Assembly: GCA_963765675.1 (NCBI GenBank)
Contig: CAVXXK010000014.1
Location: 128,001-192,000, forward strand
DNA from: an uncultured delta proteobacterium
GTDB taxonomy: Bacteria > Desulfobacterota > Binatia > Binatales > Binataceae
DNA length: 64,000 nucleotides
Reading direction: 5' to 3'
The position numbers and the translations under genes were made by a program. The number at the start of each line of letters is the position of its first letter. Position 1 is the first letter of the stretch. The notes under the pieces are model-generated. The model saw only the letters and a list, made by a program, of their open reading frames with translations, was not told the origin of the DNA and searched no databases. Of the stretch, positions 1-64,000 are shown in pieces.

Positions 1-201
1 GCGCGCTTCCCTGGCGATGATGTCGTGGTGGTCAGTCACGGCGGCGTGATGGTCTCGATGTGGGCGCATATCACGGGCGATTGGGAAGGTGCGCACGTTC
101 CCGCGAACTGCGGAATCGTTGTCGTTGAGCATCGTAATGGCGGTTACCTCAAGCCTCAGGTGATTGGTGATAATCAATCGCAGCGCGATGCAGGCGGATG
201 A
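1..201 (+). CDS. histidine phosphatase family protein, C-terminal part (truncated by window edge)
   Basis: Frame 1 reads ...DDVVVVSHGGVMVSMWAHITGDWEGAHVPANCGIVVVE...; VVSHGG plus P-x-N-C are typical of the phosphoglycerate mutase family; TGA at 199-201. Confidence 0.75.
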   Translation, partial: ARFPGDDVVVVSHGGVMVSMWAHITGDWEGAHVPANCGIVVVEHRNGGYLKPQVIGDNQSQRDAGG

Positions 202-210
202 GGCGGCGCG

Positions 211-1227
211 ATGAAATCGAACAGCTCGCCCACAATTGATCTTCATGCGCATACGATAGTTCCCGAATCCGAAGCGATTGCGCGGTCGGATTCGGGTTGG
301 GCTCGGGCGAACGAATTGGCTGCGATCGCCAGTGGGAAAGCGTCAGCGGAACAAAACCGCAAACTCATGACGACTGTGTACCGTGCGAAGTTCGCAAGCC
401 TCGAGACGCGTCTCGGCGCGATGGATGCGATGGGGATTGACGTGCAGACGGTCAGCCTCGCGCCGATCTATCATTACTGGGCGGACAGCGAGCTCGCGCG
501 GAAAATCGTGGCGAGCGCGAACGAGGGTTTGGCCGGCCTATGCGCGCGCCGGCCCGACCGCCTGGTGGGGCTCGGGATGCTCTCGATGCAGCATCCTGAT
601 TTGGCGGTCGAGCAATTGGACCACGCGGTTCGCGGCCTGGGACTTAAGGGCGCGATCATCTCAACCGCGGTCAATGAATCCGAAGTCGCCGATCCGCGTT
701 ACGATCCGTTGTGGACCAAGGCCGAGGAGCTGGACGCCCTGATTTTCCTGCATCCCGCCGGATGTCCGCTGGGCGCGCGGCTTGCTCCCTATTACTTGTC
801 AAATTTGTTCGGCAACCCCGCCGACACGACTGTCGCGTTGGCGCATCTGATATTTGGCGGAGTTCTCGATCGGTTTCCCCGGTTGAAACTCTGCGCCGCT
901 CACGGCGGCGGATTCTTTCCATTTTATGTGAGCCGTTTCGATCACGGATGGACCGTCCGGCCAGAATCGCATACCTGCCGCGAAATGCCGAGCAGTTACC
1001 TGCGCCGGATTTGGTTTGATTCGCTGGTCTACTCGCCAGAGCAACTTGAGCTTCTGGTTCGGCGCGCCGGAGTCAGCCAGGTAGTCGTAGGCACTGATTA
1101 TCCATTCGATATGGGCGTGGACGATCCTCTCGAACGTCTGGCCGCCGCGACTGGGTTGAGCAACGACGATCGAGCCGCCATTCGCGGCGACAACGCGGCC
1201 CGAATACTCAATCTGAACTCAAGATAG
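211..1227 (+). CDS. amidohydrolase_2 family protein (ACMSD-like decarboxylase/hydrolase)
   Basis: IDLHAH metal motif, FLHP, AHGGG and GTDYPFDM. Confidence 0.9.
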   Translation: MKSNSSPTIDLHAHTIVPESEAIARSDSGWARANELAAIASGKASAEQNRKLMTTVYRAKFASLETRLGAMDAMGIDVQTVSLAPIYHYWADSELARKIVASANEGLAGLCARRPDRLVGLGMLSMQHPDLAVEQLDHAVRGLGLKGAIISTAVNESEVADPRYDPLWTKAEELDALIFLHPAGCPLGARLAPYYLSNLFGNPADTTVALAHLIFGGVLDRFPRLKLCAAHGGGFFPFYVSRFDHGWTVRPESHTCREMPSSYLRRIWFDSLVYSPEQLELLVRRAGVSQVVVGTDYPFDMGVDDPLERLAAATGLSNDDRAAIRGDNAARILNLNSR

Positions 1228-1256
1228 GAATCTAACGACCTCATCCGGCACGAAGT

Positions 1257-1742
1257 ATGAGCACCACGCACCATCTGATTGTGAATGACAAAGCGTGTGA
1301 GGTAGCCGTCGATCACTACGACACGCCGCTTCTCTATGTTTTGCGCGACGACCTGGGGCTCAAGGGCACGCGGTTTGGCTGCGGCGACGGACAGTGCGGA
1401 TCGTGCATGGTGCTGGTCGATGGACGCGCGGCCAAATCGTGCGAGCTGCCGGTTTGGTCGGCCGAGGGCAAGTCCATCACGACGATTGAAGGTCTCGGAA
1501 CGATTGAGCATCTGAACCCGATTCAGCGGACCATCCTCGACTTCCAGGCGGGTCAATGTGGTTACTGTCTGTCTGGAATCATCATGGCCGCAGCCGAGTT
1601 GATTCAAAGCGAGCAGTGTCCTTCGCGCGAAGCTATTGTCGCTAAGCTGGCCTCGAATCTCTGCCGATGCGGCGCGCATACGAGGATCGTAAACGCAATC
1701 GAAGTGGCGTGGCGCAGAGTTGCGCAGGGAGCCGACGAATGA
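1257..1742 (+). CDS. (2Fe-2S)-binding small subunit of a molybdenum hydroxylase (IorA/NicA-like)
   Basis: GCGDGQCGSC...C and QCGYC...LCRCG motifs. Confidence 0.93.
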   Translation: MSTTHHLIVNDKACEVAVDHYDTPLLYVLRDDLGLKGTRFGCGDGQCGSCMVLVDGRAAKSCELPVWSAEGKSITTIEGLGTIEHLNPIQRTILDFQAGQCGYCLSGIIMAAAELIQSEQCPSREAIVAKLASNLCRCGAHTRIVNAIEVAWRRVAQGADE

Positions 1743-3850
1743 GCGCGATCGGCCTTCCGTGGAGTGTGCAGGAAAATCCACGGCTCGGAGATTGGGTTGA
1801 TTTAAGTGAAGCGGGAGTGGTGCGCGCGTTTACGGCCAAGGTCGAACTCGGACAGGGAATAGTCACCGCGATGGCACAAATCGCTGCCGAGGAACTGAGA
1901 CTCCCACTTTCCAGAATTGTGGTGGTTTCGGGCGACACGCGGTACTCGCCGAACGAAAGCTATACCGCCGGCAGCATGTCGATCGAAGTCGGAGGGACAT
2001 CGCTGAGAATCGCATGCGCGGAAGTACGCGAAGCGATCATCGAGAAAGCGGCGCAGATGCTCGCTACGGACGCTGCGCACCTCGCAGTCGACGACGGTGC
2101 GATTCTCGTCGACGGCGTTCGCTCGGCGATTGACTATTGGCAGGTTGCTCCAGAGATCGATTGGGACCGCCGAATTACCGGAAGTGCGCCGCTGAGCGAT
2201 CCGCGCCGATCGACGCAGATCGGAAAGAGCGTCGCGCGTTTTGACCTTCCGAGAAAGATCACGGGTGGAGCATTCATTCATGACCTCGAATTGCCCGGGA
2301 TGCTCCATGCGCGTGTACTGCGTCCGCCATCGAACGGAGCGCGCCTCGAAGCCCTGGACGTGTCGGCGGCGGCACGGCTGCCGGGGGTCGTAAAGATTTG
2401 GCGCAGCGGCGATTTTGTTGGCGTCTGCTGCGAGCGCGAGTATCAGGCGATAAAAGGACTCGAAGCACTTCGTGCGGGCGCAAAATGGATCGAAGACGAG
2501 AATTACCCGATCGACCAGAATTGGGCGCGGAGCCTTCCAGCTATGCGCTCGGTCGAGAGCGAGTCTGAGCTCGGTGCAAAATCCGCTCCGAGCGGTAGCG
2601 CGATCCGGATCTCCGCGACCTACTCGAAACCGCCGCTGGCGCACGCCGCGATGGGCCCGTCGTGCGCGGTCGCATGTTACGACGATGCGAAACTTACCGT
2701 CTGGACTCACTCGCAAGGTGTTTTTCCGCTGCGCGCGGCTTTGTCAGCAGCCCTCAAGATCAATCAGGAATCAATCACCGTGATTCATGTGCCAGGCGCC
2801 GGATGTTACGGGCACAATGGCGCCGACGACGCCGCGCTCGATGCGGCGCTGCTCGCGCGCGAGGTTCCGTCGCGTCCGGTGCGGGTGCAGTGGATGCGCG
2901 ATGATGAACTCGCGTGGTCGCCGTTCGGCTCGCCGATGGTGGTGAAGATTGAGGGTATAGTCACTCCGGAGGGAAAGATCGCCGACTGGGCGACTGAGAT
3001 TTGGAGTGCTCCTCATGGACGGCGGCCGAGCGGCCGCGCAACCAATCTGCTCGGCGCGGCGCACCTCGATCCGCCGGTGCCATTTCCAGAACTGCACGAG
3101 GACATGCGCAGATTTGCGGGAGGGTCGCGCAACTCCGAGCCCTCCTACGAGATGACGCACAGAAAAGTCGTGCTCCACAGCCTGCCTGATCTTCCTTTTC
3201 GTACCTCGGCGCTGCGTACTCTCGGAGGATATGCGAATGTATTCGCGGCCGAGTCCTTCATGGACGAAATGGCCTCGGCGGCGGGAATCGACGCGCTGGA
3301 ATTCAGGCTCCGGAACCTGGCCGATCCGCGTGCGCGCCGGGTCCTGGAAACCGCGGCCGGAATGGCGCGATGGCGTTCGGATTCGGAGCACGGAAAGGGC
3401 AAGGGCCAGGGTATCGGCTTTTGCCGATACAAGAACACCGCAGCCTATGTCGCAGTTGTTGCCGAGGTCGAAGTCGACCAGAATGTTCAGGTCCGAAAAG
3501 TCTACTGCGCGGTTGACGCGGGATTGGTGATCAACCCCGACGGAGTGATTAATCAAATCGAAGGCGGCATTATCCAGTCGATTAGCTGGACGCTGAAAGA
3601 ACAAGTCACTTTCGATCGCGGCCGCGTCGTTACCGCGTCCTGGGAAAACTATCCAATTCTCCGATTCGACGAAGTCCCTGCCGTCGAGGTGAAGCTCCTC
3701 GAGTCGGTGGAGTCCGCATCGTTGGGAGTGGGAGAGGCGGCTCAAGGACCTGCCGCGGCGGCGGTTGCGAACGCTGTCGCGCGAGCGCTCGACTGCCGGA
3801 TTCGCGACCTGCCAATAACTCGCGAACGGATCATCGCAAGCTTTGCATAG
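1739..3850 (+). CDS. molybdopterin-binding large subunit of a xanthine oxidase family hydroxylase (IorB/NicB-like)
   Basis: KVELGQG, GCYGHNGADD, NQIEGG and GVGE motifs; ATG overlaps the upstream TGA (ATGA). Confidence 0.9.
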   Translation: MSAIGLPWSVQENPRLGDWVDLSEAGVVRAFTAKVELGQGIVTAMAQIAAEELRLPLSRIVVVSGDTRYSPNESYTAGSMSIEVGGTSLRIACAEVREAIIEKAAQMLATDAAHLAVDDGAILVDGVRSAIDYWQVAPEIDWDRRITGSAPLSDPRRSTQIGKSVARFDLPRKITGGAFIHDLELPGMLHARVLRPPSNGARLEALDVSAAARLPGVVKIWRSGDFVGVCCEREYQAIKGLEALRAGAKWIEDENYPIDQNWARSLPAMRSVESESELGAKSAPSGSAIRISATYSKPPLAHAAMGPSCAVACYDDAKLTVWTHSQGVFPLRAALSAALKINQESITVIHVPGAGCYGHNGADDAALDAALLAREVPSRPVRVQWMRDDELAWSPFGSPMVVKIEGIVTPEGKIADWATEIWSAPHGRRPSGRATNLLGAAHLDPPVPFPELHEDMRRFAGGSRNSEPSYEMTHRKVVLHSLPDLPFRTSALRTLGGYANVFAAESFMDEMASAAGIDALEFRLRNLADPRARRVLETAAGMARWRSDSEHGKGKGQGIGFCRYKNTAAYVAVVAEVEVDQNVQVRKVYCAVDAGLVINPDGVINQIEGGIIQSISWTLKEQVTFDRGRVVTASWENYPILRFDEVPAVEVKLLESVESASLGVGEAAQGPAAAAVANAVARALDCRIRDLPITRERIIASFA

Positions 3851-3867
3851 ACCGCGCGAGTTCGATC

Positions 3868-4767
3868 ATGCCGCGTGACGTCGTCTATCAAGTCGATTCA
3901 AGATGTGAATTGCTGGCGTATCTCGTGAGCCAACAGCCTGCGCATTCGCGTAAACGTGCCAAAGAGTTACTTCGATTTGGTGCCGTCACGGTTCTAGGGA
4001 AGAAAAACGTTCGGCATGATACTCAGTTAGAACCCGGCGACGTCGTCAGCATCGCGGTTCGTGGCGGCCGCGTCGGCAGAGTGAAGCTTTATGGGATCAA
4101 GATTGTCCACCTGGATGAGGCTGTCGTAATCGTTGACAAGCCCGCCGCGTTGCTTTCGATGGGCTCGGAGACGGAGAAACAAAAGACCGCGCATCGAATA
4201 CTAAATGAACACCTCAAAGCGCTCGCCGGCTCGGAGACACAGCAGGCCTTCATAGTCCATCGCCTCGATCGCGAGACTTCTGGACTGATGGTATTTGCGC
4301 GAAGCGAGGCGATTCAGACCGCACTCCAGAAAGATTGGAAGAATGTCACAAAGACCTATCTGGCAGTGGTTGAGGGCGTGCCGGCGGAGACTAAGGGAAC
4401 GTTGACCGACCGTCTGCGCGAGGACGCTTCGATGCTGGTTCGCAGAGTGAGCCATGGCGGTGAGTTGGCCATTACGCACTATCGTGTACGAGACAAACGT
4501 GCGGACAAAGCACTGGTCGAGCTGACTCTCGAAACCGGCCGCAAGCATCAGATCCGGGTACAACTGTCCGGCCTGGGCCATCCGATCGCGGGCGACAAAA
4601 AATACGGAGCGCGCACCGATCCGGCCAATAGATTAGCGCTCCACGCATATCGGTTGAGCTTTCGCCATCCTGCCTCGGGCGCCCTCATGGAGTTCCAGAG
4701 CGCTCTGCCGCAAAGACTACAGTCTCTCGTCGGCCGCCGACGGGCGCCGCTCGGCAAATCGTCGTGA
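3868..4767 (+). CDS. RluA family pseudouridine synthase with S4-like N-terminus
   Basis: VHRLDRETSG catalytic motif and TGRKHQIRV. Confidence 0.93.
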   Translation: MPRDVVYQVDSRCELLAYLVSQQPAHSRKRAKELLRFGAVTVLGKKNVRHDTQLEPGDVVSIAVRGGRVGRVKLYGIKIVHLDEAVVIVDKPAALLSMGSETEKQKTAHRILNEHLKALAGSETQQAFIVHRLDRETSGLMVFARSEAIQTALQKDWKNVTKTYLAVVEGVPAETKGTLTDRLREDASMLVRRVSHGGELAITHYRVRDKRADKALVELTLETGRKHQIRVQLSGLGHPIAGDKKYGARTDPANRLALHAYRLSFRHPASGALMEFQSALPQRLQSLVGRRRAPLGKSS

Positions 4768-4863
4768 ATCGAAAACCTAAACTGATTTGGTTGGCATCGT
4801 GCGTCGAGCTAATGATGCCAGCAATGGACTTCGCCGCCAGCAGTGCGGCATAGGAGAAACAAA

Positions 4864-5826
4864 ATGAAAGCCGCCGTCTATTACCAAAACGGAACGCCCG
4901 AGGTTCTCAAATACGAAGATGTCCCCGATCCTGTATGCCATCCGAAGGGGGTGGTCATCCGCGTCGAGGCAGTGAGTATCGAAGGGGGCGACACCCTCAA
5001 TCGATGGCACGGCGCGCTGCTGACCAAGCCGCACATTGTCGGCTACCAGGCAGCGGGTGAGATAGTTGAGGTCGGAGCCGAAGTGACCGGCCTTCGCGTC
5101 GGCCAGAAAGTAACTACCGTCTACAACTTCGGCTCGCACGCGGCCTTGCGGCCGGTCCCCGCGCGCAACGCGTGGCCGGTTCCTGCAGGATTCGATATCA
5201 AACTCGCGGCGGCGATTCCGGTTCCTTTCGGTACCGCCGACGATTGCCTGTTCGAGTTCGGCCATCTGAAGTCCGGCGAGACCGTGCTGGTTCAGGCGGG
5301 CGCCAGCGGCGTGGGTGTCGCTGCGATCCAGCTTGCCAAACGCGCGGGCGCGACGGTCCTGGCGACGGCCTCGAGCGACGAACGCCTGGAGCGCTTGAAG
5401 CCTCTCGGTCTGGATCACGGTATCAACTATCGCCGGGACGATGTCGCAAAGTCCGTGATGAAGATAACCGAGGGCAAGGGCGTCAATCTGGTAGTCGATC
5501 CGGTCGGCGGCGCGACGCTGCAGGGCAGTATCATGTCGCTTGCATACCGGGGCCGAATCTCGATGGTCGGAGCGGCGGGTCGCGAGGCGATGACCGTTGA
5601 CGTATCACCGTTGATGGCAGGAAATCGGTCGCTCACCGGAGTCTTTCTTGGCGCCGAGATAGCGACTGACCGCGCGCACAACATGATCCAGCGCTTGATC
5701 GACGAAGCGGCGCGCGGTGAATTCAAAGTTGTGATCGACAGAACCTTCCCGCTGTCAGAGGCCGCCGCCGCGCATGCCTACATCGAAAGCCGCCAGGCGG
5801 TAGGCAGAGTTTTGTTGATTCCATAG
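4864..5826 (+). CDS. NADPH:quinone oxidoreductase-like (MDR/zeta-crystallin) protein
   Basis: MKAAV start after GGAG RBS; AGASGVG nucleotide-binding motif; AAAAHAYIESRQAVGRVLL C-terminus. Confidence 0.9.
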   Translation: MKAAVYYQNGTPEVLKYEDVPDPVCHPKGVVIRVEAVSIEGGDTLNRWHGALLTKPHIVGYQAAGEIVEVGAEVTGLRVGQKVTTVYNFGSHAALRPVPARNAWPVPAGFDIKLAAAIPVPFGTADDCLFEFGHLKSGETVLVQAGASGVGVAAIQLAKRAGATVLATASSDERLERLKPLGLDHGINYRRDDVAKSVMKITEGKGVNLVVDPVGGATLQGSIMSLAYRGRISMVGAAGREAMTVDVSPLMAGNRSLTGVFLGAEIATDRAHNMIQRLIDEAARGEFKVVIDRTFPLSEAAAAHAYIESRQAVGRVLLIP

Positions 5827-5844
5827 TCGTTGCCGCGAAAAGAA

Positions 5845-5877
5845 GCCGCCGCTCCTCCCGGATGGAGGAGCGGCGGC
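5845..5877. terminator. GC-rich hairpin between convergent genes, probable terminator
   Basis: gccgccgctcctcc-cggat-ggaggagcggcggc, a 14-bp perfect stem preceded by an A-rich run. Confidence 0.7.
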
Positions 5878-5903
5878 CATTCATGAGCGGGGCTGTTATC
5901 GCC

Positions 5904-7076
5904 CTAAGGTATCTGCGGACCGAAGGCGTCTCCGGCAGGCGCGACCAGTTCGGTGTTGCTGCCAGAAATCAGGACCTCCGGTTTGACGTTTCCGGTATCA
6001 CCCAGTTGGTCAGCCGCGAATATCGCGATACTGAGCGGTGCCGCGGAGTTTGCCACTGCAAGATTGCCCAAGTTGTCGAACGCGAGCCCGTTAGGCGAAC
6101 TGAGGCTTTGTACTTTCTTGACCTTCACCGGGTTAAAGGTCACCGCGGGAGTCGGAGTACCCGAGGCCGCCAGCGAGTCAGGAGCGAACGCGACCACGGT
6201 GAAAGGAGTATTGGCGTTGCTTGACCACAGATCGCCAAGGGTCGAGAAGACCAGCGCCCACGGGCCCTCGATCGAACTGTTGGTGTTATTCAATACAATG
6301 GTTGGCGATTCGTCATGAACACCGCCGGCTAGCAAGGTCTCCACTATCGAATTGTCGTATTCGAAAATGCTTGTGTCGCCGTTGTTCGCAATCCATAGAT
6401 TGCCGGAAGAATCGAAAGCAATGCCAAGCGGACCACTCAGACCGCCCGCGCCCGTCGTGGTGAGCTGTCCTTGCGGGGTAATATCTCCTGAAGTCGTGAG
6501 CTGATCCGCCAGGAATACATCGACGGCTCCGGTGCTGTTATCCGTGACCCACATATTGCCGGTGGAATCGAACACCGCCTGTTGCGGAAATCCGAACGGA
6601 GTCGTGGTCACGTCAGTCGTATTGGTGATCGTCACGGCCGGTGTAAGATTCAAAGAACCGCCTGCGGCGATTTGCGCAGCCGTAAATTCTTCCAGCGCGG
6701 GGAACGCGTCTCCGGTCGATGAGGTGGCGATGGCGCCTCCGTCTATAACCCAGAGATCCCCCGCAGTATCAAACAGCACTCCCTGTGTGGAAAGGAAGCC
6801 GGCGCTGTTGGTTACGATGACGCTCGGCGCGATGTTGGGGGTTCGCGACGTGAACGGAGAGGTGAATTCCAAGACGTTTGAACCGTTCGCAACCCATATT
6901 CCCTCATCGGTAGTAAATGAAAAATGATGTGGTCGAAATGATGATGACGACGAACCGCCGCACCCAGCCGCCACAACCGCCATCACGAGCATGATGGCGC
7001 AGAATGATGCCGTTGTCGCACGGCTCAGCCGGTCGCGACCGGAAAAATATCGCGTCGAACGTCCACTGCTAATCAT
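5904..7076 (-). CDS. NHL-repeat beta-propeller lipoprotein
   Basis: Lipobox VAAGC followed by a Ser-rich linker; repeated P-x-G-[IL]AFD-x-x-GN[LM]W[VI]-x-N units; acidic and Thr-rich. Confidence 0.8.
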   Translation of the reverse strand: MISSGRSTRYFSGRDRLSRATTASFCAIMLVMAVVAAGCGGSSSSSFRPHHFSFTTDEGIWVANGSNVLEFTSPFTSRTPNIAPSVIVTNSAGFLSTQGVLFDTAGDLWVIDGGAIATSSTGDAFPALEEFTAAQIAAGGSLNLTPAVTITNTTDVTTTPFGFPQQAVFDSTGNMWVTDNSTGAVDVFLADQLTTSGDITPQGQLTTTGAGGLSGPLGIAFDSSGNLWIANNGDTSIFEYDNSIVETLLAGGVHDESPTIVLNNTNSSIEGPWALVFSTLGDLWSSNANTPFTVVAFAPDSLAASGTPTPAVTFNPVKVKKVQSLSSPNGLAFDNLGNLAVANSAAPLSIAIFAADQLGDTGNVKPEVLISGSNTELVAPAGDAFGPQIP

Positions 7077-7546
7077 TCTCCCCTCCTGTCAACATCCGTT
7101 GATAAAATACGCATTATTTCACGTCAAAGAGCGATAATACTTTGTTCATGCAGATATCATCGCTCCTATAAGCAGTCGTTCCGCGACAACGAGGCACCAC
7201 AGATAGGTGAAGACGTCTGACTCTAGAGAAAGTTGCATCGCGGCAAACGAATACATAGACGCCACGCGCGAAAAAATATTCGATTCCGAAGGCAGCGTTG
7301 CGCGAATCCCCTGGCAGCGATTGCTTTGTGATGCGCTCTGATGCCCGTTCGTGCACCAATATCGCAGACGGTAGCTCGTAGTCAAGAGCGTTTTCACTGC
7401 GAGTCTGGGTCGGATCAATGGAGGGATCCGCTGAGAGAGTTGCGGACGCGGCCGTCTAGGCACGATCCGCCGCGTATCCGCGACGTACCGCGATTAAGAG
7501 TGAGAATCTATTATCTGCTTCCGGCGACTTAGTATTTAGATGAGTC

Positions 7547-8752
7547 TTAACCAGCAGATGCGTGGTCGGACCGGCGCAAGTCGGATGCGAGGCCATTTCC
7601 CATCAAATCGATAAAATTGTCGCAGTAGAATCGGCTACGAGCGGCTTCGGGCGATGTGCGCATTGCATCTTCGAAACGCTTTAGAGGATTTCGTCCACCC
7701 TCGACATGCGGAAAATCCGACGAGAACATGCAAATCTCATCCCCCGAGTTGGCGATAATCCAGCCCGTCTCTTCCGCCGGGTAGGGCGTCACCCGGACTT
7801 GCCGGCGGACAAACTCGCTCGGCCGCAGCGACATCTTCTTGAGGCGGTCTTCGTTCTTGATGAACGCCGTATGCGCCGAATCCATCGCGCGCATCCATCC
7901 TGGCAGCCACGATGCTCCCTGCTCGATCACTCCGAACTTGAGCCGTGGATAGCGGTCGAGCACGCGGTCGAAGATCATCGTCGCGAGCGTCTGCATCGGC
8001 GGATACGGAATCGCCATGTAATCGACCGAACGGAAGTTCCCGTCGCCGCCATGAAAATCCGGCACGGGCGGCATCCCGTTGACGAAATAATCCGGCGACA
8101 GCAGGGGTCCGCCGCCACCGACGTGAAACAGGATCGGTATTCCCGCTTCCTGCGCCTGCGCCCACACCGGATCGAACCCCACATGGCTCGGCGAATGTCC
8201 CTTGGGGCATCGCGACGGGATAAGCAGCGCTTTGGCGCCGAGCGCGATCGCCTCGCGCGCGATCGCGTCAGCCTCTGCGAAATCCGCAAGCGGCACGTAG
8301 CACGACGCAAGCATCCGCCGGTCGATCGAGCAGAAATCGATCATCGCGCGATTGAATCCGCGCGCGACCTCCGCCCGCTTCTTCGGATCATTGCCATGCT
8401 CGAGATTGAGCAGCCCAAGGAAGGTCGTGGTGAATACGAGCTGGCTTGCGAAGCCCAGGCTGTCGAGCGCGCGAGGACGGTCCTCGCGCCGCCATGACCC
8501 CAGCGCTTCGTAATTTTTTCGCAGCATGATCTGGCGCTCGCCCTCGGCGAGCCATGCGGGATCGTCGTGGCGGCCGCGCACGATCGCGAACAGGTCGCGG
8601 CCCTGCTTTTCGCCGAGTGCGCTGAACATATTCTGGCGCTTGATTTCGCGCGCGTACTCGTCGCAGACGTAGCCGTCGAGGAAATCCGGCGCCTCCATGA
8701 TATGCGCGTCAGCGTCGTGAATCGTGCGGCCTTCAATGTATGCCATGAGCAT
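7547..8752 (-). CDS. amidohydrolase_2 family protein
   Basis: HDADAHIME, LFHVG and FSSDFPHVEG. Confidence 0.9.
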   Translation of the reverse strand: MLMAYIEGRTIHDADAHIMEAPDFLDGYVCDEYAREIKRQNMFSALGEKQGRDLFAIVRGRHDDPAWLAEGERQIMLRKNYEALGSWRREDRPRALDSLGFASQLVFTTTFLGLLNLEHGNDPKKRAEVARGFNRAMIDFCSIDRRMLASCYVPLADFAEADAIAREAIALGAKALLIPSRCPKGHSPSHVGFDPVWAQAQEAGIPILFHVGGGGPLLSPDYFVNGMPPVPDFHGGDGNFRSVDYMAIPYPPMQTLATMIFDRVLDRYPRLKFGVIEQGASWLPGWMRAMDSAHTAFIKNEDRLKKMSLRPSEFVRRQVRVTPYPAEETGWIIANSGDEICMFSSDFPHVEGGRNPLKRFEDAMRTSPEAARSRFYCDNFIDLMGNGLASDLRRSDHASAG

Positions 8753-8872
8753 CCTTCCCTGCGGTGAATACGAATACTCTAGACGATTCCGGCCGGATGC
8801 GTCATCAGGCCGCCGATTGCATAGCGAGCCGCTTAAGTCGCACGATCGAATGAGAGCGAGGAAGATTTAGCG

Positions 8873-9682
8873 ATGCTGAAGAAGTCGACGGTCGAAGAGT
8901 TGGCGCGGCGCCTTGAAGAATCGGAACGGACGCGCCGACAGATACGCCAGTTCTCAATTGAATATCCCGAGATTACGATCGAGGACGCGTACGCGATTCA
9001 GCAAGCGTGGGTCGCGTTGAAGCTTGCGGCCGGACGCACGCTTCGGGGTCACAAGATCGGGCTCACGTCGAAGGCGATGCAGGCATCGTCGCAGATCGAC
9101 GAGCCGGATTTCGGAGCGCTGCTCGACGATACGTTTTTCTCCGACGGCGCCGAGATCCCGTTCTCGCGCTTTATCGTGCCGCGAGTCGAGGTCGAGCTCG
9201 CATTCGTACTCGGCAAGGCGCTCAGCGGTCCGAACTGCTCGATCTTCGAGGTCCTCAGCGCGGTCGACTACGTGGTGCCTGCGATCGAGATTATTGACGC
9301 GCGCATCGATCAGATTGATCCGCAATCGAAAGTGCCGCGCAAAGTCTTCGACACGATTTCCGACAACGCCGCTTGCGCGGGGATCGTGATCGGGGGGCGT
9401 CCGGTCCGCCCGCTCGAGATCGATCTGCGATGGGTCGCCGCCGTCCTGTATCGTAATGGCGAGCTCGAGGAGTCTGGCGTCGCCGCCGCGGTGCTCAATC
9501 ATCCGGCAAACGGCGTCGCGTGGCTCGCGAACAAGCTCGCTGCGCACGGAGTCAGTCTGGCTGCGGGCGAGATTATTCTGGGCGGATCGTTTACGCGTCC
9601 GATCGCGGCGCGGCCCGGTGACGTTTTTCACGCCGACTACCGCGAGCTAGGCTCGATCTCGTTTCGCTTCTCGCGCGAGTAA
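8873..9682 (+). CDS. hpaH: 2-oxo-hept-4-ene-1,7-dioate hydratase
   Basis: [28 protein letters not shown] and GSFTRP. Confidence 0.9.
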
Positions 9683-9742
9683 GAGACTCAACTCGTGTGA
9701 AAGTTCGGCGCATCATTGAGCAGGAGGGGAGTATTGAAGCCG

Positions 9743-12400
9743 ATGGAAACTCAACCCGATATCGATTCCGAGGAAACCACTGAATGGCTGGACGCGCTCG
9801 ACGCCGTCATCGACGCCGAAGGCGTCGACCGAGGCCATTTTCTGCTCGAAAATTTGATCACCAAGGCGCGCGCAAAAGGCGCGTTTCTTCCTTACAACGC
9901 GAACACGCCGTACCTGAACACGATTCCGGTCGAGCTCGAGCCGCGCTCACCCGGTAATCGCGAGATCGAGCGCCGCATCAGATCGATCATCCGCTGGAAC
10001 GCGGTCGCGATGATCTTGCGCGCCAACGCGACCAGCTCGGAGCTCGGCGGCCATATCGCGAGCTTTCAGTCGATCGCGACCTTGTACGACGTCGGCTTCG
10101 GTCATTTCTGGCGCGCGCCCACATCAGAGCGCCCCGGCGATCTGATTTATCTGCAGGGTCATTCCTCGCCCGGAATTTACGCGCGCGCCTTCCTTGAAGG
10201 ACGTCTCACCGAGCACGACCTGCTGAAGTTCCGGCAGGAGTCCGACGGTCACGGCCTCTCGTCTTATCCGCATCCGTGGTTGATGCCGGAGTTCTGGGAA
10301 TTCTCCACCGTGTCGATGGGCCTCGGGCCGCTGATGGCAATCTACCAGGCGCGCTTCATGAAATATCTGCAGGGCCGCGGCCTGGCCGATATCGGCGATC
10401 GGAAGGTGTGGGCCTTTGTCGGCGACGGCGAGATGGACGAGCCCGAGTCGCTTGGCGCGATCTCGATGGCGTCGCGCGAAAAGCTCGACAATCTGATTTT
10501 CGTAGTCAATTGCAACCTCCAACGCCTCGACGGTCCGGTGCGAGGCAACGGCAAGATCATCCAGGAGCTCGAGGCCAACTTCCGCGGCTCCGGATGGAAC
10601 GTGCTCAAGGTTATCTGGGGCAGCAACTGGGACGCGCTTCTGGCTCGCGACAAGAAAGGGCTCTTGCGCAAGCGGATGGAAGAATGTGTTGACGGCGAGT
10701 ACCAGGCATTCAAGGCCAACGATGGCGCATATGTGCGCCGGGAATTCTTCGGAAAATATCCGGAGTTACTCGAGATGGTCTCAGGCATGACCGACGACGA
10801 AATCTGGCAGCTACGCCGCGGCGGCCACGACCCGGTCAAGATCTACGCCGCCTACGCGGCGGCGGTCGCGCATCAGGGGCAGCCGACCGTGATCCTGGCC
10901 AAGACCGTCAAGGGCTACGGGATGGGCGCCTCGGGCGAGGGCATGAATATCGCCCATCAGGCCAAGCACATGACTCTGCCGGCGCTGAAGAAATTTCGCG
11001 ACCGCTACAAGATTCCAGTGCCGGACGAGCAGATCGCCGAGGTCCCATTTTATCGTCCCGCCGAGGACAGCGAGGAAATCCAGTATCTGAAGCAACATCG
11101 CGAAGCGCTGGGCGGCACGATTCCTCAGCGGCGCACCAAATCGATCGCGCTCGAAATTCCTCCGCTTGAAACTTTCGAGACCCAGCTAAAGAGCACCGAG
11201 GATCGTGAAATCTCGACCACGATGGCCTTCGTGCGGATTCTCGCGACGCTGCTTCGCGACAAGAATATCGGCAAACGAATCGTGCCGATCGTCCCCGACG
11301 AATCGCGCACCTTCGGAATGGAGGGGATGTTCCGGCAGCTCGGGATTTTCTCGCAGGTCGGGCAGCTCTACAAACCCGTGGACGCCGCCCAGTTGATGTT
11401 CTATCGCGAGCACAAGCAGGGCCAGATTCTGCAGGAGGGAATCAACGAGGCCGGAGCGATGTGCTCATGGATCGCGGCGGCCACCTCTTACAGCACCAAC
11501 AACCTGCCGATGATTCCGTTCTATATCTTCTACTCGATGTTCGGCTTCCAGCGCGTCGGCGACCTCGCATGGGCTGCCGCTGACATGCGATGCCGGGGCT
11601 TTTTGCTGGGAGGCACCTCCGGCCGCACCACCCTGAACGGCGAGGGTCTGCAGCACGCCGACGGGCATAGCCACGTACTGGCCTCGGCCATTCCAAACTG
11701 CGTGGCCTACGACCCGACCTTTTCCTACGAACTCGCCGTGATCCTGCAGGACGGACTGCGCCGCATGCTGCACGAACAGGAAGACGTCTTTTACTACATC
11801 ACGCTGATGAACGAGAACTACGTGCATCCCGCGATGCCCGAAGGCGCCCGCGACGGAATCCTTAAAGGGATGTATTTGCTGCGCGAGGGCGGTAATGGCA
11901 AAGCGCCGCGGGTCCAGCTCATGGGCTCGGGAACGATCCTGCGCGAAGTGATCGCGGGCGCCGACCTGCTGCGCGACGACTTCGGTGTCGCCGCCGACGT
12001 GTGGAGCGTCCCGAGTTTCACCGAGCTGCGGCGCCAAGGGCTGGCGGTCGAGCGCTGGAATCTGCTGCATCCCACCAGCACGCAGCGGAAAAGCTACGTC
12101 GAGACTTGCCTCGCCGAGCGGCAGGGGCCGGTGGTCGCCGCGAGCGACTATATCAGGACCTTTGCCGACGAGATTCGCCCGTTCGTCGGACGGCGCTACC
12201 GCGTGCTCGGGACCGACGGCTTCGGCCGCAGCGACTATCGCAAGCAGTTGCGCAGATTCTTCGAGGTCGATCGCCACTACGTCGCGCTCGCCGCGCTCAA
12301 GAGCCTCGCCGACGAAGAGCAGATTCCCGCCGCGCGGGTCGCCGAGGCGATCAAGAAATACGAGATCGATCCCGAGAAGCCCAACCCGGTGACGGTGTAG
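9743..12400 (+). CDS. aceE: pyruvate dehydrogenase E1, homodimeric type
   Basis: GGHIASFQS, GDGEMDEPES, NCNLQRLDGPVRGNGK, GRTTLNGEGLQH and LGTDGFGRSD. Confidence 0.97.
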   Translation: METQPDIDSEETTEWLDALDAVIDAEGVDRGHFLLENLITKARAKGAFLPYNANTPYLNTIPVELEPRSPGNREIERRIRSIIRWNAVAMILRANATSSELGGHIASFQSIATLYDVGFGHFWRAPTSERPGDLIYLQGHSSPGIYARAFLEGRLTEHDLLKFRQESDGHGLSSYPHPWLMPEFWEFSTVSMGLGPLMAIYQARFMKYLQGRGLADIGDRKVWAFVGDGEMDEPESLGAISMASREKLDNLIFVVNCNLQRLDGPVRGNGKIIQELEANFRGSGWNVLKVIWGSNWDALLARDKKGLLRKRMEECVDGEYQAFKANDGAYVRREFFGKYPELLEMVSGMTDDEIWQLRRGGHDPVKIYAAYAAAVAHQGQPTVILAKTVKGYGMGASGEGMNIAHQAKHMTLPALKKFRDRYKIPVPDEQIAEVPFYRPAEDSEEIQYLKQHREALGGTIPQRRTKSIALEIPPLETFETQLKSTEDREISTTMAFVRILATLLRDKNIGKRIVPIVPDESRTFGMEGMFRQLGIFSQVGQLYKPVDAAQLMFYREHKQGQILQEGINEAGAMCSWIAAATSYSTNNLPMIPFYIFYSMFGFQRVGDLAWAAADMRCRGFLLGGTSGRTTLNGEGLQHADGHSHVLASAIPNCVAYDPTFSYELAVILQDGLRRMLHEQEDVFYYITLMNENYVHPAMPEGARDGILKGMYLLREGGNGKAPRVQLMGSGTILREVIAGADLLRDDFGVAADVWSVPSFTELRRQGLAVERWNLLHPTSTQRKSYVETCLAERQGPVVAASDYIRTFADEIRPFVGRRYRVLGTDGFGRSDYRKQLRRFFEVDRHYVALAALKSLADEEQIPAARVAEAIKKYEIDPEKPNPVTV

Positions 12401-12409
12401 GTCGCGCCG

Positions 12410-13762
12410 ATGGGAACGCTGGTCGATATCAAGCTTCCGGACATCGGCGATTTTACCGATGTCGACGTGATCGAGGTGATGGTCAAGCCAGGCGACCGGG
12501 TCCACGCCGAAGATTCCCTCATCACGATCGAATCGGACAAGGCCACGATGGAGGTGCCGTCGCCGCAAGCGGGCGTGGTCAAGGAGATCAAGGTAAAGCT
12601 CGGCGACAAGGTTTCCGAAGGGTCGCCGATCGTGGTGCTCGAAACCGAAGCGCCACCCGCTGACACGGCAGCGCCGCCTGCGCCGAAACCAACTGAGACT
12701 TCTGCGGAGCCGCGCAAAGAGCCCGCGCGCAAACGAGAGAAACCTCCTGCGGCGGAAGCTCCTAAGCCTGCTGCCGCTGCGCCTCCTGAAGCGGTCGAAA
12801 AGGCGTCCGCGGAGAAAGCCGCAGCGCCTCCCGAGCCCACGGAAGCAGCCGAGCATCCAGGCACCAAGCCGCATGCGAGTCCGTCGGTGCGCAAGTTCGC
12901 GCGCCAGCTCGGCGCCGATCTGTCGCTCGTCACCGGCTCGGGGATAAAGGGGCGCATCTTCCGCACCGACGTCGAGAAATTCGTGAAATCCGCGCTGACC
13001 CGCGCGGCGGGAGGCCGAGGCGGCACCGCGCTCGATCTGCTCCCGTGGCCCAAGCTCGACTTCACGCGCTACGGCGCGACCGAGACGCGCCCGCTCTCGC
13101 GCATCCGCCGGGCCGCGAAGGCCAACCTCGCGCGCAACTGGGTGATGATCCCGCACGTCACCCAGTTCGACGAGGCCGACGTAACCGAGCTCGAAGCGCT
13201 GCGCCGCGAGATCAACGAAACTCACGCCAAGGACGGAGTGCGCGTGACGATCCTCGCTTTCATCATCAAGGCGATGGTCGCGGCGCTGACCGAGTTTCCG
13301 GAGTTCAACTCCTCGCTCGACGGCGACAATCTGATACTCAAGAAATATTTCAATATCGCGTTCGCCGCCGACACTCCCGAGGGTCTGGTTGTTCCCGTCC
13401 TGCGCGACGCGGATAAAAAGGGCGTAGTGCAAATCGCCCGCGAAACCGCGGAGCTCGCCGCCGCCGCGCGCGCAGGAAAGCTCAGGCCGATGGACATACA
13501 GGGCGGATGCATCACGATATCGAGCCTCGGCGGGATCGGCGGGACCGCGTTCACGCCGATCATCAACGCGCCCGAAGTCGCGATCCTCGGCGTGTCGAAG
13601 CAGGTGATGAAGCCCGTCCATCGCGACGGCGAATTTGTCGCGCGCCTGATGCTGCCGCTGTCGCTGTCCTACGACCATCGCGTAATCGACGGCGCGATGG
13701 CGGCGCGGTTCATCACGTATCTCGGCTCGGTGCTCGCCGACATGCGCCGCGCGCTGCTGTAA
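12410..13762 (+). CDS. aceF: pyruvate dehydrogenase E2 dihydrolipoamide acetyltransferase with one lipoyl domain
   Basis: ESDKATMEVPS lipoyl-Lys motif, Ala/Pro linker, HASPSVRK E3-binding domain and DHRVIDG. Confidence 0.96.
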   Translation: MGTLVDIKLPDIGDFTDVDVIEVMVKPGDRVHAEDSLITIESDKATMEVPSPQAGVVKEIKVKLGDKVSEGSPIVVLETEAPPADTAAPPAPKPTETSAEPRKEPARKREKPPAAEAPKPAAAAPPEAVEKASAEKAAAPPEPTEAAEHPGTKPHASPSVRKFARQLGADLSLVTGSGIKGRIFRTDVEKFVKSALTRAAGGRGGTALDLLPWPKLDFTRYGATETRPLSRIRRAAKANLARNWVMIPHVTQFDEADVTELEALRREINETHAKDGVRVTILAFIIKAMVAALTEFPEFNSSLDGDNLILKKYFNIAFAADTPEGLVVPVLRDADKKGVVQIARETAELAAAARAGKLRPMDIQGGCITISSLGGIGGTAFTPIINAPEVAILGVSKQVMKPVHRDGEFVARLMLPLSLSYDHRVIDGAMAARFITYLGSVLADMRRALL

Positions 13763-13791
13763 CTGGGATCGGGCGCGCAGAAATTGCGGAT

Positions 13792-13905
13792 AAAAAAGGG
13801 CCGGGTTACCGTTGGGGACCGTGGGTGGGGAGCCTACGGCAGTAACCCGGCCGTGCTTGGGGACAGGCGCTGTTGGTTCTCGGGGGAGGAGATTTGCAGC
13901 GCTGC
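13792..13905 (-). ncRNA. candidate sigma54-dependent small RNA (~114 nt) with C-rich loops
   Basis: Minus strand: a -24/-12 promoter directly upstream; 5' stem GCGCTG/CAGCGC around CTCCTCCCCC; 3' stem GGCCGGGTTAC/GTAACCCGGCC followed by C and T6. Confidence 0.6.
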
Positions 13906-13915
13906 GATAGTGTAA

Positions 13916-13931
13916 AGCAAGACCAGTGCCG
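13916..13931 (-). promoter_or_regulatory. sigma54 (-24/-12) promoter
   Basis: Minus strand cGGCACtggtcTTGCt matches TGGCAC-N5-TTGC with exact GG-N10-GC spacing. Confidence 0.65.
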
Positions 13932-14230
13932 CGAATAAAAAGTAACGAAATCAAGGATGGTGGCCGAAAAAACTCTTCGCGAATTGCGATTCGCGAAGCT
14001 GCCCATCAGGCGATCACCAACCTTTCCGCCTGATTTCACAGGGTTTTTGCACGATGCGATTGATGCAGTCGATCGGTCCAAAGATTCGCTTTTCGCGCAG
14101 CCGTCTGGCTGCTCAAGAGCAGCGCGATCGCTGCGGGATCACGCGATTCGGAAATTAGAAAAAAGGTACCGCCTCCGATACCCCCCTCGACCAGCGAGAG
14201 GCCACTTCCGCACGACAGCGCGGTGCACGT

Positions 14231-14365
14231 GGCGTGGACTCGGAGCATGGCCGTCCCGGGATTCCTCGCCCAAGGCTCGGAATGACGATCGATGGTTCGT
14301 CTGCGGCTACGATAATGATGCGCCTGGCCCGCATTCGTCATTCCGAGCGCTGCGCGAGGAATCCC
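14231..14365. repeat. REP-like inverted pair (GATTCCTCGC...GCTCGGAATGAC / GTCATTCCGAGC...GCGAGGAATCCC)
   Basis: Arms at 14258-14286 and 14337-14365; 14231-14303 recurs at about 22447-22518. Confidence 0.75.
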
Positions 14366-14539
14366 GACACGTTCATGCACTGACCTTCGCGTGGCGGGCA
14401 TCCACGCAAATAAAAACTGCGCATCGTGCCGCACAGGTTGTGCGAACGATCCGATGAAAGGCCGCCGGCCGATCTGGACCGCTATCATTTCGCGCTGGCC
14501 GTTGAGAGGTTTCGATCCGTGTGTTAATTCCTACCTTCA

Positions 14540-14613
14540 CGGGGCGTGGCGCAGCCTGGTAGCGCACCTGCCTTGGGAGCAGGGGGTCGGCCGTTCAAAT
14601 CGGCTCGCCCCGA
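14540..14613 (+). tRNA. tRNA-Pro(TGG)
   Basis: Anticodon arm cctgc-cttggga-gcagg; GTTCAAATC T-loop; CCA not encoded. Confidence 0.95.
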
Positions 14614-14617
14614 TTTA

Positions 14618-14694
14618 GCGCCAGTAGCTCAGGTGGAAAGAGCAGCGGCCTTCTAAGCCGCGGGTCAGGGGTTCGAATCCCTTCTGGCGCGCCA
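14618..14694 (+). tRNA. tRNA-Arg(TCT)
   Basis: gcggc-cttctaa-gccgc arm; GGTTCGAATCC; ends GCCA. Confidence 0.96.
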
Positions 14695-14747
14695 TGGAAA
14701 TTTGCGGGCTTCGAGCCCGGACCGTGTTTCGATCGGTTCAAAGCAGT

Positions 14748-14824
14748 GGTGGGTGTAGCTCAGTTGGTAGAGCGCTGGATTGTGGCTCCAGTGGTCGAGG
14801 GTTCAAATCCCTTCACTCACCCCA
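14748..14824 (+). tRNA. tRNA-His(GTG)
   Basis: ctgga-ttgtggc-tccag arm; G-1 and C73; ends CCCA. Confidence 0.96.
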
Positions 14825-14854
14825 CATATCCTGCTACGAAAGCATCTCGTCGGT

Positions 14855-14930
<76 letters not shown>

Positions 14931-15087
14931 GTTTTTCGGATCTTTTACCCATCTCCGCTTGCGAGGTTTGGTCCATCCGCGCGCGCTTGCATCTGCGGGC
15001 GGGCTACGCGACGCTTGGCGCGATTTGCCGTCATGCATACCGCCGATACCGACATTACTGCGCAATCCGCTGACGCCGCTGCGATCG

Positions 15088-16296
15088 ATGCAGCGCGGGA
15101 CCTTGCCCAGATTCGATTCGGCGCGGTCGTGGCGGATGGTCGCGGTCGCGTTCGTCGCGATGTTCGTGGTCTACGGAATCGCGTACAGTTTCGGCGCGTT
15201 CTTCAAACCGATGGCGGCGGAGTTCGGCGCCGGACGTAGCAGCACCTCCGCTGTCTTTTCGCTAACGGTCCTGGTGTGGTGCGTGCTCGGATGGCCTGCC
15301 GGCCACTTGAGCGATCGCTTCGGCCCGCGAGTCGTCGTGGGCGCCGGTGCGGTCGTGATGGGCGGCGGACTGGTCCTGACCGCATTCATCGATCGGCTAT
15401 GGATCGGCTACCTAACTTACAGTCTCGGAGTAGGTATCGGAATAGCTACTGCGTATGTCCCGATGGTCGCGGTAGTCGGCGGATGGTTCCTGCGCCGGCG
15501 CAACTCCGCGCTCGGAATCGCGGTTGCGGGAATCGGATGCGGCACCGTCCTGGTCGCGCCCGCCTGCGCCGCGATGATCCAGCGCCTTGGATGGCGCGAT
15601 ACCGACCTTGTACTCGGCGTCGCCGCGACCGTGTTGCTGCTCGGATGCGCGGCTATAGTCGAGCGTCCGCCGGTGCACGTCACGCCGAGCGCGATCGATG
15701 TGCGCGCTGCGATCCGCACGCCCGCGTTCGGGCTGTTGTACCTCAATTCGTTCCTCTCCTCGATGGCGCTGTTCGTGCCGTTCGTCTATCTGCCGGCGTT
15801 CGCGCACGATCACGGCGCAAACGAGATCGCGAGCGCCGCGCTGATTAGTATTATCGGTGGCGCCAGTGTGATCGGCCGGCTCGGCCTCGGCGCAATCGCC
15901 GACCGGACCAGCACGATCCGCCTCTACCAGGCCTGCTATCTGCTGCTCGCGGCGAGCTTCGGATTGTGGCTCTTCGGCAGTTCATACGCGACGCTGGTGG
16001 TGTTCGCGATCGCGATGGGCACCGGTTACGGCGGATTCGTGGCGCTCTCGCCGGCGGTGCTGGCGGAGCTGTTCGGCGTCGCGCGGCTGGGAACCGTGAT
16101 GGGGATTCTTTATACCAGCGGCGGAGTTGGCGCGCTGCTCGGTCCGCCGATTGCCGGAATGATAATTGACTATACGGGCAGCTACCGCGGAGCGATTGCA
16201 TATTCGCTGGTCGGCGCGCTCGCGTCATTCGCGGTCCTTATTCCGTTGTCACGCTATCCTGCCCGCCCGGCTGACATTTCCGGCGCCATCGAGTAG
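15088..16296 (+). CDS. MFS transporter (monocarboxylate/OFA-like)
   Basis: About 12 hydrophobic segments; GHLSDRFGPR and GAIADR motif A; ATG 15088 is the likely start. Confidence 0.9.
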   Translation: MQRGTLPRFDSARSWRMVAVAFVAMFVVYGIAYSFGAFFKPMAAEFGAGRSSTSAVFSLTVLVWCVLGWPAGHLSDRFGPRVVVGAGAVVMGGGLVLTAFIDRLWIGYLTYSLGVGIGIATAYVPMVAVVGGWFLRRRNSALGIAVAGIGCGTVLVAPACAAMIQRLGWRDTDLVLGVAATVLLLGCAAIVERPPVHVTPSAIDVRAAIRTPAFGLLYLNSFLSSMALFVPFVYLPAFAHDHGANEIASAALISIIGGASVIGRLGLGAIADRTSTIRLYQACYLLLAASFGLWLFGSSYATLVVFAIAMGTGYGGFVALSPAVLAELFGVARLGTVMGILYTSGGVGALLGPPIAGMIIDYTGSYRGAIAYSLVGALASFAVLIPLSRYPARPADISGAIE

Positions 16297-16305
16297 AGTC
16301 GCAGC

Positions 16306-17364
16306 GTGGCAAAAGAATCAACCATCGCAATGAGCACAGAAACGGCGCCGATCGATCCGCTTGAATCGACCTACACGGTGCGGCGGCTTACCCCGAGCGA
16401 CGCGAGGGAGATTCCCGCGCTCGCGACGCGGGTCAACGGCCCGTCGTACATTCATGCCGAAGTATATCATCCAGAGCGCTTGCTCGAACTCAACGCCAAA
16501 GGCGAGTTGGTATCAGTGGTGGCGCTCGACAAGGCGAACGAGGTGGTCGGACATTGCGCGCTCGAGCGGCCGCATCTGGCGGTAGTAGCCGAGACCGGGG
16601 AGGCGATGGTCTTGCCCGAGCATCGGCATCACCATTTGCTCGACCGGATGCACGGCTACCTCGAAGGGCTTGCCAGCGCACTCGGCGTGCTGGGCCTTTC
16701 GAGCGACGCGGTGACGCATCACATCTATAGTCAGCGCACCTGCGAGCGGTTCAATTCGCATCCGACCGGGATCGTGCTCGGAGCGTTGCCGCCGAGCGCC
16801 GACAACCTGCAGGGAGTTTACCCGCAGCGACTGAGTTTTCTGGACTATTTCAAATATGTGAGTGCGCCGCCGCCCGCGCAAGCGTTCCTGGCGGAGCATC
16901 ACCTGGGAATCGCGGCGCGAATTTTCGGGCTGCTCGGCCGCAAGATTTCCTTCGGCGAGCATCGAAGCCCTTCGGGCGCCGGTGCGATGGAGACGTTGGT
17001 CGAGGCCGACAAGCAGCGCGCGAAGATCACCGTCACGCAGCCCGGCGCCGACAGCGCCAGGCAGATTCAGGAAGCGCGCGATCGATTTATCAATCACGAT
17101 GGCGCCGAAGAGGTCACAGTCGAGTTGCCGCTGGGAAATTCTGCCGCACCGCCGCTTGCCGCGGAACTCGAGCGCCAGGGGTTCTTCTTCACCGGGCTAC
17201 GGATGCGCGATCCCAGCGAGGGCGACCTGGTGCGTTTTCAATATCTGAAGAGTCCGTTGGATTTCGCGCTGATAAAGCTCGACGGAGCATTCGCGATCGA
17301 GCTTCTGAAATATATCGACGACTCCCGCCGCCGCGTGATCAAGGAACGGATGCCCGCGCGCTAG
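16306..17364 (+). CDS. GNAT-fold protein of unknown function
   Basis: VVGHCAL...AETGEAMVLPEHRHHHL resembles GNAT motif A; a second degenerate GNAT-like half follows. Confidence 0.65.
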   Translation: MAKESTIAMSTETAPIDPLESTYTVRRLTPSDAREIPALATRVNGPSYIHAEVYHPERLLELNAKGELVSVVALDKANEVVGHCALERPHLAVVAETGEAMVLPEHRHHHLLDRMHGYLEGLASALGVLGLSSDAVTHHIYSQRTCERFNSHPTGIVLGALPPSADNLQGVYPQRLSFLDYFKYVSAPPPAQAFLAEHHLGIAARIFGLLGRKISFGEHRSPSGAGAMETLVEADKQRAKITVTQPGADSARQIQEARDRFINHDGAEEVTVELPLGNSAAPPLAAELERQGFFFTGLRMRDPSEGDLVRFQYLKSPLDFALIKLDGAFAIELLKYIDDSRRRVIKERMPAR

Positions 17365-17732
17365 CGGGGCGCGGCATTCGCGCGATGCGTGGTTCGCCAA
17401 GCGACTTTGGGCTTCGGACTTGCGCTGACGAAATGTAGCTCGACGCGTTTGTTCAGTGCCTGAGCGATGCGCCGCAGCATCGCCAGCGAGTGACCCTCGT
17501 AATTGGCATCTTCGAGCCTGCAAATGACCGACGTGGTCGTCCCGATCATTTTCGCCAGCTGTCCCTGCGTGAGTCTCGCGCGCTTTCGGAGCTGGTAGAT
17601 CTTGCGCGCAACCGTGTCGCTGGCCTCCGCCTCGGCCAAACCCGCTATCCGCTGTGGACGCCCTTCATAGTATCGGCGATGAATGATCTCGACCGCGTCA
17701 GTTGTCGGATTAAATTTGTTGGTCTTCTTCAT
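17361..17732 (-). CDS. XRE-family HTH antitoxin
   Basis: LTQGQLAKMIGTTTSVICRLEDANYEGHSLAMLRRIA; directly downstream of the toxin gene. Confidence 0.88.
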   Translation of the reverse strand: MKKTNKFNPTTDAVEIIHRRYYEGRPQRIAGLAEAEASDTVARKIYQLRKRARLTQGQLAKMIGTTTSVICRLEDANYEGHSLAMLRRIAQALNKRVELHFVSASPKPKVAWRTTHRANAAPR

Positions 17733-17756
17733 TTCTTACTCGCGTTCCCTGACTGG

Positions 17757-18125
17757 TTACAGTTCTTCGAACGTGTGTACCTTGGGATCTTGTTCATATC
17801 GTCGCTTGCGCGCCAGCGCCGCATCGATTGCGGCACTTGGAACTCGATCCTCTTTTGTCAAACCATGCGCGAGGATCGCTGCCACTCTGCCGTGAAAGAA
17901 GTAGAGAATTCTATAGTTAACGTGCTGAAGTCCAACCCGCAGTTCATAGATCCCATCGCGGAGCAGGTCGGCTTCCGGCCGACGGAGTTCGTGACCGAGT
18001 TCCGCGAGCCTCTGAATTCTGATCCTGCATTTGTCCTGTGCTCTTGCCGGAAGACGGTCGAACCATTCCAAGACCGGCACCGTGCCGTCTGTCTCGCGAT
18101 AGAATACGAGCTTGGTCTTGGGCAC
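17757..18125 (-). CDS. RelE/ParE-superfamily (Gp49/DUF891-like) toxin of a toxin-first type II TA pair
   Basis: LRRPEADLLRDGIYELRV...YRILYFF...LAHGLTK. Confidence 0.88.
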   Translation of the reverse strand: MPKTKLVFYRETDGTVPVLEWFDRLPARAQDKCRIRIQRLAELGHELRRPEADLLRDGIYELRVGLQHVNYRILYFFHGRVAAILAHGLTKEDRVPSAAIDAALARKRRYEQDPKVHTFEEL

Positions 18126-18184
18126 GCAGGTTTCTTTCTAGCAGATTTCGCAAAAATGCGAAAGGCTATTCAGTCGGTAGATCA

Positions 18185-18811
18185 TCATCGAGCCGAGGCC
18201 CGGGCGGGCTCGCGCCGGACGATTCGGGCGAGGCGAAGTGCTGCTACGCCCAGCGGCATCAGTGCGAGATGGGCCAGCTTGCCGAAAGGGAGCCAGACCA
18301 TCAGCAACTCGACGCTTAGCAGATGAGCGGTCAGCAGGGCACGGTAGGGTGCGGTTAGTGCGGCTCCTCCGACGTGCGGATAGGCGAGCATCCCGGTTCC
18401 TACCGCGGCGAAAACTACAATCCAACTGAAGTAGTCGTCGAAGGCCGAGAATGCGCTCGGCTCGTGTGCGGACATCCGGTAGGCGAGGACTGAGAGCATC
18501 GCGACGATCGTCACGACGCCGGCGAACAGCACGACCGCGATCGGCAAACCGGGCCAACTGATTCCAGTGAGCTCGCGAACCAGCAGGATGTGCGGGGCGA
18601 AGCCGAGTGTCGCCACAATCAACCCGGCGTGCATCGCGTAGCTGTCGAGATGCCAGCGCTCGGCGGGAATGTGAAAACCTTTTCGCACCCAATAGAGATC
18701 GCGCTCGCCGCCGCGAATCAGAAAATTTGCGCCGCGCCAGAAAAATCCGAATACCATGATGACGAGCGCCCAGTGCAGTCCGGGACCGCGCGCGAAATCA
18801 AGCGCGCTCAT
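18185..18811 (-). CDS. NarI/HmcE-like membrane cytochrome b
   Basis: Five TM segments with four His in NarI-like positions (YAMH, FAPH, TAH, PFGKLAH). Confidence 0.8.
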   Translation of the reverse strand: MSALDFARGPGLHWALVIMVFGFFWRGANFLIRGGERDLYWVRKGFHIPAERWHLDSYAMHAGLIVATLGFAPHILLVRELTGISWPGLPIAVVLFAGVVTIVAMLSVLAYRMSAHEPSAFSAFDDYFSWIVVFAAVGTGMLAYPHVGGAALTAPYRALLTAHLLSVELLMVWLPFGKLAHLALMPLGVAALRLARIVRREPARASAR

Positions 18812-19478
18812 TATTGTCTACCTGTTCGTGGTCCGTCCGTTTGCGCCGGCGAAAAATCGCGCCGGTCAGGACTCCGGCAAAGAGTCCCGCCAGCGCCGCG
18901 CCGCCCCATCCGCGCGCGTGATTCCAAGGCGTCACGTACGGCGGCCGAAGCTGCGCAGTCGGGCTCATCCTGGTCATTACGATATGGCAGTCCGAGCATG
19001 CCAGCAGCTCCGCGCCGTGCGTATGCGCGTGCCAGAAAGTGTCCTGATGGCAGTTGAGGCAAGCGCGATTAGCCTCCGCGGCCGATTGTCCGGGACCTTC
19101 GTGAAACTCGATCAGGCCGCCGACTCCGAGTCCTCCGCCGAGCATCGCGTGATTGCTTCCGGGGCCGTGGCATCCTTCGCATCCCTTGCGTTCGAGATCG
19201 TTGCGCGGATGAATCAGGAACGACTGGCCCATCTTCGTCTTTGCAAAATCATTGGCGGTATCCATGTGGCAGGCGTAGCAATAGGCGTCGCCGATATATT
19301 GCGGTTTGGCGAAGTAGCCCAGGTCGGCGTCGGAAGCGGGCGCTGGCACCTCGTCGATTCTGCCCGGAGGCCGCGGCGCGTTGCCTTGCGCGCACAAGGA
19401 GCCCGGCGCGAGACAGACAAGCATCGCGGCGGCAAATAGCGCCGCCGCTATCGCAGAGCAGACTGAACCCTCAGACAT
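18798..19478 (-). CDS. tetraheme c-type cytochrome (MtrA/DmsE-like N-terminal part) with a C-terminal membrane anchor
   Basis: Signal peptide; CYACH, CEGCHGPGSNH, CLNCH and CSDCH; C-terminal hydrophobic helix followed by RRRKR. Confidence 0.8.
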   Translation of the reverse strand: MSEGSVCSAIAAALFAAAMLVCLAPGSLCAQGNAPRPPGRIDEVPAPASDADLGYFAKPQYIGDAYCYACHMDTANDFAKTKMGQSFLIHPRNDLERKGCEGCHGPGSNHAMLGGGLGVGGLIEFHEGPGQSAAEANRACLNCHQDTFWHAHTHGAELLACSDCHIVMTRMSPTAQLRPPYVTPWNHARGWGGAALAGLFAGVLTGAIFRRRKRTDHEQVDNNERA

Positions 19479-19487
19479 CGGCCACAG

Positions 19488-19892
19488 CTAACTTAGCGCG
19501 TCGCGGCGGCGCCAGAGCATAATCGCGGCTATCCACGGAATAGCTATTGCCAGAATAAGGAACGCGATCAGGAAGGCCGGCGAATCGTGTTCGCCCGCAG
19601 GAGGATGACTACTAAATAGTACTATGTTCAGTACAACATAGATTGCATATATGAACGCGAGCGCCACTGCATATTTCTTCATGCGCAATATACCAATCGC
19701 ATATACTAACAGGAAGATACCGAACAGCGGGCCCAGGATCGCATTTTCGATCCCGTAGGTCCGGGTGCCGAAAAAGACAAAGCCCGTCGTTGGTCCTTCA
19801 AGATGGAACGGCTTGAGCAGGTCTTCAATCGCCACCAGGATAAAGAGCAGCGAAAGGATCGTGAGCAACGGGCCGCGTTTGGATTGCTCCAT
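19488..19892 (-). CDS. four-TM membrane protein of unknown function
   Basis: AAGGAG RBS and four hydrophobic segments. Confidence 0.75.
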   Translation of the reverse strand: MEQSKRGPLLTILSLLFILVAIEDLLKPFHLEGPTTGFVFFGTRTYGIENAILGPLFGIFLLVYAIGILRMKKYAVALAFIYAIYVVLNIVLFSSHPPAGEHDSPAFLIAFLILAIAIPWIAAIMLWRRRDALS

Positions 19893-19907
19893 TAGTTAGT
19901 CTCCTTT

Positions 19908-19948
19908 CCGACCTCTCCCTGGCCCTCTCCTTGGACAAGGAGAGGGGA
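19908..19948. repeat. CCCTCTCC-N-GGAGAGGG REP-like hairpin
   Basis: ccctctcctt-ggac-aaggagaggg; relatives at 42761-42796 and 59401-59476. Confidence 0.6.
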
Positions 19949-20220
19949 TGCGGTGCCCCGGGGAGTTGTGTGTAGCCTCGGGTGCGCGTGCCAATTCGTA
20001 AGGGCGAGATTCCTCGCGGCATCTGCTGTTCAGCATAACTCGCACGAAGCGATACTCGTCACCAGCTCGCGCTCGGAATGGCAAAAAATAATCCGGAGAA
20101 ATTGTCATTCCGAGTGCGTGCAGGCAACGCATATGGCCGCCATATAAGCCGATCTGCGGGATCCCGCCCTCGCGCATCGTCGTACTTCTCCGAATCAGGC
20201 AAGACCCTTGTCCCTCAAGA

Positions 20221-21711
20221 TCAATTGCTCTGTTCGCGATGCATTTGCGCTGGCGATTTGCGAAGGTGATTATCCAATAGCTTTGCGGCGGCGCTTTCTA
20301 CGACAGTTCCGTCGAAAAAGTGCGGATTGGTTTCGCCCCAAAAGCGGACTGGATTAGTAAATACGAAATCGCGAAAATCATTTTCAGTAATCAGTTTATC
20401 TTCGACCAGCTCGAACGCTTCTTCGAGAACTTCCGCCATGTTGACGACGTCGAAATGGCCGATGTCGCTGCCGAACAAGGTTTTCAGGCGCGCGCCGAAT
20501 GGATTGGTGTGAGTATTGAAACCCCACGCGTTGATCGGGTCGTCGGCCTCGCATCCAAAGTAGAAATTGCGCGTGAACAGCTCGCGGATATCCTCGGCGC
20601 GTTTGATCTTGCACGCCGCGAAGTCGTCGAGCTCGGTGATTCCGCCGGTCGCCGCCGAGCCTACTCCCTCGAGAATCTTGCTCGTTCCCGTGACACGCCC
20701 GGCGAGTTCCGCCGAGCCGTACTTCTGGATCAGCTCACGCAGCATCGCGCGGTCGAGATTGGCCGGGTTGACCTCTTCGAGCGCCTCGCGGTTGCGCTTC
20801 TTCCAGTGGCCGATCAGATCGCTGTACAGGTTGCAGGCCCATCCGACTCCGCCTTCAAGGAATGCGAAGTTGAGGGTGGGGAAGCGCCGCGTAACTCCGC
20901 CCAGGAATAGCGCCTTGCACACCGCCTCGCTCGCAGCGGCGAAATGGCCGATGTGATTGAAGGTGAAGTTCGACGGCGAGACGCGGAAGCCGACACCGCG
21001 CGTGCCGGTGTGAAAAGTTGGCGAGACGCCCAGCTCTACGCACTTGGCCCACACCGCGTCGTAGTCGTGCTCGCTGTCGAGGCCCAGCACGTCGAACCAC
21101 GGAGCGTAGCGCGCGGCGTCGGGCGCCTTGCGCGCGACCGCGGGAATCGTGCGGCGGACCATGCTGCCCATCAGGATCACCTTGAGCCCGAGCGTCTTCA
21201 CCACGTACTCGAGTTCCTCGATTGCTTCGGCTGGCGTGTGCATCGGAATTGCCGCGGCGGGCGTCATCCGATCGGAAAATTCGCGGAACTGATCGGCGAC
21301 GTAGAGATTGAAGGCGCGGCAGGTGGCGCGGCGCATCTCGTCGTCGGGAATAAACGCGACCCCGAGGGCGGCGGTGGGATAGAGCACGGTGAAATCGAAG
21401 CCGAACTCGTCGAGCCGCTCGTAGAGCAGGCGCGGCAGAATCGCGGTGGCGCGGTCGCGCGTGTTTTTGGCCGGCACGCCCCAGAACGCCTCCTGCGCGC
21501 GGCGCTGGTCGCGCCGCTCCTCGGGCGTCATCGTCAGCGCATGCTGCACGCGCTCATTGCGCGAGCGGAACGAATCGACCACGCGGGCGCCGGCGACGCG
21601 CTTCAGATAGTCGGAAATCGACGGACCGAATTCGAGCCAGTGGCCGTCGGCGTCGATCACCGGATGCCCGAGTTTGGCGTGAATTTCCCTGGAGCTGAGC
21701 TTGCCTGACAT
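20221..21711 (-). CDS. amidohydrolase_2 family protein
   Basis: VIDADGHWLE, PTFH, LEGGVGW and FGSDIGHFD. Confidence 0.9.
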   Translation of the reverse strand: MSGKLSSREIHAKLGHPVIDADGHWLEFGPSISDYLKRVAGARVVDSFRSRNERVQHALTMTPEERRDQRRAQEAFWGVPAKNTRDRATAILPRLLYERLDEFGFDFTVLYPTAALGVAFIPDDEMRRATCRAFNLYVADQFREFSDRMTPAAAIPMHTPAEAIEELEYVVKTLGLKVILMGSMVRRTIPAVARKAPDAARYAPWFDVLGLDSEHDYDAVWAKCVELGVSPTFHTGTRGVGFRVSPSNFTFNHIGHFAAASEAVCKALFLGGVTRRFPTLNFAFLEGGVGWACNLYSDLIGHWKKRNREALEEVNPANLDRAMLRELIQKYGSAELAGRVTGTSKILEGVGSAATGGITELDDFAACKIKRAEDIRELFTRNFYFGCEADDPINAWGFNTHTNPFGARLKTLFGSDIGHFDVVNMAEVLEEAFELVEDKLITENDFRDFVFTNPVRFWGETNPHFFDGTVVESAAAKLLDNHLRKSPAQMHREQSN

Positions 21712-22107
21712 TGTGATTCTCCTTGGGCATTCTCCTTGGCGGCTATGCCCGCCGATTCTGACCGGAGCCTAGCGCAGCGGCTTGCCGATCTGGAAGCGTG
21801 CGGGACATAGCGATGCACACGCCTGTTGCGTGCGGGATGGCGGACTAAATTTGCGGTGGGTTCGTTTGGTAAATTTTCATGGTGGCTTGAAAAAATTATC
21901 CGCGGAGACGCTGGAAAATTTTGGGTTCGATCGTATTTTGGGCGACTTTTTGGTCATCTGATTCGCCGATTTTTCGCGGGCGATCAGGACACGTAAACAG
22001 GGCGGTTCGAGACTCGCGCCGTCGTGCCCGAATATGGTGACAAGAAGTTAATCGACGGCGTCATCATGTCATCTATTTTACACGAGAGAGTGGCGAAGTA
22101 CATAATC

Positions 22108-22518
22108 TGACGCTTCGCGTCGGCGGGCGGGGCCGCCCGCTCCCACTGGCAGAAAGATTTGGCGACTACTCGACGCTTGAGGGTTATTCGCACTAATCGC
22201 GTCGCGGAGATCCTTCGCCTGCGGCTCAGACCTTCACGAGTCCGAAGGACCCGCCACGCGGGATGAAAGTTAGCGTATAACGACAGGCTGCGCGAAAGAC
22301 GGGCGGCTCGCGAGCCGCCCCTACGAAGACAGGTCCCGTTGTCATTCCCGCGCCCTTCGGCAGGCTCAGGGCAGGCTCCGGCTGCCGCGCGAGAGCCTGT
22401 CCTGAGCAAGGCCGAAGGAAATCCCGAACCAGAGGGCGCTGCATGAGGCGTGGACTCCGAGCATGGACGCCTCGGGATTCCTCGCCCAGGGCTCGGAATG
22501 ACGATCAACGGTTCGGCT
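22108..22518. repeat. mosaic (BIME-like) of several REP-like repeat families
   Basis: 22108-22153 resembles 47754-47799; 22190-22230 is the reverse complement of the 47838/50497 family; 22293-22425 is the reverse complement of about 44312-44475; 22447-22518 resembles 14231-14303. Confidence 0.85.
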
Positions 22519-22633
22519 GAGACTACGCTAGTCATCGCCCCACACACTTTACGGCAGGATGACGACAGCGGCATCGGAGAGGACGCGGAGAATCTTCAGG
22601 CCGCCTTTGACGGCGGATATTCCTGCGCGCGGC

Positions 22634-23515
22634 CTACGATTTCAGGAAATCCAGAATCAGCTTGTTCACCTCGGCGGGTTTTTCCTGGTGGACGAAATGG
22701 CCGGCTCCGGCGATTACGTGCTTGCGTAGGCCCTTGGGAAAGAATGCTTCCATTCCTTCGAGCAGCTCGGCGCCGATACATCCGTCGTCGCGGCCGTGCA
22801 GCATCATCGCGGGTACGCCTATCGGCGGCGGAGGCGCGGAGGCGGCGGCGATCGCGTCGGCGGGAATCTTCATCATCGCGCCGAGCGTCGCGCGGTAGTA
22901 TCCGAGCGCGGCCGACAGGGCGGCGGGATTGCGAAAGCATTTCTTCAGCGGCTCGATGTCGTCTTTGGTGAACTTCCAGCTCGGCGACCAATCGGTCCAC
23001 ATCTTTTCCAGGAATTTGAAATCGTCGTGGCTGACCGCGGCTTCGGCGAATGCGCCCTGAAAGAAGTACATGTACCAACTGCGCTTTTCCTGCGCGTAAT
23101 TCGTCACCAGCGCCTTGATAAAGGATGTTCCGTAGGGAACCGCAGCGGTGATTAGCTTGGTCACGCGCGCGGGCTCGGCCGCAGCGGCGGGATAGGCGGC
23201 GACGGCGCCCCAATCGTGCCCGAAGAGAATCGCGTCCTTGTATCCGAGCGCCGCGATCAGGCTGAGCGCGTCTTCGCCGAGAGCGCCCGAATCATAGCGG
23301 CCGTCCGGCGCGAGGCTGGTCGGCGCATAGCCGCGCATGAACGGCGCGACGATGCGATATCCCGCGTCCGCCAATGGTTTCATCTGATGCCGGAACGAAT
23401 AGGCGGTATCTGGAAATCCATGCAGGCACAGGATCAGCGGACCGTCACCCTGCTCGAGGACATGAAAGTCGATATTGGATGCGCGAACGACGCGCTCGGT
23501 TATCTGCGACGCCAT
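22634..23515 (-). CDS. alpha/beta hydrolase (epoxide hydrolase-like)
   Basis: LHGFPD, GHDWG nucleophile motif and GHFVHQEKP. Confidence 0.92.
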   Translation of the reverse strand: MASQITERVVRASNIDFHVLEQGDGPLILCLHGFPDTAYSFRHQMKPLADAGYRIVAPFMRGYAPTSLAPDGRYDSGALGEDALSLIAALGYKDAILFGHDWGAVAAYPAAAAEPARVTKLITAAVPYGTSFIKALVTNYAQEKRSWYMYFFQGAFAEAAVSHDDFKFLEKMWTDWSPSWKFTKDDIEPLKKCFRNPAALSAALGYYRATLGAMMKIPADAIAAASAPPPPIGVPAMMLHGRDDGCIGAELLEGMEAFFPKGLRKHVIAGAGHFVHQEKPAEVNKLILDFLKS

Positions 23516-23764
23516 GGTTCACCTCGCTATTGGCGCAAGCTACTACACTGGCGCATCAGGTTGCATCCGCCGGGCGGCGGCTAGCATCCTAAATCGAGGT
23601 TAACGTTAGCTAAGTGCCCGGCGGAGAACCCATCGAAAGACCGCTGTCGCAATCAGTGCCTAGTCATTTTTAAGCGTAGCAAATCAATGGTGGTCGCGTT
23701 CTGCAATTCCAGTCGCGTTTACGAACTGCCGCGCCGCAGGGCTGCGAGAAGCCGGACGGATAAC

Positions 23765-25408
23765 TTAATCTGCAGCCGCCGCCTTTGCGATGCGCGCCTC
23801 CTTGTACCCGGTATTGCAATAAGGATGCGTGAATTGAAGATTTTCCGGGGTACCCAATCCACCGTTTTCTTGGCGCGTCTTATGGTCCTTCGAGCGAGCG
23901 AAAGGCGGAAGTCTCGCTCCGCATTCCGTACAGCGCGCCCGTGTTGCGAGCGTATCGCGTACAATCGCTATTCTCTCGGCAGCTTTTGAGAATTTTTTAT
24001 GCGCGTGAGCGCTGTCGTCGTCTGATTCTACGGGCTGCTTAAGACCGCGCAGTTTCGGTTCAGCGAGGAGCTGCGCGATAATCTCAGCGTCCCCTTTAGC
24101 TCCATCCCACATGCTCTGCAATACAAGTCTGTGAAGCGTCAATAACGAATCTAGAGAGCGCGTCCGGCTGCCTTTGCTATGTGTCAGGTCGTTTATGAAC
24201 GACTTGTGCTGAACGAGAAAATCCTCAAAATCCTTCCGCACATCAGTAAATTTGAGGAGCTTCTTTTGCTGCTCTAGCTCTTGGGCCAATTTCAACGACG
24301 CTATAAATGCCGCCGGATGAAACTGCCCAGTAGCACCGTATGAATACACGGCTTGGTCAAAGCCCAACGACCCAGCATACGAATTATCAGCTACCAGCCG
24401 CGCTATCTCGCGAATCCGATTCAAAAACTCAAGGGTCTTAGAACCATCCGAATCGTCTGCGAGTTTGCTAACTGGTTTTTTGGAAGCCTTGTGATTTCCC
24501 TCTCGCTCTTGCCACATGGCGGGTGCGATTTCGTTGAAAATGTTTACCATATCCAGAATCATCGAAAATGCCTCTGCCGAGTAGGGCTGCCCCGCTCGTG
24601 GAACATCTGGACTTTGCGATCCGATTTCAACGATTAGTCCAAACAGCAACTTGTAAATATCTGCCGCTAATTCCTCGATTTGTTTAGCGTTAGCAGGGAA
24701 TTTGCCCCAATACTTATGGCCTTTGCCAGCTTGAATCAGCGCCCGCGTCGCGATGGCGTTGGGCTTCCTCCTTGCGCGCACAAGATCCAGCTCCGTCGGG
24801 CTAATTGTTGCGGGATTTTGATTTATCTTGAAAAACGAGCGTTCGGCGACAGCCGCGTCGCCCTCAACTTTCTGAATTGGGACTTGGCGTGTCGCAATGG
24901 CGCGCCCGCGTCGCACCAAGTCGGCGTCCGCAACCTCGCTCTCGTGAAGCGCGGCCCAATGGAGTCGCTCAAAGGTTCCTACACTCTCGGCCATTAGTGC
25001 TTGAGTTTTTTTGTGAAATTTCTTTTGCGCTGGAGGCACGTCGTAGCCAAAAAATTTGCGGGTAATTTCCCCATCGCCATAATCGTCGTTCACCCATGCG
25101 ATCAGCGCGCTCAATCGGTGCGACCCGTCAATAACGAAAATCTTGCCCGAGTTTTTGGAGTGCCAAAGGATCAGAGGTGGAATTAATTCATTGTCTAGAA
25201 AGCACTTGACAAAATCGACGACTAGTTCCGGCGACCAGTCCCAGGTGTGGCGCTGGAAATCGGGTTTTCTTAGCACGGTGAAATAGAGATTCGTCCGGGA
25301 AAGTTCTCCGAGCTTGAAGATCGGTTCAGAAGGTCCGCTAATGGCATCGCCAGATTCAAAATCTTCGCGTGCGATTAATGCATCCAGGTTGACCAAATGT
25401 GACGCCAT
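23765..25408 (-). CDS. DUF262 plus HNH endonuclease (GmrSD-like), probable defence gene
   Basis: KPDFQR..W.W and VIDGSHRLSAL (DUF262); C-terminal CTEC...DH...GG...NLQFTHPYCN (HNH); visibly more AT-rich than its neighbours. Confidence 0.82.
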   Translation of the reverse strand: MASHLVNLDALIAREDFESGDAISGPSEPIFKLGELSRTNLYFTVLRKPDFQRHTWDWSPELVVDFVKCFLDNELIPPLILWHSKNSGKIFVIDGSHRLSALIAWVNDDYGDGEITRKFFGYDVPPAQKKFHKKTQALMAESVGTFERLHWAALHESEVADADLVRRGRAIATRQVPIQKVEGDAAVAERSFFKINQNPATISPTELDLVRARRKPNAIATRALIQAGKGHKYWGKFPANAKQIEELAADIYKLLFGLIVEIGSQSPDVPRAGQPYSAEAFSMILDMVNIFNEIAPAMWQEREGNHKASKKPVSKLADDSDGSKTLEFLNRIREIARLVADNSYAGSLGFDQAVYSYGATGQFHPAAFIASLKLAQELEQQKKLLKFTDVRKDFEDFLVQHKSFINDLTHSKGSRTRSLDSLLTLHRLVLQSMWDGAKGDAEIIAQLLAEPKLRGLKQPVESDDDSAHAHKKFSKAAERIAIVRDTLATRARCTECGARLPPFARSKDHKTRQENGGLGTPENLQFTHPYCNTGYKEARIAKAAAAD

Positions 25409-25759
25409 AATCCGCCCCGGGTGAGATATTCAGGAGTCATGCTATTTTACACCCTGTCGGTTTGCGAGTGTCCGGTTTTTTAGGGTGGAGGGCGCTCTCT
25501 GGCTTGAGTGCTCAGATCGCATCCCGCGGGGCCCGTGTAGCACGCGCGGGGTTTATCAGCTAATGTCGATGCCTTGGCGGTCGGCACATCCCTCCTTCCT
25601 GCGGCCACGACGGTTGCCTATGAGAAATGTGCGGATGCTGGCGCGTCGCGCGCGAATTGGGCGCGATGCGATGGTGAGGCGCAACCTTTCGCGTCCCGAG
25701 CGGGTCCTGCTCCGTTCGCGAACATTTAATGCGGGCGGAGACCGCGGAGAAAATAAAGA

Positions 25760-26707
25760 ATGACGAATACGAATGCAGCTCGCGCGGCTGTCGCGCAGAG
25801 TCAGGCGCCCTGGGAGCAGCCATGGTGGCATGCTAAGGGACGCGACCTTTCGATCTTCCTCTGGATTGTTCTTATCCACATAACTGCGATCGTCGGATTG
25901 GTGATGTATCCGCTGCCCGGATGGCGAGTGCTGGCGGGCGCGATCGCACTGGTGTTTATCGGCGGTTTGGGCACGACAGTCGGATATCATCGCGCGATCG
26001 CGCATCGCTCGGTCACGCTTCATCCGTGGGTGCGCAGCATCCTGATTTTTTTCGCGATGTTCAACGGCTCCGGCGCGCCGACGACGTGGGCCGCGGGGCA
26101 TCGGCTGCATCACGCGAAAGCCGATACGCCCGACGATATTTCGAGCCCGGTGTGGGGCGGATTCTGGTGGGCGCATCTGCGATGGCTGTGGCAGGCGGGC
26201 GAGCCTCCGGTCGAGCGCTACTGCCCAGACCTGGGCGGGGTCGAATATCGCGCGTTCCGATGGTTCCAGCCGGCGATCCTGGCGGTGTCGTATTTTGGCG
26301 GCCTGGCGTTCGGATGGCCCGCATTTTTCTGGCTCGGCGCGATTCGGCTCTGCTTCGGGCTGCATGCGCAATGCTTCGTCAACAGCGTGTGCCACACCGA
26401 GCCTGGAATTCAGATCGGCGAAGATTCCAGCCGCAACGTCGGATGGCTCGCGTTTGTGCATCTGCTTCAGGGCGAGAACTGGCATCGCAATCATCATTCG
26501 CGGCCAGGTTCGGCGCGCCTGGGATGGAGCTGGCGCGAGCCTGACGCGGGATGGATCGTGATTCGCGGGCTCGAGATGCTGGGTCTCGCGACCGACGTCC
26601 GCGCGCCCTCGCACGAGGAGCTGCGCGCGGCGCGCGCGATGCGTCGCGGCGCCCGGAGAGGGATCGCGTCCGCGCGGATTGCGGGCGAGCTCGACTCCGC
26701 GGCCTGA
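25760..26707 (+). CDS. acyl-CoA/acyl-lipid delta-9-type fatty acid desaturase
   Basis: His boxes HRAIAH, HRLHH and HRNHH, plus NSVCH. Confidence 0.92.
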   Translation: MTNTNAARAAVAQSQAPWEQPWWHAKGRDLSIFLWIVLIHITAIVGLVMYPLPGWRVLAGAIALVFIGGLGTTVGYHRAIAHRSVTLHPWVRSILIFFAMFNGSGAPTTWAAGHRLHHAKADTPDDISSPVWGGFWWAHLRWLWQAGEPPVERYCPDLGGVEYRAFRWFQPAILAVSYFGGLAFGWPAFFWLGAIRLCFGLHAQCFVNSVCHTEPGIQIGEDSSRNVGWLAFVHLLQGENWHRNHHSRPGSARLGWSWREPDAGWIVIRGLEMLGLATDVRAPSHEELRAARAMRRGARRGIASARIAGELDSAA

Positions 26708-26863
26708 TCGAAAAACGTACTTCGCGACATCACGATGCGACGCGCGCGCGGCGGCAACGCCCGCGCGCGTCTGCGCGTTTGCCTCTCGCGCTACGCGAGT
26801 GCGGATTGCTATGTCATGGAGAATCGAAAACCCGGACCGGTGAAAGCAGGAGGCTCGAAAACC

Positions 26864-27313
26864 ATGTCTATGATGTCGGATTTCAAAGCGTTCGCGATGA
26901 AGGGAAACGTGGTCGATCTCGCGGTCGGATTTATTTTGGGCGGCGCGTTCGGGAAAATCGTCACCTCGCTGGTCGGCGACGTGATCATGCCGCCGATCGG
27001 ACTCGCGCTGGGCAAGGTGGATTTTTCGAGCTTGTTCATCAATCTCTCGGGGACGCATTACGCTTCGCTGGCGGCAGCCAAGGCGGCGGGCGCGCCGACG
27101 ATCGCATACGGCGCGTTCATCAACACGATAATTGATTTCGTGATCGTAGCATTCGCAATGTTTATCCTGGTGCAGCAGCTCGAGCGGCTGACGCGCAAGC
27201 CGGCGCCCGCCACGGTGCCGACGATCAAGCAGTGCCCGTTCTGCCTGAGCGATATTCCAGTCGCGGCGACCAAGTGCGCGCACTGCACGGCAGAGCTCAA
27301 AGCGGCGGCGTGA
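26864..27313 (+). CDS. mscL: large-conductance mechanosensitive channel with a C-terminal zinc ribbon
   Basis: [16 protein letters not shown]...[10 protein letters not shown]; CPFC...CAHC tail; GGAGG RBS. Confidence 0.95.
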
Positions 27314-27509
27314 AAACTCGCGCGGCCGACGCGAAGCGTCATCAGTATGTGTGCGGATAGATCGCGTCGCCGGCGGGTCTGACCTCTTGCTCTGAAAGGG
27401 ACGTGCAAAGATCGCGAGAGCCTGTCCTGAGCGGGTCGAAGGAAATCTCGCCCTCGGCGTTAGCACATGCTCGGACCTCCATCTGTTGATCGAGAGTCCG
27501 GAGCGAGAT

Positions 27510-28262
27510 TCAAGCCGGGCGGAAAACGAAGAAGTCCACCGGCTCGACTACGGACTCGTGCGACGGACGTGCGGCCGCATGTTTGCGCACGGCCGCGAGG
27601 CCGGCTTCGAATTCGCGATCTGAAAGTTGAATCAAAATCGAATCCGCTCGATGCGCGAGCTTCGCTGCGTACGCGTCCCAGCTCTCGGCGGCCTGGCTGG
27701 GCACCAGCTCGTGCGCGATCAAACGAAATCCCGCCGCGGCGAAAATCGATTCGATGCGCGCTTGCGATGTCAGAGACTTGTTCAAGATCGGTCGAGTGCC
27801 GGGGAAGAACGGGACGTATGCGTACGACTCGCATCGCTCCACAGTTCCGGCGCGCAGACAGACAGCGCCGTTCGAGCGCAGCACGCGGCGGCATTCCTGC
27901 GCGACGCGATCAGGATGCGCAAAGTGATGAAAGACCATCGACATGAACGCCAAATCCATCGACGCATCGGCGAGCGGCAGCGTTTCTCCCGACGCCTGCT
28001 CGTACCGCACCTTCTCGGATACTTTCCTGCGAGCCTCCGCGAGCATCTTTTCCGACGGATCGAGCGCGACCACGCGCGCATCGAAATGATTAGCGAGCGC
28101 CGCGGAGTAACGGCCGGTGCCGCAGCCGATATCAACGATGTCCGAAACGGTTCCCTGGGGAACCCATCGCGAAATCACGCCGAGCCAAAAAGCCAGCACC
28201 GCGGGCGGGTAGCTGCGCCCCGCGTCGTACGATGGCGGCATCCGGGTCTTGTCGTAATCCAT
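27510..28262 (-). CDS. class I SAM-dependent methyltransferase
   Basis: VDIGCGTG, LDPSEKML and SMVFHHF. Confidence 0.9.
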   Translation of the reverse strand: MDYDKTRMPPSYDAGRSYPPAVLAFWLGVISRWVPQGTVSDIVDIGCGTGRYSAALANHFDARVVALDPSEKMLAEARRKVSEKVRYEQASGETLPLADASMDLAFMSMVFHHFAHPDRVAQECRRVLRSNGAVCLRAGTVERCESYAYVPFFPGTRPILNKSLTSQARIESIFAAAGFRLIAHELVPSQAAESWDAYAAKLAHRADSILIQLSDREFEAGLAAVRKHAAARPSHESVVEPVDFFVFRPA

Positions 28263-28270
28263 CTAGCCGC

Positions 28271-29417
28271 TCACGCCTTCGCGCAGATGAAGATCGACGC
28301 CCGTGCGCCGAGGATCGCGATCTGCATCGCCTTCTCGATTCGGATGCGCCGGCGGGCCGCGAGCTCGCGCATCAGGGTCCATTCGGCCGAGAGCAGGACC
28401 ATCCGGCCACCCGGAGCCAGGACGCGGTTGAACTCCGCGATCCACGCCGGATAAAGCTTGCGGTTCTCGCCGTGCGTGCCGTAGCGGATTCCCCACGGCA
28501 GATTGGTGACGATTTTGGTGACGCTCGAATCGCCGAGCGGCAGCGCCGCGGCGTCCCATCCTTCCAGCCGGATCGGCTTGTAGCGCGGTCCGACGTTCCG
28601 CCGCGCGGCGGCCAGCGCGTCGGCGTCGCGATCGCTGCCGATAAGTTCCGCGTAGCGGCCAAGGCTGGCGCGCTCGATCAGGATTGTTCCCGCGCCGCAA
28701 AATGGATCGAGCACGACATCGCGCCCGTCCACGCCCGAGAGCCATCCTAGAGCCGCCGCCGCTGCCGGGCGCAGCGACGCGGGGCGATGCGCCACCTTGT
28801 AATCGCGATGCCGCATCGCCTCGCTCGAGAGCCGGACCGCGAGCAGCAGCTCGGACTCGAACATCGTGGCCCAGAACTCGACGTCGGCCTCGTTGTCGTC
28901 GTGGCGCCAGGTATGGTCGGTGCGCTCGGAGATTCCGCGTTCGACTGCGTGCTGCAGATCGACCCGGCGAAACTCATGCTCGCCTGCTTGCCGCGCGACC
29001 ACACGGTAGCGGAGCCGCCGTCCTCCGCGCGCCTTGGGATCGAATCGCACGCGCGCTAGAACTCCTGATTCGACGAGAGGAGCATCGCGCGCCGCCGCGC
29101 GAATCCTATCCGGCGTGACGGCTTCAGGATCGGGGCCGGCGCGGTAGCCGACCAGCGCGAAAATATCCTCGGCGCATCGCAGACGCACCAGAGGCGGACG
29201 GATCCGGCGCGGAGAAAATCGCCATCCCGCAGCGCTCCGGAACTATCCGCTGTCCGACTTCGCGCGCGCGCGGCACCCGCGCCAGGATTTCGCTGGTCGC
29301 GATCGCCTCGAACCCGGGCTGGGTCTGCGCGATGTACTGGTTCGGCCCGAAGTGCAGCGCCTGTGGCGCCGGACGCGGCGTGCGTTTTGCCCGGACCTGA
29401 TGTTGAAACCGGTTCAC
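28271..29417 (-). CDS. THUMP-associated RNA methyltransferase (TrmN/Trm14-like), split by a +1 frameshift at about 29192
   Basis: N-terminal YIAQTQPGFE in one frame; RPASLRP, LDPFCGAGT and IVTNLPWG in the next. Confidence 0.8.
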
Positions 29418-29450
29418 GGCTTTCCTTGAGCCGCGTTCGGCGGTGGCTCT

Positions 29451-30014
29451 CTACTTGGTGCGCGACAGATATTCGTGAGTCTCGGTGTTGATCGTGATGG
29501 TGTCGCCGGTGTTGACGAAGTGCGGCACCTGAATCACCAGCCCGGTCTCGAGCGTCGCGTTCTTGAGCGTGTTGGTAACGGCGGCGTTGCGATTTCCAGG
29601 CTCGGTCTCGATCACCTTGAGCGTGACCGTCTTGGGCAGCGTGACGTTGAGCGGCGTTGTCTCGTGGAACTCGACTTCGACTTCGAGATTGGGCGTAAGG
29701 AAGCCCGCCACGTCCTCGATCAGCTCCTTGGGAATCGTGATCTGATCGTAGGTCTCGGTGTTCATGAAGTGGTAGTCGTCGCCGTCCTGGTAGAGGAACT
29801 GCATCTTGAGCTGGGACAGGATGATACGCTCGACGCGGTCTTCAGAGCGGAAGCGGTTTTCGGTCTGCGATCCGGTCTTGATATTGCGCAGCTTGGTCTG
29901 GACCATCCCGCGCCAGTTACCGGGCGTGATATGTGTGATCGTCATCACGCGCCACAGGTCCTTGTTGTACTCGACCACCATCCCGGCGCGCAGCTGCGTC
30001 GCTTGAATCAACAT
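29451..30014 (-). CDS. efp: elongation factor P
   Basis: ATQLRAGM, HITPGNWRG loop, ATLETGL and VPHFV. Confidence 0.95.
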   Translation of the reverse strand: MLIQATQLRAGMVVEYNKDLWRVMTITHITPGNWRGMVQTKLRNIKTGSQTENRFRSEDRVERIILSQLKMQFLYQDGDDYHFMNTETYDQITIPKELIEDVAGFLTPNLEVEVEFHETTPLNVTLPKTVTLKVIETEPGNRNAAVTNTLKNATLETGLVIQVPHFVNTGDTITINTETHEYLSRTK

Positions 30015-30091
30015 TGTAGATGCACTCTCGACTCGAAGATTAAGAACGAAAACTTATCCAACGCGGACTATCGGAGCAAGGACGCGCGGCG

Positions 30092-31558
30092 TTACGGAAT
30101 CAGGCGGCGATACCACGGGGTTGACGGCGGCATGTAGCCCGGAGGATAGCCGTAGCCCGGCGCGGGATAGCCGTAGCCAGGTGCGCCGTAACCCGGAGGA
30201 TAGCCGCCCGGATACACAGGTGCGCCGTAGGGACTTCGATACGCGTACGGCGATCCGTAGCCGTAAGGGCTCGCGCCGGGAACGACCATGACGGGCGGCC
30301 CGCTCGCGGTGCTCATCCCTTCGCTGTTCGCGTCGACCGATGCTTCGACAAAATTGCTGCCCAGGCCGTATGCGCGAATCGAGGCTTGCTGCCCCGGTGC
30401 CATCTGGAAGACGACGTCAAACGAATTGTAGGCGCCGGCGCCGATCGGAATCGACTTCATCAGGTGGCCGTTCTCGTAGACGCCTGCGCGATGCACTCCC
30501 GCGCCGGAGATCTGTCCGATTACTTCGTAGCTGCCCGGCTGCGCCGGCGACGGCATCACGCCGAGCACGTTTATCTGCACGTTGGTCAGGGGTCCCTCGA
30601 CGCCTCCGGGCAGCCTGCGTCCGGGCGCGCCGGTTGCGTCTTCGGAGCCGTCGGCACGCGGAATCTCTTCGGTATTGTTGCGAGGACCAGGAATTGCGGC
30701 CGGATCGGCCGAGGCAACCGCCTCGGAATCGAGTTCTCCACCGCCGAGCTCGATCATCTTTTCACGGCCGTCATGCGAATGCGTCAGCGCGGCCGCATCC
30801 GGCGCGAGCTGCGCTCGAGCAACGCGTCCGAGCGCGTCGGTCACCTCGAGCGTCTGCGAAGGCGACGGATCCTGCAATCCGAAATCGAAATTCACGCGCT
30901 GCTCGCCGCTCACGTCGCTGACCGCAATCGTCTTGATAGCGGTCGAGCCGTCGAAGATTCCCGCCGAGCGGAGATCGGTGCCTTCAAAGAATCCACGCAC
31001 CCGCACGCCGCCGCCCGTAAACGATCTCGAGCTGATCACGACTTGCGGAGCTTTCGGAGCTTCCGGGGGCAGGCTCGCCGATGGAGTCAAAGGACTGGAC
31101 GCCGGCGGAGCGCTGGTTGCGACCGGTCCCGCGACCGGCGTCACCTGCGCTTCGAGCGCCGCGATTTGTCCCTTGATTGAATTCCATTGCGGCAGATCCG
31201 GCGCTCCCTTGACCGCGCGCGCCGCGTCGATTTGATTACGGTCTTTCACGATCGCCGCCATCGCATGGCCCGCCGCCGCGCGGTCGCCCTTGTCGAGCGC
31301 GCCGCTCAGCGATTGCGCGTCGCTGGCGAGGCTCGCGACTGGCGGCAGCATAGCGCCCGCCTTCGCGTCGGCGTCGATCGAGTTGAGCATCGCAAAAGCG
31401 GCGTCGCTAAGTCCGGACGCTACCGCCTGCGGGGAATCAGCGCGCGTAGCGACGGGAGCAAACACCGCGAGCGCGAATGCCAGAATCGCCGCGGACGCTC
31501 GGACGGCCCGAGTCCGAATCGTATCGCGCAGACAAAGAAAGTTCCGTACGGTTCGCAT
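30092..31558 (-). CDS. secreted hypothetical protein with a Tyr/Gly/Pro-rich C-terminal tail
   Basis: Signal peptide (…ATRA-D), two similar beta-rich domains and YGYPAPG-type repeats. Confidence 0.7.
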   Translation of the reverse strand: MRTVRNFLCLRDTIRTRAVRASAAILAFALAVFAPVATRADSPQAVASGLSDAAFAMLNSIDADAKAGAMLPPVASLASDAQSLSGALDKGDRAAAGHAMAAIVKDRNQIDAARAVKGAPDLPQWNSIKGQIAALEAQVTPVAGPVATSAPPASSPLTPSASLPPEAPKAPQVVISSRSFTGGGVRVRGFFEGTDLRSAGIFDGSTAIKTIAVSDVSGEQRVNFDFGLQDPSPSQTLEVTDALGRVARAQLAPDAAALTHSHDGREKMIELGGGELDSEAVASADPAAIPGPRNNTEEIPRADGSEDATGAPGRRLPGGVEGPLTNVQINVLGVMPSPAQPGSYEVIGQISGAGVHRAGVYENGHLMKSIPIGAGAYNSFDVVFQMAPGQQASIRAYGLGSNFVEASVDANSEGMSTASGPPVMVVPGASPYGYGSPYAYRSPYGAPVYPGGYPPGYGAPGYGYPAPGYGYPPGYMPPSTPWYRRLIP

Positions 31559-31575
31559 CGCCCCCGCGATTCACC

Positions 31576-31713
31576 TCAGGAGGATTGTTTGTACCGATCC
31601 GCAGTCAGCTTGATCTGCCGGCCAAGCTTCAGGAACAACTCGCCTTCGTTGTAAATGAAGAGCGCGAGCGCGCCTGCCACCCCAATAATCAGTCCTAGAA
31701 GAAACGCACCCAT
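31576..31713 (-). CDS. small single-TM protein (45 aa)
   Basis: GAGGAG RBS before ATG; MGAFLLGLIIGVAGALALFIY... Confidence 0.6.
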   Translation of the reverse strand: MGAFLLGLIIGVAGALALFIYNEGELFLKLGRQIKLTADRYKQSS

Positions 31714-31875
31714 CTTCAGGCTCCTCAAGACACAACTATAGTCCAACTTGCATCCATAAAAGAAACCAGATTTCACGATGCTCGGGGGTCCAAATCCGGG
31801 CAGGTTGTGGCGCCGCGCGGTGATCTGTTAGTAAAATCCTTCCTGATATACTCGTGATCTGACGCCGTCTGTAAA

Positions 31876-32883
31876 GTGGGACATCCTGACATCAATGCTG
31901 CGGGTTCGTCGCAGGCGCTCTCCGCCTCGGGCGACTACCGTGCGCTGCGCGACGGTGCGGGTGCGATCGCGCTTGGCGAGCGCATCGTCGTCCGCGTGAC
32001 CGGCGACGACCGCGTTTCGTTTCTCCACGGGATGAGCAGCAACGATATCAAGCAGGCGAGCGCGGGCACGGTGATGCCGGCGCTGTTCCTGACCGAGCAT
32101 GCACATCTGATCGCGGACTTTTTCGCGTGGATCGAACCCGACGCGATTCTTATCGAGATCGATTCCGCGCTATGGACCCGCGCGCGGGCGCATCTGGAAA
32201 AGCTGCTGGTCGCCGACGACGTCGAGTTCGAGGAGCTGACCGAGCTTGCTGTGATCGATATCGAAGGTCCGCGCGCCGCCGAGGCGGTTCGCGCCGTTGC
32301 GGGCGAGAAAGCCGCGGCGCTCGGCGAATGGAGTTTCGTCCGCGCCGACGACGTGACGGTCGGCAATTTGCCGCGACTCGGATCGAGTGCGTTTACGATT
32401 CTGGCGCCGGCTGAAAAGACCGTGTCGATCCTGGCACAGATAACCGCGCTCGGCCCCGATTTTCGCGCAGTCGGCGCCGATGCGCTCGAAATCGTCCGAG
32501 TCGAGAACGGACTGGCGCTGACCGGCGTCGATACTGTCGAGAAGACTATCGCGCTCGAAGCGCGGCTTGACCGTGCAATCTCGCTGCGCAAGGGATGCTA
32601 CGTCGGCCAGGAGACGATCGAGCGCGCCACCGCCCGCGGCGGACTCCGCAAGCGCCTGTTCGGACTGCGAATCGAGGGCGCGCGCGCGCCGCAGCCAGGA
32701 TCACCCGTGATGCTCGCCGGAAAGGAAGTAGGGCGCGTGACCAGCGTGGTGCATTCGCCGAAGCTCGGCGTGATCGCTCTCGCGATCCTGAATCAGAGCG
32801 CGTGGGCGCAAGCCTCGGCGCTTTCGATCGCCGATCCGGCCGGCGAAATCATAGCGCGGACGAGCGAGATTCCGTTCCGTTGA
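31876..32883 (+). CDS. ygfZ: folate-binding Fe-S repair protein (YgfZ/GcvT family)
   Basis: KGCYVGQE signature and GDDRVSFLHG. Confidence 0.92.
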   Translation: MGHPDINAAGSSQALSASGDYRALRDGAGAIALGERIVVRVTGDDRVSFLHGMSSNDIKQASAGTVMPALFLTEHAHLIADFFAWIEPDAILIEIDSALWTRARAHLEKLLVADDVEFEELTELAVIDIEGPRAAEAVRAVAGEKAAALGEWSFVRADDVTVGNLPRLGSSAFTILAPAEKTVSILAQITALGPDFRAVGADALEIVRVENGLALTGVDTVEKTIALEARLDRAISLRKGCYVGQETIERATARGGLRKRLFGLRIEGARAPQPGSPVMLAGKEVGRVTSVVHSPKLGVIALAILNQSAWAQASALSIADPAGEIIARTSEIPFR

Positions 32884-32932
32884 TGGTTACAATCATTAAA
32901 GCAGTACTTTAAGTTTTAAAGGAGCAAGCGCA

Positions 32933-33076
32933 ATGGCAAACACCCTGGGTAAACGTTACCAGTGCGAAAAGTGCGGCACCGAGGTCCTGTGCAACAAGGC
33001 CGGCACCGGCGAGCTCGAATGCTGCGACCTGCAGATGAAGATCAAAGAGGCCAAGCCGCTTCCTTCGTCTGACTAG
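32933..33076 (+). CDS. desulforedoxin-like microprotein (47 aa) with a C-terminal PLPSSD tail
   Basis: AAAGGAG RBS; MANTLGKRYQCEKCGTEVLCNKAGTGELECCDLQMKIKEAKPLPSSD; CxxC-x15-CC; absent from the ORF track. Confidence 0.88.
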   Translation: MANTLGKRYQCEKCGTEVLCNKAGTGELECCDLQMKIKEAKPLPSSD

Positions 33077-33104
33077 CCAGCGCCGCGCGCCGCATCGGAT
33101 CGCA

Positions 33105-34664
33105 GTGGCTGCCACCTCCGCCAAGGCCGATCTCGTCCTCCATCAGGGCGTGATTTTCGGGCATCGCGATAGCGACTCGGTCGCGGTCAGCGGAGGCCGG
33201 ATCGTAAGCCACGGCCCTTATTCGGAACTCAAGGCGCTGGTCGGGCCGAGGACGCATCTGATCAAGCTCGCGGGGCGCACACTCGCGCCCGGTTTTGTGG
33301 ATGCGCATCTCCATTTTCTTGAAGCTGCTTCCGCCGTCAGCGGGCTCGCGGTATGGCGATGCCGCAACCTTGCGGATCTGCTGGCAGACCTGCGCGTCGG
33401 CGCGGGACGGACTCCGCCGGGCAACTGGCTGCGCGCGTTCGGATGCGACGAGGCGCTGCTCGCGGGCAAACGCGGCCCGACGCGCGACGAGCTTGATCAG
33501 GCGGTCGCGAAGAATCCGCTGAGGCTGCGGCATCAGACGCTCCATGCTTCATGGCTCAACACTCGTGCGATAAATCAGCTAGGACTCGAAGCCAAAGATT
33601 TTCGTCCGCCCCCCGGCGCCACGATGTTCCGTGACGGAACCGGCAGGCTGACAGGCCTTGTGGTCGGGATGGAAGAGTGGCTGACGCATCATCTGCCGCT
33701 CGTGACCAAGGCTGAGCTCGAGGCGCGCGCGCGCACGATGAGCCGCGAGCTATGCGCTGCCGGAGTAACTGCGTTCACCGACGCAACCGTGCGCAACGGC
33801 CCCGAAGAGGTCGAGCTGTTCGCGAGGCTCGCCGCCTCGGGCGCGATCTGCCAGCGCGTCGCGATGATGGTCGGCGCGCGGCATCTGGAAGCCGCCACCA
33901 AAAGCGCGGAGGTTGCGCACGCCGCCGGAATCCGGCTGGCGGGACTCAAGTTCATGCCCGGCAGCGCCTATGACGGCTCGACCGCGGCGCGCCGCGTGCG
34001 CATCGCTCTCAGCAGCGGACTTGACTGCGCGTTTCATGCGACCGAAGTCGAGGAGCTGGACGAAGCGCTCGAGGCGATCGAGCTCGCGCAGCGCCAGATC
34101 GGCGCAGCCAAGACGCCTGCGGTATGCCGAATCGAGCACGGCGGCGTCATCTCGCCGGATCACATCGCGCGAATCGTGGCTGCGCGCGCGTGGATCGTCA
34201 CCAATCCCGGTTTCATTTATTTTCGCGGACCCAAGTACTCAGCCGAGGCGGGACTTGCGCCGCATCTGTATCGTGCCGCCTCGCTGCGCGCGGCCGGAAT
34301 CGAGCTGGCCGGCGCTTCCGACGCTCCGGTGACGCCCGCGCGTCCACTCGTCGGTGTGGCCGCCGCAATCTCCCGCGCGACGATCGACGGCAATGTCCTC
34401 GGCGCCGAAGAGCGGCTTGCTCCCGCCGAGGCGTTCGCGCTCTTCACGCGCGACGGCGCCCGCCTCCAGCGCCTGGAGGCCGGCGAGATTGCGCCGGGGA
34501 TGCTCGCCGATATGGTGGTGCTCCAGCGCGACCCGATGACGCTCGGTCCCGCCGAGTTGCTCGCGCTCAACGTCGATATGACCCTTATCGCGGGCCGCGT
34601 CGTGTACGAACGCGGCCGTCCCGCGGTCGCCCACAGCGACAGCGCGGATCTTCATTCAGCCTGA
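33105..34664 (+). CDS. amidohydrolase_3 (YtcJ-like) family protein
   Basis: PGFVDAHLH, AFHA, RIEHG and ASDAP. Confidence 0.9.
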   Translation: MAATSAKADLVLHQGVIFGHRDSDSVAVSGGRIVSHGPYSELKALVGPRTHLIKLAGRTLAPGFVDAHLHFLEAASAVSGLAVWRCRNLADLLADLRVGAGRTPPGNWLRAFGCDEALLAGKRGPTRDELDQAVAKNPLRLRHQTLHASWLNTRAINQLGLEAKDFRPPPGATMFRDGTGRLTGLVVGMEEWLTHHLPLVTKAELEARARTMSRELCAAGVTAFTDATVRNGPEEVELFARLAASGAICQRVAMMVGARHLEAATKSAEVAHAAGIRLAGLKFMPGSAYDGSTAARRVRIALSSGLDCAFHATEVEELDEALEAIELAQRQIGAAKTPAVCRIEHGGVISPDHIARIVAARAWIVTNPGFIYFRGPKYSAEAGLAPHLYRAASLRAAGIELAGASDAPVTPARPLVGVAAAISRATIDGNVLGAEERLAPAEAFALFTRDGARLQRLEAGEIAPGMLADMVVLQRDPMTLGPAELLALNVDMTLIAGRVVYERGRPAVAHSDSADLHSA

Positions 34665-34666
34665 TC

Positions 34667-35458
34667 ATGGCGCTTTCGGAAAAAGATAACAGCGCGGTCC
34701 TTTATGAGAAGCGCGGCACCGTCGCGTGGGTGACGCTCAATCGCCCGGCGCAGTTGAACGCGTACAACGTGGCGATGCGCGATGCCCTGTTCCAGACTCT
34801 GAGCGCGATTCACGACGACCCCGAGGTCCGCGCGATGGTGCTCTGCGGCGCGGGCAATGCGTTTTCGACCGGCGGCGATCTGCACGAGTTCGGCACCGCG
34901 CCGTCGCCCGTCGCCGCGCGATGGATCCGTTTCCGGCGCGACGTGTGGGGACGCCTGAAATCGCTGCCGGTTCCGACGCTCGCGGCCGTGCACGGCTTCA
35001 CCGTCGGCGGCGGACTTGAGATGGCGATGCTGTGCGACCTCGCAATCGCGGCCGACGACACCCGCATCTGTCTGCCTGAAACCGGGGTCGGGATGATTCC
35101 CGGCGTGGCGGGCACCCAGACTGCCTCGCGGCGCCTGCGCCTCGGCCGCGCGCTCGATTTGAACCTCACCGGCCGCTGGATTGACGCGCAAGACGCATTG
35201 CTTATAGGTTTGGTCGCCGAAGTCGTTGCGCCGCCGCGGCTCGAGCGGCGCGCACTCGAAATCGCGCGCGGACTTGCTCGCATGCCCCGGGAACACTCTG
35301 CTATCGCCAAGCTCGCGATCTGGGGCGGACTCGACCTGCCGCTTAGCGAGGGGCTCGATCTCGAGCGCAGGCTCGCGCGGCGGATGGCAATAATGACGCA
35401 GCGCGGCAATACAAAGCGGCACAATTCAGGAGGTAACGCGGTCCGTGAACACCGTTAA
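34667..35458 (+). CDS. enoyl-CoA hydratase/isomerase family protein
   Basis: VTLNRP..LNA, FSTGGDL, GGGLEM and LPETGVGMIPG; ATG 34667 is the likely start. Confidence 0.9.
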   Translation: MALSEKDNSAVLYEKRGTVAWVTLNRPAQLNAYNVAMRDALFQTLSAIHDDPEVRAMVLCGAGNAFSTGGDLHEFGTAPSPVAARWIRFRRDVWGRLKSLPVPTLAAVHGFTVGGGLEMAMLCDLAIAADDTRICLPETGVGMIPGVAGTQTASRRLRLGRALDLNLTGRWIDAQDALLIGLVAEVVAPPRLERRALEIARGLARMPREHSAIAKLAIWGGLDLPLSEGLDLERRLARRMAIMTQRGNTKRHNSGGNAVREHR

Positions 35459-36989
35459 TTTCGTGACGATTCCGTCGTCGATCGTTCCCGATCAGGAGAT
35501 TGTTGATTTCGGGGATCGGCGGCTGAATTACGCGCAGTTTGCCGATACCGTTGCGCGCCTATCCACGATCTTCAAGCAGCAGGGACTCGCTCCGCGCGAT
35601 GTCGTTGCCGCGCTCGACACCAATTCCGATCTTTATATCGCCGCCTACTACGCCGCCGCCAAAGCCGGGCTCACCTTCCTGCCGCTCAACTACCGCGCCA
35701 AGGAAGCCGAGCTCGAATACATGATCAACACCGCGGCGACCAAGGTTCTGCTCGCCGGCGATCGCTATCTTGACCTGATCAAGCGCCTGCGCCCGCGCCT
35801 CAAGCTCGCGAACGTCCTTGCGATCGGCGACGGAGAGCCGGGAATCCCGCGCCTTTCCGATCTGATCGCCAAGGCCGAGCCCGACGAAGCCGAGGCCGAA
35901 GTCGAGGACGAGGACACTTCGATCCTGATGTACACCAGCGGCACCACGTCGCTGCCGAAGGGCGTGATGCTCTCGTTTCGCGATTTCACCGCGTACGTGA
36001 CGGCAAACATCGAAATGGCGGACGGCACCGACCGCGGCGTCGCACTGGTGTGCGTGCCGTTTTACCATATCGCCGGAACCACCGCGTACATGACCAACAT
36101 CTGGACCGGCAGAAGGCTGGTCGTGATGCCGCAATTTGACGCCAAAGCGTGGCTGGCTCTGGTCGCGAAGGAGCGGGTCACGCACGCGTTCGTAGTGCCC
36201 ACGATGATGAAGCAGGTCCTCGACGAGCCGTCATTCAAATCGACCGATCTTTCGAGCCTGACCAATCTCGCCTATGGCGGCGCGCCGATGCCGATCCAGG
36301 TGATCCGCCGCGCGATCGAGGCGTTCCCCGCCACGGTCGGCTTCGTCAACGCGTACGGACAGACCGAAACCACATCGTCGCTCATCATCCTCGGCCCCGA
36401 CGACCATCGGATTACCGGCACACCGCAGGAGAAGGAACAGAAGCTCCGGCGTCTCAACTCGATCGGCAAGCCGCTCCCCGACGTCGAGATCCGCGTGCGC
36501 GACGAAGACGGCGCGCTGCTTCCGCATGGCAAGGTGGGCGAGATCGTCATCCGCACCCCGCGCATCATGAAGGGCTATGCTGGACGCACCGACGACGCCG
36601 CGCTGGCCGAAGGATGGCGCGCGACCGGTGACCTCGGCTGGATCGACGAAGACGGTTACGTGTTTTTCGCCGGCCGCAAGGACGACATGATTATCCGCGG
36701 CGGCGAGAATATCGCGCCGGCCGAAATCGAAACCGTGCTGATGAGCCATCCTGCGGTCGATGAATGCGCGGTGATCGGAGTTCCCTCGGTCGAGTGGGGC
36801 CAGACCGTCAAGGCGTTCGTGGTTTGTCGCGCGGGAGAAAAGATCACGCGCGACGATTTGAGCGAGTTCTGCCGCTCGCGCCTGGCGAGTTTCAAACGCC
36901 CCGAGCAGATCGAATTTATCGACGCGCTGCCCAAAAATCCCCTGGGCAAGATCCTGCGCAAAGATCTGCGCGCGCCGTCGGGAGACTGA
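35445..36989 (+). CDS. acyl-CoA synthetase / AMP-binding enzyme
   Basis: YTSGTTSLPKG, YGQTE, TGDLG, GRKDDMIIRGGENI and LPKNPLGK. Confidence 0.95.
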   Translation: MNTVNFVTIPSSIVPDQEIVDFGDRRLNYAQFADTVARLSTIFKQQGLAPRDVVAALDTNSDLYIAAYYAAAKAGLTFLPLNYRAKEAELEYMINTAATKVLLAGDRYLDLIKRLRPRLKLANVLAIGDGEPGIPRLSDLIAKAEPDEAEAEVEDEDTSILMYTSGTTSLPKGVMLSFRDFTAYVTANIEMADGTDRGVALVCVPFYHIAGTTAYMTNIWTGRRLVVMPQFDAKAWLALVAKERVTHAFVVPTMMKQVLDEPSFKSTDLSSLTNLAYGGAPMPIQVIRRAIEAFPATVGFVNAYGQTETTSSLIILGPDDHRITGTPQEKEQKLRRLNSIGKPLPDVEIRVRDEDGALLPHGKVGEIVIRTPRIMKGYAGRTDDAALAEGWRATGDLGWIDEDGYVFFAGRKDDMIIRGGENIAPAEIETVLMSHPAVDECAVIGVPSVEWGQTVKAFVVCRAGEKITRDDLSEFCRSRLASFKRPEQIEFIDALPKNPLGKILRKDLRAPSGD

Positions 36990-37124
36990 CCAACGGCGTC
37001 CCGCGCGAAAACCCACAGGCCGGCTCCCGCGCGCGAGCCGATCGAGATCGCGCTCACCGGCGGATGCGTCACCGCGCGGATTATTGACGCGCGCCGTCCG
37101 CTCGGCTCGGCGGGCGCCAACCGG

Positions 37125-37757
37125 ATGCTCGAGCTGTTCGAGCAGGTCGAAGACGACGAATCGATCCTGATGCTCGCGATCACGGGGACCGGCGCGTCGT
37201 TCTGCGAAGGATTTGGCGACGACGTAGATCCGCGAATCGTCGAGTCGTTCGCCGCGATTTCCAAACCGACCGTCGCGATTATCAACGGCAACGCGATCGA
37301 CGAGGGGCTCGAGCTCGCGCTCGCGGCCGATATCCGAGTGATTGTCCGCCGCGCCCGGATCGCGCTGACTCAACTAGCGCGCGGCGAGCTTCCGCATTTC
37401 GGAGGAACCCAGCGCCTGGCGCGAATCGCCGGACCCGCGCAGGCGCTCAGGATGCTCCTGACCGGCGCCGCGCTCGACGGCGCCGCGGCCGAGCGCGTCG
37501 GTATCGCGACTTATCTGGCTAAAGACGAACGCGATCTCGCGCGGGCTGCAGGAGCCCTTGCCGAGGCGATTCTCTCTCGCGCCCCGCTCGCGGCGCGGCT
37601 GGTCAAAGACGCTGTCCTCAAGGGATACGATATGACTTTGGAGCAGGGTGTCAGGCTTGAGGAAGATCTGTACGCCCTGCTACAAACGACTGCCGACCGT
37701 GGCGAAGGCGTGCGCGCGTTCCTGGACAAGCGCAAGCCGATTTTCCGCGGCGCTTGA
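37125..37757 (+). CDS. degenerate enoyl-CoA hydratase family protein; true start probably near 36986-36990
   Basis: KPTVAIING, GGTQRL and EGVRAFLDKRKPIFRG; GGG replaced by DEG and the LPE glutamate replaced by LTQ. Confidence 0.85.
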   Translation: MLELFEQVEDDESILMLAITGTGASFCEGFGDDVDPRIVESFAAISKPTVAIINGNAIDEGLELALAADIRVIVRRARIALTQLARGELPHFGGTQRLARIAGPAQALRMLLTGAALDGAAAERVGIATYLAKDERDLARAAGALAEAILSRAPLAARLVKDAVLKGYDMTLEQGVRLEEDLYALLQTTADRGEGVRAFLDKRKPIFRGA

Positions 37758-37784
37758 AGAATCGATTGCGAAAGGAATGGTGAG

Positions 37785-37904
37785 ATGGCCAATCAACTGG
37801 GCAAAGTTTATATCTGCGCCAAATGCGGCTCGCAGGTGATCGTGACCAAGGGCGGCACCGGCCTGCTCAAATGCTGCGGCGTTCCGATGGAACAGAAAAA
37901 GTAA
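37785..37904 (+). CDS. desulforedoxin-like microprotein (39 aa)
   Basis: AAAGGA RBS; MANQLGKVYICAKCGSQVIVTKGGTGLLKCCGVPMEQKK; CxxC-x15-CC; absent from the ORF track. Confidence 0.88.
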   Translation: MANQLGKVYICAKCGSQVIVTKGGTGLLKCCGVPMEQKK

Positions 37905-37957
37905 TCCGCCGCCGCTGGCGGCGTCCAAGATGATCGATCGATAAGGAGGACCTCCCG

Positions 37958-38200
37958 ATGATCGGAGCCATAATTGTCGGAATCATCGCCGGATGGCTGG
38001 CGGGCAAGCTGATACGCGGCAAGGGCTATGGAATTATCGGCGACCTGATTCTCGGGTTGGTCGGCGGCCTTATCGGCGGATGGATTATCGGCGCATTCAA
38101 CATCCCCGGCCCTAACGGAGTGATCGGCGCGATTGTCGTCGCGACGATCGGCGCGGTCATCCTCGTGTGGATCGCGCATCTGATTCGCGGCGAAGTCTGA
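37958..38200 (+). CDS. GlsB/YeaQ/YmgE family membrane protein
   Basis: IIVGIIAGWLAG...G.GIIGDLILGLVG...ATIGAVIL; AGGAGG RBS. Confidence 0.9.
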   Translation: MIGAIIVGIIAGWLAGKLIRGKGYGIIGDLILGLVGGLIGGWIIGAFNIPGPNGVIGAIVVATIGAVILVWIAHLIRGEV

Positions 38201-38224
38201 GTCTCGCGATTTTTTTCTGATCGT

Positions 38225-38635
38225 TCAGGCGAGCGCGCGCAGGCGCAGCTCTTTGGCCTGGCTGCGAATCGGCTCGGGCAGCGCGACCGTCGTCGCGTCA
38301 ACCCAGGTCCGCTCCAGCCGATAGAACTCTCGCGCCGGCTCGTAAAAGATGTGCACCACCAGGTCGTCGTAGTCGAGCACGATCCAGTGCGCATGCTTGA
38401 CGCCTTCGACCGAGAGCGGACGAATCTTGCTCTTCTGCATCCGCTCCTCGATCCCGCGCGCGATCGCCTGGACCTGTACGTCCGAGCGCCCGGTCGCAAT
38501 CAGAAAGTAATCCGCGATCGACGACAGATGTTCAGACTCGAGTACGACCAGGTCGTAGGCCTTCTTTTCCAGGGCCGCTTCGGCGGCGGCTATCGCCTTG
38601 GTGAGTGAATCCACGCTTGCGGGGTTGTCCCTCAA
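38225..38635 (-). CDS. rsfS: ribosome silencing factor
   Basis: DYFLIATGRS..QVQAI and WIVLDYDDLVVHIF...REFYRLE. Confidence 0.95.
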   Translation of the reverse strand: MRDNPASVDSLTKAIAAAEAALEKKAYDLVVLESEHLSSIADYFLIATGRSDVQVQAIARGIEERMQKSKIRPLSVEGVKHAHWIVLDYDDLVVHIFYEPAREFYRLERTWVDATTVALPEPIRSQAKELRLRALA

Positions 38636-39270
38636 AAGAGCTGATGGCGATTGATATAGTCCAGCACATCGCCGGGTACGAGGTAGTTGATCGAACGGCC
38701 GCGCTGTATTTTGCGGCGAATCGCCGTGGCGGAAATGGAAAGGACAGTCGTGGCTACGAATGAAAGCGTTTGTCCGCTCGGGTTCACGTAGTGATCGTCT
38801 GCCTTAATGTAGCCAAACCTTTTCAGCGCGGCAAGCGAGAAACGCGGCTGACCCTCCGCGCCCTCGGGCATCCGCGTGTGGACGACGATGTTGCACAGCG
38901 ACGCCATCTCGTCGCAGCTTTTCCATGTGTCGAGCTCTGCAAACTGGTCCGCGCCCATCAGCAAATAGAGCGTCGCCGGCTGGCGCAGGGTCGCCAGAAA
39001 AAACTTGACCGTATCGATCGTGTAGGAGCTGCCACCGCGCCGCATCTCGACGTCGGAGACCATGAAGTGCCGATTGCCCTTGGTCGCCAGCCGCACCATC
39101 TGCAGGCGATGCTCGGCAGGAGCAAGCTCGCCCTCGGACTTGTGCGGCGGTGATGCGGCCGGGATGAAGTACACGAGGTCGAGTTCCAGCGCCTCGCGGA
39201 CTTCTTCCGCCGAGCGCAGATGCCCGAAATGAATCGGGTTGAAGCTGCCGCCGAACAGCCCTACTCGCAT
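38632..39270 (-). CDS. nadD: nicotinate-nucleotide adenylyltransferase
   Basis: GGSFNPIHFGHL, SYTIDT, MGAD and ISATAIR. Confidence 0.96.
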   Translation of the reverse strand: MRVGLFGGSFNPIHFGHLRSAEEVREALELDLVYFIPAASPPHKSEGELAPAEHRLQMVRLATKGNRHFMVSDVEMRRGGSSYTIDTVKFFLATLRQPATLYLLMGADQFAELDTWKSCDEMASLCNIVVHTRMPEGAEGQPRFSLAALKRFGYIKADDHYVNPSGQTLSFVATTVLSISATAIRRKIQRGRSINYLVPGDVLDYINRHQLF

Positions 39271-39291
39271 CGCGTTTTCTCGCGCACCCGG

Positions 39292-40545
39292 CTAACCGCG
39301 CACCTGTCCGGAACCGTGGATCACGTATTTGTAGGTTGTCAGTTCCGCCAGGCCCATCGGCCCGCGCGCGTGCAGGCGGTTGGTCGAGATTCCGGTTTCT
39401 GCCCCGAAGCCGAACTCGAAGCCGTCGGTGAAGCGGGTCGATGCATTCACGTAAACCGTAGCCGAATCGACCTCATGCTGAAAGCGCGCGGCCGCGGCAG
39501 CGTCGCGCGTTACGATCGCGTCTGCCAGATGCGACCCGTGGCGCTCGATAAACGCGATTGCCTCGTCGAGCGAATCGACAATCTTAATCGACAGGATCAG
39601 ATCCAGATACTCGGTGTCCCAGTCCTCGGGCTTGGCCGCCCGCGCTTCACGCACGATCGCGCGCACATGCTCGTCGCCGCGAATCTCGACCCCGGCTTTT
39701 TTCATCCGCGCCGCGAGCGCTGGCAGAAAACTCGCCGCGGCACCGCGATGCACCAGCAACGTCTCCATCGCGTTGCACACCGACGGACGGCTGCATTTCG
39801 CGTTGAAGCAAATCTCCTCGGCCATCTTCAGATCCGCAGACGCATCGACGTACGTGTGGCAGATCCCGTCGAAATGCGTGACCAGCGGAACCGCCGAGCC
39901 TTCGAGTGCGGCTTTGAGTTGCGCGCCACCGCGCGGAATTATCAGGTCGAGCGCCTCGCTGCTGCGTTTGAGAATCTGCACGATCTCGCGATCCGGATTG
40001 TCGATGAACATCGCCGCCGAGGGGTCGAGCCCGGTCTCGCCGAGCGCGCGCGCGATCAGGCTCGCAAGGCTCGCGTTGCTGCTGAGCGCCTCCTTTCCGC
40101 CGCGCAGCACGACCGCGTTGCCGGCCTTGAAGCATAGCGCGGCCGCGTCGACGGTGACGTTGGGCCGCGACTCGTAGATGACCGCGACGAGGCCGATCGG
40201 CACGCGCCGCTTTTCGATCTTGAGACCGTTCGGCCGCTGCCACGAGTCGATCGTTACGCCGACGGGATCGGGCAGCGCCGCAACTTCGTCAACCCCGCGG
40301 GCGATCGCCTCGATCCGATCATCGTTCAGCGTCAGCCGCTCGACGAACGCGCCGCCGCGCCCCTCGCGATGCGCGCGTTCCAGATCGATTCGATTCGCGG
40401 CCAGGATCGCCGGTTTGGATTTCCGGATCATCGCCGCCAGCGTCGCGAGCGCCGCATTCTTCTGCTCGGTCGAAGCGAGCGCGATCTTGCGTGCGGCCGC
40501 GCGTGCGGCAGCCAGAATCGCGGCGACATCAGTTTCCAGGCTCAT
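39292..40545 (-). CDS. proA: gamma-glutamyl phosphate reductase
   Basis: YESRPNVT, VCNAMETLL, NASTRFTDG and LHARGPMGL. Confidence 0.97.
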   Translation of the reverse strand: MSLETDVAAILAAARAAARKIALASTEQKNAALATLAAMIRKSKPAILAANRIDLERAHREGRGGAFVERLTLNDDRIEAIARGVDEVAALPDPVGVTIDSWQRPNGLKIEKRRVPIGLVAVIYESRPNVTVDAAALCFKAGNAVVLRGGKEALSSNASLASLIARALGETGLDPSAAMFIDNPDREIVQILKRSSEALDLIIPRGGAQLKAALEGSAVPLVTHFDGICHTYVDASADLKMAEEICFNAKCSRPSVCNAMETLLVHRGAAASFLPALAARMKKAGVEIRGDEHVRAIVREARAAKPEDWDTEYLDLILSIKIVDSLDEAIAFIERHGSHLADAIVTRDAAAAARFQHEVDSATVYVNASTRFTDGFEFGFGAETGISTNRLHARGPMGLAELTTYKYVIHGSGQVRG

Positions 40546-41691
40546 CCGATTTCCTTCAGCAGCACAAAATTATCGCGATGAATAATCTCGTCGGCCAGCT
40601 TGTAGCCGAGCAAACTCGCGATCTCGGCCGACCGCCGCCCCATCAGCTTGAGTACATCGGCGGCCGGATAGTTGACCAGCCCGCGTCCGAACTCGACGCC
40701 TTCCGGATCGAGCAGGCTCACGCATTCGCCCGGCGCGAACTCGCCCCGCACCTCGCGGATTCCCGAGGGCAGCAGGCTGCGCCCTCGAGTGCGCAGCGCG
40801 TCGGCCGCGCCGCGATCGACGGCGAGCGCGCCGGCAGGGCGCAGCGCGAAGGCAATCCAATGCTTGCGGCTCTTGAGCTTCGCGCCCGCCGGAACGATCA
40901 GCGTGCCGCACTCGCGCTCAGCATCGAGCACCGCGGCGAGCACGCCCGCCTCGCGCCCGGGCGCGATCACCGACGCGATTCCGGCGCGCGCCGCCTCGCG
41001 CGCCGCGCGCAGCTTCGTCACCATCCCGCCGCCGCTGCCCAGCGGCCCCGAGCCCTCGGCGACGAGCCCGCTCATCGCGGCTTCCGGATCGGTGATGAGC
41101 GCGATCAGCCGCGCGTCGGCGCGCTTGTGCGGATCTCCAGTCAGAACGCCAGGCCACGTCGCTCAGCATCACGAGCATCCCGGCTTGCACCAGAGTCGCG
41201 ACCAGCGAGGACAGGAAATCATTGTCGCCCAGGCGGATCTCTTCGACGGCGACGGTGTCATTTTCGTTCACGATCGGGATCACGCCCGCCGCGAGCAGCG
41301 CCGTGATCGTCGCACTCGCGTTCTGGCGGCGGCGGCGCTCGGCCAAATCCTGATGCGTCAGCAGAAGCTGCGCGACGGTTCGTCCATGAGCGCCGAACGC
41401 GCGCGCCCACTGACCCATCAGCTCGATCTGTCCGGCGGCGGCCGCGGCCTGGCGCACCGCGATCGTTGCGCCGTGAAGTTTTTTAAGCCGCGCGCGTCCG
41501 GCCGCGACCGCGCCCGAGGTCACGACGATCACCTCGCGTCCGGCGGCGATCGCGGCGTCGATATCGGCGGCCAGGCGATCGATCACGTCGGCGCGAAGCC
41601 CGTCGGCGTCCGAGAGCACGGCGCTCCCGACCTTGACCACGATCCGCTTCACGCGTGGCAGAATTTGCGCCTTGTAATTTAGCTGGGACAT
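40542..41691 (-). CDS. proB: glutamate 5-kinase, split by a +1 frameshift at about 41154
   Basis: VVKVGSAVL, TSGAVAAG and NENDTV..GDND in one frame; GGMVTKL and the PUA domain (EIIHRDN) in the next. Confidence 0.93.
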
Positions 41692-42695
41692 ACGGCCGAA
41701 ACGGGTTCGAGGGTCGAGAGCGCGCGGGCGATCTCCGCGATGAGCGGCTTGAGGCCGAGGCTTTTTTCCGCCGAAATCGCGAAGGTCGGCAGACCGAGTT
41801 TGCGCCCGAGCTCGCGCGCGGATTTGCGCGCTTCCTTGTCGCTTAAAAGATCGATCTTGTTGAGCGCGATCACGGCCGGCCGTTCGAGCAGCGCCGGATC
41901 GAATGCGCCAATCTCCGCGCGCACGGTCTCATACGCCTGCGCGGGATTTTCCGAAGCATCGAGCACGTACACCAGCATCCGCGTGCGCGCCAGATGCCGC
42001 AAAAAACGGATTCCGAGACCGTGTCCGAGATGCGCTCCCTCGATCAGGCCGGGAATATCGGCGAGCGTGAAGCTCTCTTCGTCGGAAATAAATACGCGCC
42101 CGATATTCGGCGCGAGCGTGGTGAAAGGATAGGCGGCGATCTTCGGCCGCGCCGCGCTGAGCGCCGTGAGCAACGTCGATTTTCCGGCGTTCGGCAGCCC
42201 GACCAATCCCGCCTCGGCGACGAGCCGCAGTTCGAGCCGCACCCATCGCTGAATGCCCGGAGTTCCCGGAGTCGCGATTCGCGGCGAGCGGCGCGTCGAG
42301 CTGACGAAGTGCATGTTGCCGCGTCCGCCTTCTCCGGCCTGCGCGATCGTCGCGCGCGACCCCGGCATCACGAGGTCCGCGAGCGTTTCGCCGGTCTCGT
42401 CGTCGAACGCGACCGTTCCCGGCGGCACTTTGACGATCAGGTCCGCGCCGGCTTTGCCGTACTGTTGCTTGCCGCGGCCCGATTCGCCGTCGCGCGCGAC
42501 CAGGCGCGGCTGATATTTGAAATCGAGCAACGTCGAGAGGCCTTCATCGACTTCGAGGATCACGCTGCCGCCGCGGCCGCCGTCGCCGCCCGAGGGACCG
42601 CCAAAGGGGCGATACTTTTCGCGCAGAAATGCGATCGCGCCATTGCCGCCTTTGCCCGCGTGTACGAACACTCGCGCTTCGTCGATAAACCGCAT
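41679..42695 (-). CDS. obgE: GTPase ObgE
   Basis: MRFIDE, GGPSGGDGGRGG, GLPNAGKS, YPFTT, DIPG and NKID. Confidence 0.96.
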   Translation of the reverse strand: MRFIDEARVFVHAGKGGNGAIAFLREKYRPFGGPSGGDGGRGGSVILEVDEGLSTLLDFKYQPRLVARDGESGRGKQQYGKAGADLIVKVPPGTVAFDDETGETLADLVMPGSRATIAQAGEGGRGNMHFVSSTRRSPRIATPGTPGIQRWVRLELRLVAEAGLVGLPNAGKSTLLTALSAARPKIAAYPFTTLAPNIGRVFISDEESFTLADIPGLIEGAHLGHGLGIRFLRHLARTRMLVYVLDASENPAQAYETVRAEIGAFDPALLERPAVIALNKIDLLSDKEARKSARELGRKLGLPTFAISAEKSLGLKPLIAEIARALSTLEPVSAVCPS

Positions 42696-42824
42696 CGCAG
42701 TGACCGGATTATAGCAGGCCACTGCGGCATGAAGCGCGCGGCCGCATCAGCAAAAAACCGACCTAACCCCTGACCCCTTCCCGCACGGGAAGGGGAACGA
42801 TCTTCTCGCAGACGCTGTTTGGGT

Positions 42825-42876
42825 GTCATCCTGGCCGCCAGGTGAAGGATCTCCGCGAAGCGATTAGTGCAACCAA
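42825..42876. repeat. REP-like half element GTCATCCTG...GAAGGATCTCCGCGAAGCGATTAGTGC
   Basis: Same sequence family as 47838, 50497 and the reverse complement at 22190. Confidence 0.8.
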
Positions 42877-42968
42877 CATGGCTTTTCGCATCCAGTCTCG
42901 ACGGGAGACGGGCGGCTCGTGAGGGGGAGTGTGTACTTAACGTAATTGGCGTTCAGGATCGCGTTCTT

Positions 42969-43461
42969 ATGCCGAATAGAACGTCGATCATTCTTGGTGC
43001 ACTGGCCGTCGCAGTCGGCCTCATTGGTGCAGCCGTGAATCTCGGTAACTTCACCAATGTCACCACTGCTGGGGGTCTGATCGCGTTTGCTATTTCGCTG
43101 GCTCTGCTAGCGATTGGCCTTGGGATTCAACCTTATCTGAAGCGAATCGTGCTTCGTTCACGAATCCGGCTTCTTCCAGCGCATTTGGTAGCACCGCCAT
43201 CTCCACGGTGGACAAATTGGAAGGTGAATTTATTCGATTCGCGATGCGTTCGCGGAAGCCGATGCGGCTTTCAATGTGTTGCGCAGCGTCTACGAGTACA
43301 ACGAACTAGTCACTGTGCGGAAGGGCATGCGCAATGTTCTTGATATGGGGCCACATCCCTTCATAGTCACGAGAACAGTAGAGGAGCAGTATGCGGTCGC
43401 AAAACGCAGTGTGTGGAAGGCGATGAACGAATTTATCGAAATACATCGGCAGCTAGGTTGA
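42969..43461 (+). pseudogene. AT-richer membrane-anchored hypothetical gene, apparently split; possible IS passenger
   Basis: Two TM helices at 42969-43140 plus an overlapping ORF at 43276-43461. Confidence 0.4.
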
Positions 43462-43612
43462 AGTCATTTGGCCAACCGCCTTGGGGACGTTTTTTCGCCA
43501 CAGCCTTCTTTATCGCGTCCTTCCAGTTGCCTTCGATCTTGAGGACTTCGGGTTTTGGCCCCGGATGCTTACGCGCTTTCGGCTTCGACGCTTTCCCTGA
43601 TTTGATCGGCAT
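43433..43612 (-). CDS. small basic protein (59 aa) overlapping the 3' end of the IS1595 transposase
   Basis: MPIKSGKASKPKARKHPGPKPEVLKIEGNWKDAIKKAVAKKRPQGGWP...; below the ORF-track cutoff. Confidence 0.55.
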   Translation of the reverse strand: MPIKSGKASKPKARKHPGPKPEVLKIEGNWKDAIKKAVAKKRPQGGWPNDFNLAADVFR

Positions 43613-44312
43613 AAGTTAAACGCTTCCCATTAGCGTTGCGGATGGCAAGCGCGGTGCGCTCGCCATCGTCAATCCTACGCGCATTGTAGCGGAAATCGAA
43701 TTCTCCCAAGTACCGATGCAGATGCTTCTTGCTGACGCTGTGGAACGTACCGTACAGGCCACGCTTGAGCAGCGAGAAAACGCTTTCAATCGTATTGGTC
43801 GTAACGTCGCCGCGCACGTATTCTTCGGCGTTGTGGTTAACGAAATCGTGCCGCGCAAATGGCTTACCGAGGAAACCGTACAGGTTGAATGAGTCCGTCA
43901 TGATCCGAGAACGAGATCAACGTTCTCCAAAAGAACCTTGCGGAGATTTCCTTCGTAACTCTGTCCATAACAAAGGAACGAACATCGCCGTTGCGCTGCA
44001 CCATCGCGAACACCGGCACCTTTCCCTTCCAGCCTAGATTCTTCGGATTGCGCTGGCTCAGCGGTTTGTTTTTTTCCTTTCCGCGAACATAGGTTTCGTC
44101 AGCTTCCACGATTCCGCTCAGCTTCGGCTTTGGCGTAAATTCGTCGCTCATCGCGAAGCGAATGCGATGCATCATGAACAACGCCGATTTGTATGAGAGT
44201 CCAGTCATACGCTGAATCTGTTTGCTGCTGACCCCCTTCTTGCTCGCAGCCGCAGCCCAAAAGCCGTAACACCAGTGGCGAAGCGGGATGCAGCGAATCT
44301 TCAAGTTCGGTG
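43569..44312 (-). mobile_element. IS1595-family transposase remnant (frameshifted, 5'-truncated)
   Basis: KKGVSSKQIQR..GLSYKSALFMMHRIR, VEADETY, MTD, VNH...EYVRGDVTTNTIE and LHRYLGEFDFRYN; N-terminal zinc ribbon absent. Confidence 0.9.
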
Positions 44313-44475
44313 CCTTCGGCCTCGCTCAGGACAGGCTCTCGCGCGGCAGCCGGAGCCTGCCCTGAGCCTGCCGAAGGGCGCGGGAGATGACAATGGGACC
44401 TTTCTTAGGAGTGGCGCGTCGCGACGCGCCCGTCTTCTCTTAGGAGTGGCGCGTCGCGACGCGCCCGTCTTCGCA
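44312..44475. repeat. composite REP element plus a 35-bp tandem duplication containing an 18-bp palindrome
   Basis: 44312-44400 is nearly identical to the reverse complement of 22332-22418; tcttaggagtggcgcgtcgcgacgcgcccgtcttc occurs twice. Confidence 0.85.
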
Positions 44476-44629
44476 CGCCGATGACCCATCGCAGGATGAC
44501 GACAACCTAGGATTTGTTTCTGCGGTTGTCATTTCCCCGCGTGGCTGCCGCCGCGCGAGGAGGAAGAAGTCAGTTGAGCGACGCGCAGACAGCCGAACCG
44601 ATCACGTAATGGTATAAGTCCTCCTCCCT

Positions 44630-45178
44630 AACTGAAAAGCGATCTGACTGCTTCAAACAACGGCGACGGCGTAGAGGCTAGGGCATCTCTATTTACGAAA
44701 ACATCGCCATTATAAGTTGACACCAAGCCATGAACCTTGACGAACACCTCATGCCCCTGAGTCATCGCACGGCTAACTGAAAGAGCATCTCCGAGTTGGG
44801 ACCGCAGATCACGTTGTACTTATAGCAAATCATTCTTTGAATTGGTCGCCACTAGGTCGGTATCTCAACACCTTCAGGAATTCCGAGAGTTCTTCGAGCA
44901 CGGAATTGACGGAGCTCCCCTCTCGCACCTTGAGAAAAGGATAGACTTGAGAGTGTTCCGACGCGCTGCTCAGCCAGATGTCACCGTCTGTCGGTGCGCG
45001 GCGATCGAAATCTCGAACCCGGATTGTAACCACTTTCTCGGTATCGGAGGAGATGAAACCCAGAATCCTCCCCCAAAGTTCGACCGACGAGGAAACAAAG
45101 GGTCGATATTTGGGTGCGCCGGCAAATTATCCGAGCCTGCACCTCAGCGAACTTTTTCTTCACATCCCATCGCCACAA
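44630..45178 (-). pseudogene. AT-richer fragmented ORF remnant of unknown function
   Basis: Short interrupted minus-strand frames after a GGAGGG RBS; composition differs from the flanks. Confidence 0.35.
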
Positions 45179-45248
45179 CGCCCTCCTGTAGACTAATCTG
45201 ATGGCGACGGGTCTGTCAAGCCGGTCGATTCGAGAATTCCAAAGCCAA

Positions 45249-46277
<1,029 letters not shown>

Positions 46278-46344
46278 CGGGGTTCCTCCTCGCAAGGCGA
46301 ATGGTCGCGAGCCAGCACAGTCAACCTCAGTCCGCCAGAAAATG

Positions 46345-46376
46345 AAAAGCCCCGCGCATGATGCGCGAGGCTTCTC
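46345..46376 (-). terminator. Rho-independent terminator after rpmA
   Basis: Minus strand aagcctcgcgcatcatgcgcggggctt followed by ttcattttct. Confidence 0.65.
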
Positions 46377-46415
46377 GAATCTTCGATTCTTGCGGCAGCT
46401 AAACGCGAAGGCTGC

Positions 46416-46678
46416 TCAGACTGCGCGGGATGCGGCTCGACGCTGACCTGGCGCTTTTCGCCCTTGGGCTCGTACTTCGTGACGCCGTCGATCTTGGCGT
46501 AGATCGTGTAGTCGCGGCCCATCCCGACGTTGCGCCCCGGATGAATCCGCGTGCCGCACTGGCGCACGAGAATATTGCCGGCCTTCACGGTCTGTCCGGC
46601 GTAAATTTTGATTCCGCGACGCTGGCCCGGGCTGTCGCGGCCGTTGCGCGTGGAACCTTGTCCTTTTTTGTGCGCCAC
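46416..46678 (-). CDS. rpmA: 50S ribosomal protein L27 (3' end probably affected by an indel)
   Basis: [16 protein letters not shown]...ILVRQ.GT...NVGMGRDYT; the annotated frame runs on through the terminator to 46268. Confidence 0.93.
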
Positions 46679-46741
46679 GGCGTTCTCCTTTCAAGAAAGC
46701 GGCGCCCGAGGCGCCGCGAGTTTGATTACAAATCAGACGGG

Positions 46742-47056
46742 CTATGCGCCCGCGGAAATTTCCTCGATCTTGAGGACGGTCAGTTCCTGGCGATGTCCGC
46801 GCTTGCGCCGGTAGTTCTTGCGCCGCTTCTTCTTGAACACGATCACCTTGGTGCCCCGCGGTTGCTGCACGATCTTCGCGCGAACCGCCGCTCCCGCGAT
46901 CGTCGGAGTGCCGACCTGAGGAGCGTCGCCGCCGAGCGCGAGCACGTCGGTCAAAGAAATCTGCGCGCCGACATCGCCCTCGAGCCGTTCGACGACGATC
47001 TGGTCGCCGACCCCGACGCGGTACTGTTTTCCGCCAGTCTTTAAGATTGCAAACAT
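46742..47056 (-). CDS. rplU: 50S ribosomal protein L21
   Basis: [12 protein letters not shown]...[16 protein letters not shown]. Confidence 0.98.
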
Positions 47057-47143
47057 GCTTGTGCCAGAACCGTCTTAATTATCGGACCGCCCCCAGCCTG
47101 TCAACGTATCGACGGGTCCGAGCGCGAGAGAGATTACGCCAAC

Positions 47144-47683
47144 TCAGTCGAGCCCCAAGCGTTCGCGGCCTTCGGGCGAGATCATTTGCGGGGTCCACGG
47201 CGGATCCCACACCAGATCGACGTCGGCTTCGGAGACTCCCGGCAGAGTCATCAGCTTGTTCTTCGCGTCGTAGGCGATCGATGCGCCCATGCCGCAGCCT
47301 TGCGCGGTCAGCGTCATCTTCACTTCGACTTTGCGCGTGCCGTCGGGCTGGTCTTTGACTTCCATCCCATAGACCAACCCAAGGTCAACAATATTGACCG
47401 GGATCTCCGGATCGAAGCAGGTCTTGAGCTGATCCCAGACCATCGATTCGAGATCGCTGCCCCCGCCCGCCTGCGCACCACCCGCATCAGTGGGAGTCTT
47501 GCCGATAGCGTCGGCGTCTTTGCCCGCGATACGAAAAAGTCCGCCATGAGCAGGCACCTGGACGGTGAACGTCCCGCCGAGCGACTGGGTGATATAGGCC
47601 TCGATACCTTTTTCGAGCGTGGTCTTGATGCCGGCCGGAATCTGCACTGCCTCGACATCACGCGCAATCAGAACTGGTTCCAT
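47144..47683 (-). CDS. sufT: Fe-S cluster assembly protein SufT (DUF59)
   Basis: ITQSLGGTFTV, FRIAGKDADA, DPEIPVNIVDLGLVY, MTLTAQGCGM and WDPPW. Confidence 0.93.
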   Translation of the reverse strand: MEPVLIARDVEAVQIPAGIKTTLEKGIEAYITQSLGGTFTVQVPAHGGLFRIAGKDADAIGKTPTDAGGAQAGGGSDLESMVWDQLKTCFDPEIPVNIVDLGLVYGMEVKDQPDGTRKVEVKMTLTAQGCGMGASIAYDAKNKLMTLPGVSEADVDLVWDPPWTPQMISPEGRERLGLD

Positions 47684-47753
47684 CGATAATTTCCTCTTGG
47701 TTTGAAATTCAATTGTAGACCGCTCGTCCCGTCGGCGCCACTCGCGATGGCTG

Positions 47754-48059
47754 ATTGACGCTTCGCGTCGCCGGCGAGCCGCCGGCCACCACTGGCAGAT
47801 GAGGGATATCGATTTTCTTGCAAGCACACCGATTGCAGTCATCCTGAGCCGCAGGCGAAGGATATCCGCGAAGCGATTAGTGCAACCAATCTGGGCTATC
47901 TGCACGAATCGCCACGCGGAGATCCTTCACGGAGCCTGCCCTGAGCTGCGCCGAATGGTTCAGGATCACGGAAGGAGTCAGGATGCGGTGGTCGGACTTG
48001 CCGAAGCCTCTTGTCTGCCAGTGGCGGCCGGCGGCTCGCCGGCTACGCGAAGCGTCAAT
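47754..48059. repeat. nested inverted-repeat element (~306 bp)
   Basis: Outer 46-bp IR at 47754-47799 and 48014-48059 (44/46 identical) encloses an inner REP hairpin at 47838-47969. Confidence 0.85.
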
Positions 48060-48437
48060 TCTCGAATGTCCGACAGGCAGGGCCGAATAGCAGGTTTTCT
48101 GAATTTTACAAGGCTGAGCAGTTCAGCCTTGTTTTCACCATCCGTCCTTGCAGAATAGAAGGCACGGAGATGCCGCAAGAGCGGCAAGGCGTCCTGTAGC
48201 CATTAATCACGGCAAACGAAGAAAAGGCGGAAGAAGATTACGAAGCCACTTCATCAACCGGATTAACCAGCATTTATGCCAACAATCCGAAACTCAACGA
48301 TCGGAAACTCCCTGAACGAACCCATGCGCCTAACGGTGTTCTATCAGCCTTACGCGGCCATGAACCTTCGATGCATTGCCGTTCCGGCTCTCGCGATGCT
48401 AAAGCGAAGATGCGACGAAGGTGATGAGGCAGGGTGG

Positions 48438-50340
48438 ATGCAGGAATCTCGCACACCAGAAATAATATCGGAGGCGCCGGAACCGCCTCCGGCCGGAGAT
48501 CCGCACGCGACCGTCCGGGAAAAGCTCTACGCGTTCCTTGAGTCGCATCCCGGCGGCGCCGACGCGAACGAGCTCGCGGGGCTGCTGCTCAAGGGACTCT
48601 CTGCCGACACTGAACTGGGAGCGCAGCTTGTCTATCGACTGCTTGGCGGCGATCCGAATTTTTCTTTCGACGCCGCCACTGCGATGTGGTCGCTCAAGTC
48701 GAGCGACGGTTACCGCGTCGCGCTCGACGACGCGCAATTCACTGTCGTTGATCTCGAGACTACGGGGGGCCGCGCGGGACCCGGCACGATTATCGAGATC
48801 GGCGCTTACCGGATGATCGGGCGGCGGCTGGTCGATTCTTTTTCGAGCCTGGTCCGTCCGCAGGGCTTCATCCCGCGCTTCGTGACCGGTCTTACGTCGA
48901 TCACGAATGAGATGGTCGCGTCCGCGCCGCCGATCGAGCGTGTGCTGCCGGAGTTCCGCGGGTTTATGGGCGACTCGGTGATGGTCGCGCACAACGCCGC
49001 GTTCGATCGCGGATTTCTGGACTTCGAGTACCGCCGAATTTTCGGAATCGGGCTGCGCAATCCTGTCCTGTGCACGCTCCGGATGTCGCGGCGCTACGTG
49101 CCATCGCTGCGCCGTCGCCGGCTCGATTCGCTCGCGGAGCATTTCGGCCTTTCGACCGACGGGCGTCATCGCGGACTCGGCGACGCGCGGATGGCGGCGG
49201 AGATTCTTTCGATCTTCCTCGAGATTGCGGCGAAGATGGGCATCACGCGGCTGGATCGCCTGCTCGACGATCACGGGCGCGGGCTCTCCGGCCGCCGCTT
49301 CGAGCGCCACGTGCCTGCGGAAGAGATCGCGAAGCTGCCGCATACTCCCGGGGTGTACCTGATGCGCAATGCGCGCGGCGATATTCTCTATATCGGCAAG
49401 GCGCGCCGCCTGCGCGACCGCGTGAGCTCCTATTTCAACTCGGCGGTGAACGCGAAGACCGCGGAGCTCGTCAGCCACGTTTACAAGATCGACACCCAAC
49501 TCACCGCGTCGGCTCTGGAAGCCGCTCTGCTCGAAGCGCGGCTGATTCGCGAGCTCAAGCCGACCTACAACAGGATGCTCAAATCCGCCGCGCCGGCGTA
49601 TTTCATCAAGCTCGATATGATGGACGATTTTCCGCGTATCGTCCTGACCACGAAGATGACCGCGCGCCCGGGCGTGATGCATCTCGGCCCGTTCATCGGG
49701 CGAAAAAGCCTGGACGGTTCGGTGCGCGCGCTCGCGCGGATTCTCGGTCTGCGCACCTGCTCCGGCAAGCTGCGCCCCGACGAGGATTTCTCGCCCTGCG
49801 TGTACGGCCAGATGGGCCACTGCGCCGCGCCGTGCAACGCGAGTATCGATGAAGACGGCTATGCCGGACGGGTGCACAAGGCGATAGGCTTTCTGCGCGG
49901 ACGAAGCGGCGCGCTTGCTCGGCGACCTCGCGCGCGCCCGCGACGACGCCGCCAAAGCGCTGCGCTACGAGGAAGCGGCGCGGATGCGGCGCGAGCTGGA
50001 AGCGCTCGCCACGCTGGCGAATCGCGCGTCGCGGCTTAGCCAGGTCGTGACCGAGAACAACCTGGTGATTATCACCGGAGAAGATGGCGCGCGCACCGCG
50101 CACGTGGTGCTGGCCGGGCGCCTCGCGATGACGCTGCCGCTCGATTCGCCGGACGCGGCGCGCGAAATCTGCGCGTTCATAGCGGATAATTACGATCGTT
50201 ATCGCGCTCGGCCGATCATTCGCGGCGAGCTCGAAGCGATGACGATCATCGCACGATGGCTCCACGAGCGGACGCCCGACGAAGGCCGCCTGGTCTATCT
50301 AACCGGCGCGCAGCTCGATCCGGCCGCGCTCAGCGGATGA
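48438..50340 (+). CDS. DEDD (DnaQ-like) exonuclease fused to GIY-YIG/UvrC-like domains, +1 frameshift at about 49914
   Basis: VVDLETTG, AHNAAFD, HRGLGDA, PGVYLM...LYIGKA..LRDRVSSYF and a UVR-like YEEAARMR. Confidence 0.88.
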
Positions 50341-50496
50341 GCATGTTTGCGCGCGCTATCTCTGAAAGTATAAAATCAGATAATTATGAAACGGCGTCTT
50401 ATCGGGAAGTCACGAATCAGCGCGACGAACGCCTCTCGCAACTTTTCAGATTTGCTCAACCGCGTGCGGTCGATTTCTCGCAAATGCTCCCAGTAG

Positions 50497-50614
50497 GTCA
50501 TCCTGAGCCGCCGGCGAAGGATCTCCGCGAAGCGATTAGTGCGAAGGGCCCATGTCGGTTGCACTAATCGCTTCGCGGAGATCCTTCACTTCGGCAACCT
50601 CCGTTCAGGATGAC
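50497..50614. repeat. complete REP-like palindromic element
   Basis: gtcatcctga...gaaggatctccgcgaagcgattagtgc / gcactaatcgcttcgcggagatccttc...tcaggatgac. Confidence 0.88.
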
Positions 50615-50697
50615 GGACAAGGATTCGGCATTTATCGGCAGCCTCTTGTCCAAGGACACGGCCCACCAGTTATGGAACGCTCTCCATCCGGGAGAGC

Positions 50698-51411
50698 TCA
50701 GCCCTTCAGATTCTCCGCGAACAGCGCGAGCGTGTGTGCCCACGCGTCCTTTGCTGCTGCCGCGTTGTACACGTCGGGGCGCGTGTCGTTGAAAAATCCG
50801 TGAGAGCAATCCGGATAGATCTTCACCTCGCCTTTCTTACCGTACTTCTTGAGATCGGCGGCGAGACGATCAACGTCCTTGCGCTGGATCCATCCGTCGT
50901 TCGCGTCGTAGGCATAGAAGATTGGGCATCCAAGCTTCGCGATCTTGTCGTCCGGCGGAATCTCGCCGTAGAAGGGCGCGGTCGCGGCGAGCTCGCTCGA
51001 TTCGCACGGCAGCAGCATCGCGTAGCTTCCGCCCATGCAGTAGCCGGTGATCCCGATGCGGCTGGTATGCGTTCGCTTCTGCGCGCGGATCCATCCGAGC
51101 GACGCCTTCAGGTCCGCGATGCCGTCGTCCATCTTGAGTCCGCCCATCAACTGCGCCGCGGTATTCGCGTCGCTCGCGACCTTGTGTCCCTGGCGCGAGT
51201 AAAGGTCGGGCGCGACCGCGACGTAGCCCTCGCGTGCGAAGCGCCGCGCGATCTCTTTGATGTTGCCGTTGAGCCCCCACCATTCCTGCACCACGATTAC
51301 CGCCGGGCAGGGCGCGCCATCAGACGGCTCCGCGCTGAATGCGTTGATCGTGCACGCAGGCCCCGCAAAACTGACTTCGTGTTCGATAATTTGCGCATCC
51401 GCCATCGTCAT
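50698..51411 (-). CDS. dienelactone hydrolase family protein
   Basis: QEWWGLN, APDLY, GYCMGG and HGFFND. Confidence 0.93.
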   Translation of the reverse strand: MTMADAQIIEHEVSFAGPACTINAFSAEPSDGAPCPAVIVVQEWWGLNGNIKEIARRFAREGYVAVAPDLYSRQGHKVASDANTAAQLMGGLKMDDGIADLKASLGWIRAQKRTHTSRIGITGYCMGGSYAMLLPCESSELAATAPFYGEIPPDDKIAKLGCPIFYAYDANDGWIQRKDVDRLAADLKKYGKKGEVKIYPDCSHGFFNDTRPDVYNAAAAKDAWAHTLALFAENLKG

Positions 51412-51459
51412 GAACCTCGAATGCGGCGGGCCTCATCCCCGCCGGTTCAACTGTGCGAT

Positions 51460-52359
51460 CTATTCGGCCACGTTGACCGGGATAAACCCGATCGATTTGT
51501 TGCGCAACCTGATCTGCAGAAAATTTCCGGTGATGCCGATAACGTGCACGTACTTTCTGCGCTTCACCTGCGCGATGACGGCGCTGGTTTCGTCGGGATT
51601 CTGATACACCGCCGAGTTCTTGGTCAGCAGGAAGAGCTTGTTGAGCGGCTTGATCACCGGCGCAGCGGATGCGCCCGCCGCCGGAGACGGCTGAGCCGCG
51701 GCAGTAGGCTCGTCGGCGGAAACCGCGACGCCGGAACTCTCGGCGACGACCTTGGGATCGATCGCGCGCGCCGCGGCCATCTCGGCCTCGCCTTCGCTCT
51801 GGCGGCCCGGCTCACTCTCGAGCAGGTTGGCGAGCGCGAGATGCGCTTCCGCGTCGCGCGGGTTGAGACCGAGCGCGGTGCGAATCGCGGATTCGGCATC
51901 GACCGGACGTCCTTCCTTGCGCAGCGTGTTTGCCAACTGGAGGTAGTAATTTCCGCGCGAGGGATCGAGCGCGATCGCGGCGCGATATTGTCCTTCGGCG
52001 AGTCGGTCCTGTTCCTGATCGAGGTAGAGATTGCCGAGCGCGACATGCGCGGCGGGATTCTTGGGATCGAGTTCGATCACTTTCATGAACTCGACCTGCG
52101 CGGGACCGGGCTTATGCTCGAAAACGTACAGATTGCCCATCGCGACGTGCACGCGCGGGTCGTTGGGCGCGAGCTTCTCGGCGTCGGCGTAGTCTTTCTC
52201 CGCGTCGGGAATCTTGTTGTTCTGCATCGCGGTGTCGCCCGCCTGCAGATAGTCATCCACGCCTTTGTGGCTGCATCCCGCAGCGAGGACTATCGCCAGT
52301 GCGGCGGCGCCGAACGCAGCGCCGCATCGCAGGATCAGATCGTGATGATGTTTCCGCAT
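51460..52359 (-). CDS. TPR-repeat lipoprotein with a C-terminal SH3-like domain
   Basis: Lipobox LAAGC; LDPKNPAAHVALG-type TPRs; C-terminal beta domain ending GFIP. Confidence 0.82.
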   Translation of the reverse strand: MRKHHHDLILRCGAAFGAAALAIVLAAGCSHKGVDDYLQAGDTAMQNNKIPDAEKDYADAEKLAPNDPRVHVAMGNLYVFEHKPGPAQVEFMKVIELDPKNPAAHVALGNLYLDQEQDRLAEGQYRAAIALDPSRGNYYLQLANTLRKEGRPVDAESAIRTALGLNPRDAEAHLALANLLESEPGRQSEGEAEMAAARAIDPKVVAESSGVAVSADEPTAAAQPSPAAGASAAPVIKPLNKLFLLTKNSAVYQNPDETSAVIAQVKRRKYVHVIGITGNFLQIRLRNKSIGFIPVNVAE

Positions 52360-52636
52360 CGCCAGGTTCCCCCTCCTCCATCAAAGTGCGGCACGCCGCA
52401 TCGCGCACCTCGCCGCACGGCTCCTCGAATAAGTTGAGACTCGTTCGTAAATGCTGTCAAGTGAGAAGCTTTTTGCTCTGCGGCGTGCAAATCGTCTCGC
52501 GCTGCGCGCATCGCGAGGAATCTCGCCAGCCGCATGAGCAGCCATGGAATCGGTTACGCGAACGTCTCCGGAAGAGGGCGGCCCATGGGTGAGGGTGCTG
52601 CAAGTGCGACGTACTCGGGCGATGTCGCCGCGGATG

Positions 52637-54610
52637 TTACTTGCGCCAACGCTTCTGGAACACCACGTTGCCCTCCATCTCGATCTGTCCGGTCAGTGAC
52701 ATTCCATCCTGACCAATCCAGCTCGTGGTTTTCACGACCACCTTGCCAATTGACGGCAACGTAAGCGCTATCGTTGTATTTGCGTCAACTGCGGCTCCCT
52801 CGGGATGCGCATCGGCTACGCAGGCACGCGCGATGTGATCCATCTCGAACGAGCCGCCATTGATCATGTTGCTCACCTGATGTGAACCGGTGATCACGCT
52901 GGTGCGGCCGGTCGCAAGATCGCGCTCGATCGTCCATCGCGGCGTCATCGCGACGGCGAGCGGCGAGCGATTGATCGTCGTATCGGGCCGGTTCATTTGA
53001 ACGTGGTTGTTGTTTTCTTTGGACGGCGGCGCGATCGGGATCCTCACATGGGAGCCACGCCGGCCCCCCGCATAGACGCGAATCACCGGATTGGTTCGGG
53101 TCGGAAAGATGCGCGGAAAATCCGAGCAGGAAATGCTCACGCGCAGCCGATGCCGTCGCGCGACCATGTACGACGTCGCCACCAGCGCAACCCGCATATC
53201 GATGATCTGGCCCGTGGGCACCGGCTCGGGAATCTCGAGCGAATTACGATACGCCGCCTTGAGCCATCCGGTGCTGATCAACGACGAACTGCCATCCGGC
53301 GCGACGTCACATAGCTTCACGACCAGGTTTACGTCGTCTCCGCTCTCGACCGCGATCTTGACCAACGCCTCGGCCGATCCACTTATCTCGAGGTCGGACT
53401 GCAGCGGCCCGCTGGTAAAGGCCACGGACGCGAGATCGTCGTGATTCTGATCGAGCGGCAGACCAATGCCGAGCGCGGTCGGATCCCACAAACCGGCATG
53501 CGTGCCGACCGACGGCTGCGCTTCGTAACGCTCGCTGGTCTCGTCGCCGGCAGGGTCGGTGCTCAGGTTTTGCTTCGCGCCCAGGTAATAGTTGCTGAAA
53601 GTGGTTCGCGGGACCGGCCATTTCCGCTCGCTGCGCCATCGATTGGCGCTGCCCTGTATGAAGTAGGTGACTGCGGGCTCGCGATCGATTCCGTTGTCCT
53701 GATTCTTCAGCCAGCGGTCGAAGAACCGCAACATCTCGGGCAGATAGTCAACCGGCTCATGAGGTGAAAGGTCGGGCAACGAGTGCATCCACGGTCCCAT
53801 CAGAAGTTTCTTGTTTGCGCTCCCAAGCTGCTCATACACGCGGGTCATCGCTTCCGGAAAGATGTCGCGCCATCCGCCGATCACAAACGCGGGAATTTTG
53901 ATTTGAGAACAATCAACCGCGCGCGACTGCCAGTACTCATCGTGCGAAGCATGATCCTGCCACGGAAAGATGTACGGTAACGCGTGCTCGATACGCTGTT
54001 GCCAAACTCTGTACCATCGGCCCGCCGGATCGACCAGCGTCGGCGGCATCAGGTTCATCGCGAGCATGAACGATCCCCAGGCACCAAAGGACGGCAGACA
54101 ACTCAGGCATCCTCCCGAGTAGAGAAAGTCAACGTAGATGTCGTTGGTGCCCATGATCGGCACGATCGCCTTGAGATGCGGCGGCTGCTCAAATGCGACC
54201 TTCAATGACGAGATGCCTCCGTATGACATGCCGAACATCCCGACATTGCCGTCGCACCATGACTGTGCCGCGATCCATTCGACCGCCTCGGCGCCGTCGC
54301 GCCCCTCGCCGCGATCCATCGCCTCATGAACAATTCCGTCAGAGCTGCCCAGTCCGCGAAAATCGATCAGCAGGACGGCGTAACCGCGCGCCGCGAAATA
54401 GCGGCGCGGAAATTCATTCGCCGCTCCGATCAGGTCGTCCTTGTGATAGGGGTAAAAGCTGAGCAGCGCTGGAAATGCGCCGGTTGCGTCGGGGCGATAC
54501 AGATCCGCAGCCAATGTCGAGCCGTCGTGCAGCGGAATCAAAACGTTGCGATCGACTTTGACCTGATACTTCTCATCTTTCATTCGTCTGTCCTCGATCT
54601 CCAGCACCAT
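52637..54610 (-). CDS. CocE/NonD family serine hydrolase
   Basis: DGSTLAADLYRP, WCDGNVGMFGMSYGG, GGWRD and MGPWMH. Confidence 0.93.
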   Translation of the reverse strand: MVLEIEDRRMKDEKYQVKVDRNVLIPLHDGSTLAADLYRPDATGAFPALLSFYPYHKDDLIGAANEFPRRYFAARGYAVLLIDFRGLGSSDGIVHEAMDRGEGRDGAEAVEWIAAQSWCDGNVGMFGMSYGGISSLKVAFEQPPHLKAIVPIMGTNDIYVDFLYSGGCLSCLPSFGAWGSFMLAMNLMPPTLVDPAGRWYRVWQQRIEHALPYIFPWQDHASHDEYWQSRAVDCSQIKIPAFVIGGWRDIFPEAMTRVYEQLGSANKKLLMGPWMHSLPDLSPHEPVDYLPEMLRFFDRWLKNQDNGIDREPAVTYFIQGSANRWRSERKWPVPRTTFSNYYLGAKQNLSTDPAGDETSERYEAQPSVGTHAGLWDPTALGIGLPLDQNHDDLASVAFTSGPLQSDLEISGSAEALVKIAVESGDDVNLVVKLCDVAPDGSSSLISTGWLKAAYRNSLEIPEPVPTGQIIDMRVALVATSYMVARRHRLRVSISCSDFPRIFPTRTNPVIRVYAGGRRGSHVRIPIAPPSKENNNHVQMNRPDTTINRSPLAVAMTPRWTIERDLATGRTSVITGSHQVSNMINGGSFEMDHIARACVADAHPEGAAVDANTTIALTLPSIGKVVVKTTSWIGQDGMSLTGQIEMEGNVVFQKRWRK

Positions 54611-54774
54611 GTCCAGGGCCGAGCTTCTATCTTGCGGTTCATATCGTCAAGGAAAATCGACAATTGTTGCTCCTCGAACTTGAAGGACGAATAGCTGAAT
54701 CTCGCTCTGCCAGCAGATGTGCGTGATGTCACCGCGGTTTCCGTTATTCGGCGGGTCCGTTATAGAGTGTCGCC

Positions 54775-55425
54775 GTGCGTGTGATTCTGATTGCAGCCAA
54801 AGAGCTTGGCCTGGCCAAGACCCGGCTCGGTTCGGCGATGCCCGAAGACGAGCGCGAAGCCTTGGCCGAAGCAATGTATCGCGACGTGCTGGCGGCGGCG
54901 CTCGGCTCGCATCAGGCGGAGATGGTCGCAGTCGTGAGCTCGGACCGCCGCTTGCTCGAGATTGCGCGCGGAGCAGGGGCGATGCCGATCGATGAGGGCT
55001 ACGCGCGCGGACTCAACGTCGCGGTGGCGATGGCGACAGGCGTCCTTGCCGAGCATGGCGCCACCACGCTTTGCACGCTCCTGTCCGATATTCCGATGAT
55101 CACGGCCGCCGATATCGACGCGGTATTCGGCGCGATGGAAATAGAGCCGGGACCGGGCGTGGTGCTGGTGCCCTCGCGCGATTTCAGCGGCACCAATGTG
55201 ATCGCGCGCTCTCCGGCCGGAATCATTGCTACCCGGTTCGGACGCCAGAGTCTGGCGAAGCATCTGGATGATTGCCGCGCGCGCGCGGTGCCGTGCCAGG
55301 TCCTAAGGCTTGCGCGGCCTGCGCTTGATCTGGATCTTGTAAACGACCTCTATGAATTTGTACGCTCGGCTTCGACGACCCACACCCTGAACCAGCTCTC
55401 CCGCCTGGGAATTGCGCATCATTGA
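54775..55425 (+). CDS. cofC: 2-phospho-L-lactate/PEP guanylyltransferase (F420 biosynthesis)
   Basis: AKTRL, GLNVAV, SDIP, GTN, FGRQS..KH and LDLDLVNDL. Confidence 0.88.
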   Translation: MRVILIAAKELGLAKTRLGSAMPEDEREALAEAMYRDVLAAALGSHQAEMVAVVSSDRRLLEIARGAGAMPIDEGYARGLNVAVAMATGVLAEHGATTLCTLLSDIPMITAADIDAVFGAMEIEPGPGVVLVPSRDFSGTNVIARSPAGIIATRFGRQSLAKHLDDCRARAVPCQVLRLARPALDLDLVNDLYEFVRSASTTHTLNQLSRLGIAHH

Positions 55426-55458
55426 ATCCGAACTCCTTCGCCAACGGATATAGCGGCA

Positions 55459-56226
55459 GTGGAAATGATTGAGCAGCTAGGCGCATCCATACTCGACGGT
55501 ATTGTTGCGCTCGGAAATTTCGTCCTGTTCCTGTTCTATTCAATCGTCTATGTGGTCGTGCCGCCCTACAAGGCGCGCCTCGCGATCCGCCAGATTCGGA
55601 TTATCGGCGCCGATTCGCTGCTCCTGATTCTATTGATCGGCGCATTCACCGGGATGGTGCTGGGACTGCAGGGATACACCACCTTGCGCCGCTTCGGCTC
55701 CGAGGGCGCGCTCGGCACCGTGGTCGCGCTGACGATAGTGCGCGAGCTCGGCCCGGTCCTGGCCGCGCTGATGATCGCGGCGCGCGCGGGCTCCGCGATG
55801 GCCGCCGAGCTGGGCTCGATGCAATCGACCGAGCAGGTCGATGCGCTCACGGTCATGGCGATCAACCCAGTGCAGTACCTCGTATCGCCGCGGATGATCG
55901 CGGGCATAGTCAGCTTTCCGCTGCTGACTACGATCTTCGACGTGATCGGAATCTGGGGCGGATGGCTGGTGGGATGCGGCCTGATGGGTGCGCCGTCGGG
56001 CGACTACTTCAACGGAATCGCGTCGCAGATGGGCTCGCACGATATCGCGCTTGGTCTGTACAAGGCGCTCACCTTCGGGGTCATCGTGATGTGGGTGTCG
56101 TGCTACAAAGGCTACCACGCGCAGCGGATGGCGACCGGGGTCAGCCGCGCAACCACAGAGGCGGTGGTGCTGTCGAGCGTTTTAATCCTCGCGGCCGACT
56201 ATATCCTTGGAGCGCTTCTTCTGTAA
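55459..56226 (+). CDS. mlaE: Mla ABC transporter permease
   Basis: RELGPVLAALMIAARAGSAMAAELGSM..TEQVDAL and GVSRATTEAVV. Confidence 0.95.
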   Translation: MEMIEQLGASILDGIVALGNFVLFLFYSIVYVVVPPYKARLAIRQIRIIGADSLLLILLIGAFTGMVLGLQGYTTLRRFGSEGALGTVVALTIVRELGPVLAALMIAARAGSAMAAELGSMQSTEQVDALTVMAINPVQYLVSPRMIAGIVSFPLLTTIFDVIGIWGGWLVGCGLMGAPSGDYFNGIASQMGSHDIALGLYKALTFGVIVMWVSCYKGYHAQRMATGVSRATTEAVVLSSVLILAADYILGALLL

Positions 56227-56321
56227 CATGGCGGACTTGGCAGCATCTTCCAGCGGGCGGCGCATGAACTCCGAAACCAACGGCAATACCGATCGCGGAC
56301 AATTCGAGCAACGCGATCGCG

Positions 56322-57074
56322 GTGCGCGGGCTCAGGCGCAGCTTCGGCCGCCAGGTGGTGCTCGACGCCGTCGATCTCGACGTGCCCGACGGGAAGATCG
56401 TCACCATCGTGGGACCGTCAGGGTGTGGCAAAACCGTGTTGCTGAAGCATCTTAATTTGCTCCTGCGTCCCGACGCAGGCTCGATCGTGATCGAAGGGAC
56501 GGAGGTTGTCGGGCTTAGGGGCAGCGCGCTCAACGCGGTGCGCGAGAAGTTCGGGATGCTGTTCCAGGCGGGAGCGCTGTTCGACTCGATGACGGTGTTC
56601 GACAACGTCGCCTTTCCGCTGGTCGAGAAGACCACGCTCAGCCGCGAGGAGATTCGCGCCAAGGTGCTGGAAACACTGGCCGCAGTGGGGCTTCAGGGGA
56701 TGGGCGAAAAATATCCCTCCGAGATGAGCGGCGGGATGCAGAAACGCGCGGCGCTTGCGCGCGCGCTGGTGCATCGCCCGAAAATCCTGATGCTCGACGA
56801 GCCGACCACCGGACTCGATCCGACCCGGACCGGCGCGATCCACGAACTTATCCGCGCGACCCAGAAGAAGTTCGGACTGTCGGTCGTGATGGTCAGTCAC
56901 GACGTGCCGGCCGTGTTCCAGGTCTCGGACCGAGTCGCGTTCATGCATCACGGCAAGATGCAGCTCGTCGGAACGGTCGAAGAAGTGACCGGTTCGAGCG
57001 ACGACGAGTTCAAACGCTTTCTGGCGGGCCGCGCCTCGGGCGACGACCTGGAAAACAACCAAGTGAGTTCGTAG
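56322..57074 (+). CDS. mlaF: Mla ABC transporter ATPase; true start possibly ATG 56264 via a +1 indel
   Basis: GPSGCGKT, LFQAGALFDSM, MSGGMQKR and LDEPTTGLDP. Confidence 0.93.
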   Translation: MRGLRRSFGRQVVLDAVDLDVPDGKIVTIVGPSGCGKTVLLKHLNLLLRPDAGSIVIEGTEVVGLRGSALNAVREKFGMLFQAGALFDSMTVFDNVAFPLVEKTTLSREEIRAKVLETLAAVGLQGMGEKYPSEMSGGMQKRAALARALVHRPKILMLDEPTTGLDPTRTGAIHELIRATQKKFGLSVVMVSHDVPAVFQVSDRVAFMHHGKMQLVGTVEEVTGSSDDEFKRFLAGRASGDDLENNQVSS

Positions 57075-57091
57075 AGACCCAAAGCAAGTAA

Positions 57092-57697
57092 ATGTACGCA
57101 AGCCGCACAACGCAATTTATCGTCGGGATTTTCGGGCTGCTCGGAATTCTTGCGCTCGTGATCCTCTCGTTCCGCCTCGGGCAGATTTCGATCATTCCGC
57201 CGCCCGGCTATACCCTCTACGCGAGCTTCGACAATATCGCCGGATTGAAGCCGGGCGACGAAGTCGAAATCGCCGGCGTTCACGTCGGCCGCGTGCAGAC
57301 GATCGAGCTCAAGGACGAGCGCGCGCGCCTTGCGCTGCGGATCGACGACGGCGTCGCGGTCGACAACGACGCGATCGCGTCGATCCTGACCAGCGGACTT
57401 ATCGGCAGCAAGTACGTCTCGATCGCTCCAGGACCGGGCGAGAAGACGCTGGTCAACGGCGACACGATCCGGCAGACTCAGTCGGCCTTCGTGATCGAAA
57501 ACGCGATCGGACAATTGATCAACAACGCAGGCTCATCGTCGTCGAGCAAAGATTCCGGCGGATCCGCAGCCTCGAGCGGCGGCAGCAGTGGCGACATCGG
57601 CGCTCCTCCGGGATTGGACACTCCGGCGGCAAAGTCCTCTCCCGCCGCGGCCGGCGCAAAAGACAAAACGCATTCCGCTCCTGCGAAGAAACCGTAG
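57092..57697 (+). CDS. mlaD: MCE-domain protein MlaD
   Basis: FDNIAGLKPGDEVEIAGVHVGRV and LTSGLIGSKYVSI. Confidence 0.93.
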   Translation: MYASRTTQFIVGIFGLLGILALVILSFRLGQISIIPPPGYTLYASFDNIAGLKPGDEVEIAGVHVGRVQTIELKDERARLALRIDDGVAVDNDAIASILTSGLIGSKYVSIAPGPGEKTLVNGDTIRQTQSAFVIENAIGQLINNAGSSSSSKDSGGSAASSGGSSGDIGAPPGLDTPAAKSSPAAAGAKDKTHSAPAKKP

Positions 57698-57706
57698 AAC
57701 AATTTG

Positions 57707-58378
57707 ATGGAGAATACCCAAGTGATAATGGCAACGCGTCCCCGCCCGATTGCGGGCTTCCTCAAGACTGCGGCGATGCTCCTGGTCGTGGCGGCATTCA
57801 TTTCCGCAGCCGCTATCCGTCCGGCGCGCGCCGCGGATGATCCGATGACCGTGGTGCAGCGGACCGTTAACGACGCCCTCGCCGTGTTGCGCAACAAGCA
57901 GGTTCCGGCCGCGCAGCGGCGCGATCAGCTACGGCAGATAATCTCGCGCAGCTTCGATTTCACCGAGATGTCGCGCTCGGCGCTGGGCTATCACTGGAAA
58001 CAGATCACGCCTGACCAGCAGCAGGAATTCACGACCGTCTTCACCACGTTTATCGAAGACTCCTACCTGGCCAAGATCAACGATTACTCGGGCCAGCAGG
58101 TTCAATTCGTCCGCCAGAGCAAGGACGGCGCTCAATACGGGCAGGTCGCAACCAATATCGTGCAGGCGGGCAAGGACCCGATTGCGGTCAACTACCGCCT
58201 GCTCAGCCAGAACGGCCAGTGGAAGGTCTACGATGTGACCGTCGACGCGATCAGCATCATCGCCAATTACCGCAACCAGTTTAACCGGGTGATGAACAAC
58301 CAGGGTTATCCGAAATTGATCGCCGATTTGAAGAGCAAGCAGGCTTCTCTGGCGGCTTCGCTTGGCGATCGCCACTGA
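57707..58378 (+). CDS. mlaC: periplasmic phospholipid shuttle MlaC/Ttg2D
   Basis: FDFTEMSRSALG.HW and WKVYDV...SIIANYRNQF. Confidence 0.92.
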   Translation: MENTQVIMATRPRPIAGFLKTAAMLLVVAAFISAAAIRPARAADDPMTVVQRTVNDALAVLRNKQVPAAQRRDQLRQIISRSFDFTEMSRSALGYHWKQITPDQQQEFTTVFTTFIEDSYLAKINDYSGQQVQFVRQSKDGAQYGQVATNIVQAGKDPIAVNYRLLSQNGQWKVYDVTVDAISIIANYRNQFNRVMNNQGYPKLIADLKSKQASLAASLGDRH

Positions 58379-58490
58379 GGCAGACTCCCTTGCTACAATA
58401 GCGCGGCATGGTACGCTATGCCTCGGCCAGCGCCGCCGAAAGTGCATGTCGCTTGACGACTCGCGCCGCGCAGACACGGAGAAGGAAACT

Positions 58491-59303
58491 ATGAGATCGG
58501 TTTGTAAATCGGCCGCGATGTCGCGGGTAGTGGCGGCGGTTGTCGCCACGACGATCGCTGCCTGTCTGATGCCGGCGGTGTCGGCGATGGCCCAGGACGT
58601 CGCGCCGCTCAGTAACAGTCCCGAGCGCCAGGGCGTTGTGCAACAGGCGCAGCAAACTCCGCCGGGTGAAGATCAGGGCGTCTACAGTGATCCGCTGGCG
58701 CCGTTCAACGAATCGATGCTCACGTTTAATCTCAAGCTCGACGACTGGATTCTGCGCCCGGTCGCCTCGGGCTACGCGTTTATCGCTCCCGAGGCCGTGC
58801 GCCAGAGCGTCGGGCGTTTCTTCGACAACGTCAATGTGATTCCGCGCTTCGCGAACAACTTGTTCCAGCTTCGCTTCGCCGAGGCGGGCGGTGAAGTCGC
58901 GCGCTTTGGAATCAACAGTACGCTCGGAGTCGCGGGATTCTTCGATCCGGCCGACGCGTGGTTCGGTCTGAAGGAGCACAACGACGACTTCGGCCTGACG
59001 CTGCGCTACTACGGCGCGCCGACGGGGCCATACGTGATGCTGCCGTTTCTCGGTCCTTCGACGATCGGCGACACTGTCGGAATGGTCGTCGACGGCGCGA
59101 TGAATCCGATGAGCTATTTGCTGCCGTGGTACGTATATATTCCGGCTGACGTCGGACAGCGTGTGGGTGAAGCTGTGAACTACCGCTCGTTGCATCTGAA
59201 CCAGTTCGAAGAAGCAGATCGCTACGCGGTCGACCTCTACGGCGCGGTGCAGGACGCCTACTTGCAGACCCGAGTTCACGAGACCAAAGAGCTCAAACAG
59301 TAG
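58491..59303 (+). CDS. mlaA: MlaA/VacJ family protein
   Basis: DPLAPFN, RFGINSTLGVAGFFDPA, DFGLTL and GPYVMLPFLGPST. Confidence 0.93.
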   Translation: MRSVCKSAAMSRVVAAVVATTIAACLMPAVSAMAQDVAPLSNSPERQGVVQQAQQTPPGEDQGVYSDPLAPFNESMLTFNLKLDDWILRPVASGYAFIAPEAVRQSVGRFFDNVNVIPRFANNLFQLRFAEAGGEVARFGINSTLGVAGFFDPADAWFGLKEHNDDFGLTLRYYGAPTGPYVMLPFLGPSTIGDTVGMVVDGAMNPMSYLLPWYVYIPADVGQRVGEAVNYRSLHLNQFEEADRYAVDLYGAVQDAYLQTRVHETKELKQ

Positions 59304-59332
59304 CGCGCCCGCGCTCTGTGGGCAGAAGAATC

Positions 59333-59371
59333 AAACGCGCCGCGCGACAATCGCGCGGCGCGTTTCTATTT
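59333..59371 (+). terminator. Rho-independent terminator after mlaA
   Basis: aaacgcgccgcgcga-caa-tcgcgcggcgcgttt followed by ctattt. Confidence 0.75.
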
Positions 59372-59400
59372 GCTCGGTGCTTTGCAGAAACCCTTTCAAT

Positions 59401-59476
59401 CCCTCTCCCTCCGGGAGAGGGCAAGCGGCGCGGCGATTGCTTCTTTTAGCAATCGCCGTGACGCGCGGGTGAGGGC
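59401..59476. repeat. CCCTCTCCC..GGGAGAGGG...GGGTGAGGG REP-like element with an internal hairpin
   Basis: ccctctccctccgggagaggg plus cggcgattgct/agcaatcgccg. Confidence 0.65.
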
Positions 59477-59599
59477 GGCCTTGCGGAGAGCTTTACCGTT
59501 TTAATCGTGCGTACGCGCCACGGTGAAGAAGGTTCCTCACCTAGCCTTCGGCTTTCAGGGCGAAGGATCAGACGGGAACGAGGAGCCGCGCACCATCGT

Positions 59600-60466
59600 T
59601 CAGCTCACGTGCTCCCAAGCGTGATACGAGCTCCGCACCAGCGGCCCGGACTCGACGTGCCGGAAACCCAACGCGCGCGCGTCTTTGCCAATCTCTGCAA
59701 ATTCCGCCGGCGGAACGTAACGGACCACCGCCAGATGCTCGCCCGACGGGCGCAGATACTGCCCGATCGTGACGATGTCGCACTCGACGCCGCGCAGATC
59801 GCGCATCACCTTCATCAGCTCGCCACGCTCTTCGCCGAGCCCGAGCATCACTCCCGCCTTGGTCAACACTTCGCGGCCAAGCGCGCGCGAGGTCTCCTTC
59901 GCATGCCTCAGCACCGCGAGCGAGCGCGGGTAATTTCCCCCTGGCCGCACGCTGCGGTAGAGACTCGGCACGGTTTCTATATTGTGGTTGTAGATATCGA
60001 TCGGTGAGCGCACCACCGTCTCGACGCTCGAAAAGTCGCCCTGAAAGTCCGGCACCAGCACCTCGACGCGCGAGGCGGGAAGCTCCCGCTTGATCGCTCG
60101 CGCGGTCGCGGCAAAGTGTGCGGCGCCACCGTCGGGCAGATCGTCGCGATCCACCGACGTCACCACGACGTGCCGCAATCCGAGCCGCGCGACCGCTTGC
60201 GCGATCCTGCCCGGCTCTTCGGGATCGAGCGGCCTCACTTTGCCGTGCGCGACCGCGCAGTAGGGACAGTTGCGCGTGCACACGTCGCCCATCAGCATGA
60301 AAGTCGCGGTGCGATGCGAAAAGCATTCGCCGATATTCGGGCAGCATGCCTCCTGGCAGACGCTGTGCAGCTTGAGTTCCGACAGAATCGATTTGGTGCG
60401 CAGGTACTCGGCCGAAACCGGCGCACGCACTTTGATCCAGTCGGGATGTTTGCGCTCGGGCATCAT
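59600..60466 (-). CDS. lipA: lipoyl synthase
   Basis: VCQEACCPNIGEC, CTRNCPYC and PLVRSSY. Confidence 0.97.
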   Translation of the reverse strand: MMPERKHPDWIKVRAPVSAEYLRTKSILSELKLHSVCQEACCPNIGECFSHRTATFMLMGDVCTRNCPYCAVAHGKVRPLDPEEPGRIAQAVARLGLRHVVVTSVDRDDLPDGGAAHFAATARAIKRELPASRVEVLVPDFQGDFSSVETVVRSPIDIYNHNIETVPSLYRSVRPGGNYPRSLAVLRHAKETSRALGREVLTKAGVMLGLGEERGELMKVMRDLRGVECDIVTIGQYLRPSGEHLAVVRYVPPAEFAEIGKDARALGFRHVESGPLVRSSYHAWEHVS

Positions 60467-61176
60467 TCGATTCGATCCTCAGCCATCACCGGTGGCGGGT
60501 CAACCAGCCTCCACAATTCCGAAGCGTCGATCGATTCCGCCGAATCGTATTCGAAGGTCGCGCAAAAACATTCGGCAAGAATCTTCGAGAACTGGGCGAC
60601 GCCGATATCGGGCCGGCCGAGCCGCGCAATCGAAGTCATCTCGCATCCTTCGATTCCGCACGGCACGATCGACTCAAAATAGGAAAGATCGGGGCACACA
60701 TTTAGCGCGAGACCGTGATATGTCACCCAGCGCCGGATGCCGACGCCTATCGACGCGATCTTCCTTGTGCCGTTCCAGACGCCGGTAAGGCCGGCGCGGG
60801 CGCGCGCCTCGATATCGCATCGCGCGAGCGCCGCGATCATCGCGGCCTCGAGCGCGCGCAGATATTTCGCCACGTCGCGCGACTTTCCTTCCAGCTTCAG
60901 GATCGGATAGGCGACGATTTGGCCCGGTCCGTGATAGGTCACTTGGCCGCCGCGCGAGACCCGCACGACCGGAACCTCGGGACGCGGCGCTACGATAAAC
61001 TTCTCGTCGGCGGCGCGCCCGAGCGTGTAGACGTGCGGATGCTCCAGCAGCATCAGGGTGTCGCCGATCGCGCCCGCGAGCCGCGCCTGCACTATCGCGG
61101 TTTGCAGCGCGAGCGCGCGGCGATAGTCAACGACGCCGAGCTCCGCGACCGCGAGATTTCGTTGCGCCTGGTTCAT
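60463..61176 (-). CDS. lipB: octanoyltransferase
   Basis: LEHPHVYTLGR, RGGQVTYHGPGQ, KIASIG and IVPCGI. Confidence 0.96.
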   Translation of the reverse strand: MNQAQRNLAVAELGVVDYRRALALQTAIVQARLAGAIGDTLMLLEHPHVYTLGRAADEKFIVAPRPEVPVVRVSRGGQVTYHGPGQIVAYPILKLEGKSRDVAKYLRALEAAMIAALARCDIEARARAGLTGVWNGTRKIASIGVGIRRWVTYHGLALNVCPDLSYFESIVPCGIEGCEMTSIARLGRPDIGVAQFSKILAECFCATFEYDSAESIDASELWRLVDPPPVMAEDRIE

Positions 61177-61181
61177 CGCTA

Positions 61182-62615
61182 TTAAAAGTTGATCGACTCA
61201 CCGTCGGCGGCGAGCGCCGCTTCCATGATCGCTTCGGACATCGACGGATGAGGATGCGCCATCTTGCCGAATTCCTCAGTTGTCGCTTCCAGGGTTTTTC
61301 CGAGTACGACCTCCGCGATCATGTCGGTCGCGCCGTGGCCGATTATCTGGCAGCCGATCACCTCGCCATACTTCTTCTCTGCTACGATCTTGGCGAAGCC
61401 TTCGGTGTGGCCGATCGCCACCGCTTTGCCGAGCGCGCGAAACGGAAACTTTCCGACCTTGACCTCGATCCCGCGCGCACGCGCGTCGGCCTCGTTAAGT
61501 CCGACCGTCGCGACCTCGGGTTCGCAGTAGATGCATCCCGCGATCGACAGCAGGTCGAAACCCGGCTCGCGCACGCCCGCCATGATCTCGACCGCCGCGA
61601 TTCCTTCGGCCGAGGCCTTATGCGCGAGCAGGGGAGGGCGAATCACATCGCCGATCGCAAAGATGGTCGGCGCGGTGGTTCTGAACGAGTCATCCACCTT
61701 GATGAAACCGCCGCGTTCGAGTTCGACGCCAGCCTTGTCGAGTCCGATACTGGCGCTCAGCGGAGTCCGTCCGACCGCGACCAGCACCGCTTCCGCCTCG
61801 ACGGATTTCGCGGCGCCCGCGGCATCGAGTGTCACGCTCCATGCGCCGCCGTTTTTCGCCATCGACTTGAAGCCGTGCCCGAGCATCACCTGGACCTTGC
61901 GCTTGATGAACGATTTGCGCAGCTCTTCGGCGATCTCGGCGTCGAACCCCGGGAGCATCTGCTTTTCCAGCTCGACGATCGTCACCGCGGTTCCGAAGGC
62001 CTGGTAGAAATATCCGAACTCGAGGCCGATCGCGCCCGCGCCGATAATCACGATGCTCTTGGGCAGCGTGTCATGCACCAGCGCTTCCTTGCTGGTCATC
62101 ACGCCGTCCCCGATTTTCATTCCGGGAAACAGCCGCTCGTTTGAGCCGGCGGCGAGCAGGATCTTGTCCGCTTCGAGCGACGCGGCCGGCGGCGCGGGCT
62201 TGTCTTCGGCCTGCGTCAGCGCGACGGTGTTCGGCCCCGCGACGGCGGCGTTTGCCTCGAAAAAATCGATGTTGTTTTTCTTGAGCAGAAAGCGCACGCC
62301 GCGCGAGAGCTTCTCGGCGGCGGCGCGCGAGCGTGCGATCACCTTTTTGAAATCGACCGTCACTGTGCCGGTTTCGATTCCGTGTTCTTTTGCCGCGCCG
62401 CGAATCGTCTCCATCGCTTCGGCAGAATTGAGCAGCGCCTTCGACGGGATACATCCCCAGTTCAGGCACACCCCGCCGGGGCGATCGCGTTCGATAACCG
62501 CGACCTTCATTTTGAGCTGGCTGGCGCGAATCGCGGCGACATAGCCGCCCGGTCCGGAACCGATAACGATCAGATCATAACGTGTATTGGCCAAGATGAA
62601 GTCCTTTCGCAGCAC
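61182..62615 (-). CDS. lpdA: dihydrolipoyl dehydrogenase
   Basis: GSGPGGY, GGVCLNWGCIPSK, GAGAIGLE and HPHPSMSE. Confidence 0.96.
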   Translation of the reverse strand: MLRKDFILANTRYDLIVIGSGPGGYVAAIRASQLKMKVAVIERDRPGGVCLNWGCIPSKALLNSAEAMETIRGAAKEHGIETGTVTVDFKKVIARSRAAAEKLSRGVRFLLKKNNIDFFEANAAVAGPNTVALTQAEDKPAPPAASLEADKILLAAGSNERLFPGMKIGDGVMTSKEALVHDTLPKSIVIIGAGAIGLEFGYFYQAFGTAVTIVELEKQMLPGFDAEIAEELRKSFIKRKVQVMLGHGFKSMAKNGGAWSVTLDAAGAAKSVEAEAVLVAVGRTPLSASIGLDKAGVELERGGFIKVDDSFRTTAPTIFAIGDVIRPPLLAHKASAEGIAAVEIMAGVREPGFDLLSIAGCIYCEPEVATVGLNEADARARGIEVKVGKFPFRALGKAVAIGHTEGFAKIVAEKKYGEVIGCQIIGHGATDMIAEVVLGKTLEATTEEFGKMAHPHPSMSEAIMEAALAADGESINF

Positions 62616-62619
62616 GCGC

Positions 62620-63474
62620 TCACACGAGCCGCGCCGCTACCTCAACGATATCACTTGCGCGCGCGCGAGAGACGATCTCGATCGGCGCTCGCAACGACCC
62701 GAGCGCGCATCGATAGATGCCGGCGGCGAGTTCCGCCTCGGCGAGTCCTTCGCCCGCGATGATCACGCGTCCGGTCTTCGCGATCGATGTGGCAACGGTC
62801 GCGGCATCGAGCGGGGCGAGCGCGCGCAGATCGATTACCTCGACGCTGATTCGGCGCTCTTCGAGGATCGCGGCCGCCACCTTCGATTCTTCCACCGCGT
62901 GCGAATACGCGACGATCGTCAGCGCCGCGCCGTCGCGAATAATCCGCGCGCCTTCGAGCCGCGCCGCGTAATCACGACCGTCAGGCACTTCGCCATTGGT
63001 GTCGTAAAGCACGCGATGCTCTAAAACGATAACGGGTGCGCCAAGCCGAATCGCCGACTTGAGCATCCCCCTGGCGTCGGCCGGTGACGCGGGTGCGATC
63101 ACGCGAACTCCTGGATTGATTGCGGCCGACGCGAGCATCCCGTCGTCGCCAAGCGGCGCGCGAATCACAATTGGCAGCGTGCGATGGTTCAGCAGTTGCG
63201 CCGCAGCCGCGAGCGCGAGTGCTCCGTTTCGCATTTCGACTACCGGAACGAGCCCGCCGGTCGCGGCGCCCAGCGCGAAGGCTACTAGCGACGCGTCAGA
63301 GCGCGGAACGTCGCGGATTCTGCGCTCACCGAATTCGGCGAGCATCCCGGCGGTGACCCCAAACGCGCCGCCTTCGTAGCCGATTCTTTCGCCGAGCAGA
63401 AACACGCGCTCGTCGCGGACGAGTTCCTCGCGCAGCGCCACGGCGATCGCCTGCCGGTAGGTGATTATCGGCAT
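62620..63474 (-). CDS. 2-oxoacid dehydrogenase E1 beta-like protein, shortened and degenerate
   Basis: YRQAI...DERVFLLGE and EVIDLRALAPLD are retained; PISE is replaced by PRSD and the HSQ loop is missing. Confidence 0.8.
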   Translation of the reverse strand: MPIITYRQAIAVALREELVRDERVFLLGERIGYEGGAFGVTAGMLAEFGERRIRDVPRSDASLVAFALGAATGGLVPVVEMRNGALALAAAAQLLNHRTLPIVIRAPLGDDGMLASAAINPGVRVIAPASPADARGMLKSAIRLGAPVIVLEHRVLYDTNGEVPDGRDYAARLEGARIIRDGAALTIVAYSHAVEESKVAAAILEERRISVEVIDLRALAPLDAATVATSIAKTGRVIIAGEGLAEAELAAGIYRCALGSLRAPIEIVSRARASDIVEVAARLV

Positions 63475-64000
63475 GGCGGAAGATTGGCGGCGAAGGCGGC
63501 CGCTTCGTCGAGGAGGCGCTCGATATCGCCGTCTATCTGGTCGAGGCGTGCAGCTGCGTTGCCGTCCTGATCGATCATTCGCCGCCGTATCGTGGCGATC
63601 GGATCGCGCTCGGGCGCAATTCGATCTCCGCGCGCGCCGCCGGGCCGGTAAGTCACCGCCTCGACCAGCGACGGTCCTTCACCGGCACGCGCGCGCCCGA
63701 GCGCCTCGGTCACTGCGGCATGAACCTCGAGTCACTTCCATCCCGTCCACTCGCGTCCCGGGCATTTTGTACGGCGCGGCGAGCTGATGGAGTCGTTCCT
63801 GAAAGACGGCGTTGTCGGTGATCGTGCCCATCGCGAAAAAATTGTTCTCGCACACGAAGACCACCGGGAGATTCCACAGCGAGGCGAGATTGAGCGCCTC
63901 GTGGAACGCGCCCTGCGAGAGAAGGTCGTCGCCGAAGATGCAGCAAACGGCGTGCTGCGTCTCCCGGTACGCGATCGACAGGCCGAGCCCGATCGCGATC
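63465..64000 (-). CDS. 2-oxoacid dehydrogenase E1 alpha-like protein (5' part outside the window, +1 frameshift at about 63733), degenerate
   Basis: FGDDLLSQGAFHEALNLASLWNLPVVFVCENN, VDGM and GPSLVEAVTYR. Confidence 0.8.

Follow-up and report, generated by a model that had tools for sequence, protein, structure and literature searches.

A conserved pair of desulforedoxin-fold microproteins associated with an acyl-CoA ligase and two crotonases in Candidatus Binataceae and other lineages

Two desulforedoxin-fold microproteins, DxA and DxB, are conserved together, and with a set of acyl-CoA enzymes, in several lineages and in four gene orders. Their best-conserved feature, a short tail of DxA that ends in aspartate, suggests an accessory or carrier protein of acyl-CoA chemistry not described before. 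Membership in the family, the fold, purifying selection, pairing, co-inheritance with one ligase clade and with crotonases, and the dispensability of the cysteines are shown by the comparisons below. With moderate confidence, we consider the two proteins to form a non-redox DxB:DxA heterodimer which would present this tail to the ligase/crotonase module as a docking partner. Proteins of less than 50 aa are routinely overlooked or left as "hypothetical"; this family is tied to a specific acyl-CoA ligase clade and to a pair of catalytic and non-catalytic crotonases. The literature searches made revealed no paper on a paired DxA/DxB-ligase-crotonase system, in line with an initial reading of the DNA (the sequence-only reading), which had considered the pathway undescribed.

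The window, that is the complete stretch of 64,000 nucleotides which was analysed, originates from a soil bacterium of the Candidatus Binataceae with a genome of 4,516,620 bases. The relevant features are:

31876..32883, + strand: ygfZ, CAF17-like folate-binding Fe-S assembly/insertion protein (GCV_T/GCV_T_C)
32933..33076, + strand: DxA, 47-aa desulforedoxin-fold microprotein with the C-terminal tail K41-P-L-P-S-S-D47
33105..34664, + strand: Amidohydro_3 metal-dependent hydrolase, 519 aa (PF07969, 234 bits)
34676..35458, + strand: ECH1, crotonase with both catalytic Glu (GGGLE ... LPE; ECH_1, 162.9 bits)
35445..36989, + strand: ANL-family acyl-CoA ligase, 514 aa, GTG start (AMP-binding and AMP-binding_C)
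36990..37757, + strand: ECH2, crotonase-fold protein with the second catalytic Glu replaced (LTQ; ECH_1, 117 bits, profile positions 86-249)
37785..37904, + strand: DxB, 39-aa desulforedoxin-fold microprotein, basic, without tail
37906..37923, no strand assigned: GC-rich hairpin directly 3' of DxB, with a terminator-like score on the - strand only

This layout agrees with the sequence-only reading, which had placed ygfZ directly upstream of DxA (its product scores 77.6 bits against TIGR03317, cut-off 49) and had described two sub-50-aa ORFs with ribosome-binding sites and a common CxxC-x15-CC motif as bracketing an amidohydrolase, an active-type crotonase, a ligase and a degenerate crotonase (here assigned by Pfam and by alignment to 5ZAI). 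The four cysteines are found at desulforedoxin spacing in both DxA (MANTLGKRYQCEKCG...CC...KPLPSSD) and DxB (MANQLGKVYICAKCG...CC...QKK), and the Shine-Dalgarno-like sequences AAAGGAG and AAAGGA/GGTGAG lie upstream of DxA and DxB. The closest solved chains for the amidohydrolase, 3ICJ and 3IGH, are uncharacterised hydrolases.

The two proteins had been proposed to be paralogous members of the desulforedoxin family, and their scores against PF06397 (Desulfoferrod_N), 25.2 bits for DxA and 33.1 bits for DxB, are both above the Pfam gathering score of 23; those against TIGR00319 (19.3 and 27.7 bits) are below its cut-off of 36.05. A superoxide reductase (SOR) domain is absent, as had been noted (TIGR00320, 25 bits vs. 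146.9; the proteins are only 39 and 47 aa long). DxA and DxB are the only PF06397 matches in the whole genome, and their placement at both ends of the operon is thus not due to chance. The AF2 model of DxA superimposes on desulforedoxin (1DXG) with a TMt of 0.80 and an rmsd of 1.3 A, and one domain of a natural fusion protein (AF2) with 0.94 and 0.4 A. When 1.84 billion representatives were searched with a profile, 1312 representative clusters of the family were recovered at E<=0.001, and a collection of 185,579 species genomes contains 582 confirmed stretches. Database names seen for its members are "hypothetical protein" or a desulforedoxin/desulfoferrodoxin-type label, and one member is evidently misannotated as ribosomal protein S27E.

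DxB orthologues across the class show 64-95% sequence identity. The dN/dS ratio is 0.18 for DxA (139 distinct sequences) and 0.12 for DxB (94 distinct sequences), in sequence sets chosen by a motif pattern, which depresses dN; the invariant residues of DxA are encoded by 2-5 synonymous codons. This indicates that both proteins are under purifying selection and translated.

In lineages outside Binataceae, the DxB and DxA genes are adjacent and often overlap, and DxB-linker-DxA fusions of 81-122 aa, with DxB as the N-terminal domain, are the top matches of the profile search. A model of a natural fusion has a pLDDT of 83 and a pTM of 0.71, with disorder confined to the linker. The tandem or overlapping genes and the many natural fusions indicate that DxA and DxB act as a pair, as the sequence-only reading had suspected.

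Conservation of the gene neighbourhood was analysed for loci located via their Dx genes, so that the counts describe the association from the Dx side. A ligase, an ECH gene and the second Dx gene occur in 62 of the 64 Binataceae loci that extend 5.5 kb or more downstream, and a ligase or ECH gene, in other gene orders, in 26 of the 34 metagenome loci for which this flank is 2.5 kb or longer. In the other eight of these 34, no ligase or ECH gene is present on the contig, and the pair adjoins a PF07826 IMP-cyclohydrolase-like, a DUF6125 or an APH-like gene. On Acidimicrobiia-labelled and other metagenome contigs, DxA and DxB are in tandem beside a crotonase and a ligase. Further layouts are DxB-DxA-ligase-ECH2-ECH1-amidohydrolase (L189), fusion-ligase-ECH (G048 and G055) and, in five genomes of the Binatia family f11, ygfZ-fusion-ECH1-ligase-ECH2, with a Cys-free fusion in the slot of DxA. 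Such Cys-free fusions are located away from the enzymes in 12 of 17 Binatia loci. In genome G020, the cluster is split into two parts 65 kb apart (ygfZ-DxA-amidohydrolase and ECH1-ligase-ECH2-DxB). Among 61 genomes, all 51 with a Binatia-type ligase orthologue (>=57% identity) carry the Dx pair or a fusion, and all seven without any Dx match also lack such an orthologue.

The amidohydrolase is missing in three of the 19 Binatia genomes examined (G041, G057 and G060), in the five f11 loci and in the Acidimicrobiia layouts, and is thus an optional member of the cluster. The co-occurrence looked for by the sequence-only reading holds for the ligase and the crotonases, in Binatia as well as in other lineages, and only in part for the amidohydrolase.

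The ligase scores 271.6 bits against AMP-binding and 83.2 bits against AMP-binding_C, which places it in the ANL superfamily; no NCBIfam cut-off is reached. The motifs TSGTTSLPKG and YGQTE and a C-terminal GK, which we take to be the ANL core motifs, are readable. All sampled Dx-linked ligases fall into a single clade of 26 rows (SH-aLRT 97, in a quick tree search with support by SH-aLRT only), which comprises 11 Binatia ligases, 8 of Acidimicrobiia type, those of L189, L133, L174 and G048, and three Binatia orthologues from clusters without flanking Dx genes, whose genomes hold a fusion elsewhere. Outside the clade are 19 Binatia paralogues and two extra ligases. The clade has 12 clade-specific residues. 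In G044 and G058, which have clusters without flanking Dx genes, the invariant residues of ligase, ECH1 and ECH2 are all kept, and these residues thus give no interface signal in any of the three enzymes.

The best solved relative of ECH1 is 5ZAI, a 3-hydroxypropionyl-CoA dehydratase. Crotonases have two catalytic glutamates (Glu144 and Glu164 in the rat enzyme), and both are present in all aligned ECH1 orthologues (21 Binatia-type rows, including L189, and 7 Acidimicrobiia-type ECH rows from the + strand). ECH1 is predicted to be a competent hydratase. At the position of the second Glu, ECH2 of the window has Gln, and none of the 23 aligned rows has Glu there; some of these rows lack the first Glu as well. 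Alignment to 5ZAI further reveals a shortened oxyanion loop. The description of ECH2 as a degenerate crotonase was thus appropriate, but its gene model needs correction: no ATG, GTG or TTG precedes position 37125, yet conserved coding begins at about 37035, so that the start codon is uncertain. ECH2 is in the frame of the ligase and directly follows its TGA stop codon, and the sequence of this junction is identical in a public contig.

The comparison of orthologues shows that the best-conserved feature of DxA is its C-terminal tail and not its metal site. The invariant tail had not been mentioned in the initial reading. In alignment A1, residues K41, P44, S45, S46 and D47 are invariant, and the fourth metal ligand is Cys or His. 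Proteins of the DxA type always end in ...K-P-L-P-S-S-D, and [STAG][SAG]D is the C-terminal end in 120 of the 150 best representatives, among which at least 16 lack the CxxC knuckle. Acidimicrobiia-type DxA has a Cys3His site. The set of four Cys is not retained in orthologous fusions of families f7, f9 and f11; those of f11, encoded within the cluster, are essentially Cys-free, yet have kept KEAKPLPSSD. Orthologues can thus dispense with the cysteines. Tail residues 41-47 have a mean pLDDT of 58, that is low confidence, in the isolated AF2 model.

In our preferred explanation, DxB and DxA would each supply one half of a heterodimer with the desulforedoxin fold. This fold would be a small scaffold, held together by a metal (Zn or Fe) in proteins with all four Cys, such as those of the window, and the functional element would be the flexible, invariant tail of DxA (...K-P-L-P-S-S-D-COOH). 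The pair would be a dedicated non-redox partner of one ANL ligase clade and of ECH1 and ECH2. It may dock via the DxA tail onto the ligase or a ligase/crotonase assembly and there act as an activating or organising subunit, in a similar manner as MbtH-like proteins do toward adenylation domains. Physical binding, the enzyme contacted and the effect on catalysis are the parts of this explanation which we infer. If the pair is an obligatory subunit, ligases which are expressed heterologously and assayed without it will give misleading results.

Concerning the tail, a docking subunit is the best reading and a covalent carrier similar to LysW is less likely, even though the invariant terminal Asp fits a carrier equally well as a docking peptide. 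As a carrier, DxA would be activated or charged by the ANL ligase at a carboxylate of its C-terminal Asp, a tethered CoA-thioester intermediate would then be processed by the crotonases, and the amidohydrolase would release the product. We consider this unlikely. A small ribbon domain followed by a flexible tail with an invariant terminal Asp is indeed reminiscent of LysW, DxA is adjoined by an ATP-dependent ligase and, in many clusters, by an amide hydrolase, and the clade-specific ligase residues Arg223, Arg418 and Tyr184 may bind a carboxylate. The Acidimicrobiia-type homologues score 13.4 and 14.5 bits against Zn_ribbon_LysW, which is weak and far below the threshold of 27. However, an ATP-grasp loader is absent, we know of no ANL enzyme that activates protein C-termini, and the optional amidohydrolase is missing from the layouts listed above. 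Crotonases require a CoA thioester, so that there is no obvious need for a carrier. It is rather unlikely that the system as a whole, in Binatia, Acidimicrobiia-labelled and other lineages, represents a new LysW-style protein carrier built from acyl-CoA enzymes, with the Asp of DxA activated or substrate-loaded by the ligase, DxB holding DxA, the two crotonases performing enolate chemistry on a CoA-ester intermediate tethered to the protein, and a hydrolase, Amidohydro_3 where there is one, setting the product free. If DxA is a carrier, this would be a new way of CoA-ester chemistry.

The pair might instead buffer Zn or Fe or supply these metals, be it for Fe-S maintenance by way of YgfZ or for the amidohydrolase, its place in the operon being secondary. 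In Binatia, ygfZ is always adjacent (all 77 Binataceae loci whose upstream flank reaches 1.2 kb or more have it upstream of DxA), and DxA remains with ygfZ and the amidohydrolase in the split G020 cluster. Cys-free fusions adjoin a Fur-family regulator in three f9 genomes, a ZnuB-like ABC-3 permease and ATPase in two of these, and a FecCD-type importer in two f7 genomes; these fusions resemble the Cys-less paralogues which exist for zinc-ribbon proteins. Outside Binatia-like loci, however, ygfZ is unlinked: it was found in only 8 of 48 loci of the metagenome set with at least 1.2 kb upstream, all eight being Binatia-like with DxA 85-98% identical, so that ygfZ is a conserved upstream neighbour in Binatia only. 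Furthermore, a Cys-free protein, unable to carry metal in this way, fills the same cluster slot, and it is the tail that is conserved. We consider a role in metal handling very unlikely.

A role of the pair in carrying electrons for the pathway, by an Fe(Cys)4 site of desulforedoxin type, was one option of the sequence-only reading and might be concluded from the cysteine spacing in the window proteins and from the matches to PF06397 and 1DXG. As a conserved function this is unsupported, because in-cluster fused orthologues are essentially Cys-free, CxxC is lacking in at least 16 of the 120 tail-bearing representatives and no oxidoreductase is found in the conserved operon core (Pfam assignments, related loci compared); the Cys3His site of Acidimicrobiia-type DxA and the lack of an SOR domain also argue against it, and we regard it as highly improbable. 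Equally improbable is a regulatory role, in which a basic zinc-ribbon pair would control expression of the acyl-CoA genes through contact with nucleic acid or with a regulator: DxB contains one Glu against six Lys, nucleic-acid binding is frequent among zinc ribbons and the gene position varies in some genomes, but genes that lie inside an operon, are translationally coupled in tandem and are inherited together with a single enzyme clade would more typically encode subunits, and neither DxA/DxB nor homologues match a DNA-binding family in Pfam.

Among known systems, LysW and other amino-group carrier proteins resemble DxA in having about 50 aa, a ribbon domain and a flexible tail with an invariant acidic end (D47 in DxA, on a tail with a pLDDT of about 58), in being encoded inside a pathway operon and in having a hydrolase in the cluster; the C-terminal Glu of LysW carries the substrate and the pathway ends with the hydrolase LysK (PMC12998189). 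DxA differs by ending in Asp and by working in a two-protein unit. It is not a LysW member by sequence (PF21344, at most 14.5 bits vs. 27 for Acidimicrobiia-type homologues; no match at E<=0.01 for the window DxA and DxB). Pfam assignments for the cluster and for related loci include neither an ATP-grasp loader (LysX/ArgX) nor LysZ/Y/J; kinase, reductase and aminotransferase genes are absent, and DxA has an ANL ligase and crotonases as its partners instead.

MbtH-like proteins are likewise small and non-catalytic, have their genes beside those of adenylate-forming enzymes of the ANL superfamily and are sometimes encoded elsewhere in the genome. Their fold and family are unrelated (no match of DxA/DxB or homologues to the MbtH family in the Pfam search); the Dx pair has a conserved C-terminal tail and is associated with a stand-alone acyl-CoA ligase and crotonases. 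DUF35 Zn-ribbon/OB proteins are scaffolds in thiolase-HMG-CoA synthase and steroid aldolase complexes, and are also small rubredoxin-like ribbon proteins which serve as structural subunits of CoA-ester enzymes. They differ from the Dx proteins in fold and size, lack the tail motif and gave no sequence match to DxA or DxB in any search made.

With desulforedoxin (Dx of Desulfovibrio gigas, 1DXG) and the N-terminal domain of desulfoferrodoxin, DxA and DxB have in common PF06397, the CxxC-x15-CC spacing and the modelled fold. D. gigas Dx is a homodimer, and its two-fold assembly of two units of about 36 aa is mirrored here by the heteropair and the fusions. In contrast to desulforedoxin, the system has a pair of specialised paralogues, one of which extends into a tail of 11 residues whose end is invariant; orthologues can do without the cysteines, and the context is one of aerobic-type acyl-CoA genes rather than of SOR or sulfate-reducer genes. 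The family also exemplifies reuse of the desulforedoxin fold as a scaffold for which metal is optional, a point of relevance when PF06397 matches in aerobes are labelled as redox proteins.

The genome under study (G000) is assembled to 4.5 Mb in 16 contigs and falls in Candidatus Binataceae (class Binatia), judging by the source names given to near-identical proteins and contigs. The operon in the window comprises the following genes.

31876-32883, + strand: ygfZ (TIGR03317, 77.6 bits versus a cut-off of 49)
32933-33076, + strand: DxA, desulforedoxin-like microprotein, 47 aa (PF06397 above the Pfam cut-off)
33105-34664, + strand: Amidohydro_3 amidohydrolase
34676-35458, + strand: ECH1, crotonase with both catalytic Glu
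35445-36989, + strand: ANL acyl-CoA ligase
ending at 37757, + strand: ECH2, crotonase-fold protein without the second Glu
37785-37904, + strand: DxB, desulforedoxin-like microprotein, 39 aa (PF06397 above the Pfam cut-off)

DxA and DxB (each referred to as Dx) are the only PF06397 (Desulfoferrod_N) matches in the whole genome. Each carries CxxC-x15-CC and has a Shine-Dalgarno-like sequence upstream, and a profile check found no SOR domain in either. The co-directional operon with two microproteins described in the sequence-only reading is thus borne out. Rfam and promoter/terminator scans of 31-39 kb of the window returned nothing beyond expectation. Directly 3' of DxB lies an 80-aa Transglycosylase_associated (PF04226) membrane protein (37958-38200), which some Binataceae loci (L049-L052) retain but which stands outside the conserved core. 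The 488-aa product of 30092-31558 (- strand; YGYGSPYAYRSPYG...) starts with a signal-like segment and has a C-terminus rich in Tyr, Gly and Pro; several Binataceae loci conserve it (32-95% identity) in divergent orientation upstream of ygfZ.

Orthologues of both microproteins occur in all 19 Binatia genomes with fetched loci, which had been selected for having PF06397 matches (DxA 62-100%, DxB 64-95% identical). The dN/dS ratio is 0.18 for DxA (139 distinct coding sequences) and 0.12 for DxB (94 distinct), with dN somewhat underestimated because the sequence sets were picked by motif pattern; invariant residues are encoded by 2-5 synonymous codons. The AF2 model of DxA adopts the desulforedoxin fold (TMt 0.80, rmsd 1.3 Å versus 1DXG), as does one domain of a natural fusion, a single chain of the order DxB-linker-DxA (TMt 0.94, rmsd 0.4 Å). 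The protein atlas matches are all clusters of hypothetical proteins with PF06397. Fused ygfZ-DxA open frames of 446-447 aa were rejected as overlapping open frames in GC-rich DNA.

Desulforedoxin is a homodimer. In Binataceae the two microproteins are encoded at the two ends of the operon. On metagenome contigs that were retrieved with a Cys3His variant of DxA, the DxA-type gene is directly preceded, and often overlapped, by a DxB-type gene. By tblastn, this tandem order is found in 44 of the 71 loci that have 200 nt or more of upstream sequence; one tandem-pair protein is labelled Acidimicrobiia by its source. Searching 1.84 billion representatives with a profile yielded 1312 matches at E<=0.001, the best being single chains of 81-122 aa whose two Dx domains are arranged DxB-linker-DxA. 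Where named by their source, these fusions are called 'hypothetical protein', and their MAGs are labelled Betaproteobacteria and Firmicutes/Bacillota. The one fusion modelled reached pLDDT 83 and pTM 0.71, with disorder confined to the linker. Because split, tandem and fused gene forms all exist, we argue for a DxB:DxA heterodimer. Three candidate Rosetta stones, P0236 and P0245 (DxA-amidohydrolase) and P0395 (Dx-Dx-ligase), are frameshifted and were read as assembly or gene-calling artefacts.

All loci were retrieved via Dx genes, and the relatives counted are not statistically independent. For Binataceae, the counts come from the 80 best of 582 confirmed stretches. Where 5.5 kb or more of sequence follows DxA, 62 of 64 loci have ECH, ligase and a further Dx gene 3-7.5 kb downstream; where 1.2 kb or more precedes DxA, ygfZ lies upstream in 77 of 77. 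Of the metagenome loci that extend 2.5 kb or more downstream, 26/34 carry a ligase or ECH and 8/34 neither. Of the enzyme association suggested earlier, the part concerning ligase and crotonases stands; the amidohydrolase is an optional cluster member. Further gene orders are as follows.

Acidimicrobiia-type contigs: ECH (- strand), then DxB' DxA' ECH (+ strand) ligase
L189: DxB DxA ligase ECH2 ECH1 Amidohydro_3
L173/L174: Dx DxA ligase ligase
L133: DxA ligase
G048: nearly Cys-free fusion, then ligase, then ECH
G055: ECH (- strand), nearly Cys-free fusion, ligase (contig end inside ligase)
Five genomes of Binatia family f11 (G066, G115, G170, G185, G230): ygfZ, Cys-free fusion, ECH1, ligase, ECH2

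In the f11 layout the fusion occupies the DxA slot, and both the amidohydrolase and the trailing DxB are missing. In G020 the cluster is split: ygfZ-DxA-amidohydrolase and ECH1-ligase-ECH2-DxB lie on the same contig (L047, L048) with about 65 kb between them, and one microprotein is retained in each half.

In a tree of 47 ligases (quick maximum-likelihood search), all sampled Dx-linked ligases fall in one clade (26 rows, SH-aLRT 97), outside of which are 19 Binatia paralogues and 2 accessory ligases. The lone 'paralogue' inside the clade is the G048 ligase, which adjoins a fusion. A survey covered 61 genomes, namely G000 and 60 relatives, the unpublished G010 and G027 among them. A Binatia-type ligase orthologue (at least 57% identity) is present in 51 of these, every one of which also has a Dx pair or a fusion. 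Seven genomes have no Dx match (G038, G039, G040, G046, G047, G054, G056), and none of them has the ligase orthologue; in G033 (76% complete) a Dx gene lies at a contig end and the assembly is devoid of the ligase. Flanking Dx genes are missing from the G044 and G058 clusters and from around the orphan ligase orthologue in G049. A loss of both Dx genes in these three genomes was considered but did not hold up: Cys-free fusions escape the PF06397 model, and the fusion profile found one elsewhere in each genome. No position of ligase, ECH1 or ECH2 that is invariant in Dx-flanked clusters is changed in G044/G058. The amidohydrolase has more changed positions in this comparison and is intact in G058, being frameshifted only in G044.

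As an ANL enzyme the ligase is complete; it reaches no NCBIfam cut-off, and its nearest solved relatives are fatty-acyl-CoA synthase, feruloyl-CoA synthetase and FadD13. Twelve residues are specific to its clade (Y184, I209, R223, W236, F249, V250, N302, A303, S311, G317, D413, R418). Both catalytic Glu of ECH1 are retained in every orthologue aligned. In ECH2 the second one is always missing, the loop behind the FCEG segment is shortened and the sequence is fast-evolving; the Acidimicrobiia-type - strand ECH has neither Glu. For the amidohydrolase, the nearest solved structures are uncharacterised.

ECH2 follows directly after the ligase TGA stop in the same reading frame (36987-37125). Its first ATG/GTG/TTG is at 37125, yet orthologues conserve the residues encoded from about 37035 onwards. 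This start-less in-frame layout recurs in L054, L056 and L188/L058; over 88 loci, ECH2 is in frame with the ligase in 16 and out of frame in 72. The junction reads ATGA (start overlapping stop) in G009 and CTGA in most Binataceae, and 36944-37127 is identical in a public contig. Candidates for ECH2 translation are an ATC start (conserved Ile codon near 37041), CTG reinitiation, or TGA read-through to a ligase-ECH2 fusion.

DxA-type proteins end in ...K-P-L-P-S-S-D. The DxA alignment shows no variation at K41, P44, S45, S46 or D47, whereas either Cys or His serves as the fourth metal ligand. An [STAG][SAG]D ending is present in 120 of the 150 best representatives, and in at least 16 of these 120 the tail-bearing domain has no CxxC knuckle. 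Across 33 aligned fusions, the G-K-R-Y motif, L62, G67 and the terminal Asp are nearly invariant. Judged from these alignments, what stays constant in the DxA family is the tail rather than the metal site. In the model of DxA by itself, confidence over the tail is low. The main rival to the docking role favoured below would use the terminal Asp for a LysW-like covalent carrier (LysW as described in PMC12998189), which we consider unlikely.

Metal handling, tied to YgfZ or to metal homeostasis, is a much weaker candidate. Cys-free fusions adjoin a Fur-family regulator in three f9 genomes (L239 in G044, L272 in G135, L283 in G197), in two of them also a ZnuB-like ABC-3 permease and ATPase, and a FecCD/Peripla_BP_2 importer in two f7 genomes (L237 in G058, L282 in G076). 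Among zinc-ribbon proteins, Cys-less paralogues are kept in zinc-limitation regulons. By this likeness, the f7/f9 neighbours would argue for Zn in Cys-bearing Dx; a Zur-regulon-type reading, coming from related genomes of two families, is a lead only. The electron-carrier role raised in the sequence-only reading cannot be the conserved function, since the core has no oxidoreductase and Cys-free orthologues sit in the same cluster slot; we consider a redox role very improbable. Regulation by the Dx pair is equally hard to credit.

Other neighbourhoods were also recorded. On contigs without ligase or ECH (L191, L199, L204; L197, L198, L202, L206, L207, L209, L211), the tandem pair follows a protein of about 240 aa. 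This protein belongs either to PF07826 (IMP cyclohydrolase-like), in which case GTP cyclohydrolase I lies on the opposite strand, or to DUF6125, then with a Lys/Ala/Pro-rich N-terminus. A formyltransferase lies near L189. Counting these and the Binatia ygfZ, several Dx neighbours are folate/pterin-related, possibly by coincidence. At Acidimicrobiia-type loci (L146, L162, L151, L174), a family III CoA-transferase, an APH-type kinase or both recur immediately upstream. Genes for thiolase, acyl-CoA dehydrogenase and SDR in the vicinity indicate a setting in lipid/acyl-CoA metabolism. In other Binatia families (L035, L038, L041; about 1250-1900, - strand), a MenB-like crotonase with the GGGHVLH motif is divergent and upstream of ygfZ. 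In the literature outside subscription journals, we found no paper describing the Dx pair, the DxA tail or the enzyme association, and none on DUF6125; the papers that turned up for desulforedoxin-like proteins concern C. difficile, and those for PF06397 or a desulforedoxin heterodimer had no bearing on the subject.

We favour a reading by analogy, to which we give about even chances, in which the Dx heterodimer is a docking, activating or organising subunit of the ligase/crotonase module. DxB:DxA would form a small scaffold presenting the invariant C-terminal peptide of DxA to this module, and the pair would dock there. Such a role would be analogous to that of the MbtH-like proteins of adenylation domains.
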